A DNA stretch of 64,000 nt from Promethearchaeota archaeon (GTDB lineage: Archaea; Asgardarchaeota; Lokiarchaeia; Sigyniarchaeales; SOKP01), in NCBI GenBank assembly GCA_016839555.1, contig JAEOUA010000012.1, positions 64,001 to 128,000 on the forward strand, written 5' to 3'. The translations under genes and the position numbers were made by a program. Each line of letters begins with the position of its first letter. Position 1 is the first letter of the stretch. Under the pieces are notes generated by a model. The model saw nothing but the letters and a program-made list of their open reading frames with translations, made no database searches and had not been told where the DNA came from. Below are positions 1-64,000 of the stretch, piece after piece.

Positions 1-204
1 AGCCACTCTTGGTTACCCGAATATATTCTTTACAAAATAGTTAAAAAATTAATTTCTTATTTTGATTATTAAAATTCAGATCAATTAATGATAATAGATA
101 ATAGTTTTTAGTTTTTACTCTTATGAAAAACCTTATTTCTAATTTTTCTTAATCTTATGATATAAATGAATCTAAATTTAAAAGCGTTATAAAAATGGAT
201 GAAA

Positions 205-1254
205 TTAAATAATTTGATAATAAGGGCTAATATCTGTAGGTAGATAAATTAATACATAATTTCCAATTAGCAACACAATCATTAATGAGGCAAGCAAAAT
301 GTATACAGCTTTGTTCCATTTTAAAATTGCTTGACCATCAAGGATACCTACGGGAATTAAATTAAATGCTCCGAGCATGAAATTAATAGATGCTGAAATA
401 CTAATAAAGTAATTAATTGGATAAATGGGGATGATAAATGATATTATTAGAAGAATAGTGCCATATATAAGATTTATTATAGGACCCGCAGCTTTACATA
501 ATCCCGTCTTTCTATCAATAGTATCTAAACCTAATACAACGACCGCACCAGGCAGCGCGAATGCAGGAAGTGCACGAGCAGAGGCGATTAAAGAAATAAT
601 TCCCATAGCGAGTCCCATTACAGTGATCATCATCCCATATTTTAATAGCCGAAATTTGCTCTGGAGACCAAAATGTATAGCTACTTGCCGATGCCCCAGC
701 TCATGGAACAAAAATGCGGTGGTATATATCCCCGCTATCATAAAGATTATCCAACCATACCCAAGTTCATTTAATTGTGCCTGATTTTGAGGATTATAAA
801 ATCCTAATAATCCGATACTATAAATTAAGAGAGCTCCTATAAGAAAATGCAACAGTTCAGATTTATATGGAAAGAGAATCCCTTTAAATTCTATACCCGA
901 ATCTTCCTGAAAAGCATTTGCTGGAATATTTCGTTCCCCTCGATACCAGATAAAACTTCCATCTGTTCTGGCTCCGCTTCCTGAATCAGAGACTGAGGGT
1001 GATTGATATGAGGCTTGACTTTCTTCAGATGCGAAAATTTCTCTATGTTCTGTACCTCTTGTTGGTGGAGATTCAGAACCCCCAATGTATGCACTAGAAA
1101 TATCTAATCCCAAAGCCGATTCCTCTTTTTTGATATTACACTCATGATCTATTGGATTTCTATGTAGATGGCAATAATAATGCCCACAATCTTCACAATA
1201 ATAGATTTCGGAAGATTCCATTCCGCAATGATAACATTTTCTCATATATTCCAC
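205..1254 (-). CDS. M50 (site-2) intramembrane metalloprotease with N-terminal AN1-type zinc finger
   Basis: N-terminal C-x2-C...C-x2-C-x4-C-x2-H-x5-H-x-C (AN1 pattern); HELGH zinc motif in a TM segment; AAGP and NLIPVGILDG (NxxPxxxxDG) M50 motifs. The real start may be ATG 1245. Confidence 0.85.
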   Translation of the reverse strand: MEYMRKCYHCGMESSEIYYCEDCGHYYCHLHRNPIDHECNIKKEESALGLDISSAYIGGSESPPTRGTEHREIFASEESQASYQSPSVSDSGSGARTDGSFIWYRGERNIPANAFQEDSGIEFKGILFPYKSELLHFLIGALLIYSIGLLGFYNPQNQAQLNELGYGWIIFMIAGIYTTAFLFHELGHRQVAIHFGLQSKFRLLKYGMMITVMGLAMGIISLIASARALPAFALPGAVVVLGLDTIDRKTGLCKAAGPIINLIYGTILLIISFIIPIYPINYFISISASINFMLGAFNLIPVGILDGQAILKWNKAVYILLASLMIVLLIGNYVLIYLPTDISPYYQII

Positions 1255-1726
1255 TTTTATAGCTCTATTTCTTAAATTTAACTAAAAATTATTACTATAA
1301 GACTATATATAAATAGCTATATAAAAAAATTTCTTAAGTGAATTATTATAATTTAATATAAAAACGCAAAATAATCAATGACCTCCACTCCAACTTCTGT
1401 AAAGGATGGACCAATCTCAACGAATACTCTTGTATCTAAAACTTTTTTAATCACATATCTTATAAACATTTGGATAAGTTTTTTCTTTTTATGTCTACGT
1501 ACAATAAGATAGAAAATATACCAATTAAACAAAATTGAAATTATATTCCCTCTATTTTTAAATACTTGAAAATTTACTGAATAAGAGTTATAAAAGAATG
1601 AAATCTTTGCTAATCTCCTCTTATTCTCGAAATAATTTATAGCTAAAGGTGATTTAATTTAAGTTTTGTAGTTTTTAAGTTGCCTTAAAATATTTAAAAA
1701 GGTTTTTACCTTATATAAAATATACT

Positions 1727-1957
1727 ATGAAACAAAAGAAAATATATTGTCCAACATGCGATAGATACGTGGAACTTCAAAAAAAAAGTATGCCCCATGT
1801 GTATCATGAACTTTGGGTTTTTTTCATTTTTCTTACTTTTGGGATAGGATATGTTTTCTATCTTCTAATACGTAAACGAAAGAAGAAAAATACGTGTCCG
1901 CATTGTGAGCGGGAATTTGATCTCACAAAACCCTTACCTGAGGGACCAAAAGGATAA
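1727..1957 (+). CDS. Small LITAF-like membrane zinc-ribbon protein
   Basis: CPTC, then a hydrophobic stretch (LWVFFIFLTFGIGYVFYLLI), a basic cluster and CPHC. Confidence 0.65.
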   Translation: MKQKKIYCPTCDRYVELQKKSMPHVYHELWVFFIFLTFGIGYVFYLLIRKRKKKNTCPHCEREFDLTKPLPEGPKG

Positions 1958-2001
1958 AATTTTTGTAAATTTTTAAAAATAATTAATAATAATTTATGAA
2001 A

Positions 2002-2223
2002 CTAAGAAGATTTGAGAATTTTCATCTTACTTTTACATCGCGGACAAATCTTATCACTCTCACTTAATTCTCGTTTCATTAAAGTTTTTTGATAATTACA
2101 TTTGGATTTACCACACTTTAAGATGAATTTTTGAAGTTTTGATCCAGTTTTTTGTTTCGCTTTTTGCTCATTTACTTTAGAACTCTTCGCTTTCTCGTCT
2201 TTTAGCCATTTATCCAAACTCAA
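2002..2223 (-). CDS. Small basic zinc-ribbon hypothetical protein
   Basis: CGKSKC...CPRC; TTG start preceded by AGGAGA. Confidence 0.6.
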   Translation of the reverse strand: MSLDKWLKDEKAKSSKVNEQKAKQKTGSKLQKFILKCGKSKCNYQKTLMKRELSESDKICPRCKSKMKILKSS

Positions 2224-2429
2224 TTATATCTTTCTCCTTTAAACCTTTTTGAAATTAATAAATCATTATATATAAAAAATTATGACTATTTATTATTCCT
2301 CTCCGTATTTTAAAGAACATATGGACTTATTTCTATTAAAAATTGATATTAAATAATTATGATTTACAATGATTAAAAAGAAAAATAAATGAAAAATAAT
2401 TAAATGTTTCAGTATCCTTATCCTTCGCC

Positions 2430-3659
2430 TCAAAAAACTTGCTCTTTGCCGGCGATTAATCGTTCACGAAGATCGATTATATTTTCCTTCGATAATTTCT
2501 CCTCAATAACTTCTTTCGCGATTCTTTGTATGCTTGAAAAATTCACATTATTAGCGGGAATTAAAGAGACTGAGGTTACCCAAGGATCAGTAATCGGACG
2601 GCCTATCTGTGAGAGCAATTTTACATGCGCCTCGCGAATATTCCCTTCCCCACGCCTATATATTTCCTTGGCCATATTATTAGCTAGCACATTATAAATT
2701 TTTCCTACATGGTTTATTGGATTCTTTCCACATACAGCCTCGAGTGACATCGTTCTACAAGGAGTAATTAAGCCGTTTGCTCTATTTCCACGACCAACCT
2801 CCCCATCGTCTCCTGCCTCAGCACTTGTTCCTGTGATTGTCAGATATAAAATGTCTTGCTTCATACTATCTCCAACATTGACATTAACATTCACATTTCT
2901 TTCAGGAATTAAATTATTCGCTAAATCCAAAGTCGCTTCCTTAATTTGTTCACAATAATTTTTATATTCATGTTTATCATGGATATATTTACTTACCATA
3001 GCATTTGCTATTGTGATATCGACATTATTTCCTAATCTTTGACTCATGACCTTTATATCTTCGCCTGATCCAGGACATTTATCTTTGAAATCGTCTGAAT
3101 TCAGCATTTTTTCGGTTTCTAATGTTATTGTTTCGCAATCTGATAAAGGAGCAAATCCAACTCCAAAAGAAGTATCGTTTGCCAATGGAACCTGTTCCAT
3201 TGCATCCGATTCCTCAAATACTCCCGTTAGATCGATAGAGCCGGGCTTGACCGCATAGTCAAATTGAATATCTCGTGTTGAATCCAAATTTCGGAAAATA
3301 TCCGAGACCACTTTACGGCATGCATCTAAGCAAATTGTTGCGACAGGAATATACTCCAAAACATTTTCTTTAAATATTTGATTAATTGCTCTTCCAACTA
3401 TTAAGAAGTATTGAGGCTCTAAAATCTTACCTCCTCCGAATTCTGGTCGAGCGATTCCACCTACTAACGCTGCTTTATCCAAATTATGATGATAGTATCG
3501 TCCGAAGTTCTCAAAATAGTATTTGCAAAGCATCCTCGAGCTCATATCCGCGGCAGCGTCGCAAACCGAATCGGGATGTCCAATCCCTTTTCGCTCGCAG
3601 AGTTCAGGGAAGTCACTCTCTTCTATCTCACCAAATTTAGCTTCGTCTATTTTAAGCAT
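2430..3659 (-). CDS. mat: Archaeal-type S-adenosylmethionine synthetase
   Basis: ERKGIGHPD, HHNLDK, ANDTSFGVG, GTSAEAGDDGEVGRGNR and GKNPINHVGKIYN motifs. Confidence 0.97.
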   Translation of the reverse strand: MLKIDEAKFGEIEESDFPELCERKGIGHPDSVCDAAADMSSRMLCKYYFENFGRYYHHNLDKAALVGGIARPEFGGGKILEPQYFLIVGRAINQIFKENVLEYIPVATICLDACRKVVSDIFRNLDSTRDIQFDYAVKPGSIDLTGVFEESDAMEQVPLANDTSFGVGFAPLSDCETITLETEKMLNSDDFKDKCPGSGEDIKVMSQRLGNNVDITIANAMVSKYIHDKHEYKNYCEQIKEATLDLANNLIPERNVNVNVNVGDSMKQDILYLTITGTSAEAGDDGEVGRGNRANGLITPCRTMSLEAVCGKNPINHVGKIYNVLANNMAKEIYRRGEGNIREAHVKLLSQIGRPITDPWVTSVSLIPANNVNFSSIQRIAKEVIEEKLSKENIIDLRERLIAGKEQVF

Positions 3660-3834
3660 TTCATTATCAATTTTTTATCATTAATATTAATCAAAATATT
3701 TCTTCAAATTTATATTCTCTTTTGGGTATACTATTTTATTCTTTAAATTAGGATAAAAAAATATACTATAAAATGAAATTTATTAATTATGCTAATTTTT
3801 TTTACTTAACAAAATTAAAAAAAGGGAAATTACT

Positions 3835-4641
3835 TTGTTTGGAAAACAAATTCATATTGTATATAATTCAAGAGAAAATGCTCGAATTACAGAACCTTTA
3901 TTAATTCATCAACCGCATAAAGTGTATTATTTTACTGCGATAATCCGAGAAACTGGTCAGAAAGACGTGAATCTTTCATATTTTGAGGAAAATTGCAAGC
4001 TATTAGAAAAAACTTTACCTAATTTAAAAATTATCCCTAAAGAACTAGATTATACGAATTACCTCGAAATTATCCAAGAATTATCAAAAATCATAAAAAA
4101 GGAACGAGAAGAAAACCCTCACTCTGAAATTTATATTAATGTCAGCTCCGGTTCAAAAATAACTGCAATAGCTTCAATAGAAGCCGGAAATTTATGGGAT
4201 TGCAATATATATTATGTCTATTCAACTGAATATAATCCTTCTATTGAAGGACCAGAGCATAAGGGAGAGATGATAATTAAAACACCCATGACCTTTCCAA
4301 TAAAAAAACCAAAAGAAATTTATATTAAAATTTTACGATTAATTCACAGGCTAATTGAAGAGAGATATAAGGATAAAAAATTTGATAAAAACACACCAAA
4401 ATTTATTTATAAAAAGGATTTAATCTCAAAATTGTTTGAAAGAAAGCTCATTACTTTACAGAAAAAAAATAAAAATGAGAGGAAGCTTCAAGCAAGCAAA
4501 TATATGAAAAGTCAAAAATATATTGATGCACTGAAAAGAGAATTAAGATATATTAAAATTTCTAATGATAAGAGGAATAAAAAGGTATTTTTAACAGATT
4601 TTGGAAAGGAAGTTTTAGAAATATTCAAATATTCATATTGA
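3835..4641 (+). CDS. DUF6293/HFX_2341-like CARF-fold protein with C-terminal winged HTH (putative regulator)
   Basis: IYINVSSGSKITAIAS CARF-type motif; C-terminal K..V.LTDFGK wing motif. Confidence 0.7.
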   Translation: MFGKQIHIVYNSRENARITEPLLIHQPHKVYYFTAIIRETGQKDVNLSYFEENCKLLEKTLPNLKIIPKELDYTNYLEIIQELSKIIKKEREENPHSEIYINVSSGSKITAIASIEAGNLWDCNIYYVYSTEYNPSIEGPEHKGEMIIKTPMTFPIKKPKEIYIKILRLIHRLIEERYKDKKFDKNTPKFIYKKDLISKLFERKLITLQKKNKNERKLQASKYMKSQKYIDALKRELRYIKISNDKRNKKVFLTDFGKEVLEIFKYSY

Positions 4642-4782
4642 GTTAATTAAAAATTCACTTTAATTTAATAGGACCTCGATTAAAAGATATTTGCTTTTGT
4701 TTATTAGTCATTATTTATTTTATACTTTTGAATTTTCAAAAAAAATTTTATAATAAGAGATAATATAATACTAGTAGGAACT

Positions 4783-5823
4783 ATGGAACAACTATTAGAA
4801 AAAATTAATGATTTATTGAGAGAAGCTGGTTTTACCACCTTTACTTTTGAATTTAAATCAAGTAGAGAGAATTATTGCTACGATTTATTAGTTAAAAAAC
4901 CCCATTCCAATCTAGTATTCATAGTAAAAGTATTTGTTAATATTGATAATATTCATGAAAATATAATAACAGGTATTAAAACATTATCAAAATTATTTAA
5001 ATCCAGACCATTATTAATTGGGTTAAGAAATAGATATCAAAAACTTGAAGATAATATGATTTATATACGAGAAGATCTTCCCATTATTTCTTTTAATACC
5101 TTAGAAAATATTCTTAAAAAAAACCTCTTTCCATACATTCTTAACAGAAGAGGCGGTGGTGTAATTTATCTTGATGGTGCCTTAATGAAGAAATTGCGTG
5201 AAGAACATAAAATTTCTAGAAAAGTATTATCAGAAAAGGTAGGAATTACTAAAAGAACTATATGTTCCTACGAAAGCGAAAATATACGCCCCTCGAAAGA
5301 AATTGCAGAAAAAATTGAAAATATCTTGGAATCTAACTTAAATATTTTTAGAAATATTAATATATTCGACTGGCATTTTGAATTTGATATTAAAGAAATG
5401 AGTAAAAAAGAAAATGAAGAATTAAGTGAATTTGAAGAGCATATCCAAAATATAATTGAAGATATAGGAATTACTTCATATTGGTATAAAAAAGAACAAT
5501 TCCCTTTTGAAATGTTAATCTCATCAAAAGATTGGGAAGCGGGAACTGAACAAGAAAACCATTTTTATCCTTTATTTTCTGAAATATCTGAGGTTGAAGA
5601 AAAATTAAAGGAGATAAATCTAAAATATTTAAAGATTTTTACCAAATTCTTCTCAAAAAATGGTTTTATTATTGTAAATAATAATATTAAGATTAATAAG
5701 ATCCTATCAAAAAATCAAATCCCCGTAATTAAGATTAGAAGCCTAGAAAAAATTGATGATGAAGAGGAATTTAAAAAATTATTTTTGAATTTTGAATCGA
5801 ATAAATCAAAAATCTTAAATTAA
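4783..5823 (+). CDS. Conserved archaeal HTH transcriptional regulator (COG1395-like)
   Basis: YDLLVKK...KVFVNIDN N-terminal domain, RGGGVIYLDG, and XRE-type HTH (SRKVLSEKVGITKRTICSYE). Confidence 0.8.
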   Translation: MEQLLEKINDLLREAGFTTFTFEFKSSRENYCYDLLVKKPHSNLVFIVKVFVNIDNIHENIITGIKTLSKLFKSRPLLIGLRNRYQKLEDNMIYIREDLPIISFNTLENILKKNLFPYILNRRGGGVIYLDGALMKKLREEHKISRKVLSEKVGITKRTICSYESENIRPSKEIAEKIENILESNLNIFRNINIFDWHFEFDIKEMSKKENEELSEFEEHIQNIIEDIGITSYWYKKEQFPFEMLISSKDWEAGTEQENHFYPLFSEISEVEEKLKEINLKYLKIFTKFFSKNGFIIVNNNIKINKILSKNQIPVIKIRSLEKIDDEEEFKKLFLNFESNKSKILN

Positions 5824-5912
5824 GAATTAGATCCTACTTATTTGGATGTTTCTAGTAGAGTGAACAAAAAATATAAATATTTAAAAAATAGAAACAATTA
5901 ATAAAGAAAATT

Positions 5913-6630
5913 ATGAGAAACTTTTTAATTTGCGGACTCGACGAGGCAGGGAGATGGAAATCGATTTGCTTTGCACCCTAAAGGCCCCGTTTTAGGTCCA
6001 ATGATTTTATGTGGTGTATCTTTCACCAAAAATAAACTACACCATTTAGAAAAAATGGGAGTGAAAGATTCCAAAAAATTAGCCCCTAAAAAAAGAAAAG
6101 AATTAGCAAAATTAATTAAACAAGAGTGTAATTCATATAAAATTCTACAATTGTCCTCCCAAGAAATAGATGAGAGAGTGAGAAAGAAAATTTCCCTTAA
6201 TAGACTTGAAATTATCAAATTTGTTGAGATTTTAAATGAGCTTCAACCAGATATCATATATATCGATGCTGCTGATACAGATGAAAATAGATTTGGAAGA
6301 TCTATTAAAAATCAATTGAATTATATCCCGAAAAGAATTATTTCAAAACATAAAGCCGATGAACTTTTTCCGATTGTTGGAGCAGCTTCCATTATTGCAA
6401 AATGTCATCGCGATATGATTATAAATGAATTAAACAAATACTATATGAACCAAGGATCTATAAACATTGGCTCGGGTTATACATCTGATGAAAAAACAAT
6501 CAATTTTTTGAGATATTGGATAAGAACTTATAAAAAAGCACCTTCATGTGCCAGAAATACCTGGGCAACAATTCGGAAAATCCTTGAGGAGGAATTATAT
6601 AATAAAAAAATTACACAATTTTTTAAATAG
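5913..6630 (+). CDS. rnhB: Ribonuclease HII, two exons (5913-5953 and 5982-6630), 229 aa after splicing
   Basis: ATG 5913 gives MRNFLICGLDEAGR; GPVLGPM resumes in another frame; downstream GVKDSK, YIDAAD, KAD...VGAASIIAK and GSGY motifs. The ORF-track start at 5971 lacks the catalytic D/E residues. Confidence 0.93.
5954..5981 (+). other. Putative 28-nt BHB intron in rnhB mRNA
   Basis: Central helix AGGG(5948-51)/CCCT(5976-79) with 3-nt bulges AGA and AAA. Cutting after the second bulge nucleotide on each side rebuilds GGG AGA GGC CCC (G-R-G-P). Confidence 0.8.
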
Positions 6631-7321
6631 GTTTTTTTCTCCCAATCAAAACTAAATGATTTTCGGCATACTGATGAATATTGATACTTTCTAATATATC
6701 TAAACCTCCTTTTTCTAAAGTTTTTTGCTCTTCTTTATAGACCTTCTTTGATTTAGACACAGAATCTATAGATTGAGATTTAATAGCTAGAATTAATATC
6801 CCTTTATCTTGTAGATAATATTTACAATTTTTAACTGCAATTTCTGCTTGATTGGGTTGAGCTATATCTTGATATATAAGGTCGATTTCTGTAAATATAT
6901 TCTTAGCATATTCAATTGGATGGCGAGCGTCTCCCAATATTGGAATTACATTTTTTCTTTCTGCTGTATTTTGAATGAGTTGTCTCATGCTTCTTTCAGC
7001 AAATTCAACGGCATAAATAACTCCATTTTCTAAAATATCAGAAAAATGAGATACCGTTGTCCCTGATGCTGCCCCAAGATATAGACAATTTTTCCCCTGT
7101 TTAAGGAAATTAGTTTTGGGCTGATTTATTAAAATAGCAGCAAGCTTACTTTGATATGGATTCCATTCTCGATATTCCTTTCCATTCCTTTTTATTAATT
7201 TTTCTCCATAAACCTGTTTACCAGGGACTAAATTTTTAGTATATAATTTTGGATTTTCAAAAGATCCGGATATAAATACATTATCTATTTTGGGGTGATT
7301 TCGAATATTTAATTTGCTCAT
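6623..7321 (-). CDS. flpA: Fibrillarin-like rRNA/tRNA 2'-O-methyltransferase
   Basis: VYGEKL, YREWNPYQSKLAA, LYLGAASGTTVSH and DIAQPNQ motifs; follows Nop5. Confidence 0.97.
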   Translation of the reverse strand: MSKLNIRNHPKIDNVFISGSFENPKLYTKNLVPGKQVYGEKLIKRNGKEYREWNPYQSKLAAILINQPKTNFLKQGKNCLYLGAASGTTVSHFSDILENGVIYAVEFAERSMRQLIQNTAERKNVIPILGDARHPIEYAKNIFTEIDLIYQDIAQPNQAEIAVKNCKYYLQDKGILILAIKSQSIDSVSKSKKVYKEEQKTLEKGGLDILESINIHQYAENHLVLIGRKKPI

Positions 7322-7353
7322 ATCTAAAAATCACTTCTACCATTTTTTATATT

Positions 7354-8511
7354 CTATTTAGGAGGATGTGGATATTTTTCTTTAATTTGATTTATTTTTT
7401 CTTTAATTTCTTCGGCATAGGTATCACCAAAAAAATCACCAGAAAAATAGTCTAATTTTGCGGCAAGTCCTAATTTTCCCGCAATTAATCTTGCGATATT
7501 ACCCCGAATCCAAGGCGGATTTCCTCTAATTTGTTGCCATTGAAAGATTAAACCATGTTTAGGTAATTTATTACCCGCTCTGAGATAACGATATAATGCA
7601 GTCTCCGCACCTAATAATTGTATCCGGGAAGATGGCATAAAAGCTAATCTGCGTAGACTTCCGGCATGAGAAATTAACTTCGCTCCTACTAAGGCTCCTA
7701 CAATTGCTCGAATATTTGGTGCTGTTTTTTGCATTAACTCATCTAAATGCGATTCTAAGGCTTCCCTATAGTTTTCTAATGATAAGATCTGATCAGCAAA
7801 TTTTTTTACCATTTCTAAATCTATATCTGCTCCCATTGATTTTGATGCTAATTTAAGTATTGTTTTTACTTCTTTTTGACTTAAAGAAAATTTTGATTCT
7901 AGGATTTCTTTTGTATAATTTTTTCTGTTTCCTATTTCAGATATAAATTTTGCCAATAAGACATCATCCTCAACAAATTTATCTGTCAACTCTGGGAAAT
8001 GAAGTCCATACCATTCCTTAATTTTATTGGAAAATTTGCTTATAGTTGGTTTGATGAATTCTAAAGTTTCAATGGTTTGAATGATTTGAATATCTTTTTT
8101 CTCGCCTGCTTGCTTAATCTTTTTTCTTATTAATTTTTCATTGATAATTTTATACTTTTTTAATAAATCTTCTTGATCAATATTGATTCCTATGTTTTTT
8201 AATTTCTCTTCTAAATTAAACCGAAAATTTTGAAATTCTAAGGAATAAGGATCAAATTCTGTTTCAAATTGAAGAAGAACGGAAGTTAATGAATACAATT
8301 CTTCATTATCAAATATGAATAAGGAAAAGCCTGAATTCTTTAACTCCGTTAATAAACTCGTATATTCTTCCCCTAACTCTCCTTCTTCTAATTTAGAGTA
8401 AAAATCAATAATTTTTTGTTCTTTTCCTTCAAAATCTCTATAATTTAAAAAATTTCCGGTTGCATCAATAGTATATATGCCTATTAATGTATCAATAATA
8501 AAAGATTTCAT
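7354..8511 (-). CDS. nop5: C/D box sRNP subunit Nop5 (Nop56/58)
   Basis: EWYGLHFPEL, APN...LVGAKLISHAGSL, IQLLGAE and PKHGLIFQ motifs. Confidence 0.95.
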   Translation of the reverse strand: MKSFIIDTLIGIYTIDATGNFLNYRDFEGKEQKIIDFYSKLEEGELGEEYTSLLTELKNSGFSLFIFDNEELYSLTSVLLQFETEFDPYSLEFQNFRFNLEEKLKNIGINIDQEDLLKKYKIINEKLIRKKIKQAGEKKDIQIIQTIETLEFIKPTISKFSNKIKEWYGLHFPELTDKFVEDDVLLAKFISEIGNRKNYTKEILESKFSLSQKEVKTILKLASKSMGADIDLEMVKKFADQILSLENYREALESHLDELMQKTAPNIRAIVGALVGAKLISHAGSLRRLAFMPSSRIQLLGAETALYRYLRAGNKLPKHGLIFQWQQIRGNPPWIRGNIARLIAGKLGLAAKLDYFSGDFFGDTYAEEIKEKINQIKEKYPHPPK

Positions 8512-8614
8512 ACTATTTTGAATAAATTTATTTCAAATTAAATATAAGTAAAATAATTAAAATAATTTAAATATGTTTAATATTTGAAAATTAAAGATAA
8601 TTTAAAAATAAACA

Positions 8615-9538
8615 ATGCTCAATGTAAAGATATCTAATTTAAATCTGAAATCACCACTAATTTTAGCCTCTGGTGTTCTTGGGGTATCATTTCATACAAT
8701 GGAACGAGTAATTAATGCGGGTGCGGGAGCCGTCACTACTAAATCTATTGGTCCTAAGCCTCGAAAAGGATATAAAAATCCCTCAGTTATAGAATTATAT
8801 TCTGGAACTTTTCTTAATTCCGTTGGATTAGCAAATCCCGGTGTAGATCAATTTTGTAAAGAACTTAAGAAATTACATAAAAGTAAATTCCCTTTAATCG
8901 CAAGCATTTTTGGTGATATAGAAGAAACCTATTGTAAAATTGCAATTAAAATGGAAGAGATAGGATGTGCTGCAGTTGAATTAAATATTTCATGCCCTCA
9001 TGCAGAAGTCTCATCAATTGGAATAAGTTCTGATCTAACCTACTCCCTTGTAAAAAAAATAAAAAGCGAGATTTCCATACCTATTTTTGTTAAGTTAAAT
9101 CCCAATGTTACTGATATCATTGAAATCGCTCTCGCAGCAGAGAAAGCAGGAGCGGATGCGGTTGTAGCAATCAATACTGTTGCAGCGATGGTAATCGATA
9201 TAAATACAAAAAGACCTATTCTTTCTCATGGAAGCGGGGGGCTTTCTGGTAAAGCTATTCATCCAATAGCAATTAAAAAAGTGTATGATCTTTATGAAGC
9301 CCTGAAAATACCTATAATTGGATGTGGGGGGGTTTTTGACTATAAAGATGTTATTGAATTCTTTTTAGCTGGAGCTTCATCAGTACAAATTGGTACTGCT
9401 TTATATCAAGGTATAGAAATAATTACAAAAATAAAAAATGATTTAGAAACTTATTTACGGGGTAATGATTATCATTCTATAATGGATATAAAGGGTCTTG
9501 CGCATGAATATAAAACTCAAGAGGTGCCAGATTATTGA
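8615..9538 (+). CDS. pyrD: Dihydroorotate dehydrogenase B, catalytic subunit
   Basis: LASG, TTKS, NSVGLANPG, ELNISCPH and GGLSG motifs. Confidence 0.95.
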   Translation: MLNVKISNLNLKSPLILASGVLGVSFHTMERVINAGAGAVTTKSIGPKPRKGYKNPSVIELYSGTFLNSVGLANPGVDQFCKELKKLHKSKFPLIASIFGDIEETYCKIAIKMEEIGCAAVELNISCPHAEVSSIGISSDLTYSLVKKIKSEISIPIFVKLNPNVTDIIEIALAAEKAGADAVVAINTVAAMVIDINTKRPILSHGSGGLSGKAIHPIAIKKVYDLYEALKIPIIGCGGVFDYKDVIEFFLAGASSVQIGTALYQGIEIITKIKNDLETYLRGNDYHSIMDIKGLAHEYKTQEVPDY

Positions 9539-10377
9539 ATGATTATCAAATAAACACTGTAAAAATAGAAAATATTGAAGAAGAATGTAAAGATATTAAA
9601 AGTTTTACCTTTAATATATCAAGATCAAATATAGATAATGTAAGACCTTTACCTGGTCAATTTATTATGGTATGGGTTCCTGGAGTAGATGAGGTACCTA
9701 TGTCATTATCTAATGCAGATTCAAATGGCAATTGGACGATTACGGTTAAAAAAATTGGTGATTGTACTGAAGCATTGCATAATCTTAATGTGGGTGATTA
9801 TATTGGAATAAGAGGCCCCTTCGGAAACTCATTTATATTTCCAAAAGACACCTCACGGTTAATATTTCTGGTCGGAGGAGGTATTGGAATGGCACCTCTT
9901 AAATTCCTCGCTAAAGAAATATCTAAAAAGAAAATGAAATTTATTCTTATTGAAGGTGCGAACTATGATAAAGAAATATTATATATCGATGAATTTCAGA
10001 CGTTTTCCAAGGATATCTCTAAAATTTTTTATTGTACGGATGATGGAAGTTTTGGTACTGAAGGATTTGCTTCAAAAGTATTTCAAGAGGAGTTAAAAAA
10101 TTATTCAAAAAACCAGCTTTCTAATGCTCTTGCTTATACATGTGGTCCTGAAAAAATGATGTTTGAAGTATTTAAGATATGTGAAGAATATTCCATAATA
10201 TTAGAAGCAAGTCTAGAGAGAATGATGAGGTGTGGATGTGGTTTATGTGGGTTATGTGCAATTGATGACTTATTAGTTTGTAAAGATGGACCAATTTTTA
10301 ATTCCAAAATTCTGAGAAATCTTGATGATTTTGGCAAATATAAAAGAAATTTTTCAGGGAAAAAAATCAAAATCTGA
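9535..10377 (+). CDS. pyrK: Dihydroorotate dehydrogenase electron transfer subunit
   Basis: PGQFIMVW, RGPFGNSF, GGGIGMAP and [2Fe-2S] motif CGCGLCGLC...VCKDGP; overlaps the pyrD stop. Confidence 0.95.
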   Translation: MNDYQINTVKIENIEEECKDIKSFTFNISRSNIDNVRPLPGQFIMVWVPGVDEVPMSLSNADSNGNWTITVKKIGDCTEALHNLNVGDYIGIRGPFGNSFIFPKDTSRLIFLVGGGIGMAPLKFLAKEISKKKMKFILIEGANYDKEILYIDEFQTFSKDISKIFYCTDDGSFGTEGFASKVFQEELKNYSKNQLSNALAYTCGPEKMMFEVFKICEEYSIILEASLERMMRCGCGLCGLCAIDDLLVCKDGPIFNSKILRNLDDFGKYKRNFSGKKIKI

Positions 10378-10523
10378 GTTTTATTTTCAATAGAATCCAA
10401 ACACAGTTTAACCATTAATTTTTAGTGATTTAGGAAGGATTTTATCAGAAATTACCATAAACTATTTGTTCTATAATTCTATTTTTTTCATGTATTCGAA
10501 TCTATAAAAATCAAATCGGTTTT

Positions 10524-12146
10524 ATGAATCATCAAGTTGAAAAAATAGCTCAAGAAACAATCAATTACTTACTTCTTCATCCAAATATTAAACGTTCTAA
10601 AATTACTAATCTGAAAGGTAGATTTGCGAAGCAATTCAACTTCAATAAAGTCATCAAGAACGCAACTATTTTAGAATATGCTGATACAATTGATTTAACA
10701 GAGAAAGAAAGAAAACTTATTAATAAAAAATTACGGAGAAGAACCACTAGGAGTATCTCTGGAGTATCCGTAATTGCAATAATGACTAAACCCCTTGAGT
10801 GTCCAGGAACTTGTATTTATTGCCCTGGTCAAAATTCTCAACCAGGTGAAAAAGTGGCACAATCCTATACGGGAAGAGAACCTGCCGCAATGAGATCTAT
10901 ACATTATAATTATGATCCCTATAGGCAGGTACAAAGTAGGATCAGAGATTTGGAAGCAATTGGTCATAAAGTTGACAAGATTGAATTAATTATAATGGGA
11001 GGTACATTTCTTTCTGCTAATGTGACTTATCAGAAAAAATTTATTAAAGGTGCCTTAGAAGCAATAATAAATAAAAGAATGAATACTCTGAAAGAGGCGA
11101 AAAAAGCAGCCGAAGCTTCTAAGCGAAGAGTAATCGGTTTAACCATAGAAACAAGACCTGATTATTGTAAAGAAAAACATGTAGATTTGATGTTAGAATA
11201 TGGCACCACCCGAGTTGAGATCGGGGTTCAGACTATTTATGATGAGATATATAAATTAGTAAAAAGGGGGCATGATACGAGAGATAGTAAAGAAGCAATT
11301 CGAATTGCAAAAGACGCGGGATTAAAAGTCAATGCTCATATAATGCCAAATTTACCAGGCTCTAGTTATCAAAAAGATCTTAAATTGTTCGAACATTTAT
11401 TTTCAAATCCTAACTATCGACCAGATATGCTAAAGATATATCCTTGTTTAGTTATCAAAGGAACGGAATTATATAATTGGTGGCAAACAGGAAAATATAA
11501 ACCATATCCTTTAGAAACATTAATCGATTTAATTGCTAGAGCAAAACAAAACTTTCCACCCTATGTAAGAGTTCAGAGAATAATGCGTGATATTCCTGCT
11601 CCATTAATAGAAGCCGGTTGTAAAAAAAGCAATTTAAGGCAACTTGTGAACAATCGCTTAAATGAATTAAATATGGAATGTAATTGCATTCGTTGTAGAG
11701 AATATGGTATAAAAAAGAGAGATGAAACTTCAGAAATCAATATGCTACAAAATGTTCAATTAAATCGTTTGGATTACGAGGCTTCTAAAGGAAAAGAGAT
11801 ATTTTTATCTTACGAAAATAATGAGGAAAATTACTTAGTGGGTTATTTAAGGTTGCGTAAACCTTCGCCTCTAGCACATAGACCTGAACTAAATGATGGA
11901 AGAACTTTAATTGTAAGAGAAATAAAAGTTGTGGGGGAACTTGTCCCAAAAAAATCAAAACCTTACAAAAAAATTCAAGCCCAACATAGAGGTTTTGGAA
12001 CCTCCCTTTTAGAGGAAGCAGAACGTATATGTATAGTAGAATTTGATGCCAAAAAACTTTCTGTTATAAGTGGAATCGGAGTAAGAAAATGGTTTTATGA
12101 GATGGATTATAGACTTGACGGTCCTTACGTATCTAAATTTCTTTAA
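10524..12146 (+). CDS. elp3: tRNA U34 carboxymethylation enzyme Elp3 (radical SAM + GNAT)
   Basis: CPGTCIYCPG, QSYTGREPAAMR, ETRPD, RVQRIMRDIP, QHRGFG and ISGIGVR motifs. Confidence 0.95.
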   Translation: MNHQVEKIAQETINYLLLHPNIKRSKITNLKGRFAKQFNFNKVIKNATILEYADTIDLTEKERKLINKKLRRRTTRSISGVSVIAIMTKPLECPGTCIYCPGQNSQPGEKVAQSYTGREPAAMRSIHYNYDPYRQVQSRIRDLEAIGHKVDKIELIIMGGTFLSANVTYQKKFIKGALEAIINKRMNTLKEAKKAAEASKRRVIGLTIETRPDYCKEKHVDLMLEYGTTRVEIGVQTIYDEIYKLVKRGHDTRDSKEAIRIAKDAGLKVNAHIMPNLPGSSYQKDLKLFEHLFSNPNYRPDMLKIYPCLVIKGTELYNWWQTGKYKPYPLETLIDLIARAKQNFPPYVRVQRIMRDIPAPLIEAGCKKSNLRQLVNNRLNELNMECNCIRCREYGIKKRDETSEINMLQNVQLNRLDYEASKGKEIFLSYENNEENYLVGYLRLRKPSPLAHRPELNDGRTLIVREIKVVGELVPKKSKPYKKIQAQHRGFGTSLLEEAERICIVEFDAKKLSVISGIGVRKWFYEMDYRLDGPYVSKFL

Positions 12147-12486
12147 TACACAAAACCATTTCTATAATATGTCTTTTTTAACTTCTTCCCTTAAAGTTAT
12201 GGTTGTAAGAAATGATTGAAAAAAATTTATCACTCATTCTATCTTATACAATAAAGAAATCTATTTCTCCTTTTTAAATATGAATATTAGATTTGTGTTA
12301 TTATTATTAGAAAATAAGCAGATAGAAGCTCTTAAATATAATAAAATAATTCGTTCATTTTTAATAATCTAAAAATTGAATCTTTTGATTTCTACTTTGG
12401 TTTATTTATGATAAAAAAAACCTTTAAAAATAAAAAAGATCAATACTCTTATCTAATATATATCTATATAATTAATATATCTAAAG

Positions 12487-13560
12487 ATGACTAAACAAAA
12501 ATTCTTATCGAGGAAAAAAACAGCTCAGCAATCTATTTCTATACCTTCTTCACTTAGAGAAGAAATTATTCAATATGTTAAAAAAAATTATGAAAAACAT
12601 CCCGAAGATAAGAGATTTAGCAGTATATCGGCATTTTATACGACCGTTATGGAAAAGGCAATGAAATGTTTTGAAAAAGGAAAATCTTTAGAAGATTTTG
12701 AACAATTTGCGGATGGAGAAATGACAGGTTTTTATGACCAATTTTCATTTGATGCTCTTAAACCCCTCTATGAGATGATCACTGAAACTAATAGGTATAC
12801 CGAACTTGATTATGAGGATCCCTTAATGTTTTTCCTCAGAGGAAAGGAATTAATTGAAAAATTTATTAGAAAAAGGGATTTAAAACAGGTTGGAATTTTT
12901 CTTAAAAGAGCAGAAATCTATTTTGCACGAAATAAAATAGCATCTAAACTTAACTTTGAACCTTTATATATTAAGAAGAAGGAACATCCGGGAATTAGAG
13001 TAGAAGCATTTTGTATTTATGAAAATATTTGTTTTGAAAACTCAAAATTTTTTGCGGGAATCTTCGCAATGTTAGGAATGAAGGTTGTAGATTTTATTCA
13101 CTCCAAAAAAAATTCTTATTTCAGAATTGACGCGATTCCCACAGATTTATTTTTCAATAATAATTCGGCGAAAAGGGAACGTCTCAAATTACTTGATTAC
13201 AATATGTCCCTAATAACAAATTATAAAAGGGTAGTCCATGATAAAGACTTTTATTTATGGATGAAAATGGCTAAAGATAATGGGGTTTTTCTTGACTTTC
13301 ATAATGAATTTACTAAAAAAAAATGGATTGATTTAATTCAATTAGATATTAAAAAATCTTCACCTCCTGATCAGTTTCTTATTAGTTTATTAAAATTCTT
13401 TGAACGACTTCACTGGATTAATATTGTAAATGAAAAAGATTTGATCTTCAAATTTACTCTTCCAGTTCCTAATTATAAAACAAAAAAAAAAATCTTATTC
13501 AATTATTTGTCTAAATATTCGAAAATTCAAAAAATGGATGATAATTATCTTTTAGGTTAA
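12487..13560 (+). CDS. Hypothetical protein, tandem paralog 1 (possible N-terminal ribbon-helix-helix)
   Basis: Long ORF; shares QQSISI, ISAFYT, TNRYT, YFRID.IPT and YLWMKMA with the next ORF. Confidence 0.7.
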   Translation: MTKQKFLSRKKTAQQSISIPSSLREEIIQYVKKNYEKHPEDKRFSSISAFYTTVMEKAMKCFEKGKSLEDFEQFADGEMTGFYDQFSFDALKPLYEMITETNRYTELDYEDPLMFFLRGKELIEKFIRKRDLKQVGIFLKRAEIYFARNKIASKLNFEPLYIKKKEHPGIRVEAFCIYENICFENSKFFAGIFAMLGMKVVDFIHSKKNSYFRIDAIPTDLFFNNNSAKRERLKLLDYNMSLITNYKRVVHDKDFYLWMKMAKDNGVFLDFHNEFTKKKWIDLIQLDIKKSSPPDQFLISLLKFFERLHWINIVNEKDLIFKFTLPVPNYKTKKKILFNYLSKYSKIQKMDDNYLLG

Positions 13561-13588
13561 AATACATTATTAAAAAGGCGATTAAAAA

Positions 13589-14647
13589 ATGGTATCAAAT
13601 GACAAAAGAACTCAGCAATCTATTTCTATATCTCCCGCACTTAAAGAATGGATTACTAGATATATTAATGTAAATCATAAACAATTTCCCGATGATACCA
13701 AATATAAAACCATATCGGCATTTTATACTTATGTTATGGCAAAAACGATGAATTGTTTTAAGCAGAGAAAAACCCTCGATGATTTTGATCGATTTTTAAA
13801 TCAAGAATTTACCTCGTTTTATGATAAAATAACCTTTAGAGCAATTAAACCTTTTTATGAGAATATTATTAAAACTAATAGGTATACCAATCATGATTAT
13901 GATTCTGTATTAGATTTTTTTTTGAAATTTATAGAACACTTTAAGGAATACTTTCAAGCAAGGAATCTTAATGAAATAGAACTTTTTCTTAGAAATTTCA
14001 TGATTTATTTTGCAAAAAATAAAATTATCTCCGATCTGAAAATAGAAATAATAAAAAAGACTTCCTTAAGATCTCCCATTCTGTCTCTAGAAGCAATTTG
14101 TAATCATCCTAATATTTGCTATGAAAATACTAAGTTTATTATAGCTATTTTTAGTATGTTAGGGATTGAATTGGTGGATTTTATTTATTCTAAAAAGAAT
14201 CCCTATTTCAGAATTGATTTTATCCCCACAGAACTGTTTAAGATGGAGAAAATACCTGAAGAAGCACGATTAAAATTGTTTAAAAAAAATTTTTCATTAT
14301 TAACTAATCTTAAAAAGGTCATTAATGACAAAGATTATTATTTATGGATGAAAATGGCTAACGATAAAGGGATTTTTGTTAATTTTAGTAATGATTACAC
14401 CCTAAAGAAATGGATTAATTTAATTGAATCGGACATAAAAAAATTTTCAATTGAAGATAAATTTCTTCTTAATATGCTGAAATTCTTTGAAAAAATCCAT
14501 TGGATTAATATAGAAAACGAAAATGATCTTATTTTTGAAATTTGTTTTGCCAATCCCGAACATAATAAAAAAAGAGAATTATTACTTAATTATTTCTCAA
14601 AATATTCAAAAATTAAACAAATTGAACAAAAATATCAATTACTATAA
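13589..14647 (+). CDS. Hypothetical protein, tandem paralog 2
   Basis: Colinear similarity to 12487..13560 along its full length. Confidence 0.7.
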   Translation: MVSNDKRTQQSISISPALKEWITRYINVNHKQFPDDTKYKTISAFYTYVMAKTMNCFKQRKTLDDFDRFLNQEFTSFYDKITFRAIKPFYENIIKTNRYTNHDYDSVLDFFLKFIEHFKEYFQARNLNEIELFLRNFMIYFAKNKIISDLKIEIIKKTSLRSPILSLEAICNHPNICYENTKFIIAIFSMLGIELVDFIYSKKNPYFRIDFIPTELFKMEKIPEEARLKLFKKNFSLLTNLKKVINDKDYYLWMKMANDKGIFVNFSNDYTLKKWINLIESDIKKFSIEDKFLLNMLKFFEKIHWINIENENDLIFEICFANPEHNKKRELLLNYFSKYSKIKQIEQKYQLL

Positions 14648-14769
14648 AGGTTATCACTTTTAAAAATCTTTTTTTCCAAAAGAGATCATTCATTTTATAA
14701 AAAAACTTCAATTTTGAATGAATTCCTTTATAAGATAATTTTTTTGCTATAGTATGTTTATTTTAAATA

Positions 14770-16695
14770 ATGGAAAAATTTGATTTTGATTACGAGAAAC
14801 TCGGTTTAAAATGCGGCTTAGAAATTCATCAGCAGCTTGATTCAAAAACCAAATTATTTTGTAGATGTCCAAGTGAACTTCAAGGAACCAGAAAACCAGA
14901 TTTTACTCTAAAGAGAGAGATGAGACCTGTATTAGGAGAAATGGGTTCATTCGATCAGGCAATGCTTACCGAATATGAAAAGAATGTAGATATAATCTAT
15001 GAGTGTTATAATGATGTAATATGTACCTATGAAATAGATGAGACTCCACCTTTTGAATGTAATCAAGAAGCGAGAAAGATCGCCCTTGAGATTGCACTTT
15101 TACTGAATTCAAATATTATTAGAGAAATGCATGTATGCAGGAAAAACTATTTAGATGGTTCAGTCCCTTGCGGATTTCAGAGAACCATGATTTTAGGAAA
15201 AGATGGATATATAACGATGGAGAATGGCAAAAAGATTGGAATTGATATCATTTGTTTGGAGGAGGATGCTGCTCGTCTAATAAAAACCGAACATAAAACA
15301 AATTATTTTAGATTAGATCGTCTGGGTATTCCCCTAGTCGAGATAACCACAAAGCCGGAAATAAACCATCCCGAAGAATGTAGAGAATGTGCTGAACGTT
15401 TAGGCTTATTGCTCTGGGCAACGAAAGTCAAAAAAGTATTAGGAGCTATTCGACAAGATGTAAATGTAAGTGTAAAAAAAGGTACTCGAATTGAAATTAA
15501 GGGTGTACAAAAATTAGATTGGATCCCTCTTTTAATTAATCATGAAATCTTAAGACAAACGAATTTAATTAAAGTAAAAGAAGAACTGGAAAAGAAAGGA
15601 TTGACAGAAAAAGATATTTCCTCTGAAGCAATTGATTTATCAGAGAAACTGTCAAAATCTAAGTGTGATTTTATTGCGAAGGGTATAAAATCAAGAAAAA
15701 AATTATATGGCTTAAATTTTAAAAGATTTAAAGGAATTTTTGGAAAAGAATTAATGTCCGATTATAGATTTGGTACAGAAGTAAGCAGTAAAGTGAAATC
15801 TATCTCTGGGTTGAAAGGATTAATTCACTCTGATGAAGATTTAAAAAAATATAATTTTTCGGATGGGGATCTCAAAATTCTCTCACAAGAACTGAATTCA
15901 AAAGAAAATGACTGTTATGTTTTGGTCTTAGGTAAACACAAAGAATTAGAAAAAGCTATTAATGTGATCCAAAACCGCGTGAAATATGCTTTTAAGGGAG
16001 TCCCTCCTGAAACACGACGTGCGCTTGAAAACGGAAATACTGAGTTTTTGAGAGAATTACATGGCGGAGCAAGATTATATCCAGATACAGATTCACAAGC
16101 TATACTAAATAAGCAAGAAGAGATAAATTATGTAGCAGAGACTCTTCCAGAATATCCATGGGACATTATCGAAAAATATTCTAAAAAATACCAAACAGAA
16201 AAAAGAATAATTAAAGAGCTTATTTTTAATAATTATTTATCATTATTCAATAAATTAATTGAATTTTATCCAAAGGATCCCACTTTGATATTCACAACTT
16301 TATTAGAAACGACGACTGCGTTAAAAAGAGATGGAAAAGATATTGAAAAAATAACAGATAAAGATTATATCCAAATATTCACACTTTTAAAAGATAAAGA
16401 AATTGGAAAAGAAGCAATTGAAGAAATTATGATTCATAAAGCAGATAATCCACATTTGTCTATAAATGAAATAAAAAAGAATCTCGGGCTTAAAAAAGTT
16501 AATATGAATGAGTTGCATAAAATCTTATCGAATTTAGTAAAACAAAATGAAAAGTTAATAAAAGAAAAGAAGATGAAAGCAATGGGGCCATTAATGGGTG
16601 ATGCGATGGAAGAGCTTCGTGGGAAAATTGATGGCTCTATAATATCAAAAGAATTAAAAAACTTAATCCAAGAAAAACTTAAAGAGTTGAAATAA
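14770..16695 (+). CDS. gatE: Glutamyl-tRNA(Gln) amidotransferase subunit E
   Basis: GLKCGLEIHQQL, KLFCRCP, LEEDAAR, LDRLGIPLVEI, GVPPETR and GARLYPDTD motifs. Confidence 0.97.
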   Translation: MEKFDFDYEKLGLKCGLEIHQQLDSKTKLFCRCPSELQGTRKPDFTLKREMRPVLGEMGSFDQAMLTEYEKNVDIIYECYNDVICTYEIDETPPFECNQEARKIALEIALLLNSNIIREMHVCRKNYLDGSVPCGFQRTMILGKDGYITMENGKKIGIDIICLEEDAARLIKTEHKTNYFRLDRLGIPLVEITTKPEINHPEECRECAERLGLLLWATKVKKVLGAIRQDVNVSVKKGTRIEIKGVQKLDWIPLLINHEILRQTNLIKVKEELEKKGLTEKDISSEAIDLSEKLSKSKCDFIAKGIKSRKKLYGLNFKRFKGIFGKELMSDYRFGTEVSSKVKSISGLKGLIHSDEDLKKYNFSDGDLKILSQELNSKENDCYVLVLGKHKELEKAINVIQNRVKYAFKGVPPETRRALENGNTEFLRELHGGARLYPDTDSQAILNKQEEINYVAETLPEYPWDIIEKYSKKYQTEKRIIKELIFNNYLSLFNKLIEFYPKDPTLIFTTLLETTTALKRDGKDIEKITDKDYIQIFTLLKDKEIGKEAIEEIMIHKADNPHLSINEIKKNLGLKKVNMNELHKILSNLVKQNEKLIKEKKMKAMGPLMGDAMEELRGKIDGSIISKELKNLIQEKLKELK

Positions 16696-18057
16696 ATGAG
16701 TGAAGATTTAAAGGGTTATAAAGGAAAGGCGAAGAAAGTTTTAGAAGAGAAGAACATTCGAATCTGGGATATTCTCAGAATTAAGACTCATAAAACAGAA
16801 TATGAGGGTATTTTATTACCTCGTAATGAATATTCAAAACCTGATTATGTGGAAATAAAACTTGAAAATAATTATAATGTTGGAATTAATTTTGAAGATA
16901 TTACTGAAATAACAAAAATAGGAGAAAAAGAAGCTCATTACAAAATTCCCGAAAAAAAATTCCCTAGAACTAAAGGATTCCCTGAAGTGACTTTACTCGG
17001 GACGGGAGGTACTGTGGCCTCTCGATTAGATTATACCACTGGAGCCGTGATTCCTGCTTTTACTCCCGGTGAATTATTTAGTGCTGTTCCAGAATTGGCC
17101 GATATATGTAATTTAGAAACAGAAATCTTGTTCAAAATGTTATCGGAGAATATGAAGCCCGGTGTTTGGCAAAAACTAGCCGAGAAGGTCGAAGACTTAG
17201 CAAACTCAGGAAAAGATGGAATTATTATAGCCCATGGCACGGATACTATGGGATATACGTCTTCAGCTTTATCTTTTATGTTAAAGGATCTTTCCATACC
17301 TGTGGTTCTAGTAGGGAGTCAGAGAAGCTCAGATAGACCTTCATCCGATGCTGCGCTAAACTTAATTAACGCTGCTACGGTTGCTTCCTCTGATATTGCC
17401 GAAGTGATGGTTGTAATGTTAGGATCTTCCTCTCATAATTATGGATTAATTCATAAAGGAACTCTTGTTAGAAAGATGCATACTTCCTATAGAAATACTT
17501 TCAGAACTATTGATGATATCCCTATGGGTATGGTAAAAGATGGAAAAATTCATATGTTTAAGAAAGAATATAATAAAAAATCTAATAAAAAAACTAAAGC
17601 TCTAACAGATTTTGAAGAAAAAATTGGGTTGGTATATTCCTATCCGGGTTTAACTAATGAAGAAATTCATTTTTATATAGATAAAGGATATAAAGGGATT
17701 GTATTAATTGGCACAGGTTTAGGACATGTAAGCACTCGTGTCTTTAATTCAATCAAAAGAGCTATTGAAGAAAATATTATTGTCCTCATGACCTCTCAAA
17801 CACTTCACGGATTTATTGGAATGAATGTTTATTCAACTGGACGTGAACTGCTTGATCTTGGGGTGATCCCAGGACAAAATTTGATACCTGAAACTGCCTA
17901 CATAAAATTAGGATGGGTTTTAGGTAATACGGATTCTCTCGAAGAAGCTAAAGAATTATTATCAACAAATATCGCAGGAGAATTTATTGAGAGAGAAATA
18001 CCAATTGCATTTAACTATGACAGTGATCAACTTATAAAAGAATTTGATTCAAAATAA
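16696..18057 (+). CDS. gatD: Glutamyl-tRNA(Gln) amidotransferase subunit D
   Basis: KLENNYNVG, TGGTVASRLDY, HGTDT and SQRSSDRPSSDA motifs. Confidence 0.97.
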   Translation: MSEDLKGYKGKAKKVLEEKNIRIWDILRIKTHKTEYEGILLPRNEYSKPDYVEIKLENNYNVGINFEDITEITKIGEKEAHYKIPEKKFPRTKGFPEVTLLGTGGTVASRLDYTTGAVIPAFTPGELFSAVPELADICNLETEILFKMLSENMKPGVWQKLAEKVEDLANSGKDGIIIAHGTDTMGYTSSALSFMLKDLSIPVVLVGSQRSSDRPSSDAALNLINAATVASSDIAEVMVVMLGSSSHNYGLIHKGTLVRKMHTSYRNTFRTIDDIPMGMVKDGKIHMFKKEYNKKSNKKTKALTDFEEKIGLVYSYPGLTNEEIHFYIDKGYKGIVLIGTGLGHVSTRVFNSIKRAIEENIIVLMTSQTLHGFIGMNVYSTGRELLDLGVIPGQNLIPETAYIKLGWVLGNTDSLEEAKELLSTNIAGEFIEREIPIAFNYDSDQLIKEFDSK

Positions 18058-18247
18058 TTAGGTCTATTAACTTAATTTTCTCTTTTAAAATCTATCTTTT
18101 GATCTTTTTAATATGAAAGGCTGAATGAAAATGCGAATTATTGTGGAAGCTTTATTAAAATTTTTGAATTCATTAAAAATTTAAGTTTTAAGTAATTATT
18201 ATAAGTAATTATTATTAATAATTTAATTACTCGCTCTGGTAAGCAAA

Positions 18248-19003
18248 ATGGGTAAACGTATATTAGCACAGAGAAAAGGCTATGGACATATTTGGGCTCG
18301 CTCACCCAGTCATAGACATATTGGAGAAATAAAATACCGACGCTTTAAAGAGAATGAGACGAGTCTTGATTTTAAAATTATCGATCTTCTTCATTCTCCT
18401 GGAAGAGGGGCACCTGTTGCAAAAATAGAATATGAAGATGGAATAATAGACTTATATTTACCTCCGGAAGGAGTTTATGTAGGACAAGAATTCACTCAAA
18501 CGAGAAAAGATATCGATCAATTAAAAACCGTTAAAAGAAAAAAAGCACAAATCAATGTTGGAAATATTGTCCCCCTTAAAAAAATCCCTATAGGTACTTT
18601 AATATTTAATATTGAAAGTATTCCACAAGATGGGGGTAAATTCGCTCGCTCTTCGGGAGTAGCGGCAACTGTGACAGAAAAATCTGGTAATAAAGTGAAA
18701 GTATTATTTAGATCAAAAAAGTCAAAATGGATTAATGGCGACTGCCTAGCTACAATTGGGGTTGTCGCTGGGGGAGGTAGGATTGATAAACCATTCCTAA
18801 AAGCTGGAAATAAATATTATGCTCTTAGATCTAAAGCAAAAAAATGGCCTGTTGTACGAGGAGTTGCTATGAATGCAGTTAGTCACCCCCATGGGGGTGG
18901 AGCGAAACAATCCCCCCATAAATCAACCACTATATCTCGTGATACCCCACCAGGACGGAAAGTAGGTCAGATAGCTGCCCGCAGAACAGGACATTCTAAT
19001 TAA
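18248..19003 (+). CDS. rpl2: 50S ribosomal protein uL2
   Basis: MGKRILAQRKG, PGRGAPVA, WPVVRGVAMNAVSHPHGGG and PPGRKVG motifs. Confidence 0.97.
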   Translation: MGKRILAQRKGYGHIWARSPSHRHIGEIKYRRFKENETSLDFKIIDLLHSPGRGAPVAKIEYEDGIIDLYLPPEGVYVGQEFTQTRKDIDQLKTVKRKKAQINVGNIVPLKKIPIGTLIFNIESIPQDGGKFARSSGVAATVTEKSGNKVKVLFRSKKSKWINGDCLATIGVVAGGGRIDKPFLKAGNKYYALRSKAKKWPVVRGVAMNAVSHPHGGGAKQSPHKSTTISRDTPPGRKVGQIAARRTGHSN

Positions 19004-19228
19004 TTGTTTCTTTTACTTATTTATTTGTATTGGATTTTTCAATAGATGGTTTTTTCTAGATCAGCATTCTATTAAAGATAATCTGAACCATTAGAAATTA
19101 CTATTTTATAGGATTTCTATTTGACAAATAATTTATCTATTATTTTTAATAACAACTATTATTTTTTTTAAACTTTAATTACTACTAATAGAAATAACAA
19201 CTGAATTTAATGCAAATAATTAAAAAAA

Positions 19229-20356
19229 ATGCATCCCTTCCAACTACTTATAAAACCTTGCTCTTATGATTGTAATTTACGATGTACCTATTGTTTTTAT
19301 CTTAGAGTTGGAGATACTGTGTATGCAAATGTGAAAAGGCCACGAATGAATGATGAGGTCCTTGAATCTATGATTTCTCAACTCATGAGTTATAGATTCC
19401 CAGAGTCAATCTTTGGATGGCAAGGGGGTGAGCCCACATTGGCAGGATTAGATTTTTTTAAAAAAGCGGTATCATTTCAACAAAAATATGGAGAATCAGG
19501 TCAAGTAGTTGGCAATGCATTACAAACCAATGGTATCTTAATTAATGAACAATGGGCACAGTTTCTTAGCAAATATAAGTTTTTGGTTGGGCTAAGCCTT
19601 GATGGTCCTAAAGATGTTCATGATAGATATCGGCGAAGTATCAATGGAAAATCTGTGTGGAATAAAGTAATGAATGCAGCTCAATGGTTTCAAAGATATG
19701 GCGTCCAATTTAATATATTATGTGTAATAAGTAAAGCGAATGTAAATCTTGTTAAAGATATATATGAGTTCTTCATAGATAATGGATTTTATCATATGCA
19801 GTTTATTCCTGCTTTAGAGACTGGCGAAAACGGAGAATTAGCCCCTTATTGTATAAACTCGAATCAATATGGAGATTTTTTATGTTCACTTTTTGATATT
19901 TGGAAACAAAATCCAAATTTAGCGTCTATTCGAACTTTTGATGCGATTCTCTCTCATTATCTTGGATATCCCAAAGGAAGTTGTACTTTCCAAAAGAAAT
20001 GTGCAGATTATTTATTAATAGAATATAACGGAGATGTCTATCCTTGCGATTTTTTCGTCCAAGAGAAATATAAAATAGGGAATTTATTGAATACTGAGCT
20101 TTCAAAGTTGAAGCATATTCGGGATAACTCATTTGGCAAAATAAAAACTAAGCTTTCAGATGAGTGTGTGAATTGTAAATGGTTAACTTTATGTTATGGT
20201 GGTTGTATTAAAGATAGAATTTTTCCTGGCAATCATCATCCCGATAGAACCTATTTTTGCGAGGGAAATAAACAATTTTTTGACTACGCTGCGAAATGGT
20301 TTCAAACACAAGCTGAAAGTATTAGAGAACATCTCATAAGAAATAAAAAAATGTAG
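19229..20356 (+). CDS. Anaerobic sulfatase-maturase-like radical SAM/SPASM protein
   Basis: CNLRCTYC, WQGGEPTL, QTNG, SLDGP, YPCDF and C-terminal SPASM cysteines. Confidence 0.88.
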   Translation: MHPFQLLIKPCSYDCNLRCTYCFYLRVGDTVYANVKRPRMNDEVLESMISQLMSYRFPESIFGWQGGEPTLAGLDFFKKAVSFQQKYGESGQVVGNALQTNGILINEQWAQFLSKYKFLVGLSLDGPKDVHDRYRRSINGKSVWNKVMNAAQWFQRYGVQFNILCVISKANVNLVKDIYEFFIDNGFYHMQFIPALETGENGELAPYCINSNQYGDFLCSLFDIWKQNPNLASIRTFDAILSHYLGYPKGSCTFQKKCADYLLIEYNGDVYPCDFFVQEKYKIGNLLNTELSKLKHIRDNSFGKIKTKLSDECVNCKWLTLCYGGCIKDRIFPGNHHPDRTYFCEGNKQFFDYAAKWFQTQAESIREHLIRNKKM

Positions 20357-20385
20357 AAAAAGGAATAAATCCTGAAAAATGGAGA

Positions 20386-21282
20386 TTATTGATATTTGAA
20401 ACTTATAGCTTTCATAAGCTCTTTATATCTTGAACGAAGAGTAACCTCTGTGACTCCAATTAAGCTTGCAATCTCTTTTTGGCTTACCTTTTTATTTCGA
20501 AATTTAGAAACAAGATAAATTACTCCCGCGCAATATCCTTTTGGATCTTTCCCACATATATGATTCTTTTTATAATAAAATCTGAGAATTTTAATACATT
20601 CCTTTTCAATATCAACGCAAAGTCCTAAGTCAGCACAGTAGCGGGGAATTAAACACACGGGATCGACATTATGCATTTGTAATCCAAGCTCCTTTACCAA
20701 GACCTTATAACATTTCTTCACAACCTTATCACTTATCGAACTTTCGTCTAATATTTCTTGTAAAGTAATAGGTATTTTTTCTTGCTTACATTTATAATAT
20801 GCGCATGCAGCTATCATTCCGTTAATGGAACGTCCTCGTAAGAGGTTTTTATCGAATACTTTTTTATATAATTTCACCGCCGCTTTCTTGACATGCTCGG
20901 GAAAATTTAAATTGCTACCAATTCTCTTTAATTCGGTAATTGCGATTAACATATTTCGGTTCTTCCACGATAAATGAGTGTTCCATTTTGCAGCGCGACG
21001 AAGGTCTTGGTTTCGGATTTCTGATTGATCTATTATGGTAGATAATCCAATATCTGGTACTAAGATGGTTATTGGTCCTCCTGTTCTACTTTTTCTCTCT
21101 TTTTCCCCTTTTGTATATGCTCTTATACCACTATGAGAAAGATCTAACAATCGGTCTTGAACAATTAACCCACATTCTCTACACACAATCTCTCCCCTCT
21201 CATTAATTATTATTGTAGTCCCTTTACATTCAGGACAAACATGCGTAGAGTCATAGATAATTGCTTTTTCCGTTTCAACCAT
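20386..21282 (-). CDS. tfb: Transcription initiation factor IIB paralog
   Basis: CPEC...CRECG zinc ribbon, LLRGRSI, GKDPKG and GVTEVTLRSRYKEL motifs. Confidence 0.93.
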   Translation of the reverse strand: MVETEKAIIYDSTHVCPECKGTTIIINERGEIVCRECGLIVQDRLLDLSHSGIRAYTKGEKERKSRTGGPITILVPDIGLSTIIDQSEIRNQDLRRAAKWNTHLSWKNRNMLIAITELKRIGSNLNFPEHVKKAAVKLYKKVFDKNLLRGRSINGMIAACAYYKCKQEKIPITLQEILDESSISDKVVKKCYKVLVKELGLQMHNVDPVCLIPRYCADLGLCVDIEKECIKILRFYYKKNHICGKDPKGYCAGVIYLVSKFRNKKVSQKEIASLIGVTEVTLRSRYKELMKAISFKYQ

Positions 21283-21630
21283 TTTTACCTATCCCTTAAA
21301 ATTAGTAAATTTTGTGTAAAAATTATGTTTTTATATACAAACCGATAGTATTTTTATACACAAAACGCCTTTTTTTATAATAATATATAAGATGACATAA
21401 TAATATTTAAACCCTTTGTTGTAAAAAATTGTAACAACTATCCGTACAAACTTAACATTAACTACTAAATATATATTAAAAAAAATAATATTAATATTCC
21501 GACAAAAAGCTATATTTGTAAATCTTTTCAACATATATCAAACATTTTTTGGAATTATACTAAAACTTAAATTAATCCTCTTTTATTATAGAATCGGTAT
21601 TCTTTTTTGTGGTAAAAAAATAACTAAAGT

Positions 21631-22560
21631 GTGATCAAAATTAATCGGAGAACTGAGGAAGAAATCAACGAGATAGTCAATAGATTTCAAGAAGGAGATA
21701 TAATACCTAAGATTCAAGAATTGGTCAATGCATATGAAGAAGAATCAGGGAAATACGCCATGTGGCGCGATAAGGTCACGGAAGGATTCAAAAAATGGTT
21801 AAAAGGAGAAAAAATATATACAAGGGACAAAGAGAGAATTTCTTTATATGTATCCGAAAATAGGAAAAGTAAATGGTTAGAATTTATTAAAAAGCATAAT
21901 ATAAGTACCCTCTCTAAATTAATTCGCCAAAGTGTACAATATTATATAGACAAACACTCAGAATCACACATAGATCAATCTCATCTTAATGAGAGAAAAA
22001 TTTCTAATATATCTCATTCACTTAAAGAACCCCTTACCGCGATAAAAGGATTTAGCCAATTATTGTTAGAAAATTACCAAGATCAACTAAATAATGAAGT
22101 TATGGAAAATATAGAAAATATTTTCGAGCAAAGCCGCATATTAGAGAGAAAAATCAAAAATATCATTGAAAATATTAAAGAAGAACCCTCTGAATTTGAT
22201 ATCTTACTGATTGAGGATGATCCAGCAACCATAAAATTATTGACAAGCTATTTCACGAATAAAGGGTATAAGTGCAAAGGTACAATAACTGGAGCGAGGG
22301 GATTGGAAGAATTAAGAATTAATATTCCGAAGCTAATCCTATTGGATATTATATTACCTGATTTAAGTGGATATGATCTCTGCAAAAGAATAAAAAAAGA
22401 CGATAAACTAAAAAAGATTCCTGTGTATATCCTTACTGCCATACCAGGTTCAGAAGTCGAAAATAAAATTAATGAGGTAAAAGCGGATGGCTATATTTTA
22501 AAACCCTTTGAATTTAACGACTTTAAACCATTATTTAAATATTTAGAACCATCAACCTAA
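21631..22560 (+). CDS. Response regulator with N-terminal RHH-like and HisKA-like segments
   Basis: RISLYV...LSKLIRQSV (RHH-like); ISHSLKEPLTAIKGF (H-box); REC domain LLIEDD...LLDIILPD...KPF; no HATPase domain. Confidence 0.8.
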   Translation: MIKINRRTEEEINEIVNRFQEGDIIPKIQELVNAYEEESGKYAMWRDKVTEGFKKWLKGEKIYTRDKERISLYVSENRKSKWLEFIKKHNISTLSKLIRQSVQYYIDKHSESHIDQSHLNERKISNISHSLKEPLTAIKGFSQLLLENYQDQLNNEVMENIENIFEQSRILERKIKNIIENIKEEPSEFDILLIEDDPATIKLLTSYFTNKGYKCKGTITGARGLEELRINIPKLILLDIILPDLSGYDLCKRIKKDDKLKKIPVYILTAIPGSEVENKINEVKADGYILKPFEFNDFKPLFKYLEPST

Positions 22561-22632
22561 CATAATAATTATAAAGGAATGTTTAGGTTTACGCTTTCCC
22601 TTAAATTTATTATATTTTTTAAATTAGTAGCT

Positions 22633-23604
22633 TTAAGTCTCTCTATTTATAAAATATCTAAATGTGATTACTTTCATAAGAATGGTGAGGCTTATGATTA
22701 AAATAATTGAAAAGATAGGCGATATGTAACTTTTATTGTCCAATAGCCATCCTGGAATCTCAATTTGATACAAAAGGGGAGGGTAATTCCCAATAAGGAG
22801 CATTAAAAAAAAATTTCGGATTGAGTTTGAGGGATTAAAATTTGTTTGAATTAGAAATAAATAGATATTCCCAAAGTGGTAATTTAAATCCATATAAACC
22901 AAGAAAAAATTCTTATAGATACTCAGACCATACCCTTCAGATGAATAAAGTATAATCGGTTTTATAAACGTTAATATCAGAAAAATAAATATAATAAATT
23001 CTATAACTAGAGTTCTTACTTTTTGTGGAATATTAATTATACTTGAGATCAAAACTGTGAATGATTCAAAAAACATCAAAATAATTAAAGTATAGATAAA
23101 TTGAAGTAAAAAGAAAGAAAAGATACTGTAAAATAACTGGAAAAAATAACAAATCAAGCAAAAGATAAATAAAGAGACAAAACTGAGTATCATCCCATAA
23201 GTAAATATAGCGACTATTTTCATCAATAATATAGCTTTATAAGATATTTCACTATACCCTCCTTCTAATTTCGTTTTCTCTGTTAATTCTTTTGGAATAA
23301 ATGATGATATGAGTATAGAGAGTACGCATGGAAAAATAAGGGAATAGGAAAAAAAGGAAATTATTCCTATATTTCCAAAATCAACTATAGAAATACTTTC
23401 AATAAACGGATTTTTACAATAAACCAAAAAATAAGTTGAAAAGAGTGAGAGAAGGGGTAATACCAAAATAGAAATTAAAAATGCTATAAATTGCCAAACG
23501 TTAAATAAATCTTCCCATAACAGCTTTGTAAAGAGATTATATTTAGAATATGGAGTCTTTAAAAATGAATTCTCTGTTTTATCTTCCTGCATTTTTTTAA
23601 TCAT
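22633..23604 (-). CDS. Multi-pass membrane protein, ABC-2 permease-like
   Basis: About six hydrophobic segments; the family call is tentative. Confidence 0.5.
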   Translation of the reverse strand: MIKKMQEDKTENSFLKTPYSKYNLFTKLLWEDLFNVWQFIAFLISILVLPLLSLFSTYFLVYCKNPFIESISIVDFGNIGIISFFSYSLIFPCVLSILISSFIPKELTEKTKLEGGYSEISYKAILLMKIVAIFTYGMILSFVSLFIFCLICYFFQLFYSIFSFFLLQFIYTLIILMFFESFTVLISSIINIPQKVRTLVIEFIIFIFLILTFIKPIILYSSEGYGLSIYKNFFLVYMDLNYHFGNIYLFLIQTNFNPSNSIRNFFLMLLIGNYPPLLYQIEIPGWLLDNKSYISPIFSIILIISLTILMKVITFRYFINRET

Positions 23605-23714
23605 TTCTTCTTAAGAATGAAATTTATAAATAACTAATTATTTTTTACATTCATCTTTTTAAAGAGAATGAATTATTTTTACCCCACTTAATTAAATTTA
23701 ACTTTTAGAAAAAG

Positions 23715-23808
23715 CGGGCCATGTGGGAATTTCGACTTATCTTAAGTTTTCGAACCCACGACCTGCAGGTTAAGAGCCTGTTGCGCTACCTGACTGCGCT
23801 AATGGCCC
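23715..23808 (-). tRNA. tRNA-Lys(CTT) with 20-nt BHB intron at 59/60 (23729-23748)
   Basis: Acceptor GGGCCAT/ATGGCCC; loop CT-CTT-AA; T arm GTGGG-TTCG-AAA-ACTTA-AGA-TAAGT-CGAA-ATT-CCCAC is a perfect BHB. Confidence 0.93.
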
Positions 23809-23986
23809 ATCTCTATATAAATAGAGAAGCTTCTCATCCGTATAATAATAGAGATAAATTAGATGTTATATCCATTTAAAATTAAGCATATTATAATAAT
23901 TTTATTGAAAAGGTAAAGGTATATTTAAAAAATATTCTGAAATGAGATAATTCTCATAATACCTGCCAAAAGGTTTATAACTTGAG

Positions 23987-24086
23987 CGCAGGTGGAGGGA
24001 TTTGAACCCTCGAGCGCTCTCGCGCACTGGCTTACTTTGCTTGCGCAGCTCTCAAGGCCAGCGTCTTACCACTAGGCTACACCTGC
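23987..24086 (-). tRNA. tRNA-Ser(TGA) with 18-nt intron at 37/38 (24033-24050)
   Basis: Acceptor GCAGGTG/CACCTGC, discriminator G, anticodon stem CTGGC/GCCAG, long variable arm GCGC-GAGA-GCGC. Confidence 0.88.
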
Positions 24087-24429
24087 TTGAACTATATAAT
24101 TCGTGATAATTAATATCTTTTTTCTCTCGTTTTTAATAAATCTACTTCTCTATTTTATTTTTACTGTTTTTGAAAGAAAGAGCACTTATAGGGTATAATC
24201 ATAATTATCAAAAATTAATATCGGAAAATGTGAAGGAAAAAAGCTAAAAATCCCAGTAAATGATTCCTTTACCTATACAATATTACGAACTTTAATCAGA
24301 AATCCATTTCAATTCAAATAAATCAAGTGTAATTTAAGATCTTTTTGTACACGAAAACATCAAATTCAAATTCTTAAATTCATTTAAAACAGTAACAAAT
24401 ATAATTTATTTCTATTTGGTGGTATAATT

Positions 24430-24906
24430 TTGTCAGCAGAGAACTTCCGATACCTCATTCCAGAAAAAATATTTTATGAAATTACCGATAAAGCTAAGGA
24501 GGCATATCCTTATATTGAACACTATTGGATTTTTGCCGATAGAAAAGAAAATTTTGGAATTGTAAACAAATTCATCGTGAATGAGGATTTGAAGAAAACT
24601 AAGAAACATGTAAAACCCAGAAGTTGGATGCGCTATAAGAAATCAAAGATCTATAATATGCGTAAATTTAAAGAAGAAATGGGCGTTGATATCGTGTGGC
24701 AAGCTCACACTCATCCCTCTGGACAAGAAAAGCTCCATACAATTGATAAAAGAATTTTAAAATATCTTTCCAATGGCGTGATGATTATTATTATTCCTCC
24801 AGTCGAGGAGAAAAACCAGAAGGCTCATTTAGTTGGGTGGTATTATGATAAGAGATATACTAAAAAGCCTATCATTGATAAAATGGTCTTTGAAATAATC
24901 CAATAA
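24430..24906 (+). CDS. JAB/MPN+ (JAMM) domain protein
   Basis: Upstream Glu plus AHTHPSG-x7-D; the JAMM Ser position is divergent. Confidence 0.7.
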   Translation: MSAENFRYLIPEKIFYEITDKAKEAYPYIEHYWIFADRKENFGIVNKFIVNEDLKKTKKHVKPRSWMRYKKSKIYNMRKFKEEMGVDIVWQAHTHPSGQEKLHTIDKRILKYLSNGVMIIIIPPVEEKNQKAHLVGWYYDKRYTKKPIIDKMVFEIIQ

Positions 24907-25039
24907 ATTATTTAACAAATCCAAGAACCATCGCTTAAAAGTTGCTTGTTCAGATCCAAATTATCTTCTTTTCTTTTGATCTTAATTGGTAAAATATTAA
25001 AATTTTAGAATGTTATAATTCTAGTATATATAAGCCCAA

Positions 25040-25148
25040 GCTCAAGTCGCTTAGCCTGGTAGAACGAGTAATTAATAGCCTGCCAAAAGCGCTGGTCTGC
25101 TAAACCAGTACGTTGATGCGTGCGTGGGTTCAAATCCCACCTTGAGCG
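25040..25148 (+). tRNA. tRNA-Ser(GCT) with 25-nt intron in the D arm (about 22/23; 25063-25087)
   Basis: GCTCAAG/CTTGAGC, CTGGT-CT-GCT-AA-ACCAG and long variable arm. TGGT/GCCA helix with AGA/AAA bulges; splicing restores GGTAGAGC. Confidence 0.9.
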
Positions 25149-25175
25149 CTTATATCTTGTATAAGAAATAAAAAT

Positions 25176-25284
25176 GAGCCCGTAGTCTAGCTGGTTATGA
25201 CGTCGCGTTTATCTTTGAACATATTCGTTCAAAATAGCGAATACACCGCGAAGATCGGGAGTTCGAATCTCTCCGGGCTCACCA
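25176..25284 (+). tRNA. tRNA-Val(TAC) with 32-nt anticodon-loop intron (best fit 33/34; 25210-25241), encoded CCA
   Basis: GAGCCCG/CGGGCTC-A-CCA; TCGCG/CGCGA stem; removing 32 nt gives loop TT-TAC-AC; internal hairpin TTTGAAC/GTTCAAA. The junction can slide by 1-2 nt. Confidence 0.85.
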
Positions 25285-25300
25285 CTTCTCATATTCTTAT

Positions 25301-26086
25301 TCACTCTCTAAGCTTTCTTATTCTTTCAGGGCTAAGAACACTAAATTTACAGCCCTCCAAGAGATTTCCAATCTCAGCGATGATCCCTCGCGCATTAGTC
25401 CCTTTTTTTAGGAAAACTAAGTGTTCCAAAAAACCATAACTTTTAAAAGAAATTATATCTTGGAGATGCCCCTTGTTAATAAGCGCGTTTTTCAATTGAG
25501 CTTTAGTCTCTCCACATAGAAATAATCCTTCGATATTCTCTTTAATGATTTTTTTATAAATTGATAATGAATTCTCGGCTAGTTCTCCTTCAAGATTGTT
25601 TTTCTCATTATTAAATTCTATAATTTTTATACATATGGGAAAATGATTGATAAAATCATATATATTGATAATTTTTTTTAAAGAAACCTTTCTTTCATCA
25701 GCTAATTGTGTCCTTAATTTATATAAAGGGATTAGGACATCTATAGGGGGATCAATAACACCACAATCAAAGAATAATCCAAATCCCACTCTTCCTACAT
25801 TAACCAGAGTTCCTTTTAAAATATCTCCCTTCTTAATCTCATTAAATTTAATAACCCTTCCAATTTCCGCTTCCAGAAGATTTTTCACAAATAATTCATC
25901 AGGGCCATCAATAAGAATTTCAAATCTAGAGTCAATTTCTCTCAGTTTTAGTATTTCAATAGAAGTCTGAGAAAATCCTTTTATCAACTCATTTAAATAT
26001 TTTTTATATCGTTTAAAAATATCCTTTTTTCGGCGTTCTAAGGAGATATTATAAATTTTATCATATAAAATTAGTCTTATAACCAT
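25301..26086 (-). CDS. DUF2110-like conserved archaeal protein
   Basis: OB-fold-like segment GTLVNVGRVGFGLFFDCG; C-terminal GHLQDI...LEH...KKGTNARGIIAEIG. Confidence 0.7.
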   Translation of the reverse strand: MVIRLILYDKIYNISLERRKKDIFKRYKKYLNELIKGFSQTSIEILKLREIDSRFEILIDGPDELFVKNLLEAEIGRVIKFNEIKKGDILKGTLVNVGRVGFGLFFDCGVIDPPIDVLIPLYKLRTQLADERKVSLKKIINIYDFINHFPICIKIIEFNNEKNNLEGELAENSLSIYKKIIKENIEGLFLCGETKAQLKNALINKGHLQDIISFKSYGFLEHLVFLKKGTNARGIIAEIGNLLEGCKFSVLSPERIRKLRE

Positions 26087-26240
26087 TTCTCTCGTATTAA
26101 ATAAAGTATCAAAATTTTTGAAAATTTGTAATTTCCAATAGAAAAATAGAGAAATTTGATATTTTTATCAAAATTTAAATGGATAAATCATTATTTTTTC
26201 TATAAGGAATAAGAATGTAAAGAATTTCTAAAAATATAGT

Positions 26241-26621
26241 ATGAACCACCAACAATTTCAAAGAATAATAGATGATTTGAATCAGTATAAAGGGGTTGAA
26301 ATTGTTCTTCTCTTAAATTCTGAAGGCGAAATATTATTTACATCCCAATTGGACTTAGATCCAATTGAGATTAAAATACTGTTTAAAGCATGGAAGGAGA
26401 GAGAAAGTTCTATTATTTTTAAAAATCAAAGATATGCAGTATTGAAAAATGATGATATCCAATTAGCCGCAAAAAATACTACCGGGAAAAAAGGAAATAT
26501 CGCGGGCTCCATCACCAATGAAGGAGATTATCTTATGGCTCATATATCGAATAATACTGAATTGACCTTATTAGAATGGTCCATCCACGTAAATAAGCTT
26601 GCGTGGCAAAGCTATTCTTGA
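26241..26621 (+). CDS. Profilin-like protein (Asgard type)
   Basis: 126 aa; SIIFKNQRYAVL...KNTTGKKGNI resembles the Loki profilin core as I recall it; profilin-like helix/strand pattern. Confidence 0.65.
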   Translation: MNHQQFQRIIDDLNQYKGVEIVLLLNSEGEILFTSQLDLDPIEIKILFKAWKERESSIIFKNQRYAVLKNDDIQLAAKNTTGKKGNIAGSITNEGDYLMAHISNNTELTLLEWSIHVNKLAWQSYS

Positions 26622-26703
26622 ACGAACTTCTTTCACTCATTCATTAGTACTCTTTAAATAAGGTCAAAAATAGATTTTTAAAACTATATATGTTAATTGA
26701 AAT

Positions 26704-27648
26704 ATGAAACTCGACAACTTTGATATTTTTTATATAATAGGCATTATAAGTTCTTCTGTAATCATGATTATCTTGATTACCTTTTTTTTTTATGGGATAC
26801 CTCTAATAGACTATTTTTATTTGATCTTTTTTTGGACGATTAAATTTCTCTCTGGATTTGGTTTGATTTTGACTATCACTAATGGGTTTTTTTTTTTATT
26901 CAAATTTATGAAGGAAAGAATTTCTAAAAGAACCTTAAATGTTTTTATTACCATACAACTTATTTCATGTGCAATATTAATTGGCTATGGAATCTATGGA
27001 ATTATTTCAAGCTATTATGAATCAAATATTCCATCACCAGAATTTATGGAATGGGTTGATATCATTGTTTTCTCATTCGGGTTAATATCAATTTCATTGA
27101 CTTTATATCTTATCCCTTTATTTAGAGAAGAGTTTCAAGACGTATTTGAACAAGGCAACTTCTCACGGATCACTGGAAAGGTTAAAATAGTAAGCAGAAA
27201 TGTCAAGAAAAAATATTACGCTTTTAGAAGACAATATGTAAGACTGCAGATGAAAGATCATACCACAATTAAAGATATCTTACAAATTTGGAGAAATAAA
27301 TTTGCTGTCTATCTCTTAATCCCCATGGGCATAGGATGTTTTCTCTTTACTCCAATCACTTTTGTCTTTATAGTGTTTTGGATTAAGTTTTTTATTTTTG
27401 ATGGAGAACCTCAATCCTATGAAAGGATTGCCTTGATTATAAGTATAGTTTTTATTGTCATAATCTCGATTCTGTCTTATATTTTTGATTGGGTCTTTTA
27501 TTCTGCCATTTCGGAGTTCTTTTGGACTATATACATTTTTTATTTAATTGGAATTGTGGTTGGTTCTGCGATATTTATATATCATTTCACCAAATTAAAA
27601 GGAATTACGTTGCAACATATTACAGATAAAATCAGAGATATAACATAA
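26704..27648 (+). CDS. Multi-pass membrane protein of unknown function
   Basis: About 7-8 hydrophobic segments with a central basic loop. Confidence 0.7.
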   Translation: MKLDNFDIFYIIGIISSSVIMIILITFFFYGIPLIDYFYLIFFWTIKFLSGFGLILTITNGFFFLFKFMKERISKRTLNVFITIQLISCAILIGYGIYGIISSYYESNIPSPEFMEWVDIIVFSFGLISISLTLYLIPLFREEFQDVFEQGNFSRITGKVKIVSRNVKKKYYAFRRQYVRLQMKDHTTIKDILQIWRNKFAVYLLIPMGIGCFLFTPITFVFIVFWIKFFIFDGEPQSYERIALIISIVFIVIISILSYIFDWVFYSAISEFFWTIYIFYLIGIVVGSAIFIYHFTKLKGITLQHITDKIRDIT

Positions 27649-27836
27649 GGTTATTTATTTATTCTTTGTTTTTCATATTATGCAGGTCTTTCCCCTTTTT
27701 TGCTCTTTTTATGCTTTATAGAGATCAATTCTTTTTCGATAATTTGTTAAAGGAAAATTTAATTATTGTTGAATTATTAGTATAATTAAAAATTAATACA
27801 CTTAATTAAAAGAATTAATTATAGGTGAGATAAACC

Positions 27837-28556
27837 ATTTTCAGCCAACAAGGCCGCGGCTACGATATGGCCATTACGCAGTTTTCCCCCGAAGGAAGAC
27901 TCTTTCAAGTAGAGTATGCAATTGAGGCTGTGAGGCGAGGAACTACAGCTATTTGTGCGAGAAATAAAAATTCGGTAGTATTCGCAGTTGAGAAAAAGAA
28001 AGCCCAGCTTCAAGAAACCCTCGGTTCAGAAAAGATCTTTAAAATTGATGAACATATTGGCGTCGCCATTGCAGGTTTAACTGCTGATGCCCGAGTGCTT
28101 ATAGATAAGGGCAGACTTCAAGCACAGATTCATCTTTTAAATTATGATGAAAAAATCACAGTAAAAGAGCTCACGTTAGAGATTTGCGAAATTCTTCAAG
28201 CATATACACAGAATGCGGGAGTAAGACCATTTGGAGTATCATTTTTAATTGCTGGAATTAACCCGAATGACAGTACGGGGTTATTTTTAACGGATCCATC
28301 CGGGGCTCTATGGGGCTATAAAGCGTTCGCAATTGGTTCGGGAGCTAACGAAGCAAGAACATTTTTGGAAGAAAACTATGATGAAAATATCTCCGATGAG
28401 GATTTAAAACTATTGCCCTTAAAAACACTAAAAGAGGTTATGGGCGAGGAGAACCTCTCTGAGCATACTTGTGATGTTGCATATATCTTACGAGAGGATA
28501 AGAAGTTTAAATTGCTCAATGTGGAGGAAAAAAAAGAACTTTTATCTAAAATTTAG
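27837..28556 (+). CDS. psmA: Proteasome alpha subunit, probable ATT start at 27837
   Basis: GYDMAITQFSPEGRLFQVEYA signature; the GYD lies upstream of ATG 27867; in-frame TAA at 27831; GGTGA 8 nt before ATT. Confidence 0.95.
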   Translation: MFSQQGRGYDMAITQFSPEGRLFQVEYAIEAVRRGTTAICARNKNSVVFAVEKKKAQLQETLGSEKIFKIDEHIGVAIAGLTADARVLIDKGRLQAQIHLLNYDEKITVKELTLEICEILQAYTQNAGVRPFGVSFLIAGINPNDSTGLFLTDPSGALWGYKAFAIGSGANEARTFLEENYDENISDEDLKLLPLKTLKEVMGEENLSEHTCDVAYILREDKKFKLLNVEEKKELLSKI

Positions 28557-28681
28557 TTTTTATCCTATTATTTTTTACGCTACCTTAAGGATTTTTATTC
28601 TGCACGTGAGTTTTTAAATTAATTATAATTTACTATATTTAGAAAAATAAAATAAATAACAATAGAACTTAGGGATAACCT

Positions 28682-29467
28682 TTGATAGATCGAGCAAGGA
28701 TTGATTTAGGAAACCATATTATTGGCCGTCTTGAAAAAGGTGGAAGAGTTTTTGAAATGTTAATGGATCCTGAGAGAGCATGGAATGCAAAAAAATATAT
28801 TAGAGAAGAGATTAATCGAAGATTAAAGGAAGGAAAAGAGCAATCAAGATTAACAGTAGAAGAAGTAATAGAGGATCCTAATATACCTTTAGAACTTATT
28901 TTTGAATCTTTCATAGTGTTTGAGGATTTAAGAAGAGGCAAAAAAGCCACGGACGGTGATATGGAGGCAATATTCGATACAACGGAAGGCAGAGAAATTG
29001 GAGCTCACATCCTCTTAGAAGGTAATATACAATGGACAAAAGCTCAGCGAGAAGAGGAAAAAGAGAAAAAACTCAAGCAAATTATTAATATTATTTCCAA
29101 AAACGCTATTAATCCGCAAAATAATAAACCGCATCCGCCAGAAAGAATTGAGAAAGCGATTGAAGAAGCAAATGTGAAGGTGGATCTCATGAGAAGTGCC
29201 GAAGAGCAAGTGGATGATATCGTGAAACTAATCAGAACTATTCTCCCTATTAAAATGGAACAAGTGGAAATGGCTGTTAAAATCCCCACCTCTTTCACCG
29301 CAAAGGGATACAATATCGTGGCTCAATTTGCTCAGATCAAGCAAGAGGAATGGCAATCAGACGGATCCTGGGTGGCAAAAATAAGCTTTCCCGCAGGATT
29401 ACAAATGGAATTCTTAGATAAATTACAAAAGTTAACGCACGGTAGAGTTCAAACAAAATTATTATAA
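28682..29467 (+). CDS. Ribosome maturation factor SBDS/Sdo1
   Basis: INPQNNKPHPPERIEKAIEEA, EEWQSDGSW and IPAG-like motifs; conserved position after psmA. Confidence 0.93.
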   Translation: MIDRARIDLGNHIIGRLEKGGRVFEMLMDPERAWNAKKYIREEINRRLKEGKEQSRLTVEEVIEDPNIPLELIFESFIVFEDLRRGKKATDGDMEAIFDTTEGREIGAHILLEGNIQWTKAQREEEKEKKLKQIINIISKNAINPQNNKPHPPERIEKAIEEANVKVDLMRSAEEQVDDIVKLIRTILPIKMEQVEMAVKIPTSFTAKGYNIVAQFAQIKQEEWQSDGSWVAKISFPAGLQMEFLDKLQKLTHGRVQTKLL

Positions 29468-29729
29468 TTTTGTGAAAATATCATATCATTTAGCTATTTC
29501 CAGCTTATTTTGAGAAGCTCTCACTTTTTAGCGCCAATTAGCCTTTATACTAATAATTTGTAGGACAATTACTATAAATGATAAAATCATTTCTGTTTTA
29601 TGAGTGAAATTCTAAATCGCTCATAATGAAAATTGTTAATCTTTTAAATAAATTCATTAAAATTTTATGCCATTAAAATTTATATTACTTAAAAGAATTT
29701 TAAAAAAATAGGAAGCGACCAAAAAAACA

Positions 29730-30494
29730 ATGGAAAGCAACGAAGAATCCGAAACTGATGATGAATTTGAAGATGAACAGACTTCAAGAGAGATTGTCGC
29801 CCCTGGCGAGGTTTTAAGCGAAGATATAGACACGTATAATCCTGGTCGAGGAACAATTCTCAATAAAAAGCGGGATAAGATCATATCTGTGTTAGTAGGC
29901 TTAAAACAGATAAAGAATCAATATATTAATGTAATTCCTTTAAATGGTTTTTATACCACCCATCCTGGAGATAAAGTAATTGCGATTGTTATAGATAAAA
30001 ATCCTGTGAAATATCGCTGTGATATTAATGCTAAATATCCAGGAATTTTAAAACCAAGTAATACGATTAAATTTGATAAAAAAAGAAGGCGGGGAAAATA
30101 CCATGAAAAGCCAGATACAGAAAAATATGAGATTGGAGATGTATTAGTTGCGAAAGTTATTTCAGCTGATCGCTTGAATGATCCCGAATTAACGACCGTG
30201 GGAAAATATTTGGGTAAAAAAACCGATGGGATCATAATTCAAATTGATCCTCCCAAGGTGCCGAGAGTCATAGGCAGAAATGGTTCCATGATTAAAATGT
30301 TGAAAAAAGCAACCAATTGCAACATTTTTGTTTGCCAAAATGGCCGCATATGGATAAAAGGCGATAGTATTGAAAGCGAACGACTTGCAATTGAAGCTAT
30401 TTATAAAATCGAAAGGGAAGCTCATACTCAAGGGCTTACTGATAGAATGGAAGAATTTATCAAAAATGAGAAACAAACAAGAGGTATTAAATAA
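29730..30494 (+). CDS. rrp4: Exosome RNA-binding subunit Rrp4
   Basis: IVAPGE, S1 domain, KH motif PPKVPRVIGRNGSMI and QNGRIWI. Confidence 0.95.
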   Translation: MESNEESETDDEFEDEQTSREIVAPGEVLSEDIDTYNPGRGTILNKKRDKIISVLVGLKQIKNQYINVIPLNGFYTTHPGDKVIAIVIDKNPVKYRCDINAKYPGILKPSNTIKFDKKRRRGKYHEKPDTEKYEIGDVLVAKVISADRLNDPELTTVGKYLGKKTDGIIIQIDPPKVPRVIGRNGSMIKMLKKATNCNIFVCQNGRIWIKGDSIESERLAIEAIYKIEREAHTQGLTDRMEEFIKNEKQTRGIK

Positions 30495-30497
30495 AGA

Positions 30498-31268
30498 ATG
30501 GTGTTATTAATTCAAGATGAATATCCCGAAAAATTATGGCGTGAAGATGGAATGCGTCTAGATGGTCGAGGACCATATGATTTGCGTCCTATAAAAATGG
30601 AAGTTGATGTTATTAAAAATGCGGACGGAAGCGCATATATAGAATGGGGGAATAATAAGATATTTGCCAGTGTTTATGGTCCAAGAGAGGTTCACCCTCA
30701 TCATTTGGCTAAACCAGACAGAGGGATTTTGAGAACATTCTATCGTATGGCTACCTACTCTGTTTTTGAAAGAAAAAGACCCGCACCGGGTAGAAGAGAG
30801 AAAGAAATCTCAATGATTATCTCTGATTGTTTGGAACCCGTTCTTTTTCTTGAATTATATCCAGGTACAAGTTTTGAAATCTTCATTGAAGTGGTGGATG
30901 CTGATGGAGGAACACGTTGCGCAAGCACGACCGTAGCAGCCTTAGCTTTAGCTGATGCTGGTGTTCCGATGAGAAGTTTAGTCACTTCTTGTGCCGTTGG
31001 AAAAATTGAAGGAAAATTGGTGACTGATTTATCAGGGGTTGAAGATAAAGCTGGTGAAGCAGATTTACCAGTTGCCATCACATGGTTTAATGATGAATTA
31101 TCACTATTACAATTTGACGGGCAAATTTCTCAACCAGAATTAGAAGAATGTTTAGATATGGCGAAAGATGCCCTGGAAAAGATTTATAACATGCAATTGG
31201 ATGCACTTAAGCGAAAATATATTAAAATACAAGAGGAAGTTGAAGAAATGGGAGGTGGAAGTGTCTAA
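30498..31268 (+). CDS. rrp41: Exosome core subunit Rrp41
   Basis: RLDGR...LRPI, ADGSAYIEWG, YGPRE and ADGGTR motifs. Confidence 0.97.
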   Translation: MVLLIQDEYPEKLWREDGMRLDGRGPYDLRPIKMEVDVIKNADGSAYIEWGNNKIFASVYGPREVHPHHLAKPDRGILRTFYRMATYSVFERKRPAPGRREKEISMIISDCLEPVLFLELYPGTSFEIFIEVVDADGGTRCASTTVAALALADAGVPMRSLVTSCAVGKIEGKLVTDLSGVEDKAGEADLPVAITWFNDELSLLQFDGQISQPELEECLDMAKDALEKIYNMQLDALKRKYIKIQEEVEEMGGGSV

Positions 31269-32095
31269 TGATGGATATAAAACGCGTCATATCTACAATA
31301 GAAAAAAGTTACATTGAAGATAATTTGAAAAAGGAAAAAAGAATTGACGGGAGAGGATTATGGGAATACAGAGACTTCAATATAACAACTGACACAATAG
31401 CGGCAGCGGAAGGCTCTTCTGATGTATCTTTAGGAGATACCAGAATTCTCACAGGCATCAAATATGATATTGGAGAACCTTATCCTGATATGCCTGATGA
31501 GGGAGTATGTAGCATAATGGCAGAATTATTACCTTTAGCATCTCCGTTATTTGAACGAGGACCCCCAGATCAGCAATCAATAGAATTAGCAAGAGTAGTT
31601 GACAGAGGTATCCGACATGCTAATTGTATCCAAACCAAACGATTATGTATAAAAGAAAATGAAGCCGTGTATATCGTCTTTGTTGATATGTATGTCATAA
31701 ATCACGGTGGAAATATGATTGACTGTGGTGGGGTTGGATGTTTAGCAGCGCTAATTTCAGCTCATATTCCCGAAGGAAAATGGACTGAAAATGGACCAGA
31801 ATGGACGGGAGGCTATATAACAGGAAAGGATATTATAAGTGATTTACCTCTTCCTATTACGTTCGGAAAAATAGGGGATAATGTTTTTCTTGATCCTTGT
31901 CTTCCCGAACAATTAGTTAGTGAAGGAAGAGTAACCATCTCAGTTACGGAAAATAATGTAGCGAGCATTCAAAAGAGTGGAGTTGCAACATTCACTCCAG
32001 AAGAAATTAAAATGCTCAGTAAAAAAGCATTCGATATTGCGAAAGATCTTCGAAGTCAATTAAATCTTTGGCAATATGCTACTAAAATTGAATAA
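31268..32095 (+). CDS. rrp42: Exosome core subunit Rrp42
   Basis: RIDGR...YR, AEGS, PLASPLFERGPP and ELARVVDRGIR motifs. Confidence 0.96.
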   Translation: MMDIKRVISTIEKSYIEDNLKKEKRIDGRGLWEYRDFNITTDTIAAAEGSSDVSLGDTRILTGIKYDIGEPYPDMPDEGVCSIMAELLPLASPLFERGPPDQQSIELARVVDRGIRHANCIQTKRLCIKENEAVYIVFVDMYVINHGGNMIDCGGVGCLAALISAHIPEGKWTENGPEWTGGYITGKDIISDLPLPITFGKIGDNVFLDPCLPEQLVSEGRVTISVTENNVASIQKSGVATFTPEEIKMLSKKAFDIAKDLRSQLNLWQYATKIE

Positions 32096-32177
32096 TTTTT
32101 TTTTGATTATTATTTTGTTTTATTAATCTATTAATTCTTCATTTTATTGGAATTAATTAGAAAAAATTATATTCTTT

Positions 32178-33140
32178 TCATTTTTTTCGTAATGTTTCGA
32201 AAGTTCCATATCCCCCTGAAAGATCATTAAGTTGAAATGATCCTATTGATTGAATCAAAATAGATTCATCACCCTCCTTTGTTTTAAAGGGAACAGGGAT
32301 GATAGGGCCTGTTTGTGCTTTTAAGATATATTTTTCATTATTGAAGTCAATTAATTCCAACTCTGAACTTATTGGCATAATATTGTCTTTTCTGAACTGC
32401 TGATCGAGAATCTTAATCGTTTTTAAAGGGATATTTTGTCCATTTTTGAAAATAAATCCTCCCGTAGACAGCCTTCCGTCATCAGATATTATCGCAGCAG
32501 GATTAACCGCTAAATTTTCATTAAACCATATTACATAATATAACCAATTTCCCACTCCTGTCCAATCCCTTACACCATACGTATGATCCCTTTGTCCTAT
32601 AATATCCTTGAAAGTATAACTTTTTTCTCCGATTTTTAAAATTCCAGAAATCTTCGCTATTTGCTCCCAATGTTTATCGCCTGCCTTTTTTCCTAGTTCT
32701 AAAGATTCTTTTGACATATATTCACTATATTCGTATACCTCATTAATTGGATTAAAAGTTAAATCCATCTCAACTTTTTTTACTCCCTCAATTAATTGAG
32801 GATTCTGACGGACATCCGGTAAATCTCCGGGATTTTTTACAATGATTAAATTTCCCTGGAACTTGTAATTCCATGTGCCGTTGTTATTCCATTGATGAGT
32901 CATTCCAGCAACCGTTAGAGCTTCATTAAACTCTTTGATTTTTTTCTCTTGAAAATACCCTCCCGCAGAACCGTCAGGAAGAAACAGAAATAAAAAAGTC
33001 ATACCCTCTTGCTTATTTGGCTTGAATCCTAAACGAGAAACACCGCCTATTTTCTTATCCTTTGAATAAAATGCCAAATAATAAGATTCATTCCATTCTG
33101 GATGGTCATTAATCTGTTCGGGATGTATAATTTTTTCCAT
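32178..33140 (-). CDS. Beta-barrel protein, tocopherol-cyclase/AttH-like (tentative)
   Basis: WNESYY near the N-terminus; HWEQ...G and GQRDHTYGVRDW motifs. Confidence 0.55.
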   Translation of the reverse strand: MEKIIHPEQINDHPEWNESYYLAFYSKDKKIGGVSRLGFKPNKQEGMTFLFLFLPDGSAGGYFQEKKIKEFNEALTVAGMTHQWNNNGTWNYKFQGNLIIVKNPGDLPDVRQNPQLIEGVKKVEMDLTFNPINEVYEYSEYMSKESLELGKKAGDKHWEQIAKISGILKIGEKSYTFKDIIGQRDHTYGVRDWTGVGNWLYYVIWFNENLAVNPAAIISDDGRLSTGGFIFKNGQNIPLKTIKILDQQFRKDNIMPISSELELIDFNNEKYILKAQTGPIIPVPFKTKEGDESILIQSIGSFQLNDLSGGYGTFETLRKK

Positions 33141-33250
33141 AACAAAATCTCCATATTATCTCATAGAGGTAAGAACTATTCAATAATTTATATATTCAAA
33201 TGATGAGATCTTATTAAATCAATTTAATTAGGAAAAGTAAAAATAAAGAC

Positions 33251-35947
33251 TCATTTTATTCTAATCTGACCATCATATCCATTAATTTGGACCATTTGAC
33301 CGGTTTTGAATAATCTGCAAGCATTCGGAATGTTGGTCACCGCGGGGATTCCGTATTCGCGAGAAACAACCGCCCCATGCGATAAAATTCCTCCCGTCTC
33401 TGTAATTAATCCCCCTATTTTACTGAAAACGGTAGTCCATCCCGGATCTGTTCTCGGTACTACTAAAATCTCGTTTACCTGAACTTTTGGAATATCTTCG
33501 ATCTTTTGCAAGACGCGAATAAGACCTGTGACCAATCCTTGACTTGCCGCTATCCCTTGAAATACTTTACTACTTTCTTTGAAGTCTAGAGTATCATTAT
33601 ACTCCCTGTCACCAATTATAAATTTGGGAGGTAATTTGTTTTCATATTCAAAAAATTCTTTTTTTCTCTCGTTTATCATTGGTTTATATTTGTTAATTTG
33701 GGGGGAAGATATACCCTTTTCTATAATCTCCCTAATTTCCCTTTTTCGCAAAAAGAAAATATCAATGGGGTCATCAAGAAGATCTTTTTGCTGAAAAATC
33801 TCCCCAATATCCATAAACACCTTTCTATTGCGAGCGATCCATTTATCCAGATTATATCTCTGATTTTCCCGAAAGATAATATATCTTCTGCTAAAATTTA
33901 ATATAATAGATAAGATTTTCCATTTTAGATACCCCAAAAACTGAGACCTGATTTTTTTTTCCACTCGTCTTTCAATCAATTTTTTGAATTTTTCATTTTT
34001 TGCCTTTATTTTGTTTAATTTCTCTTCCTCCTCCGTTAGGAGGGATTGGATAATATCAAATACATATTCAGGAGCATCAGACCAGCGTGGATAATATGAC
34101 TCTCTCGTAAATCCCCTATCGCCTTGCTCTTTAATAAATTTATTAAATCGTTCCAGAAAGAGATTGATTTCTGGCTCCCGCTCTTCTAATAATCGCTGAT
34201 AAAGGTTTTTAGAATCTGTATTGAGAATAATAGATTTTAATTTTTCATCCTTTTGAGCGCTTATGGCAAGTTTATGTAATTGTTCATTTGTTTCGGTAAG
34301 TTTGTGATTTAATCCAGAGATTAAAATAGGGTAATATTTTACTGCATCTTCCTTTCCAATGAATCTTTTAAGGAGATATTGGACCATCAAATTCATACCG
34401 ATATTGTGGACAGGGATTCCATATCGAACTAATTTAAAATGATCTACCATTTTCTCATCTAAAGAGTTGGCTAATTCAAAAAGACTCTTGGCATCTCCCT
34501 TCTTATCTAACTTTTTCAACTCAGCATCAAAGAAGTCGCAAAATGGATTAAATTCTTCCTTGGTCCACTTTTCATACACCTTGTCGGTTTTCGTCATAGA
34601 TCCATTAGGATCGAAGATCCTGACCCGTAATTCTGCCACAATTCGATTTATTAAATGAAATGGTAAATCTTTTATGGTTTTTTTTCCAAATGGTCCTGCG
34701 CCTTTAGGAAAATAATTCAACACATCTTCATTACGCACAAATGTTGGAATTTCATTTTCTACCTTACGTTTTAAGACATTTAAATTAAAATATACATGTC
34801 CGTTATGGAGCTTTAGTAAGTTCGCCTGCATTTCTTTATAGCCCATTATTGAATTAAGGTGAATATTTACCACTTTCGTGAGCTGATCGCCAAGCAGATC
34901 GAAGAATAATGGGGTGACATTGTCATTCCAATAATCATCAGAATAGCCGCGCGAGAAAAGAATATCTTCTTCTTTCTTAAAAGAAGTTATTGGCCGTGAT
35001 TGTAATATAACAATTTGATTGGATTCTTCAATAGCCCATTCTATATCTTGTGGGGATTTGAAAGCCTGTTCAATATTAGCTCCTACTTCAGCAAGGTTTA
35101 ATATATCAGTATCCGTTAAAGAGGGTTCCGACCACTCATCTTCGGATAATCGAACCTTTTGTGTTCCACATTCATTCTCTACATCAGTGGGTTGGATAAT
35201 ATATTGTTTTCTCCCAATTTTTTTATTTAAAATCTCAAAAGAAGGGGTTTTTTTCTGCGTTTGTTTTAAAGTGAATTGATCTGGAGAACTAATTCCTCCC
35301 ACTACAGATTCACCCAACCCAAAATTAGATTCAATAAGCATTTCTGAGATTTCTGCTGAAAGCGGATTTTTGGTGAATAGAACGCCAGCAGCTTTAGCAG
35401 GAACCATTTTTTGGATAATAACCGCAATTTGAGCATTTTCATATGGGATATTATTTTTTAGTCTATATGCTATTGCTCTAGTTGTCCAGAGTGATGCATA
35501 GCATTCTTTAATATGATATATGATATCTTCAATACTTTTTAAATTCAGATAGGAATCATATTGTCCCGCAAAAGACGCAGATTCCAAATCTTCTGCGTTT
35601 GCTGAAGATCTCACGACATAACTATCGCAGGATAATGATTTATATACATTTTCAATTTCTGCCAATATTTCTCGAGGAATATCACCATTTTTAATGGCGG
35701 TTTGGATTTTTGCTGTAAATTTTTCAAGATTTTGATATTCAGAATCTTTAATCTCATATAAGGTGGTTTTAATAATATCATCGAGATCATTTTCCTTTAT
35801 AAATTTAGTATAGGCGTCTGTTGTAATACAAAAACCTTCAGGTACATTAAACTTATGTTTTATTAATTTTGCTAAATTGAAACCTTTTCCGCCTACTTTT
35901 CCACCTATTTGTTCATTAACACTATTTAAATTGATTGCGAAACCCAT
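33251..35947 (-). CDS. PEP-synthase/rifampicin-phosphotransferase-like dikinase
   Basis: N-terminal ATP-grasp (GGKG.NL, VRSSA..ED...ASFAGQY, DIEW, LQSRPIT), large helical middle domain, C-terminal swivel His domain (TDPGWT, LSHGAVVSREYGIP); no PEP-binding TIM barrel. Confidence 0.85.
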   Translation of the reverse strand: MGFAINLNSVNEQIGGKVGGKGFNLAKLIKHKFNVPEGFCITTDAYTKFIKENDLDDIIKTTLYEIKDSEYQNLEKFTAKIQTAIKNGDIPREILAEIENVYKSLSCDSYVVRSSANAEDLESASFAGQYDSYLNLKSIEDIIYHIKECYASLWTTRAIAYRLKNNIPYENAQIAVIIQKMVPAKAAGVLFTKNPLSAEISEMLIESNFGLGESVVGGISSPDQFTLKQTQKKTPSFEILNKKIGRKQYIIQPTDVENECGTQKVRLSEDEWSEPSLTDTDILNLAEVGANIEQAFKSPQDIEWAIEESNQIVILQSRPITSFKKEEDILFSRGYSDDYWNDNVTPLFFDLLGDQLTKVVNIHLNSIMGYKEMQANLLKLHNGHVYFNLNVLKRKVENEIPTFVRNEDVLNYFPKGAGPFGKKTIKDLPFHLINRIVAELRVRIFDPNGSMTKTDKVYEKWTKEEFNPFCDFFDAELKKLDKKGDAKSLFELANSLDEKMVDHFKLVRYGIPVHNIGMNLMVQYLLKRFIGKEDAVKYYPILISGLNHKLTETNEQLHKLAISAQKDEKLKSIILNTDSKNLYQRLLEEREPEINLFLERFNKFIKEQGDRGFTRESYYPRWSDAPEYVFDIIQSLLTEEEEKLNKIKAKNEKFKKLIERRVEKKIRSQFLGYLKWKILSIILNFSRRYIIFRENQRYNLDKWIARNRKVFMDIGEIFQQKDLLDDPIDIFFLRKREIREIIEKGISSPQINKYKPMINERKKEFFEYENKLPPKFIIGDREYNDTLDFKESSKVFQGIAASQGLVTGLIRVLQKIEDIPKVQVNEILVVPRTDPGWTTVFSKIGGLITETGGILSHGAVVSREYGIPAVTNIPNACRLFKTGQMVQINGYDGQIRIK

Positions 35948-36233
35948 GATACATCAACTAGTTTAACTTTAATATATAAATTTATGAAATATTTTTTTTT
36001 ATTCAAAATCAATTTAGAATTCTTTCCATATAAAACTTATATTTTATTTGATTAAAATCATTATTTATTTGTTCCTAGAAGTATTTATCAAAATCTTATT
36101 ATTGAAATTATTAACGATCGGAAAAATTCTCAAAAATAAAGAATAGGATTCATTAAAATTCATTAAAATTTTATTTTATCTTTTCTTTTATACAACTAAG
36201 TAATAATATTATTGAAAATAAGTGAGATTTATT

Positions 36234-36533
36234 ATGGGACACAAAACGAAAAAAGTCGACATTACGGGGCGCTATGGGGCTCGTTATGGTGCAGTAAATA
36301 GGAAAAGGGCTCGAGATGTATTAGTCAAAATGAAAAGTAAATACATCATTTGTCCACAATGTAAAACAAAAGGCTCTGTTCATAGAATCTCCACAGGAAT
36401 TTGGTATTGTAGAAAATGTAAATCAAAATTCACTGGAGGAGCATATACCACTACAACATTACGGGGTTTGGAATCATTCAGAGTTTCTAAGCGAAAACAG
36501 CGTGAGATTGAATTAATTGAAGAGGAAGAATGA
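36234..36533 (+). CDS. rpl37ae: 50S ribosomal protein eL43 (L37Ae)
   Basis: TKKV..TGRYGARYG, CPQC, GIWYCRKC and FTGGAY motifs; ATG 36234 is preferred. Confidence 0.96.
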   Translation: MGHKTKKVDITGRYGARYGAVNRKRARDVLVKMKSKYIICPQCKTKGSVHRISTGIWYCRKCKSKFTGGAYTTTTLRGLESFRVSKRKQREIELIEEEE

Positions 36534-36796
36534 ATAAATCTAATTTTTTTTCTCTCAAATCGTCAGTAGAATTTACTTTTGATGATCCTAAAATGAGAGA
36601 TTATTGCTATAACAGTTTTCTACCGGAATATGAGAAATTTACCAGTAAACGCTCAAAAATCATTATGAAAAAAGAAGGCAATAATATTCTCCATTTTATA
36701 ATTGAGAGCAAAGATATTACAGCATTTCGAGCATCAATAAATGATATTATAAGTTTCGGAAAAATAATAGAGAATGTCTCAATATTAACTAAATAG
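36530..36796 (+). CDS. pcc1: KEOPS subunit Pcc1
   Basis: RS...I.SKDITAFRASIN motif; conserved position between rpl37ae and pfdB. Confidence 0.85.
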   Translation: MNKSNFFSLKSSVEFTFDDPKMRDYCYNSFLPEYEKFTSKRSKIIMKKEGNNILHFIIESKDITAFRASINDIISFGKIIENVSILTK

Positions 36797-36808
36797 TGTT
36801 CTTATAGG

Positions 36809-36840
36809 CTTTAGAGCCTTTTTTTGGAAGAAGCTCTAAA
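36809..36840. terminator. Inverted repeat between pcc1 and pfdB
   Basis: TTTAGAGC...GCTCTAAA arms around a T-tract. Confidence 0.35.
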
Positions 36841-36930
36841 AAAAAATTAATAAAATATAGAAAAAAATATTTTATTGACTTATAAACTTTTATAATTATA
36901 AACTTTTTAACAAAGGAAAAAGGAAAAGAT

Positions 36931-37296
36931 ATGACAATTAATTTTGATAAATTGGACGATGATTTAAAGAATAAGATTCAGCAGTTTCAGCAAATACAAA
37001 CCAATCTTGAATACATTATCAATCAGAGGCTACAATTAGAGACAAGATTACGAGAAACTGAATTAGCTGTGGAAGAATTAGAAAAGACGGGATCCGATGA
37101 GATTATCTATAAATCGATCGGTGGAATTATGGTGAAAAGCGAGCGAGATAAATTGTTAGCAGAGAAAAAGAGCCAAAAGACCAGTTTAGAAATGAAAATA
37201 AAGACATTAAAAAGTAAAGAAGAAAGAGCTCGTGGACAAATCGAGAATGTGAGTAAATCAATTCAATCAGATCTCCAACAAAAGCAATCCATGTAA
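36931..37296 (+). CDS. pfdB: Prefoldin beta subunit
   Basis: Coiled coil, IYKSIGGIMVK hairpin, coiled coil. Confidence 0.93.
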   Translation: MTINFDKLDDDLKNKIQQFQQIQTNLEYIINQRLQLETRLRETELAVEELEKTGSDEIIYKSIGGIMVKSERDKLLAEKKSQKTSLEMKIKTLKSKEERARGQIENVSKSIQSDLQQKQSM

Positions 37297-37298
37297 GT

Positions 37299-38315
37299 AT
37301 GTTTCGATCAAAAATCCAATCTTATTTAAATTCTTTAAAAGGTAAAACAATTTTAATTACTACTCATGAATTAGCAGATTTAGATGGAGTTTCTTCATCA
37401 ATCGCTTTAAATTTTTTTTTAAAAAAATTAGTAAATGATATAAAAACTATTATTTATTTTTCTGGAATTTCGAAAAGAACAGAGCTTTTCTTGGAAAGAT
37501 TAAAGCAAAAATTTCCAGAATTTAATCCTATATTCGCAGAGTCATTTGAAAATAATAGTATTGATGTTTTTTTTATTTTAGATACCAATAAACTAAGTAA
37601 TGTGGATGAATTTCTGAAACTTAATCAAATCCAAAGAGAGCAACGTCATTTCTTTTTTATTGATCATCATTTTTCAGATGAAATGACCATAAATTCTAAA
37701 GAAAATATACAGGGAATTTGCTTAGATGAATATAGTTCGACTTGTGAAATTATTTTTGATCTTTTTGAAGAGTTCAAAGTATCATTTATAGATCCTATTA
37801 GATTTCTATTAATTGCTGGAATAATTACTGATTCTGGATATCTTAAATTTGCAAATAATCATACGATACAGGCGCTTGCAAAATTATTAAATGATAATAT
37901 AGAATATCAAGAACTCCGATTAATGCTCAAAACTGAGCCAGATATCTCCGAAAAAATTGCTCAAATAAAGGGCACTCAGAGAGCTGAAATGATAAAAGTC
38001 AAAAAATGGCTTATTGGTGTGTCTCAAGTAAGTAGTTTCGAGGCAAGTGCTGCAAATATATTAATTAAAATAGGATTTGATGTGGCAATGGTTATTTCAG
38101 AAAGAAAAGATGAATACAGAATTAGCGTCCGCGCTAAAAAGAGAGTTTGCCGAAAAACAGGATTACATTTAGGAAAGTTATTAGAAGAAATCTCGAGAGA
38201 TTATAATGCGAATGGAGGAGGTCATGATGGAGCAGCTTCCATTAATATAGCTAAAGAAGAGGGAACCCTTAAAGACGTCATTTTAGATAAAATTAAAGAA
38301 AATTTAAGTAAATAG
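37299..38315 (+). CDS. DHH/DHHA1 phosphoesterase (NrnA-like)
   Basis: H..AD.DG, LDT, IDHH, GIITDSG and GGGH.GAA motifs. Confidence 0.9.
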   Translation: MFRSKIQSYLNSLKGKTILITTHELADLDGVSSSIALNFFLKKLVNDIKTIIYFSGISKRTELFLERLKQKFPEFNPIFAESFENNSIDVFFILDTNKLSNVDEFLKLNQIQREQRHFFFIDHHFSDEMTINSKENIQGICLDEYSSTCEIIFDLFEEFKVSFIDPIRFLLIAGIITDSGYLKFANNHTIQALAKLLNDNIEYQELRLMLKTEPDISEKIAQIKGTQRAEMIKVKKWLIGVSQVSSFEASAANILIKIGFDVAMVISERKDEYRISVRAKKRVCRKTGLHLGKLLEEISRDYNANGGGHDGAASINIAKEEGTLKDVILDKIKENLSK

Positions 38316-38370
38316 TAATTATTAATAATTATTAATTATTCAATACAAATCAAATGGCTTTTTTTTATCT

Positions 38371-39210
38371 ATGGCATTAATAACCTTTCAAAATTTTTCT
38401 TTTCGATATAAAAGAAGCGATATTTACGCGCTTAAAAACATTAATTTAGAAATAGAAACTAATGAATTCATTCTTTTGGCCGGCGAAACGGGTTCTGGAA
38501 AAACGACTTTAATTAGATGTATGAATGGATTGATCCCCCAATTTTATTCAGGGTATTATAAAGGGAAAATATTAGTTAATGGCAACGATACTACTAAAAT
38601 TTCCATAGCAGATTTATCTACGATTGTTGGAATTGTTTTTCAAACTCCAGAAAATCAACTTATTGCTATGAACGTAGAGTATGAAATAGCCTTTGGTATG
38701 GAAAATTTGGGTGTCCCAAGGGAATTAATTAAAGAAAAACTCGAGGAAGTTATTCGTTTAACTGAAATAGAAAATATTTTAGATAGAGCACCATTCGAAA
38801 TAAGTGGAGGAGAACAGCAAAGAGTCGCTATAGCTTCTATACTCGCCTTAGAACCTGAAATTCTTATTCTTGATGAACCTACAGCAAATTTAGATCCATT
38901 TTTTGCGGGAAAAATATTAAAACTCTTAAAAAAAATTCAGATAGAAAAAAAAATTACAATCATAATAATTGAACATCGTTTAGATTTGGTACTTCCATTT
39001 GTTGATGAAATAATTTTAATGAAAGAGGGAGAAATCTTACAAAAAGATGATAAGCAAAAAGTAATCAATGGTCCTATTTTTAAAAATTTAAATATCAATA
39101 AACCTTTGATATATTCCATATTTCTTCAATTAAAAGAAAATGATTTAATTAAAGAACCAATTCCCGTAAGTATACAAGAAGCGATCAATTTAATTAAACA
39201 AAAATTATAG
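38371..39210 (+). CDS. ecfA1: ECF transporter ATPase A1
   Basis: GETGSGKT, VFQTPENQ, ISGGEQQR and LDEPT motifs. Confidence 0.9.
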   Translation: MALITFQNFSFRYKRSDIYALKNINLEIETNEFILLAGETGSGKTTLIRCMNGLIPQFYSGYYKGKILVNGNDTTKISIADLSTIVGIVFQTPENQLIAMNVEYEIAFGMENLGVPRELIKEKLEEVIRLTEIENILDRAPFEISGGEQQRVAIASILALEPEILILDEPTANLDPFFAGKILKLLKKIQIEKKITIIIIEHRLDLVLPFVDEIILMKEGEILQKDDKQKVINGPIFKNLNINKPLIYSIFLQLKENDLIKEPIPVSIQEAINLIKQKL

Positions 39211-39219
39211 GTGATTATA

Positions 39220-40062
39220 GTGTCTGAGCCATTACCTCTTATTATAATGAATAATGTAAGCTATACTTATCCTAATGGAACTCAAGCGTTAAAAAATATC
39301 AGTTTAAATGTAAATTCTGGGGAAATTGTCGGAATAATGGGAAGTAATGGAGCAGGAAAGACCACGTTAATAAGAACGCTAAATGGATTGATACAACCAC
39401 AAAAAGGATTAATATTCATAGAAAACGGAAATATAAAATCAAAAACTATAGCCGAATTATCTACTTTTGTTGGTATAGTTTTCCAAAATCCCGAACATCA
39501 ATTATTTTCGAATAGTGTTCAAGAAGAAATAAAATTTTCTCTAAAAAATATTTATCCAGAGAATAAAATTCAAGAAAAAATAGATGAAACCTTAAGCATA
39601 TTTCAATTTGAAAAATATAAAGAAAAATCTCCATTGAATTTATCAGGAGGAGAGAAAAAAAAATTAGCATTAGCATCAATAATGTGTCGCAATCCAAAAA
39701 TCTTAATTTTTGATGAACCAACACTGGGACAAGATAAAAATGAAATAAATTTTCTGATTAATTTACTTGAGGAAGAGAAAAAAAAGAAAAAGACTATAAT
39801 TATTGTCACACATAATATAGAATTTGCCTATAAGCATATCCCTCGAATAATCTTAATGGCAGAGGGCAGAATCCTTGCGGATGGTCCAACCCATAAAATC
39901 TTATCTAATAAAAAATTACTAAAAAAAGCCTCCTTAATCTTACCTCAATTAATTGAACTAAAATCAACTCTTAAAACGATAGGTTTGGATATCCCAGAGA
40001 AAATTTACACACAAGAAGCCATAACAGCATTTTTAATGGATTATTTTAAAAAAAAATACTAA
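39220..40062 (+). CDS. ecfA2: ECF transporter ATPase A2
   Basis: GSNGAGKT, FQNPEHQLF and LSGGEKK motifs; GTG 39220 follows GGTGA (alternative start 39211). Confidence 0.9.
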   Translation: MSEPLPLIIMNNVSYTYPNGTQALKNISLNVNSGEIVGIMGSNGAGKTTLIRTLNGLIQPQKGLIFIENGNIKSKTIAELSTFVGIVFQNPEHQLFSNSVQEEIKFSLKNIYPENKIQEKIDETLSIFQFEKYKEKSPLNLSGGEKKKLALASIMCRNPKILIFDEPTLGQDKNEINFLINLLEEEKKKKKTIIIVTHNIEFAYKHIPRIILMAEGRILADGPTHKILSNKKLLKKASLILPQLIELKSTLKTIGLDIPEKIYTQEAITAFLMDYFKKKY

Positions 40063-40077
40063 AAAGAAGGAAACACA

Positions 40078-40845
40078 ATGTCATTTAAATTTTTGGAAGC
40101 TTTTAGATTTTTAAAAAAAGATGCATTTTTACATAATCTTGATCCTCGGGTAAAATTATTTTTAGCCCTAATCTATACAATCTGCTCACTTTTATTTACA
40201 AATATAATCCCACTCTTATTGCTTTTTCTCACTCTTTTTCCATTAATTTTATTTGGAAGACTTTTTAGAGAATGGTTTAAAAGTATCCAAGGCTTATCCT
40301 TTCTATTTATATTAATAATCGTGCTTAATACATTTTTCTTATCATTCTCTTATGCAATAGGAATGATTATAAGAATAATAATTATGATATCATCATTCTC
40401 AATCTTTTTTCTTACAGTTGATCCCAATGAATTAACTTTATCATTAATTTCAATGAAAGTTCCCTTTGAATTTGCGTTTAGTTTTTCTCTTGCATTTCGA
40501 TTTGTGCCGACTATATCCATTGAGGCTCAAAACATTATCGATGCTCAACAGAGTAGAGGATATGAATTAAAAAAAAAAGGTATTATAACGCAAATAAAAA
40601 ATCTTTTTCCCTTATTAATCCCTCTCATTATTTGCTCTGTAAAAAGAGCTTTTAATGTGGCTGAAGCTTTGGAATCTAGAGCTTTTGGAAGTAGAAAAGA
40701 AAGAACTTACTATTTTACGATAAATTATACCTATAAAGATTGGATCATTACCTTCTATTTGTTAATTATATTAATTTTATCTATTTTAATTAAAATATAT
40801 TTTAATTTTATGCCTGATTGGTTCAGCTGGAAGTTGCCAATATAA
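40078..40845 (+). CDS. ecfT: ECF transporter transmembrane component T
   Basis: LHNLDPRVK, RFVPT, AQQSRG and ALESRAF motifs. Confidence 0.93.
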   Translation: MSFKFLEAFRFLKKDAFLHNLDPRVKLFLALIYTICSLLFTNIIPLLLLFLTLFPLILFGRLFREWFKSIQGLSFLFILIIVLNTFFLSFSYAIGMIIRIIIMISSFSIFFLTVDPNELTLSLISMKVPFEFAFSFSLAFRFVPTISIEAQNIIDAQQSRGYELKKKGIITQIKNLFPLLIPLIICSVKRAFNVAEALESRAFGSRKERTYYFTINYTYKDWIITFYLLIILILSILIKIYFNFMPDWFSWKLPI

Positions 40846-40846
40846 T

Positions 40847-41494
40847 ATGATAAAACAAAATTTCTTCTTTTCAGAGCATGACTTAAGATTCACCATTATT
40901 GCTAATACAATAGAATTAAAAGAACAAAAAACCTCACTTGATCAATTGTTTGATATTTTAGAAGGGCTTCAAAATAAATATCTTAAGGCTGTAATTCAAT
41001 TTTTTAATCCTCAATATTTAATGGATAAAAATCATCTTTTTTATGCGATATATTTTACTCTAAAAGCATTTAAATATAAAAAAAATATTTCTCAAAAACC
41101 CAGCATAGAATTCTTATTATATTTATCAGCAAATCGGCAAATTCGAAAGGCTTTTAATTCCTTTGGGATAAAAGAAAACGATTTAAATATGGGAATGTTG
41201 AATTACTGTATCGCAGCAGATGAATCCACAGCTATTAAAATCAATGAAAAATTATTAGATCAATTTAACTTTATAGAGAAAAAGAATGAATATAATGAGA
41301 AATCAAAAAAGAAATATTTTCGATTAAAATATTTCTTTAATTTATCTGATAACCAGATTGATACTAGCTTACATACGTTAGGAGTTAAAAATACATTAGA
41401 TCCAAATAAAGCAGAAAATTTGAAACTTCTTTTTCAAGCGTTATCTGATTTAATAGTCGAGAAAATGGCTTTATTAAGCTTAGAAAACTATTAG
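40847..41494 (+). CDS. cgi121: KEOPS subunit Cgi121
   Basis: HL..A......KAF...NIS....IEFLLYLSANRQIRKAF..FG and C-terminal EKMALL. Confidence 0.88.
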   Translation: MIKQNFFFSEHDLRFTIIANTIELKEQKTSLDQLFDILEGLQNKYLKAVIQFFNPQYLMDKNHLFYAIYFTLKAFKYKKNISQKPSIEFLLYLSANRQIRKAFNSFGIKENDLNMGMLNYCIAADESTAIKINEKLLDQFNFIEKKNEYNEKSKKKYFRLKYFFNLSDNQIDTSLHTLGVKNTLDPNKAENLKLLFQALSDLIVEKMALLSLENY

Positions 41495-41601
41495 AACGTA
41501 AAAAAATAATTTAGAAATTCCTAAAAAGAATCTATATTTAAATAAAAGTTTAATATTTTAAAAAAATCAAATTATAAAAAAAAATTAAATTTTGAATTTC
41601 A

Positions 41602-42078
41602 ATGAAGAGTTTAATTGTATTCTATACTAGGACAGGAAATACAAAAAAAATTGCAGAATTGATAGCTAAAAGCCTTAATGCTGATTTAGATGAAATAATT
41701 GACCCAAAAAAGCGACTCGGAATCTTTGGATTCCTAAAAGCTGGATATGAAGCCACTATGAAAAAACTGACTGAGATCAAAGGAATTGAAAAAGATCCAT
41801 CGGATTATAAGCTTCTTGTTTTAGGTTCGCCAATCTGGAATAAACGAATGACCCCGGCACTCAGAACATATATCACAAGATATAAAGAAAAATTTAGTAA
41901 AATCGCAATATTTTGCTCCGCAGGTGGAAGGGGTGAAGAGCAAATGCTTGATAGTATTGCAGAATTATGTAATAAGAAACCCGTTGCGATGAAGGTATTT
42001 CTTGATAAGGATTTTGAACAGAATTTTGTGGAAAACAAGGTTGAACAATTTGTTAACGCAATTAAATCTAATTTTTAA
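41602..42078 (+). CDS. Flavodoxin-family protein
   Basis: YTRTGNTKKIA FMN-phosphate loop and LGSPIW. Confidence 0.9.
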   Translation: MKSLIVFYTRTGNTKKIAELIAKSLNADLDEIIDPKKRLGIFGFLKAGYEATMKKLTEIKGIEKDPSDYKLLVLGSPIWNKRMTPALRTYITRYKEKFSKIAIFCSAGGRGEEQMLDSIAELCNKKPVAMKVFLDKDFEQNFVENKVEQFVNAIKSNF

Positions 42079-42598
42079 GATTGCGATTCGTGGTTCTTAT
42101 TATATCCCCTTGTTCTAAAAAAGAGATACCACATACAGTATCCAACAATTCTATTCTAATTATCTTATCAGGATTTTCGAGATCAACTGGATTATTTAAA
42201 AGATTTGCGACCGTCTCGATTAGTGCATCTCTCTCAATTAATTTATTTTTTCTTCGTTTTAATGTTATTCTAAAAGAATCTTGTCTCTCAATATAAGTGC
42301 TATAATTTTCTTTTACTATTTTTTTTATTAATTCTAAATCTGTTTCACAAATAAACTGTATTGGCACAATTTTTAAAACATATTTAAAGAAATTAGGATC
42401 TTTCTCTAAAATTTCTTTTATTTTCTTTATGATTTCAAGTTCAGGCAAATTAGTGAAAGCAGTAATCAATCCTTGATATTCTAAATTAGAGATCACTGAA
42501 TATTTGTCTCCGCAGATTAATAGAACAAACCACAACTCCGCTTTTGCATCTGTTTCATTAAATCGCGGTGCCGATACCAGCAAATTAAAATTTTTCAG
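42068..42598 (-). CDS. Stand-alone THUMP-domain protein (Tan1-like), probable CTG start
   Basis: FNLLVS, KIVPI, SFRITLKRR and VDLENPDKIIRIE motifs. The ORF-track TTG start is 42583. Confidence 0.85.
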   Translation of the reverse strand: MKNFNLLVSAPRFNETDAKAELWFVLLICGDKYSVISNLEYQGLITAFTNLPELEIIKKIKEILEKDPNFFKYVLKIVPIQFICETDLELIKKIVKENYSTYIERQDSFRITLKRRKNKLIERDALIETVANLLNNPVDLENPDKIIRIELLDTVCGISFLEQGDIIRTTNRNLKN

Positions 42599-42631
42599 AT
42601 TATATCCCCCTTTTCCAAAATTATTAAATAT

Positions 42632-43291
42632 TCATCCAGACAAGGCTTCATATATTTGTTCTCTGGTAATTTTACCTTCTCTGAGTATATCTATCTCGTG
42701 TTTTGTACAATCTACTATTGTAGTAGGAATTTTTGAGCGCGTCTCTCCGTTGTCTATGATAAAATCAATTGGATTTAAGAATTTTCTAGAAATTTCTTGC
42801 CCATCTGTTGATGGCTCTTCTCCAGCATAATTTGCCGATGTGCCAGCTATTCCTCCAAAATTCCCTTTCTTTTTTAATAAATTTAAAATTTCACGGATAA
42901 TTTCATTTTTTGGAACCCTTAATCCAATAGTCTCTTCGTTAGCACTCACCACAGGTGGAATAATGCATTGAGGTTTTCTTTTCAAAATTAATGATAATTC
43001 TCCAGGCCAGAATTGATCGGCTAACTTTCTGGCAGGATCATTGAATTCCGCAATCTTCTCTGCTTCTTGAATATCATACACGAGTAGTAAAAATCCTTTT
43101 GATGCATCTCTAAACTTGATATTAAATAATCTTTTAACAGCGTTAAGATTAGTTGGATCACATCCAAGTCCATATACAGAATCAGTAGGAAAAGCTATAA
43201 TATTACCATCAATGATGTTTTCTACGGCAATATCTAAAAAAACCTTTATGTCTTCAAGAGCTTTCCCAATTACTTTAACCAGAAATCCCAT
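42632..43291 (-). CDS. Threonylcarbamoyl-AMP synthase (YrdC/TsaC domain only)
   Basis: AFPTDSVYGL, K.R, FWPG.L.LIL, TSAN, PTTIVD and ILREG motifs; no SUA5 C-terminal domain. Confidence 0.92.
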   Translation of the reverse strand: MGFLVKVIGKALEDIKVFLDIAVENIIDGNIIAFPTDSVYGLGCDPTNLNAVKRLFNIKFRDASKGFLLLVYDIQEAEKIAEFNDPARKLADQFWPGELSLILKRKPQCIIPPVVSANEETIGLRVPKNEIIREILNLLKKKGNFGGIAGTSANYAGEEPSTDGQEISRKFLNPIDFIIDNGETRSKIPTTIVDCTKHEIDILREGKITREQIYEALSG

Positions 43292-43390
43292 TTCTAATTT
43301 TTATAATTCAATAAATCCAAAATAGTTAATTATCTAAAAGAAAGTATATTTTAATGACGCTTTTAAAATAATAATAAAATTTTAAAAATC

Positions 43391-44317
43391 TTATTGACAC
43401 CTAAGCTCGTTTTCAAGAGTTCTCCATTGTTTATCAATACGGTCTTGTAGTTCTATGAGTGCTTTCTCTGAAAGAGTAGAAAATCTTTTTTGAGTTTGGA
43501 CATAATCCATTAAAGGTAATCTTTTCTCTGGATCCAATAATCTCTTGCTTGCTTTTGAAAGAGTTTTCTTCCCATTCTCCACTTCATAAAGAATCCAAAA
43601 TCCACTTTTTACAGCCAATCTTGCAATCTCCACCGTATCTTCTGCCGGAAAGCCCCATCCAGGCGGGCAAGGTGCTAAAATATGAATATATCGACATCCC
43701 TTAATATTTTTTGCTTTTTTGAATTTCTCATATAGATCTAAGGGCTCTGAAATGCTACAAGTTGCCACATAGGGAATGTCATGCGCCTCCATTATACGTG
43801 GGACATCCTTTTTATACCTCTGTTTACCAAAGGGAGTGGTAGTTGTTTTTGCACCATGGGGTGTTGAACTGCTTCTCTGGATGCCGGTATTCATATACGC
43901 TTCATTATCATAACACACATAAAGTATATCTGAGTTTCGTTCAGCAGCACCGCTTAGTCCTTGTATTCCTATATCGGTAGTCCCTCCATCACCCGCGAAT
44001 ACTAAAGCTGTCATTTCATCCCATTTTCCCTCAGGAAATCGAAATGCTTTTGCCTTAAATGCGGCATCAAAGCCAGTAGCTGCTGCAGCGCCCGCTGCAA
44101 ATGCCATGTTAATAAATGGAAACTCTGGTGCTGTTTTTGGCCAAAGCCCCACAACTACATTCAAACAGGACGCAGGAGCGACTAAAGCGGTCTTGGGTCC
44201 TAAGGCTTTCATTGCCCAGCGAAGGGCTATTTCCAGACCACATCCCGCACAGCATGAATTTCCTGGAAGAAAATACTCTTCAGTTGCTTCCTCTAAAGCT
44301 TGTTTAAGACTAACCAT
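43391..44317 (-). CDS. porB: 2-oxoacid:ferredoxin oxidoreductase beta subunit
   Basis: CAGCG, TPP motif GDGG...YDNEAYMNTG, and APCPPGW. Substrate (pyruvate or 2-oxoisovalerate) is not determinable. Confidence 0.92.
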   Translation of the reverse strand: MVSLKQALEEATEEYFLPGNSCCAGCGLEIALRWAMKALGPKTALVAPASCLNVVVGLWPKTAPEFPFINMAFAAGAAAATGFDAAFKAKAFRFPEGKWDEMTALVFAGDGGTTDIGIQGLSGAAERNSDILYVCYDNEAYMNTGIQRSSSTPHGAKTTTTPFGKQRYKKDVPRIMEAHDIPYVATCSISEPLDLYEKFKKAKNIKGCRYIHILAPCPPGWGFPAEDTVEIARLAVKSGFWILYEVENGKKTLSKASKRLLDPEKRLPLMDYVQTQKRFSTLSEKALIELQDRIDKQWRTLENELRCQ

Positions 44318-45577
44318 TTATTTCACCTCTAATTTTCCATGCCAGAGAGTTCCATGAATTAAATCTTTTGGAAGCTCTCCAGTTTCATGCATTTTTACTA
44401 ATGTTTTTAATTGATCTTTTTGCTCTTCTAAACTCACTTCTCTTCCACCTAATCCTGAAATGATTGGCAATACTTGCGTTTTTATGCCCGTATTATAGAG
44501 GGAGGTCTTCACTTCACTGCTGACCGGACCACCTGTTGGTGAACCAAACGCTGTTGCGCGATCCACTACTCCTAAAACTTTTACCTTTTTTGCAGCTTTT
44601 CTTATATCTTCAACCGGAAACGGTCTAAAATGTCTCAATTTAAGCATTCCCACTTTATATCCTTCCTCTCTCAATTCATCTACTGCTTGCTCCATTTGTA
44701 ATGCTAAATCGCCATAAATAATAATACCAGCATCCGCATCATCTAAATGATATTCTTGAACTAATCCATTCCCGTAATTTCTCCCAAATTTTTTTTCAAA
44801 CTCTTTCGTCGCTTCCTTAATCTTTTCTTGGGCTTTCATCATCGCATCATGAATTTTTAATCGAAATTCGCTATAAAATCCAGATGGCATAATCAAATTT
44901 CCATGCATCATAGGTCTATCTGGATCAATGAAAATGTGAGGCCAGCCTTTTTCATCTGGTAAAGGTGGTAAATATTCGTCGACAATATCTTGATCTTCTA
45001 TGATAACTGGTTTAGAGGTATGTGATAGGATAAATCCACCATACGCAACAAATTTTGGTAAGAGAACATCATAATCTTCACAAACCTTATACGACATTAA
45101 AATTTCATCGTATATCTCTTGATGACTTGCCACGAAGGAACTTAACCATCCTGTATCTCTGGCCGCTATTACATCGGTGAAATCAGCCCAGATATTCCAT
45201 GGAGGCGCTACTCCGCGACTTACAATAGCTGTAACTATAGGTAGCCTACTAGAGCTCGCCCAATGAATCATTTCATACATGTAGAAAAGTCCCTGCCCCG
45301 CTGTTGCAGTAAATGTGCGTGTTCCTGCAATACTGGCTCCTACAATTGAAGCCATTACGGAGTGTTCACTCTCTACTTTAATATATTGAGTGCCTGGCAT
45401 TAATCCTCCATCGACGAATTCTGACAACTTTTCAACAACCGTAGTTTGGGGGGTAATAGGATAAGCACTAATGACTTGCACTCTAGCTGACTTAGCCGCA
45501 TAGGCTGTAGCTACATTTCCTTTTACAACTTTAATTTCCCTGTTTTGAATAAAATTTTTATGTTTCGCTTCAGTCAT
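44318..45577 (-). CDS. porA: 2-oxoacid:ferredoxin oxidoreductase alpha subunit
   Basis: AYPITPQT, VESEHS, RPFP and GLGGR motifs; ATG 45577 overlaps the delta-subunit stop. Confidence 0.92.
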   Translation of the reverse strand: MTEAKHKNFIQNREIKVVKGNVATAYAAKSARVQVISAYPITPQTTVVEKLSEFVDGGLMPGTQYIKVESEHSVMASIVGASIAGTRTFTATAGQGLFYMYEMIHWASSSRLPIVTAIVSRGVAPPWNIWADFTDVIAARDTGWLSSFVASHQEIYDEILMSYKVCEDYDVLLPKFVAYGGFILSHTSKPVIIEDQDIVDEYLPPLPDEKGWPHIFIDPDRPMMHGNLIMPSGFYSEFRLKIHDAMMKAQEKIKEATKEFEKKFGRNYGNGLVQEYHLDDADAGIIIYGDLALQMEQAVDELREEGYKVGMLKLRHFRPFPVEDIRKAAKKVKVLGVVDRATAFGSPTGGPVSSEVKTSLYNTGIKTQVLPIISGLGGREVSLEEQKDQLKTLVKMHETGELPKDLIHGTLWHGKLEVK

Positions 45578-45923
45578 CTTCTGCTTCACTCTCCCGAATC
45601 ATTTTAATATTGTTTGTCGGGCATTCTCTAGCGCAGATTCCACAGCCTTTACAATATATATAGTCTATTTCAAAGCTGCCATCCTCTTTTTTGCTAATAA
45701 TACCCTCTGGACAATATAACCAGCAAATCCCACATTTGTTACACCCTTCTAAAATTACAGGTCTGAACGTTCGCCAATCTCCCGTTATTCCTATACTCGC
45801 TTTTATTGGTAAAGAGATAGGAATTGGAGGCAGCTCTTTCCAATTTTTATATTCTTGAATTTCAGGCCTTTCTTCTCTGGATTTATTAATTTTTTTCCAT
45901 TTTTCTGTTTCTGATTTGCTCAT
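45570..45923 (-). CDS. porD: 2-oxoacid:ferredoxin oxidoreductase delta subunit
   Basis: TGDWRTFRP and two CxxCxxCxxxCP motifs. Confidence 0.93.
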   Translation of the reverse strand: MSKSETEKWKKINKSREERPEIQEYKNWKELPPIPISLPIKASIGITGDWRTFRPVILEGCNKCGICWLYCPEGIISKKEDGSFEIDYIYCKGCGICARECPTNNIKMIRESEAEDD

Positions 45924-46501
45924 TATTTAACCTCCTTAACTGAGTTAAAAGCCTCCTTGGCAACTTTCATGTTTAAAGTAGTTCGACTCTCCCCAAACTC
46001 TTTCATTAAGACTTTTTTCATGGTTTCAAGATCATAAAATCCCGTAATTTTGCCAAAAGCAGCTAACATAGGAACGTTTAATATCGGTCCGCTTGAAATC
46101 ATAAACTTATGTTCAATACATATTCCGGTGGCATCCACCATATATATCTTTAAATTTTCTGGTAATCCTTGTGTATCAATAGGTTTGTCGGTATTCACGA
46201 TTAATATTGTTCCTTCTTTTATACTCTCTCTTATTCTTGGAATCTCCAATAAGGTTGTATCAAAAATGAATTGATAATCTGGATGAGACACACTTTCATA
46301 TGCTTTTATTTGTTTTTCTTTTGAGATTTTAGTAAAGGCACTGATGGGGGCACCTCTACGTTCTGCTCCTATAATAGGAATAGCAAACACGTCAGTGAAT
46401 CCATTCTCAAAAGCAAATTTAGCCAAAAGCTGACTCGCGGTAACTGCTGTCTGTCCTCCGCGTCCAGCAAATGAAATCTCAATTATTCCGTTCGCCATCA
46501 A
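45923..46501 (-). CDS. porG: 2-oxoacid:ferredoxin oxidoreductase gamma subunit
   Basis: GRGGQ, GAERRGAP and N..MLAA motifs. Confidence 0.92.
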   Translation of the reverse strand: MMANGIIEISFAGRGGQTAVTASQLLAKFAFENGFTDVFAIPIIGAERRGAPISAFTKISKEKQIKAYESVSHPDYQFIFDTTLLEIPRIRESIKEGTILIVNTDKPIDTQGLPENLKIYMVDATGICIEHKFMISSGPILNVPMLAAFGKITGFYDLETMKKVLMKEFGESRTTLNMKVAKEAFNSVKEVK

Positions 46502-46548
46502 TTTTTTCCAACTTTTTCTTTTTGATTTTTAATAATATTTATTTAATC

Positions 46549-46596
46549 AATACAACCAAGAAAAAAAGTTCAAACCAAGATTTTTTTGGTTGTATT
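46549..46596 (-). promoter_or_regulatory. Alternative-hairpin element with U7 tract (candidate attenuator)
   Basis: Minus strand AATACAACCAA-AAAAATC-TTGGTT-TGAAC-TTTTTTT-C-TTGGTTGTATT: a perfect 11-bp inverted repeat plus a competing internal TTGGTT. Confidence 0.5.
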
Positions 46597-46699
46597 ATAA
46601 AATTGAAATAATTACTACTACTTGTAGTAATAAAATTACAATACCTAATAATAATAAGTTTAGAACTGGTGCTGCATTATTATAGTCCATAGAAATCAT
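46595..46699 (-). CDS. 34-aa Leu/Val/Ile-rich small ORF (leader peptide or single-TM microprotein)
   Basis: Translated by hand as MISMDYNNAAPVLNLLLLGIVILLLQVVVIISIL*; below the ORF-track cutoff. Confidence 0.55.
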   Translation of the reverse strand: MISMDYNNAAPVLNLLLLGIVILLLQVVVIISIL

Positions 46700-46904
46700 A
46701 GTGTTCTAACCTTTAATTATTATTATATTATCTATTTTTAAGTGGTAAATTTTTTTTTAATTAAAAATTTTTTGATTAGATATGAAAAATTAAAGATAAT
46801 GATCAATTACCTATCTTAATCTGAAATGAATGTTATATTTTCTATAAAGATTTTTAAGATTTAATAGTAATTAATAATAAAAGTTTAAATCCCCTATAAA
46901 GTCA

Positions 46905-47432
46905 ATGAACACCTTACGCTGTCCCAAATGTAAAGAGGGAATAATAGAGATTTCCAAAACGATATATAATCTCCCGGATAATGACAAAATGCTTTTAATA
47001 AAATTAGAATGCAACAAGTGCGATTTTATTAATAAAGATATTATCCCAATAACAACTCGAACCGAACCGGGTATCTCACAATTAAAAATAACTAATGAAA
47101 AAGACCTTATATCTAAAGTGTATCGATCCCCCACAGCAAAAATAGAGATTCCTGAATTAGAACTAGAAGCTGAACCTGGCCCAGCAGCCCCTTTTTATTT
47201 CACCAATATTGAGGGAATATTAAATAGGTTTGAAAAAGCAGTAATTTCATATAAAAATGCATTAGTAGCAGATCAACTTGAAACTAAAGATATTGATGTA
47301 ATCCTTGAAAATATAAAAAAAGCGTATGATGGAAATTTTTCTTTTACCTTGAAAATTATCGACCAAAGTGGAGGAAGTTATATAATCCCGGAAGATAAAT
47401 CAAAATACAGTTTTATAAAACTTCACTCATAA
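46905..47432 (+). CDS. ZPR1 zinc-finger protein
   Basis: CPKC...CNKC, VYRSPTA.I.IPEL, TNIEGIL and D.SG.SYI motifs. Confidence 0.9.
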   Translation: MNTLRCPKCKEGIIEISKTIYNLPDNDKMLLIKLECNKCDFINKDIIPITTRTEPGISQLKITNEKDLISKVYRSPTAKIEIPELELEAEPGPAAPFYFTNIEGILNRFEKAVISYKNALVADQLETKDIDVILENIKKAYDGNFSFTLKIIDQSGGSYIIPEDKSKYSFIKLHS

Positions 47433-47542
47433 TTTCTTACGAATGATTATAAGTTGTTATTTTCAACAATAATAAGTGTTAGGAATTATATAAAAGTAAA
47501 ACTCTTCTAAGAATGTAGTAAATTATTAATAAGTGATAAAAT

Positions 47543-48382
47543 ATGTATAAATATGGCGTAAATCTATTATTATGGACAAGTTATTTTACTCAAAATAATT
47601 TAAATTTGTTTCCTCTCGTAAAAAGTTTAGGTTTAAATGTAGTAGAGATACCCTTGTTTAGTCCCGAAAAATTTCCTACAAAAAAAGTAAAAAAGGAGCT
47701 CGAAAAATATGATTTAGAAGCATGCGGGTGTTATGGATGTTCTGCTGATGCTGATATTGCTTCTCTTGATGAAGATGTTCGAAAAAGAGGCATTGAAAGG
47801 TTTAAATTGGCCATTGATAAAGCTCATATGATCGGTGCTAAAAAAATCGGAGGTGTATTATATAAAGCAGGGGGCATCTTTACAGGATCCGCACCAAGTA
47901 ATGAGGAATGGACTTCTTCTGTCAATTCAATGAAAGAAATTGCAAAGTATGCTTCTCAATATGATATTTCAATCTGTATTGAACCGGTTAATCGCTATGA
48001 AACTTATTTTATCAATACAGCAGAGGATGCGGTAAAATATTGTAAAGATGTAGGCGAGCCTAATATCTCAGTATTATTAGATACACATCATATGAATATA
48101 GAAGAATCTAACTTTAATGATCCAATTATAAACACCGATCATTATTTGGGACATTTTCATGCTTCTGAAAATAATCGTGGAATACCAGGCACAGGTCTCG
48201 TAGATTGGGTTCAAGTCTATAAGGCATTAAAACAAATTAAATATAAAGGAAGAGTGATAATAGAATCGTTTTATCTTGGTTTTGGAAATATCTGGAAGAA
48301 AGTTGCAAAATCACCCAAGATTTTGTTGACACAAGGATTGAAATTTCTTAAAAGCGTTGAGCAAGAAGTATTTCAAGAATAA
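47543..48382 (+). CDS. Sugar epimerase, D-psicose/D-tagatose 3-epimerase family
   Basis: EPVNRYE, LDTHHMNIEE, HFHASENNRGIPGTG and IESF motifs. Confidence 0.85.
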   Translation: MYKYGVNLLLWTSYFTQNNLNLFPLVKSLGLNVVEIPLFSPEKFPTKKVKKELEKYDLEACGCYGCSADADIASLDEDVRKRGIERFKLAIDKAHMIGAKKIGGVLYKAGGIFTGSAPSNEEWTSSVNSMKEIAKYASQYDISICIEPVNRYETYFINTAEDAVKYCKDVGEPNISVLLDTHHMNIEESNFNDPIINTDHYLGHFHASENNRGIPGTGLVDWVQVYKALKQIKYKGRVIIESFYLGFGNIWKKVAKSPKILLTQGLKFLKSVEQEVFQE

Positions 48383-48632
48383 TTTTTAATTCTTAATTTC
48401 TGGTTAAAGTTTTTTAGAATTCAAATCTATAATAATTATAAAAGAGATTTATACTAAAATATAATATATTTTAATGTGAGTTGAATTATGAAATGGCGAA
48501 AAGAATGAATATTGGGATACTAAAATTCTTTATTTAGTTTAAATTTCTCCGTTTTCCCAAACATTTATTTAAAAGTTTTTTATTGCATGGTTAAAAATGT
48601 ATTTGATTAAAACCCAAAAAATAAAAGGAAAA

Positions 48633-49808
48633 TTATTTTTTAGATAAATATCGAATCTTGACCAACAATTCTCTCAGTTCCATTAAATCCTTATCCTCAT
48701 CAACATAACTTTTTTTAACTCCTTCTGAAAAAGGAAGATGCTTTATTTCTTTTCCCCTCAAAGAAACCATTTCACCAAAATTACCATTTAATACTAGATT
48801 CACAGCAGCGAGTCCAAAACGTAATCCTAAAATTCTATCAAAAGCATTTGGCGTTCCGGCTCTCATAGTATGTCCAAGTACAACACTTCTTATCTCAAGC
48901 TCCGTATCATTCTTCCTAAATTCTTCTTTTAAATCCATCCTGGATCTCAATTCCTCAACTAACAATTCTGAAATATTTAAATAGTTGAGTTTTGGGTTTC
49001 CAAATGGATCTTTTGGTAAATTATCAAGAGTTTCTTGAGAGATAGTAGTTAATTGGTTTTCTAATGAATTTTTAGAAGGATAAGCTCCTTCAGCACACGC
49101 AATTATATGATACTTATAACCTGCATTAACTCTTTCCTTAAGAACGTTAACAATATCTTTATTAAAATCGAATGCTTTTTCAGGAATTAATATAATATCA
49201 GCTCCCGCGGATAATCCACTGTATAAAGTTAAAAAGCCTGTATCTCTTCCAAAAATTTCTACAATAAACACTCTCTGGTGCGAACGAGCAGTAGTGGTTA
49301 AGTTATCTAAAATATTGGAAGCTAATTGAGTCCCACTCCAAAAACCAAAAGTGTAATCTGTTCCCTTAATATCGTTATCAATCGTCTTGGGGCAGCCCAC
49401 AACCTTAGCATTAGTATGTTTAAATAAGGTGGCTGCAACCCCTAAGGTATCATCCCCTCCAATTGCTATGAGCGCATCTATTCCCAGCTCTTCGAACTTT
49501 TGATGCATGGTTTGAGCTATTTCTTTCTCTTTTTCTTCTTTTTCCCTTTCGTTTTCTATTCCAAGGGTAGCCTTAAAAGGATTTGTTCTACTCGTATATA
49601 ATAGGGTCCCTCCTTTTGTGTGTAAATCATCTTGTTCAGCGATATTTAAGGGAATAGTGAGACTTTCCATGAATCCTTTCCATCCTTTCTCGATTCCCAC
49701 GCATTCAATATTTGAATCATAGGCTTTCAACATTGTGCCATATATGACTCCATTAAGGCCTGGAGCATCACCTCCGCCCGTTAATATACCAATTTTTTTA
49801 ATTGTCAT
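48633..49808 (-). CDS. pfp: 6-phosphofructokinase, probably PPi-dependent
   Basis: TGGGDAPGLN, GGDDT (Asp) and PKTIDND (Lys) indicate PPi specificity. Confidence 0.88.
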   Translation of the reverse strand: MTIKKIGILTGGGDAPGLNGVIYGTMLKAYDSNIECVGIEKGWKGFMESLTIPLNIAEQDDLHTKGGTLLYTSRTNPFKATLGIENEREKEEKEKEIAQTMHQKFEELGIDALIAIGGDDTLGVAATLFKHTNAKVVGCPKTIDNDIKGTDYTFGFWSGTQLASNILDNLTTTARSHQRVFIVEIFGRDTGFLTLYSGLSAGADIILIPEKAFDFNKDIVNVLKERVNAGYKYHIIACAEGAYPSKNSLENQLTTISQETLDNLPKDPFGNPKLNYLNISELLVEELRSRMDLKEEFRKNDTELEIRSVVLGHTMRAGTPNAFDRILGLRFGLAAVNLVLNGNFGEMVSLRGKEIKHLPFSEGVKKSYVDEDKDLMELRELLVKIRYLSKK

Positions 49809-50159
49809 ACAATCATTTGAGTTTTCTAATTATAATTGAATTATTTTACATTCGTAGAATATGCTTATTATTATAAAAATTTGTGTATTAATTCATAAAA
49901 AAGAGCCATAAAATAAGCTATTCTTCTTTTGTTTTATCTTATTTTTTCAATCTATAATAATAAAGATTCGTCAAATCCATTTTTACTACCTTCTGGAGCT
50001 ACTAATTCCAGAACCAATTCATTTCTTTCATCAAATTATTTGAAATATATTTAAATATAAATTAATCATTAAATAGAATCATATTTCATTCTATAAATTA
50101 GCAGTAATTGATATATAAAAATATTAAAGAAAATAAAAAATAATATTAATTATATCTAT

Positions 50160-51398
50160 TTACCCGTAATGTTTTTCATCTTCTGCTTCTGAGTCAATGG
50201 CATCTTGTTCCACATCTCTACCTAGCCATTTTTCGCTTAGAATTTCATTATAATATTCATGCTGGATGATTAATGACATTATTTCATTAGTACCCGTCCA
50301 TATCATACTTAATCTACCATCTCTTAAAAGACGTTCAATAGGATATACTGTGGTATAACCAATTCCTGCCATAATCTGCATAGCATTATTAATAACTTTC
50401 CAACAAGCTTCTGTAGAGAATTTTTTAGATTCAGATACCAATCTTCTCTGAATGTTAGGAGGAGCTCCTTTATCAATTGCTGTTGCGGTATTATAGACTT
50501 GTGATCTCGCAGCATCTAAAAGAGTAATGCTTTCTGCTATATTAAAGCTCACGGCTTCAAATTTTTTGATAATTCTACCAAAAGCCTTTCTTTTTGCGCT
50601 GTATTTTGTTGCAATTCTTAAACAAGCTCTTGCTGTTCCTAAGACCCCTGCTGCGGTCGTCATTCGTTCTGGCACCATCATCTGGTAGAAAATTTTGCCT
50701 CCATCTCCCTCATTTCCTATCATATTTTCCGCAGGAACCTTTACATTGGAAAATTTCAGCCTTCCTGCACCACCCCCACGAGTTCCCATTAATCCATATA
50801 TGTATTCGGTACTTACATTATCATCCTTATCAACAATAAATAAGCTGATTGATTCATGAGATCTGGCTTCTGGATCTGTTTTGGCATACACTAAAAAGAA
50901 ATCGGCTCCCTCTGCTCCGACCACAAATCGCTTTTCTCCATTTAAGATATAATAATCCCCTTCTCTAACTGCAGTAGTGGTTGCACCAAAGAAATCAGAT
51001 CCTCCACGTGGTTCTGTTAAGGCCTCTGCTGTATATAACTCCCCCTTTAACATGGGAACGAGATACTTCTGCTTTTGCTCCTCTGAACCAAACATGTTTA
51101 ACGCCTCTCCACATATGCTTACCAGAGAATAGAGACAGCCGAGCGACATTCCTAATACTCCAATTTCTTCTAAAGCTACTACTTCACTTCGCCAATTTAA
51201 GCCTCTTCCACCATATTCTTTTGGAAATCTCAATCCAATAAGATTGTATTGACCAAGCTTTTGCAAATATTCTGTTGGATACTGAATTTCATCCTTGTCC
51301 ATTTGTTTTAAAAGAGAATGAGGCACTTCATCTCTTACAAATGCTCTCGTCTCTTTCATTATTTGCTTTTCGGTCTCACTACTAATATACTCAAACAT
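50160..51398 (-). CDS. Acyl-CoA dehydrogenase
   Basis: [27 protein letters not shown]...YPIER and IWTGTNEI motifs. Confidence 0.93.
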
Positions 51399-51649
51399 AT
51401 CTAATATTCCTCAAAAATCTTGATAGTTTTTAATATTAATATAATTTATTCGAAAAATTGAGTTATTACTTTAACAATATATAGTCCTTTTGCTAAAATA
51501 AGTTTTCTTAGAATATAGAATCTTTTTCGAATAATTTAATATTCAATAGGATTTAATGATAAATAAATCATCGTGAAATTTCTGTTTCACGAATTATTAG
51601 CTATATTATGATAATATAATAAATTAATACAATTATTTAATAGAAAAAG

Positions 51650-51723
51650 TGGGAGAGACGGGATTCGAACCCGCGACCTCTCAGCCCCCAGCCGAGAATC
51701 ATACCAAGCTAGACTACCCTCCC
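51650..51723 (-). tRNA. tRNA-Pro(GGG), intronless
   Basis: GGGAGGG/CTCTCCC, CTCGG-CT-GGG-GG-CTGAG and GCGGG-TTCGAAT-CCCGT. Confidence 0.93.
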
Positions 51724-51936
51724 ACAGAATTGATAGGGATAGGACATCTGTTAATGAAAATTTACCGTAGCAAATAAAATTTGTTAATAAGATGGATAAT
51801 TAATCAAGCCTTAACTTTGTCAAAAAAAAATTTCTTTTCTATATTTCTATTTCAATTGATTTTATATTTCTAACTCATAATTTTTATATTATTTATTATG
51901 TTTTATTTCTTAAATACGGAAGAGTAAAGCTATATA

Positions 51937-52227
51937 ATGAGATCAAGAAAACCATTTATTATTATGTGGCCGCAATATTTTGAAGCGAAAAAAACGCGGA
52001 GCGAAGGAAGGCGCCTTCCACAAAATCTAGCTGTCGATAAGATTACGATAAAAGAAATCGTTAATGCTGCAAACAAATTAGGGTATGAAAACCAAGTTGA
52101 ACCCCATTTAAAATATCCGAAAGAATGGTGGGAAACTAGTGGTAGAATCCTTGTTAATACGAAAGGCAAGAAAAAATCAAAAGTATTAAAAGAAATAGCT
52201 AAAGAGATCAGAAAAAGTAGGGGATAG
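51937..52227 (+). CDS. srp19: Signal recognition particle 19 kDa protein
   Basis: WPQYF...KTRSEGRRLP, YPKEWW..SGRILV and KSKVLKEIA motifs. Confidence 0.95.
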   Translation: MRSRKPFIIMWPQYFEAKKTRSEGRRLPQNLAVDKITIKEIVNAANKLGYENQVEPHLKYPKEWWETSGRILVNTKGKKKSKVLKEIAKEIRKSRG

Positions 52228-52238
52228 ATCTAATAGAT

Positions 52239-52610
52239 ATGCATGAATTTGCGTTCGCTCACAAAATTTATAAAATCGCTGAAGAAACAGCAAAGAAATA
52301 TAAAGCAAAAAAAATAACTGTTATTTATTTGGAGATTGGTGAATTAACTCTTATAATTCCAGAATTACTTAGAGAATCGTTTAAAATAGCAACATCAGGG
52401 ACTATTGCAGAAGGAGCTGAGCTAAAAATCGAGATTCTTCCGGGTAAAATAAAATGTAGAGCGTGTGGAAAAATATCAGAAATACAAATTACAAGAGAAG
52501 CAAAATTAACGGGTTTACAACTCTTTCAATGTAAATATTGTAAAAGTAAAAATACAGAAATCATATTTGGAAAGAGCGCCAATGTGAAAAATATTCAAAT
52601 ACAACAATAA
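52239..52610 (+). CDS. hypA: Hydrogenase maturation nickel metallochaperone
   Basis: N-terminal MHE, IGELT, T.AEGA.L and CxxC...CxxC. Confidence 0.92.
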   Translation: MHEFAFAHKIYKIAEETAKKYKAKKITVIYLEIGELTLIIPELLRESFKIATSGTIAEGAELKIEILPGKIKCRACGKISEIQITREAKLTGLQLFQCKYCKSKNTEIIFGKSANVKNIQIQQ

Positions 52611-52635
52611 TAATAGTTTTACGGGAATAAGTAAT

Positions 52636-53013
52636 TTAAATTAAAATACCATTTAATATACCATCTTGCCCAGGTCGGCTTGTAATTTTGACCTTTCCAA
52701 GTTCCGTATCAACAACTGCTCCTTTAGTAAGAATATGTCTACGATTAAGATCTTTAGTAGCTTTATTTTCTTCAAAATCTAATATTTTAACCTTTTGAGT
52801 TTTATGAGTACTTGGATCGGTAACATTTATATGGTTGCTTGAAAATAATTTGAGTTTATGATTTGCTCCCCAAGTTCTTTGACTTTTCTTTCTCTCAACA
52901 CCAATTTTGGTCTCAATTGGCGGTCGCTCTAAGTCTTTTTTTCGTTTTTTATGAAAACGTTTATATTTTTTTCCAGTATATTTTCTTTTACTTCTGTCGG
53001 TATCTCTGGCCAT
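52636..53013 (-). CDS. rps8e: 30S ribosomal protein eS8
   Basis: RSKRKYTG, ILTKGAVVDTELG and TSRPGQDGILN motifs; ATG of MARDT is preferred. Confidence 0.95.
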   Translation of the reverse strand: MARDTDRSKRKYTGKKYKRFHKKRKKDLERPPIETKIGVERKKSQRTWGANHKLKLFSSNHINVTDPSTHKTQKVKILDFEENKATKDLNRRHILTKGAVVDTELGKVKITSRPGQDGILNGILI

Positions 53014-53151
53014 GATATGCCACAATTATTTTTAATATCGTAATATAATTAATATAAAATTTCATAAAAATTTTATCGAAAAAACTAATTAAAGAAGGAA
53101 ATTTTATTTATAATATATTCAAAATAACTATTAATTAATAGCATCTTTTGT

Positions 53152-53814
53152 ATGACTATGATTGAGAAAAATATGAATCTTAAGAAATTAAACTTAGAAA
53201 ATTTGGATGAAGAAACCATCCAGAAGGCAGCTAAAACGGGAACAACAACGGTAGGCTTAATTTATAAAGATGGTGTCATAATTGGAACGGAATCGCAAGC
53301 TACAGCTGGATATGTAGTTGCCTCAAAAGTAGCTCAGAAATTGTTTGAAATTAATAAATTTACAGCAGCTACTATTTCTGGGGGAGTTGCAGATGCGCAA
53401 TATGTTATCAATCAACTTCAAGCATTATCACGATTACGAGAAGTAGAAAAAGGTGTAATTCCTGAACCAAAATATATCGCTAATATTACACGAAATATTC
53501 TCTTTTCTGGTCGATCTTATTATCTTGCGATGATGATAGTAGGAGGATATAGTACTTCTGAAAAGAAAGGAAAATTATATGGAATCGATCTATTAGGAGC
53601 TTTATTTGAGGAGGAAAGTTTTATATCATTTGGTTCCGGCTCTACTTATGCTCTTGGTCTTTTAGAAGCAGATTGGAAACCTGGGCTTTCTGAAGAAGAG
53701 GCCGTTGCTCTTATGAAGAATGCTATAAAAAGTTCTAAAGAACGAGATATTGCTTCTGGCTTTGAAATTCAATTATGTAAAGTTAATGAAAAAGGTTTTA
53801 CCAAAAGCCAATAA
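53152..53814 (+). CDS. psmB: Proteasome beta subunit
   Basis: Propeptide then KTG/TTTVG, GGVADAQ, GSGS and RDIASG motifs. Confidence 0.96.
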   Translation: MTMIEKNMNLKKLNLENLDEETIQKAAKTGTTTVGLIYKDGVIIGTESQATAGYVVASKVAQKLFEINKFTAATISGGVADAQYVINQLQALSRLREVEKGVIPEPKYIANITRNILFSGRSYYLAMMIVGGYSTSEKKGKLYGIDLLGALFEEESFISFGSGSTYALGLLEADWKPGLSEEEAVALMKNAIKSSKERDIASGFEIQLCKVNEKGFTKSQ

Positions 53815-53989
53815 TTTATATTTATTATTTAAATTTCAAATCTCTCTTATTTAAACTTTATTTTTGAGATTTATTGCATTATTTCTTTAAAATAAATTAT
53901 TATACTTAAAATTCTGTTATTAATTGGAGAAAGGAATAATTCTTATATTAAGATCTTAAAATTAGTAAATAGAATTTTTTTTACTCATT

Positions 53990-54478
53990 TTATTTTATAA
54001 TAACCTTTGTTTGAATGAATTCATTATTTAAATACATGAAAGCCTTTAGATCATTATTTTGCGATGCCATTATAGACCATATAACTCCTTTAAATGATTT
54101 TAATCCGCTGTTTTCCAGTCTTTTCATATAATTTTTATCAATTCCGCTGGGATAATTTGAATCACCTGGATGAGAATGAAAAATACTGAGAAGCCCCATA
54201 CTATGTTTTTTATAAGCTTTTGAATAAATTTTGTTTAATGTATCTAAATTATTAATCAAAAACGCAACAGGACTTTTTTTATCGGAGGTTATACATTTGA
54301 TTTTTTTTGCAAGATAATGATAAAAGAAATCATTTTCTTTCTCAGAATTTTCAATTTCTTTTTTCATCCCAAAAATCAAGCCACAAGCCTCATTAGGGGT
54401 GGCTTGTTTTACACATTCAATCGCTTTCTCTAAGATAGTATCAGAGAGAATTAATTTTATATCATTTTCTAATCTCAT
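53990..54478 (-). CDS. JAMM/MPN+ metalloprotease
   Basis: PNEACGLIFG...FHSHP...PSGID (E-x-HxH-x7-S-x2-D). Confidence 0.9.
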   Translation of the reverse strand: MRLENDIKLILSDTILEKAIECVKQATPNEACGLIFGMKKEIENSEKENDFFYHYLAKKIKCITSDKKSPVAFLINNLDTLNKIYSKAYKKHSMGLLSIFHSHPGDSNYPSGIDKNYMKRLENSGLKSFKGVIWSIMASQNNDLKAFMYLNNEFIQTKVIIK

Positions 54479-54491
54479 AAGTAATACAAAC

Positions 54492-55181
54492 TTATTTAAT
54501 TAAAGTTAATGCTGAATTTAAAGTAGCTAATCGAGCGGTTTCAGAATCTTTTCCAAATCCAATAATCACTATATCCTCTTTTTCTAGCTCTGCATTATGA
54601 TCAGTGATTTTTGTTTTAAAATATTTTTGAACTCTTTTACTCAATTTTAATTCTTCATTATTTTGTGAAGCAGAGCTCGCAGGAAATATCAACTCTGAAC
54701 CATTGAATACCAAACAGGTGGCACCAGAACCATTAACTTTTATAGCAGCATCACGCTGTTCTATTCCGCTATTTAATTGTTCCGCTGCATTTTTCACAAG
54801 ACAAAAATAAATCATGTATTTTTCTTTTTCAATTATAATCTCCTCCAAAAATTTTGGATCTCCTTCCTCCAAAATGGGGATTTTTTTCTTAACCTTCTTC
54901 AAAAATTCTAATCCTTTTTCTGTAAGAATGTGCCCTTTTCTCTTATTATCTTCCGCTAATTTTATAAAATTCGTTTTTTCTTTTAATTTATTCACTAAAG
55001 AACGGGCTGTACCTGAACCAATAAGCAAATTTTTTTTTAATTTATATCTCCCGATTCCATCAGGATTTTTTGCAAAAATAATTAATGCTAAAATAATATG
55101 AACGATATCAAATGTGGGTCGAATAGTATCACTCTCAAATAATTTCTTCAGTTCTTCAAATATCTCATTCATATCATTCAT
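54492..55181 (-). CDS. Winged-HTH protein, DUF2111/DUF4443-like
   Basis: IGRYKL...L.IGSGTARSL, GH.LTEKG and GIEQRDAAIKV.GSGAT motifs. Confidence 0.75.
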   Translation of the reverse strand: MNDMNEIFEELKKLFESDTIRPTFDIVHIILALIIFAKNPDGIGRYKLKKNLLIGSGTARSLVNKLKEKTNFIKLAEDNKRKGHILTEKGLEFLKKVKKKIPILEEGDPKFLEEIIIEKEKYMIYFCLVKNAAEQLNSGIEQRDAAIKVNGSGATCLVFNGSELIFPASSASQNNEELKLSKRVQKYFKTKITDHNAELEKEDIVIIGFGKDSETARLATLNSALTLIK

Positions 55182-55371
55182 TTATATAAAATACACTTTC
55201 TATAATAAATTATAGCTAATTTTACATAATTATATTTCCTAATAAAGATTCTAAAAAAGATATTATATTCTATTAAAAAAATTTGAAGATAGATACTGAA
55301 GAAAATAAAAAAAAAAAATAAAAAATTTGATGTAATTAATTAAATTTCTTAATCTTATTTGTTGAGACCCT

Positions 55372-55584
55372 TTAGAAGTATTTAATCGCTATTAGGATAT
55401 CATCTCGGGTGATCTTTTTTCTACCCGCATGTTTAGTCAATCGTAAAGCAACATCAGTTAAATTTTCGGCGCTTTTTTCAAGCCAACTAACTAATTCATC
55501 TACTGCATCTCTTGCAACTATTTCCGCTCCGTTATGCTTCATCAAGCGTCTAATAGGGCTCCAACTTATATATTCTCCTGCCAT
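55372..55584 (-). CDS. Archaeal histone (HMf-like, tailless)
   Basis: PIRRLMK..GA..VA.DA...HAGRKKITRDDI..A histone fold; GGAGG upstream. Confidence 0.93.
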   Translation of the reverse strand: MAGEYISWSPIRRLMKHNGAEIVARDAVDELVSWLEKSAENLTDVALRLTKHAGRKKITRDDILIAIKYF

Positions 55585-56202
55585 TTTATTTTTCCTCCAC
55601 TATTTTTTTAATTTATTATGAAATTATTTTTAATTATAAATTTCTTATAATAACATAGATCTTACCTATATTTAAAGATTATGGTTGTACCTTAATTTTT
55701 ATTGAAAAAAAATTAAAAATGATCAATTTTTTTGTCGAAGATGCACTCTATGATCAAGCTCAGACAAGATACGACAATTTGATCAAATTTTTGATTTCTT
55801 GTAATTCTACGATTTTAATATTATATAAGTTAAATTTAATTATCGTGAAAAGGTATATGCGTAATTAAATTGGATAATAATTGAAAATTTATTTAATATA
55901 ATAACGATGCAATCTATCATTTTTCATATTTTATAAGTTTATTATATCAATATCTTTTTAAAATTTAATCTCCCGCCGAAAAAAAATCATTAAAGTATGA
56001 AATAATAACAATTAAGTTATTAACCAATAATTATTAAATTATGATAATCGTTAAAAATATTTATCTATTAATTCTCGCAATCTCGGACCTTTAATATTTA
56101 AAAACATTATATACATTCTCACTTTTGACCTTGCTTAACAAAAATAATTAATTTTGACTCATAATAATAAATCTTTTTTTCAATATCTTCTAATTAAAAA
56201 TA

Positions 56203-57207
56203 ATGAAAGAAATATATCCCGGCATTTTTTTATCACGGGAAAAAGGCAGCCTTGGTGTAATTAAACCTCCCGAAAACATATATATTTTAGCGGGCAGAAA
56301 TGGGCTGATTTTCGATGCTGGCTATGGAAATATTTGGATTATCAAAAAGTTTTTAAAAGAATTTATAAAACTCAAAAAAATCTATGAAAAAAGAAATAAA
56401 TCTTTCAATATTACGAGAATTTTACCAAGTCATGTACATCCAGATCATTTCTCTGGATTGAAAAGATTGAAAAAATATCTGGGAGTACAAATTATTTTAA
56501 CCCAAAAAATGGCAGAAATTATAAAAAATAAAGAAACTTTCATTCAATATTATGAATCTGCTGATCCTCTAAAAGATGAATATCAAATCAAATCTACAAG
56601 AAATCTTCTTAGTAGCTATCTTCGAAAAATTATCTCACGGCTTTTCTTTAAACTAGTTTACGGATTATCATTTATTAAACAACCCGATATAATCATAGAA
56701 GAAAAGTCAAAAATTAGTATCAACGGTGAAGAATGGGAGATCTTTTCTTCTCCGGGGCATTCAAGCGATCATATCTCGCTTTATAATAAAGAAAAAGGTA
56801 TCTTATTTTCTGGAGATAATATTTTAAGAACCATAACAACCTGGTTAGGTCCTCCAAATTCAAATATAGAACATTATATTCGGTCTATAAAAAAGATTCA
56901 AAAGCTTCCCCACCTTAAGTTAATATTACCTGCTCATGGAAGTCCTATTAATGATCCAAAAAAAAGAATTAAAGAAATCTTATCCCATCGAAAAGAAAGA
57001 ACTGCTCAAGTTTTTAAATTAATTCAAAAAAACCCTGAAAAAGGTATCAGCCCAAATAGCATAATTAAAACGCTTTATCCGCAAGACGGAAGCTTTAAAC
57101 ATGGAGTAGCCCGAGGGTGGTGTTCGTTAACCTTAAAAATGTTAGCCTCTCAGAACCTTGTTTATTATAGAAAAAATGATAAAGAAATAAGGTTTTACCC
57201 TTTCTAA
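56203..57207 (+). CDS. Metallo-beta-lactamase-fold hydrolase
   Basis: SHVHPDH, SPGHS.DH, FSGD and PAHG motifs. Confidence 0.9.
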   Translation: MKEIYPGIFLSREKGSLGVIKPPENIYILAGRNGLIFDAGYGNIWIIKKFLKEFIKLKKIYEKRNKSFNITRILPSHVHPDHFSGLKRLKKYLGVQIILTQKMAEIIKNKETFIQYYESADPLKDEYQIKSTRNLLSSYLRKIISRLFFKLVYGLSFIKQPDIIIEEKSKISINGEEWEIFSSPGHSSDHISLYNKEKGILFSGDNILRTITTWLGPPNSNIEHYIRSIKKIQKLPHLKLILPAHGSPINDPKKRIKEILSHRKERTAQVFKLIQKNPEKGISPNSIIKTLYPQDGSFKHGVARGWCSLTLKMLASQNLVYYRKNDKEIRFYPF

Positions 57208-57349
57208 ATGATATTGTAGCATGTTTAGTATCTCATATTATTTATTATAACTATTACAATCTAAAAGCTTACTAAATATAAGCCTAAAGTATATAATCTT
57301 TACATAGTTTTTTCATATGGATGCATTATCTTATTAAATAACTCTTTTT

Positions 57350-57396
57350 CCATAGCTGCGTGAAAAAATACCTATTTTATGCAGTTATGGTTTTTT
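57350..57396 (+). terminator. Hairpin plus T-tract between convergent genes
   Basis: CCATAGCTGCGTGAAA...TTTTATGCAGTTATGG-TTTTTT; three G-U pairs form only on the + strand RNA. Confidence 0.55.
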
Positions 57397-57487
57397 CTTA
57401 GATTCTACTTTATTGAATTTCTCCTTCTAATCATTAATATGAGAATGGAATAAAAAATATAAGAAATAAAAAAAAAATATGAATTTT

Positions 57488-58927
57488 TTAGAGTTTTCCC
57501 TCTTCTTCTAATTTTTTTAAAAATTTTTTTTCCTTTTCAAGATGGATTTCATGTAATTTCTTCTTTTGTTGTCTCCATTCACTTCCGTCTAAAGGATATT
57601 TAAACATAATTAATGCAGAAATTAATATCAGTATCGCTGGAACGATTGTGAACCCTATCATTATCCCTAAATCTACACTTGATGGTTGAACAAATAAACT
57701 CTCATCAAACCCAAAAGCACCTATTATTAAGAGAAAAAGCCATGGGGCCAGAGAATTTGTGGGTTTCGTAAGTAAAGCATTCATTCCGGCATAGCTAGTT
57801 TCCCTTCTTTTTCCCGTAAGGATTTCATCATTATCTATAATATCAGCCATAATCATCTGATTTGTAATCCAGTAGCCACTGAGCCCTATTCCCATTAATA
57901 TCATGGCAATTATTGCTAGCCCGAAATTCCAGCCGATTATAAATCCCACTATAAAGGCTCCGCTTGTGAAAAATAAACAGAAAATAAATGTCCTTTTCAA
58001 ACCCCATTTTTTTATTAAGCGACTATATACAGGAAAAAATAAGAAAACCATAATGAAAAACAAAAGCAATGGGACCATTGAGAGTATTCCACTAAGATCA
58101 AGCACGAAATCTATGTAATACAAGACTCCATTTGTTAATATAAATTGAGCTATAAGAAATATAAAGTTAGAACATTCAAATATTAAAAATGGTTTATTTT
58201 TCAAGGTTTCAACTAAACTGTCTTTATATCCAAGAGGTTCTTCAGTTATTGCATATTTGTTCTCCTTAATGAAATAACTGCTTATAAAGAGAATAATGCC
58301 TCCGATTATTCCAAAGATTATCATTATTATCCTAAAAATAGAAACTGCTGGATCATTTTGTATTGGTTCATCTCCAGTTAAGAAAAGCGCTGGTAATACA
58401 AAAGAAAGCAACATAGAAAAAGCACTTCCAATTGCTCCGAAAACCATTAAATTTGATCTTGCTTTTTCTGTAATTGCCATTTCTGCTGGAAGACTATAAC
58501 TAATTAAACCGATCATAGTAAATAATGTATCAAAAGTATATAACATGAAAAGTAAATTAAAGAATAACGCTAATTCAGTATTCCCAAATATAGGAAACCA
58601 ACTTAAAATAAATAATGCGGCATAAATAGGAGCCCCAAATCTGATATAAGGCACTCTTCTCCCATATTTTTCTGATCCCGTTCTTTCTTGAATGAATCCA
58701 ATAAGAGGATCATTTATCATATTCCACGCAATAAAGATTAACCATGCTAATCCAGTATAAAAAATATTTAATCCTAATTTAACATTGTAAAAATAAGTAA
58801 ATGTCGTAGCGATTACTAAACTAGAAAAAAATCCACTGGTAAAAGATATTCCACCGAAAGCTAATTTAGAACTAGTTGGTATTTCTTCTTCTATACTTTC
58901 TACATCTGATTTTGTGTTAGAACTCAT
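57488..58927 (-). CDS. MFS transporter, GPH (MelB-like) family
   Basis: WNMINDPLIG, YGRR.PYI and ADIIDNDE.LTGKRRE motifs; about 12 TM segments. Confidence 0.9.
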   Translation of the reverse strand: MSSNTKSDVESIEEEIPTSSKLAFGGISFTSGFFSSLVIATTFTYFYNVKLGLNIFYTGLAWLIFIAWNMINDPLIGFIQERTGSEKYGRRVPYIRFGAPIYAALFILSWFPIFGNTELALFFNLLFMLYTFDTLFTMIGLISYSLPAEMAITEKARSNLMVFGAIGSAFSMLLSFVLPALFLTGDEPIQNDPAVSIFRIIMIIFGIIGGIILFISSYFIKENKYAITEEPLGYKDSLVETLKNKPFLIFECSNFIFLIAQFILTNGVLYYIDFVLDLSGILSMVPLLLFFIMVFLFFPVYSRLIKKWGLKRTFIFCLFFTSGAFIVGFIIGWNFGLAIIAMILMGIGLSGYWITNQMIMADIIDNDEILTGKRRETSYAGMNALLTKPTNSLAPWLFLLIIGAFGFDESLFVQPSSVDLGIMIGFTIVPAILILISALIMFKYPLDGSEWRQQKKKLHEIHLEKEKKFLKKLEEEGKL

Positions 58928-59158
58928 TTTTATCAGTTTTGTTTAAGATATTATTAATATTTAGTTAATATTTTTAATAAAATGATTAATAAATCTTTGT
59001 GTTTCAAATTCTAATAAATTCATCTTTTTTAACTGATTTTTGAAAATACTTAAATTATTGAATGATAATTAATGAACTTTTTATTCTTTAAGGTAAATAT
59101 AATATTAAAAATTATTAATCCCTTTCTTTTTAAAAAAAGAATCTAATTTCTCATAATT

Positions 59159-61357
59159 ATGGGAAGTGAAACTAAAGGTAAAAGTGACAATAAGAGCGAA
59201 ACTGAAGAAGAAATACCAGAGTTCTATAATGATGAATTAATAAAGAAAAATATTATTCTATATCGACAATATCAGGAAAATATTGTAAAAAAATGCCGAA
59301 ACAAAAACTCTTTAGTAGTTCTTCCAACCGGCTTAGGGAAAACAATAATAGGGATAGTATTAATCGCAAAAAGGTTAAAGAAATATAAAACTCACGGAAA
59401 AGTTCTAATAGTAGCTCCGACACGGCCTTTAGTAGCACAGCACTTTTCAAGCTGTGAAAAATTTTTAAATATCCAAAAAGAAAACATTCAATTGCTTACG
59501 GGGAGAATTTCCCCCGAAAAACGAATTGTTCATTTTAATAAAGCGAGAATCATTATTTCAACACCTCAAGTAATAAAAAATGATGTGATGAGAGGGCGTT
59601 ATAGCTTAAATGAAGTGATTTTAACTATTTTTGATGAAGCTCATAGAACTAGGGGAAATTATGCGTATAATTTTCTCTCAAAGGAATATATGGAAAAATG
59701 TAGTGATCCATTAATTCTCGGACTCACGGCTTCTCCTGGAAAGAATTATGAAACCATCCAGGAATTATGTGATAATCTCTATATTGAAAATGTAGTATTT
59801 AAAACATATGATGATAAAGATGTGGAAAGTTATGTCCATAATATAGATATTTTTCTGGAAAAAGTGGAACTTCCCATTAAAATATTAGAAATAAGTCAAA
59901 TTATGGATGATCTTTTTCAAACCTATTTAAGATTCTTTATAGAGCGTGAGTTAATAAATCCCTATAAAACTTATTATTCGAAAGTCGATTTTTTGCATAT
60001 TGCTCAAGATTTAACTTTTTCTTTAAAATATGAGGATTTATTTACAAATGAAGCATGTAAAGAAGAGTTTTTTCAAGAACTACATTTTCATGACCCCCCG
60101 TTAATTACTATTGTTAGAAATAATGAATTAAACATTCATTCTATTTTTTCTTATTGTTCCAGTTGTATCTCCCTTCTACATGCGAAAGAACTATTAGAAA
60201 CCCAGCATATAAGTCTTTTTCAAACATTCTTAAAGAAATTACAATTCAAAGCAGAACATGATAATTTATCTGCTAAAAGAATCATTAATTCAGACCATTT
60301 TAAATTAATTAATTCCCTTATTGAGAAAGAAAATATGCTGGAATTAGATCATCCGAAAATTAATAAACTTCTTAATATAATTAGAGAAGAAATAAAAGAA
60401 TTTCGGAATAATAAAATTCTTGTTTTTACCCAATATCGAGAAATGGCAGATATTTTAAAAAAAGTAATTAACGAAGAATTTGAGAAAAAACTTATTGCTG
60501 AAAAATTCATAGGTCAATCGACGACAATTAATGAACAAGGCTTTTCTCAGAATCAGCAGATTGAAATTCTGAAAGATTTTAGAGAAGATAAAATCAATAT
60601 CTTAGCAGCAACAAGCGTCGCAGAAGAGGGATTAGATATTCCAAATGTAGATGCCATTATTTTTTATGAACCAGTAGCCTCTGAAATTAGGCATATTCAG
60701 AGAAGAGGAAGAACAGGACGGCAATCTCCAGGACGATGCTATATTCTAATAGCCAAAAATAGTTTGGATGTCCCTTTTTTTAAGGTTGCAAACAAAAAAG
60801 AGGATGCCATGAACGCTACTTTAATAGATTCTTCCCAATTAGATTTGGCTAATAATATAAATCGACAAGATATATGTTTCCCACTTAAAAAGGGAGCAAA
60901 AAAAGAATTTGAAATTATTAAAAATTATAGATCAAGAAGAAAAAAGGAAAAAGAATTATTAGCGAATCGCTCTATAGAAAAAATTATCGATAATATTGAT
61001 AAATTTTCCGAAAGTAAGAAATATAATAATTATAAGAACCATGGAATCACTTTTATTACTGATCTCATGCCATTAAATAAAAATAAATTAAAAACTAAGA
61101 TTATGAAAATGAAAAAGAATAATTCTCAAGAGAATAAGCCAAAAAAACAATATCTAAATCATAATGTAAAAACAATCATTAAATTGGTAGATACTTATAG
61201 TAAAAATGGAAAAATATCTTTTAATAAATTAAAGGAACTTGCCGAATTTGAGGATATTGTAGACAAGAAATTTTATATACATTTTAATCGAGCATGCTAT
61301 TTACATTATATTAAAAAAGAGGGAGAATTTGTGTATTTTTTAAAGTATTATGAATGA
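59159..61357 (+). CDS. Hef/FANCM/Mph1-like DEAH helicase
   Basis: RQYQ, LPTGLGKT, DEAHR, LTASPG, ATSVAEEGLDIP and QRRGRTGR motifs. Confidence 0.92.
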   Translation: MGSETKGKSDNKSETEEEIPEFYNDELIKKNIILYRQYQENIVKKCRNKNSLVVLPTGLGKTIIGIVLIAKRLKKYKTHGKVLIVAPTRPLVAQHFSSCEKFLNIQKENIQLLTGRISPEKRIVHFNKARIIISTPQVIKNDVMRGRYSLNEVILTIFDEAHRTRGNYAYNFLSKEYMEKCSDPLILGLTASPGKNYETIQELCDNLYIENVVFKTYDDKDVESYVHNIDIFLEKVELPIKILEISQIMDDLFQTYLRFFIERELINPYKTYYSKVDFLHIAQDLTFSLKYEDLFTNEACKEEFFQELHFHDPPLITIVRNNELNIHSIFSYCSSCISLLHAKELLETQHISLFQTFLKKLQFKAEHDNLSAKRIINSDHFKLINSLIEKENMLELDHPKINKLLNIIREEIKEFRNNKILVFTQYREMADILKKVINEEFEKKLIAEKFIGQSTTINEQGFSQNQQIEILKDFREDKINILAATSVAEEGLDIPNVDAIIFYEPVASEIRHIQRRGRTGRQSPGRCYILIAKNSLDVPFFKVANKKEDAMNATLIDSSQLDLANNINRQDICFPLKKGAKKEFEIIKNYRSRRKKEKELLANRSIEKIIDNIDKFSESKKYNNYKNHGITFITDLMPLNKNKLKTKIMKMKKNNSQENKPKKQYLNHNVKTIIKLVDTYSKNGKISFNKLKELAEFEDIVDKKFYIHFNRACYLHYIKKEGEFVYFLKYYE

Positions 61358-61405
61358 TTTTTGTGAAAATATAGGAAAAAAGATAATTAATTTATAAAAA
61401 ACCTC

Positions 61406-64000
61406 TTATACTTCGTCTTTTTTCCTCCAAATAAGCAAATATATTATTCCCGTGATGATTAACCCAGGTATTATTAAACTCCATGGATTCCAATTGGTAA
61501 CGCGTAATAAATAGAAGGACAAAGTTAAGAAGCTTGCAAAAAATGCGATAATGGGATAATAATGTTTAGTAATATTTTTCAATCGATTTAGGAAACGATA
61601 GACCTTATAGTTCATAGATTTGATTACTTTTAGCTCATCCTCATCAAGCTTATCTAAGATTTCTGGGCTTTCATAATATATATTAAGTCTGGGATCATAT
61701 TTGCCTGGCAATTCTCCTGAACTTATTAAGGTAAGAAGATGATCTTGAATATTCTGTTTTTTAATCTTCAATTCCTTTTTAATGAACCCAATAGTAAGAA
61801 ATTCATTTGCCACCGCTTTAATTGCCATTTGAATGAAGCTTTTTAAAATCTCACTTTCCAGAGATTTTGATTTTTCACATAACACTACTTTGAATTCATT
61901 AATATATTTAGAGAAATCGATTAAAATATGCTTGTTTTTAGTTTCAAAATCTTTGGCTTGTTTATTGAATTCTCTTATTATTTTTCTTAACTGGGCATTA
62001 ATTTCATTAATTGTATCTTCAATATTTTCTACTCGTTTATCAAGTCTTAAATTAGCTCTTTTAAATTCATTAGTATCGATATAATCTTCAATCCTTGTTT
62101 GAAGTTTTCCTAATAAATGATTTAATTGTATTTTACTGGTATTAATATAATTAACTAAACTAGTGCGAAAGAGTTCATTTTTTTTTATTAAAAGGTTATG
62201 ATTAAGATTCTTCAATTCCTCATTAAATTTTATCATGAATTCCTCTTTTTTCCTAATAAAATGTTCGCGGATCTCAGGGCTTAATTTTTTTGTATTTTCA
62301 TCTTTTTCTAAGCTTTCATCCAACCTATCCAATATTTCTTCTTCAGTATTTTTAATCATGGAGTTATAATCTTCTTTTTTTTGTTCAAATTTCTCTTTAA
62401 TTAAGTTATAGGAGTCTGACTCTTCAATATTTTTATTCATGTTATTTACAAATGAGCTAAAATTTTCTTTTAATTGGGTAAATTTTTTATCTATAAAGCT
62501 CTGAAGATTCTTAAAAATTGTTAGATTATTTTCTATACTCTTAACTGCTAGGTCAGAATCTTTTACAATGTTTTGAAAGTAATTTTGTGATGCTTTAAAC
62601 TCTTTATTACTCTCAATATCAATGTCTAATTCTTTAACTTTATTTCTAAATCGTTCTCGCATAGCTTTATCGAAATCTTCTAAATCCTTAATTCTTTCTG
62701 CGAGTTCATTTAAATTTATCTTAAGGGTTCGATTTTTAATACATGAATCATAAAGAGCTAATGTTTTTCCTATTGTCTGATTATTGTATTGGATTATTTT
62801 ATTATTAATAAAATTCCGAAGTTCTTTATTTTTATAATAATGGTCTGTATAGAGCAAGAGAATTTTATCATCTTCAAGGAGTTTTCCATTAATTTTTGAG
62901 ATATCAATCAATTGCTTTATTCGCGGGACTGTGTCTTTCAGTTTCATCTCTATATATTTAGCTACATCCTTTATATCTAAATAAGAAGAATCACTTTTTT
63001 TGGCCAATAGCAGTACTTTATCATGAATAAAATCATTAATATATTCCTTCTTTAAATTTTTGATTTCATTTTCTATATATTCCTTAAATCTTTCCCATTG
63101 CATAATCGTTAGGTTTGATTTCTCATCAAAATTCTCTATTAAGCTCCTATTTTCTTTCAATTTCTCGTTATAAGAATTGTCATATTCATTATAATAAGTT
63201 AAAATCGCATTAAATCCATCAGAAATCTCTTTCACATTTAAATCAGATAAGTCTTTCTGATCTAACTCCTTTTTATAATCAATTAATTTGTTTCTACAAT
63301 CATTTATTTTTTCTGAAATAAAGGTATCAAATTGTTCAATTATAATCCTATTTCTCTCTTCTATTACCTTATGTTTAACATCTTGTATACCTTCGGCAAC
63401 TTTTTCGATAAGTTGTTCTTCTGATTCTTCTAATTTTTCTTGAAGATATCGAAAAAGAATATAAAGTTTTTGACGTGATCGACTCTCCTCTCTTACCTCT
63501 TTTTGTAATTCTAGAAGTTGTTCCAATTTATTGTCTATAAGCACATCTGACTCTTTTTTAATAAGTTCAAATGCTTCTTGAAATTGATTATTTCTTACTT
63601 TTTTCTTAGATTTATTTAATATAACTGATAGTTCATTATTTAATTCATTATCAATATTATTTAAAGTAGTCTCAATTTCCTTGAAAAAGTTTAATCCCTT
63701 AGAGTAATAATTAAAAACTTGGTTTAATTCATTTTTAATGCTAACCCAATATGATATTATTTCTTTATGCTTCTGATTAAGTTTTTTGTTCTTAGATGTT
63801 ATTTTTTGAGAAATAGCATAAATTTTTTCGTCAAATTTTTCCACTTCATTAATAATTTTGTTGTATTCTTCAAAAATTAAATTTAATTTCTCATCACTAA
63901 ATTCTTCTTCAAGTGTATCGCTAATAAAACTTCTGAATCCATCAATTCTTTTATTAAAATGATGCTCTAAATTTCTTAGTCTATTCTCCAGCTCATCTAA
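61406..64000 (-). CDS. Large coiled-coil protein with two PCI-like winged-helix modules and two C-terminal TM helices (5' partial)
   Basis: Frame is open to the window edge; LDIKDVA...QLIDISKINGKL and LTIGFIK...TLISSGELPGKYD; C-terminal hydrophobic hairpin. Confidence 0.7.
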   Translation of the reverse strand, partial: LDELENRLRNLEHHFNKRIDGFRSFISDTLEEEFSDEKLNLIFEEYNKIINEVEKFDEKIYAISQKITSKNKKLNQKHKEIISYWVSIKNELNQVFNYYSKGLNFFKEIETTLNNIDNELNNELSVILNKSKKKVRNNQFQEAFELIKKESDVLIDNKLEQLLELQKEVREESRSRQKLYILFRYLQEKLEESEEQLIEKVAEGIQDVKHKVIEERNRIIIEQFDTFISEKINDCRNKLIDYKKELDQKDLSDLNVKEISDGFNAILTYYNEYDNSYNEKLKENRSLIENFDEKSNLTIMQWERFKEYIENEIKNLKKEYINDFIHDKVLLLAKKSDSSYLDIKDVAKYIEMKLKDTVPRIKQLIDISKINGKLLEDDKILLLYTDHYYKNKELRNFINNKIIQYNNQTIGKTLALYDSCIKNRTLKINLNELAERIKDLEDFDKAMRERFRNKVKELDIDIESNKEFKASQNYFQNIVKDSDLAVKSIENNLTIFKNLQSFIDKKFTQLKENFSSFVNNMNKNIEESDSYNLIKEKFEQKKEDYNSMIKNTEEEILDRLDESLEKDENTKKLSPEIREHFIRKKEEFMIKFNEELKNLNHNLLIKKNELFRTSLVNYINTSKIQLNHLLGKLQTRIEDYIDTNEFKRANLRLDKRVENIEDTINEINAQLRKIIREFNKQAKDFETKNKHILIDFSKYINEFKVVLCEKSKSLESEILKSFIQMAIKAVANEFLTIGFIKKELKIKKQNIQDHLLTLISSGELPGKYDPRLNIYYESPEILDKLDEDELKVIKSMNYKVYRFLNRLKNITKHYYPIIAFFASFLTLSFYLLRVTNWNPWSLIIPGLIITGIIYLLIWRKKDEV

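What the first reader, a model, noticed from the sequence alone, without database searches (positions are those of the whole stretch)
5913..6003. Candidate tRNA-type (BHB) intron inside the catalytic motif of the RNase HII mRNA
Seen in sequence: ATG 5913 reads MRNFLICGLDEAGR-WKSICFAP and stops at TAA 5979-81, while GPVLGPM continues in a different frame. Exactly 28 extra nt separate the two halves of the invariant RNase HII motif DEAGRGP. The junction folds as bulge-helix-bulge: 4-bp helix AGGG/CCCT, 3-nt bulges AGA and AAA, inner stem TGGAAA/TTTGCA (one G-G mismatch) and an imperfect outer stem (ACGAGGC/GCCCCGT in a one-nt slipped register). Applying the EndA rule (cut after the second bulge nucleotide) removes 5954-5981 and gives a clean 229-aa enzyme. 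The same rule correctly splices the tRNAs in this window. Established: BHB mRNA introns are known mainly from crenarchaeal cbf5, and eukaryotic XBP1/HAC1 use non-spliceosomal frame-switch splicing. Inference: in this apparently Asgard genome, RNase HII production depends on the tRNA splicing endonuclease and RtcB ligase, which could act as a regulatory switch. I do not know of a prior description for rnhB in Asgard archaea. Automated callers would emit a truncated gene lacking the catalytic Asp/Glu.
Basis: partly seen in the sequence, partly recalled or inferred. Interest (0 to 1): 0.95.

Follow-up and report, generated by a model that had tools for sequence, protein, structure and literature searches.

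The report
tRNA-type mini-intron splitting RNase HII gene
The only RNase HII gene of this Loki-type Asgard archaeon is broken inside its catalytic motif by a 28-base insert shaped like the introns that archaea cut out of tRNAs. The same insert sits at the same spot in 81 related genomes and in many other archaeal groups, so the mRNA almost certainly has to be spliced, which papers document for only one other archaeal protein gene (cbf5).

Summary
ATG 5913 encodes MRNFLICGLDEAGR and then runs into TAA 5979-81. GPVLGPM continues in the +1 frame, and removing 5954-5981 (28 nt) gives a 229-aa RNase HII.

The interpretation as a bulge-helix-bulge (BHB) intron cut by the tRNA-splicing endonuclease EndA is strongly supported by comparison:
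- **Distribution.** 81 of 127 rnhB genes in the same family carry a 28-31 nt insert at exactly this site.
- **Structure.** 91.9% of cells pair in the proposed fold, against 29-48% in slid controls, with many two-sided changes.
- **Junction.** The join after the second bulge base always rebuilds Arg (Lys in one genome), even where the 5' bulge reads AGT.
- **Obligatory removal.** All 77 of the 30-nt inserts contain in-frame stops.
- **Exon constraint.** Synonymous sites in the flanking exons are constrained to pair.
- **Machinery.** The genome has two EndA paralogs and RtcB.
- **Other phyla.** A pattern scan finds the same site occupied in Hadarchaeota, Methanosarcinales, Bathyarchaeia and DPANN groups, while the five bacterial chance hits lack the helix.

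No RNA data could be obtained, so splicing itself is inferred. A specific regulatory role is unsupported, because at least five other protein genes of this genome carry similar introns.

This scan has already noted rnhB introns in at least 46 other genomes. I found no paper describing them.

The parts
5913..5953 (+). Exon 1 of rnhB: ATG, 13 codons (MRNFLICGLDEAG) and the first two bases (AG) of the Arg codon.
   Evidence: The N-terminal motif G-x-DEAG aligns with intronless orthologs.
5954..5981 (+). 28-nt BHB intron. The equivalent choice 5955-5982 gives the same product because 5954 and 5982 are both A.
   Evidence: Absent at exactly this point from 57 intronless rnhB genes compared (43 of them in the same family). 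Homologous 28-31 nt inserts are present in 81 genomes of the same family.
5982..6630 (+). Exon 2 of rnhB: last base of the Arg codon, 215 codons (GPVLGPM ... FFK) and the stop codon.
   Evidence: Pfam RNase_HII, E = 3.2e-42, profile positions 9-198. The frame is open to 6630.
5940..5947 (+). Outer (exon-exon) helix, 5' strand: GACGAGGC, the codons for Asp-Glu-Ala.
   Evidence: Pairs with 5984-5991. The outer helix is 96.1% paired across 76 sequences, with G:C to G:U changes. Synonymous sites are constrained only in intron-bearing genes.
5948..5951 (+). Central 4-bp helix, 5' strand: AGGG, made of the wobble base of the Ala codon plus the Gly codon.
   Evidence: Pairs with 5976-5979. Compensatory pair types are UA, AU, CG, UG at the first pair and UG, CG, GC, UA at the last. 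The same holds in other phyla.
5952..5954 (+). 5' bulge AGA, with the inferred cut after G5953.
   Evidence: The first two bases are AG in 80 of 81 genes (AA in one). The third base varies (A, T, G).
5955..5975 (+). Inner hairpin of the intron: TGGAAA / loop TCGATTTGC / TTTGCA, with a G-G mismatch between 5957 and 5973.
   Evidence: In one 85%-identical relative the mismatch is replaced by T:A through changes on both sides. The family consensus is a 9-bp stem with a 5-nt loop.
5976..5979 (+). Central helix, 3' strand: CCCT (intronic).
5980..5982 (+). 3' bulge AAA, with the inferred cut after A5981. A5982 becomes the third base of the Arg codon.
   Evidence: The third bulge base is always A or G, giving AGA or AGG. 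The first two bases vary (AA, AC, AT, GT, AG).
5983..5991 (+). Outer helix, 3' strand: GGCCCCGTT, the codons for Gly-Pro-Val. The register is slipped by one base.

Best explanation
Window 5954-5981 is a 28-nt archaeal bulge-helix-bulge (BHB) intron inside the coding sequence of the only RNase HII gene.

Proposed mechanism:
1. The pre-mRNA folds so that the last exon-1 bases (AGGG) pair with the 3' end of the intron (CCCT). Two 3-nt bulges (AGA, AAA) flank this 4-bp helix. An intron hairpin lies on one side and a helix between the Asp-Glu-Ala and Gly-Pro-Val codons lies on the other.
2. The tRNA-splicing endonuclease cuts after the second base of each bulge. In this genome it is a two-paralog, presumably (alpha-beta)2, EndA.
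3. RtcB joins AG to A, rebuilding the Arg codon and the frame, so that a 229-aa enzyme with the intact DEAGRGP motif can be made.
4. Unspliced mRNA gives only a 22-aa peptide.

What is shown: the sequence anatomy; conservation of site and structure with covariation; the coding constraints that fix the cut positions; the need for removal; and the presence of the enzyme genes.

What is inferred: the actual cleavage and ligation, and the circular intron product.

The intron is probably an old, vertically inherited and repeatedly lost passenger at a site whose codons happen to be self-complementary, rather than a dedicated regulator.
For: - **Exact site, many genomes.** Of 127 rnhB genes found in 135 genomes of the same family, 81 carry an insert between DEAG-AG and A/G-GGN: 77 of 30 nt, 2 of 29, 1 of 28 and 1 of 31. 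The intronless ones read DEAGRGP without a gap.
- **Removal is obligatory.** Every 30-nt insert has in-frame stops. After excision, 137 of the 138 genes compared give 215-224 residues from the motif to the stop; the one short product (128 residues) comes from a locus that ends at its contig's end.
- **Structure.** On 76 distinct sequences the BHB fold has 91.9% paired cells against 29-48% when partners are slid. There are 76 cells with changes on both sides against 17 in shuffles, and 0 of 500 shuffles reach the covariation score.
- **Cut positions.** Exonic bulge bases are fixed (AG, then A or G), while intronic bulge bases vary. Where the 5' bulge is AGT (G002, G006, G020), only the join after base 2 restores Arg. 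This is the rule reported for cbf5 (PMC2738675).
- **Exon synonymous sites pair only when the intron is present.** Glu is GAG in 80/81 against 27/43. Gly is GGA in 0/81 against 18/43. The third base of the Pro codon is C or T in 80/81.
- **The 28-nt form persists.** It is kept in two relatives at 85% protein identity, one of which repairs the G-G mismatch by a double change.
- **Independent phyla.** A DNA pattern scan gives 57 archaeal rnhB hits with 25-43 nt inserts of unrelated sequence and a 3-4/4 paired central helix. The five bacterial chance hits have 0-2/4.
- **Machinery.** There are two EndA paralogs, each with both EndA domains, 32% identical to each other, and RtcB is present.
- **Single copy and conserved synteny.** The arrangement PDDEXK/HTH gene, rnhB, fibrillarin holds with and without the intron.
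Against: - No RNA evidence was available: no RNA run was listed, and no spliced-form protein appeared among the close homologs.
- The fold of this copy is not more stable than shuffled sequence (z = -0.55).
- This copy is the most degenerate of its family: a 6-position inner helix with one mismatch instead of 9 bp.
- The outer helix is slipped by one base, so the motif is a relaxed BHB, not a strict one.
- The subunit composition of EndA is inferred from two paralogs and one pairwise alignment.
Confidence: 0.88

Rival explanations
1. The intron is spliced as described, and the splicing step is also used as a switch: RNase HII is made only when EndA/RtcB activity is available or up-regulated.
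For: - Unspliced mRNA cannot give an active enzyme.
- The eukaryotic HAC1/XBP1 precedent shows that non-spliceosomal splicing can regulate (established knowledge).
- The intron has been kept for a long time in many lineages.
Against: - Nothing links it to a signal.
- Close relatives (G001, G003, G005 in the same genus) have lost it precisely and keep the same gene and neighbours.
- At least five unrelated genes in the same genome (argG, an AMP phosphorylase-like gene, porB, a deacetylase-like gene and a CoA-transferase) carry similar introns. This points to a general intron population rather than a dedicated control of rnhB.
Confidence: 0.1
2. The insert is not removed from the RNA. The ribosome gets past it by a programmed frameshift or by translational bypassing, as in phage T4 gene 60.
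For: In this genome the exon-2 frame is open from 5917, so a +1 shift somewhere in 5917-5979 would give a fused protein.
Against: - 77 of 81 homologous inserts are 30 nt long with in-frame stops, so a frameshift cannot help them.
- A shift here would leave about 9 extra residues inside the invariant DEAGRGP motif.
- Bypassing needs matching take-off and landing codons. Landing on the only AGG (AA-AGG-C) puts the ribosome out of frame, and Gly-to-Gly hopping would delete Arg-Gly.
- In the AGT variants no decoding path gives Arg except the RNA join AG+A.
- Covariation follows BHB geometry.
Confidence: 0.02
3. The gene is a pseudogene, disrupted by a small hairpin-forming insertion (a miniature mobile element or replication slip), and RNase HII is not made in this organism.
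For: - This copy's hairpin is degenerate.
- The genome is only 92% complete, so a second copy could be unassembled.
Against: - Exon 2 is intact over 215 codons in a 30%-GC genome where random frames close quickly.
- The same interruption is kept in 81 genomes, with full-length products after excision except for one locus cut off by its contig's end, and in other phyla.
- Exon 1 stays conserved (ICG-x-DEAG).
- Structure-preserving double changes occur.
- RNase HII was found in 127 of 135 genomes of the family.
Confidence: 0.03
4. The 28 nt are an assembly or sequencing artefact.
For: None found.
Against: Identical sequence occurs in two other assemblies from separate runs, in two relatives and, as homologous inserts, in 80 other genomes.
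Confidence: 0.01

Closest known systems
BHB intron in the cbf5 (aCBF5 pseudouridine synthase) pre-mRNA of Crenarchaeota (Watanabe 2002; Yoshinari 2006; Yokobori 2009, PMC2738675)
   Same: - A short intron inside a coding sequence with a relaxed BHB at the exon-intron borders.
- Cuts between the second and third bulge bases.
- Occurs in organisms with a hetero-oligomeric EndA.
- Patchy distribution, explained by gain and repeated precise loss.
- Gene callers confuse it with a frameshift.
   Different: - A different host gene (rnhB), interrupted inside the catalytic motif only 14 codons from the start.
- A different lineage (Loki-type Asgard), and according to my scan several other phyla at the same site.
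- The outer helix is built from two conserved codon blocks, Asp-Glu-Ala and Gly-Pro-Val.
- cbf5 splicing has cDNA and in vitro proof; this intron has none.
Archaeal tRNA and rRNA BHB introns (EndA cleavage, RtcB ligation)
   Same: The same motif geometry (3-nt bulge, 4-bp helix, 3-nt bulge), the same inferred enzymes, and a similar size to the short tRNA introns. Two intron-bearing tRNA genes lie in this window.
   Different: The substrate is an mRNA. The exon helix is constrained by codons rather than by a tRNA stem, and a splicing error would change the reading frame.
IRE1-dependent HAC1/XBP1 mRNA splicing in eukaryotes
   Same: Protein-only, non-spliceosomal removal of a small intron from an mRNA that changes the reading frame. 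In animals, ligation is by RtcB (established knowledge).
   Different: The nuclease is IRE1, not EndA/TSEN. The recognition element is a pair of 7-nt loops rather than a BHB. That system is a stress-regulated switch, for which there is no evidence here. This intron works in a comparable way but is not a member of that system.
Translational bypassing (phage T4 gene 60) and programmed frameshifting
   Same: An apparently interrupted coding sequence with a hairpin and a stop codon right after the break.
   Different: No matching take-off and landing codons restore the motif, the in-frame stops in the 30-nt forms exclude frameshifting, and covariation fits a BHB.

Membership tests
Archaeal BHB (EndA-type) intron | Two 3-nt bulges on opposite strands, separated by a 4-bp helix, each bulge lying 3' of its helix strand. 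| tested here: met
   5948-51 pairs with 5976-79 (4 Watson-Crick pairs); the bulges are 5952-54 and 5980-82. The central helix is 93.4% paired across 76 sequences, with compensatory pair types, and also in other phyla.
Archaeal BHB (EndA-type) intron | Flanking helices on both sides (the strict hBHBh' form). | tested here: inconclusive
   Both helices exist. However, the inner one has a G-G mismatch in this copy, and the outer one is slipped by one base with an A/C mismatch. This makes it a relaxed form of the kind reported to be cut by (alpha-beta)2 and epsilon2 enzymes (PMC5829648 abstract).
Archaeal BHB (EndA-type) intron | Cleavage between bulge bases 2 and 3 gives a functional product. 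| tested here: met
   The join AG+A/G gives Arg in 80 of 81 genes and Lys in one, and restores the frame in all. Intronic bulge bases vary while exonic ones do not. The rule is as stated for cbf5.
Archaeal BHB (EndA-type) intron | The host encodes a splicing endonuclease able to cut relaxed or non-tRNA BHBs, and an RtcB ligase. | tested here: met
   There are two EndA paralogs of 198 and 208 aa, both with the PF02778 and PF01974 domains, 32% identical. In the pairwise alignment the second has no His where the first has one. RtcB matches at E = 2.8e-169. The heterotetramer assembly is inferred.
Archaeal BHB (EndA-type) intron | Spliced RNA and the excised (circular) intron exist in the cell. 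| not testable with these tools
cbf5-type pre-mRNA intron (BHB intron inside a coding sequence) | The intron interrupts an otherwise intact, conserved, single-copy protein gene, and orthologs lack it at exactly the same point. | tested here: met
Programmed frameshift or translational bypass | The interruption can be decoded by the ribosome to give the conserved protein. | tested here: not met
   There are in-frame stops in 77 inserts, and no codon path yields DEAGRGP, especially in the AGT variants.
Group I, group II or intein-type insertion | Size and conserved catalytic core (hundreds of nt), or an in-frame protein-splicing domain. | tested here: not met
   The insert is 28-31 nt long and contains stop codons. 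There was no Rfam hit at the site.

The most novel reading that the evidence does not exclude
The DEAG-R|GP position of rnhB is a pan-archaeal mRNA intron site. Either it is very old, predating the split of Asgard, Hadarchaeota, Methanosarcinales, Bathyarchaeia and DPANN lineages, or it has been colonised many times because the Asp-Glu-Ala and Gly-Pro-Val codons form a ready-made exon helix. In Asgard archaea it would then be one of dozens of EndA/RtcB-spliced mRNA introns. The closest prokaryotic relatives of eukaryotes would thus routinely express split protein genes through a protein-only splicing pathway.
Probability: 0.3. Interest if true: 0.9.

Novelty: new member of a known kind. Interest (0 to 1): 0.8.

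Why it matters
- **A second host gene.** In the literature I could search, BHB introns inside coding sequences are established for one gene only, cbf5 of Crenarchaeota. rnhB would be a second, much more widespread case, found in the archaeal group nearest to eukaryotes and in several other phyla.
- **Annotation.** Public gene calls for this enzyme lack the catalytic Asp/Glu in dozens of genomes. Comparative and metabolic inferences from such annotations are therefore wrong for this gene, and for other genes split in the same way.
- **Intron evolution.** The system is tractable for study, with one orthologous site, 81 occupied and 43 empty alleles in one family, at least 7 forced gain or loss events, and exon synonymous sites visibly shaped by RNA structure.
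- **Testability.** A single RT-PCR on any enrichment culture of this family would test the splicing claim.

Tried and rejected
- **Spliced-form proteins.** A search for them in the 5.8-billion-protein collection gave only truncated or mis-started calls near 85-100% identity. These come mostly from DNA assemblies and say nothing on splicing.
- **Ab initio genome-wide scan.** I scanned for BHB introns that rejoin open frames. There were 1.57 million loose structural hits, and the open-frame filter gave no excess at the true 3' cut over shifted cuts, because the 30%-GC genome and gene-gene junctions swamp the signal. Only five further cases were accepted, by eye, from restored conserved motifs. 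No count per genome is claimed.
- **Folding energy.** The energy of this copy alone is not significant.
- **tRNA detection.** ARAGORN in its default mode found only the intronless tRNA; Rfam found the two intron-bearing ones.
- **Homing-endonuclease lead.** Here the upstream gene (PDDEXK_19 + HTH_3) is a conserved neighbour with and without the intron, so that reading is rejected for this family.
- **Literature.** Five searches found no report of an rnhB intron, or of BHB mRNA introns in Asgard archaea. Subscription journals are not covered.

Full report
**1. What is in the sequence**

- The + strand from ATG 5913 reads MRNFLICGLDEAGR, continues WKSICFAP and stops at TAA 5979-81.
- The rest of a typical archaeal RNase HII (GPVLGPMILCG ... 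to the stop at 6628-30) lies in the +1 frame. It matches Pfam RNase_HII from profile position 9 onward (E = 3.2e-42).
- Taking out 5954-5981 (28 nt) joins AG to A. This gives Arg and a 229-aa protein with the uninterrupted DEAGRGPVLGPM motif.
  - AGGG (5948-51) pairs with CCCT (5976-79).
  - The bulges are AGA and AAA.
  - The inner hairpin is TGGAAA/TTTGCA with one G-G mismatch.
  - The outer helix lies between GACGAGGC (5940-47) and GCCCCGTT (5984-91), in a register slipped by one base.
- The minimum-energy fold finds the same architecture, but its energy is ordinary for this composition (z = -0.55).
- The genome (3.74 Mb, 12 contigs, 92% complete, 29.6% GC) has one RNase HII match only.
- The organism belongs to the Promethearchaeia (Loki-type Asgard archaea), judging from the titles of the nearest public contigs.

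**2. The insert is real and conserved**

- The same 28 nt occur in two other assemblies made from separate runs.
- Two relatives with 85% identical protein also keep a 28-nt insert. In one of them the G-G mismatch of the inner helix has become T:A through changes on both strands.
- In the same family, 127 of 135 genomes have rnhB, and 81 of them carry an insert at exactly this point: 77 of 30 nt, two of 29, one of 28 (this one) and one of 31.
- All 30-nt inserts contain one or two in-frame stops.
- After excision by the bulge rule, 137 of the 138 genes compared give 215-224 residues from the G-x-DEAG motif to the stop. The remaining product is 128 residues, from a locus that stops at its contig's end.
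- The 43 intronless family members, and all 14 genomes of three sister families, read DEAGRGP with no gap.
- The neighbours are the same with and without the insert: a PDDEXK_19/HTH_3 gene upstream, and fibrillarin and Nop5 downstream. These are therefore orthologous loci.

**3. The structure is under selection**

- I tested an alignment of 76 distinct sequences (A1) against the BHB model of outer helix, central helix, two bulges and a 9-bp inner stem with a 5-nt loop.
- 91.9% of cells are paired. When the 3' partners are slid by 1-3 columns, the figure is 29-48%.
- 76 cells have changes on both sides, against 17.3 in shuffles. The covariation score is 0.345, against 0.06-0.09 for slid controls. 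None of 500 shuffles reaches the observed values.
- The central helix uses the wobble bases of the Ala and Gly codons, and the intron follows them:
  - first pair: U:A, A:U, C:G or U:G;
  - last pair: U:G, C:G, G:C or U:A.
- Synonymous sites in the exons behave differently when the intron is present:

| Site | Intron-bearing | Intronless |
|---|---|---|
| Glu codon GAG | 80/81 | 27/43 |
| First Gly codon GGA | 0/81 | 18/43 |
| Second Gly codon GGC | 55/81 | 5/43 |

- In intron-bearing genes the third base of the Pro codon is C or T in 80/81, so it can pair with G.
- Related genomes are not independent, so no test statistic is attached. The pattern recurs in several separate clades.

**4. The cut positions are fixed by the coding sequence**

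- In the 5' bulge the first two bases are AG (AA in one genome), while the third is A, T or G.
- In the 3' bulge the first two bases vary (AA, AC, AT, GT, AG), while the third is always A or G.
- That is the pattern expected if bases 1-2 of the first bulge and base 3 of the second are exon. [quoted passage not shown]
- In G002, G006 and G020 the unspliced reading would be AGT (Ser). Only the RNA join gives AGA (Arg).
- This also disposes of ribosomal explanations. A frameshift cannot pass the stops of the 30-nt forms, and no take-off and landing pair rebuilds DEAGRGP.

**5. The enzymes are present**

- Two EndA genes (198 and 208 aa, each with the N-terminal and catalytic domains) are 32% identical.
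- In their pairwise alignment the first paralog has a His where the second does not. I read this as a catalytic and a structural subunit, as in the (alpha-beta)2 enzymes. That is an inference from memory of the Tyr-His-Lys triad.
- RtcB is present.

**6. History**

- On a maximum-likelihood tree of the spliced proteins (137 rows), intron presence needs 13 changes, at least 7 of them forced by well-supported branches.
- The nearest relative of this genome's gene (G005, same genus) has no intron.
- Inserts in distant genera share a recognisable sequence (consensus A-ATATAATTC-ANTTC-GAATTATAT-GYYA-AA). One early gain followed by repeated precise losses is therefore the simplest account, as proposed for cbf5. 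The tree is a gene tree built with a quick search, so this remains an inference.

**7. Beyond the family**

- I scanned one genome per prokaryotic species for GACGAGGCNGGNAG, then 25-45 nt, then RGGNCCNGTNNTNGG. This returned 62 loci.
- 57 are archaeal rnhB genes: Promethearchaeota, contigs labelled Hod-, Hermod- and Thorarchaeota, Hadarchaeota, uncultured Methanosarcinales, Bathyarchaeia, Woese-, Micr- and Nanohaloarchaea.
- Their inserts are 25-43 nt long with unrelated hairpins, yet the central helix has 3-4 of 4 pairs, with fully compensatory variants (GGGT/GCCC, TGGC/GCCA, CGGC/GCCG, AGGC/GCCT, GGGG/CCCC, AGGA/TCCT).
- The five bacterial hits are about the number expected by chance. They show 0-2 of 4 pairs and are not rnhB. 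They serve as a built-in negative control.
- The site is thus occupied across much of the Archaea. Whether this reflects age or repeated insertion into a naturally self-complementary codon block cannot be decided here.

**8. Context in this genome**

- My ab initio scan was too noisy to count introns.
- It did bring up five further protein genes in which a 30-31 nt BHB, with a 9-bp stem and a 5-6 nt loop, restores a well-known motif when cut by the same rule:
  - argG (YSGGL|DTS);
  - an AMP/thymidine phosphorylase-like gene (DKHS|TGGVPGNK);
  - porB;
  - a deacetylase-like gene (HTG|DGN);
  - a CoA-transferase.
- The argG case is confirmed by two TGA codons inside an otherwise complete Pfam match.
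- First-reader notes of this scan list the same genes.
- The rnhB intron is therefore one of a population. This weakens the idea of a switch dedicated to RNase HII.

**9. What is known**

- The papers I could search describe BHB introns in coding sequences only for cbf5 of Crenarchaeota, and state that other cases were predicted but not confirmed.
- A 2026 preprint on Asgard tRNA introns does not treat mRNAs.
- No paper links RNase HII to a BHB intron.
- Public gene calls for this and related genes are truncated (209-213 aa, starting after the motif) or start inside the intron in the wrong frame.
- This scan has noted rnhB introns in at least 46 other genomes and BHB mRNA introns in at least 61 genomes. 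Those are AI notes. I re-tested their main claims for this family and across phyla, with my own searches.

**10. Verdict**

The missing piece is direct RNA evidence.
- It is a new member of a known kind (cbf5-type pre-mRNA BHB introns).
- It has unusual breadth, and it shows an instructive coupling between codon choice and RNA structure.

Noticed in passing
G000 contig C12:324996-325025 (- strand), outside the window; locus L213: argG carries a 30-nt BHB insert that splits YSGGL|DTS. The Pfam Arginosuc_synth match is complete but contains 2 TGA codons.
   Followed up: partly
G000 C12:205678-205708 (+); C6:79408-79438 (+); C10 reverse-strand positions 56849-56878; C6 reverse-strand positions 272960-272989: Four more protein genes have 30-31 nt BHB inserts (9-bp stem, 5-6 nt loop) that restore conserved motifs when cut by the same rule: an AMP/thymidine phosphorylase-like gene (DKHS|TGGVPGNK), porB, a deacetylase-like gene (HTG|DGN) and a CoA-transferase. 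They were recognised by eye in a noisy scan.
   Followed up: partly
window 25176-25281 (+) and 23987-24086 (-): Two tRNA genes carry inserts of about 32 and 18 nt in the anticodon arm, and the second has a long variable arm (Rfam). ARAGORN missed both. The hairpin of the first intron (UUUGAAC-AUAUUC-GUUCAAA) resembles those of the mRNA introns.
   Followed up: partly
window 4783-5823 (+): A 346-aa PDDEXK_19 + HTH_3 protein lies directly upstream of rnhB. It is a conserved neighbour across the whole order, with or without the intron, so it is not an intron-associated homing endonuclease.
   Followed up: yes
G012:C43:22091-22621, G017:C21:16967-17488, G020:C51:20448-20975, G071:C18:144667-145191, G145:C1:1537-2061, G062:C9:18861-19388: Some relatives have a second, weaker RNase_HII-domain match (profile positions 1-165) inside longer open frames of 277-587 aa. 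This may be a fused or divergent paralog. The window's genome has none.
   Followed up: no
loci L068-L116 (genus g11 of the family): In many intron-bearing genes the Pro of the GP motif is Ser (GGC TCT GTC, reading DEAGRGSV). The TCT codon still pairs (G:U) in the outer helix.
   Followed up: no
L150, L193, L156: Contigs labelled Hodarchaeota, Thorarchaeota and Hermodarchaeota carry rnhB introns nearly identical to the Loki-family consensus. The record labels may be imprecise or these bins may be mixed, so the spread across Asgard classes should be checked against a species tree.
   Followed up: no
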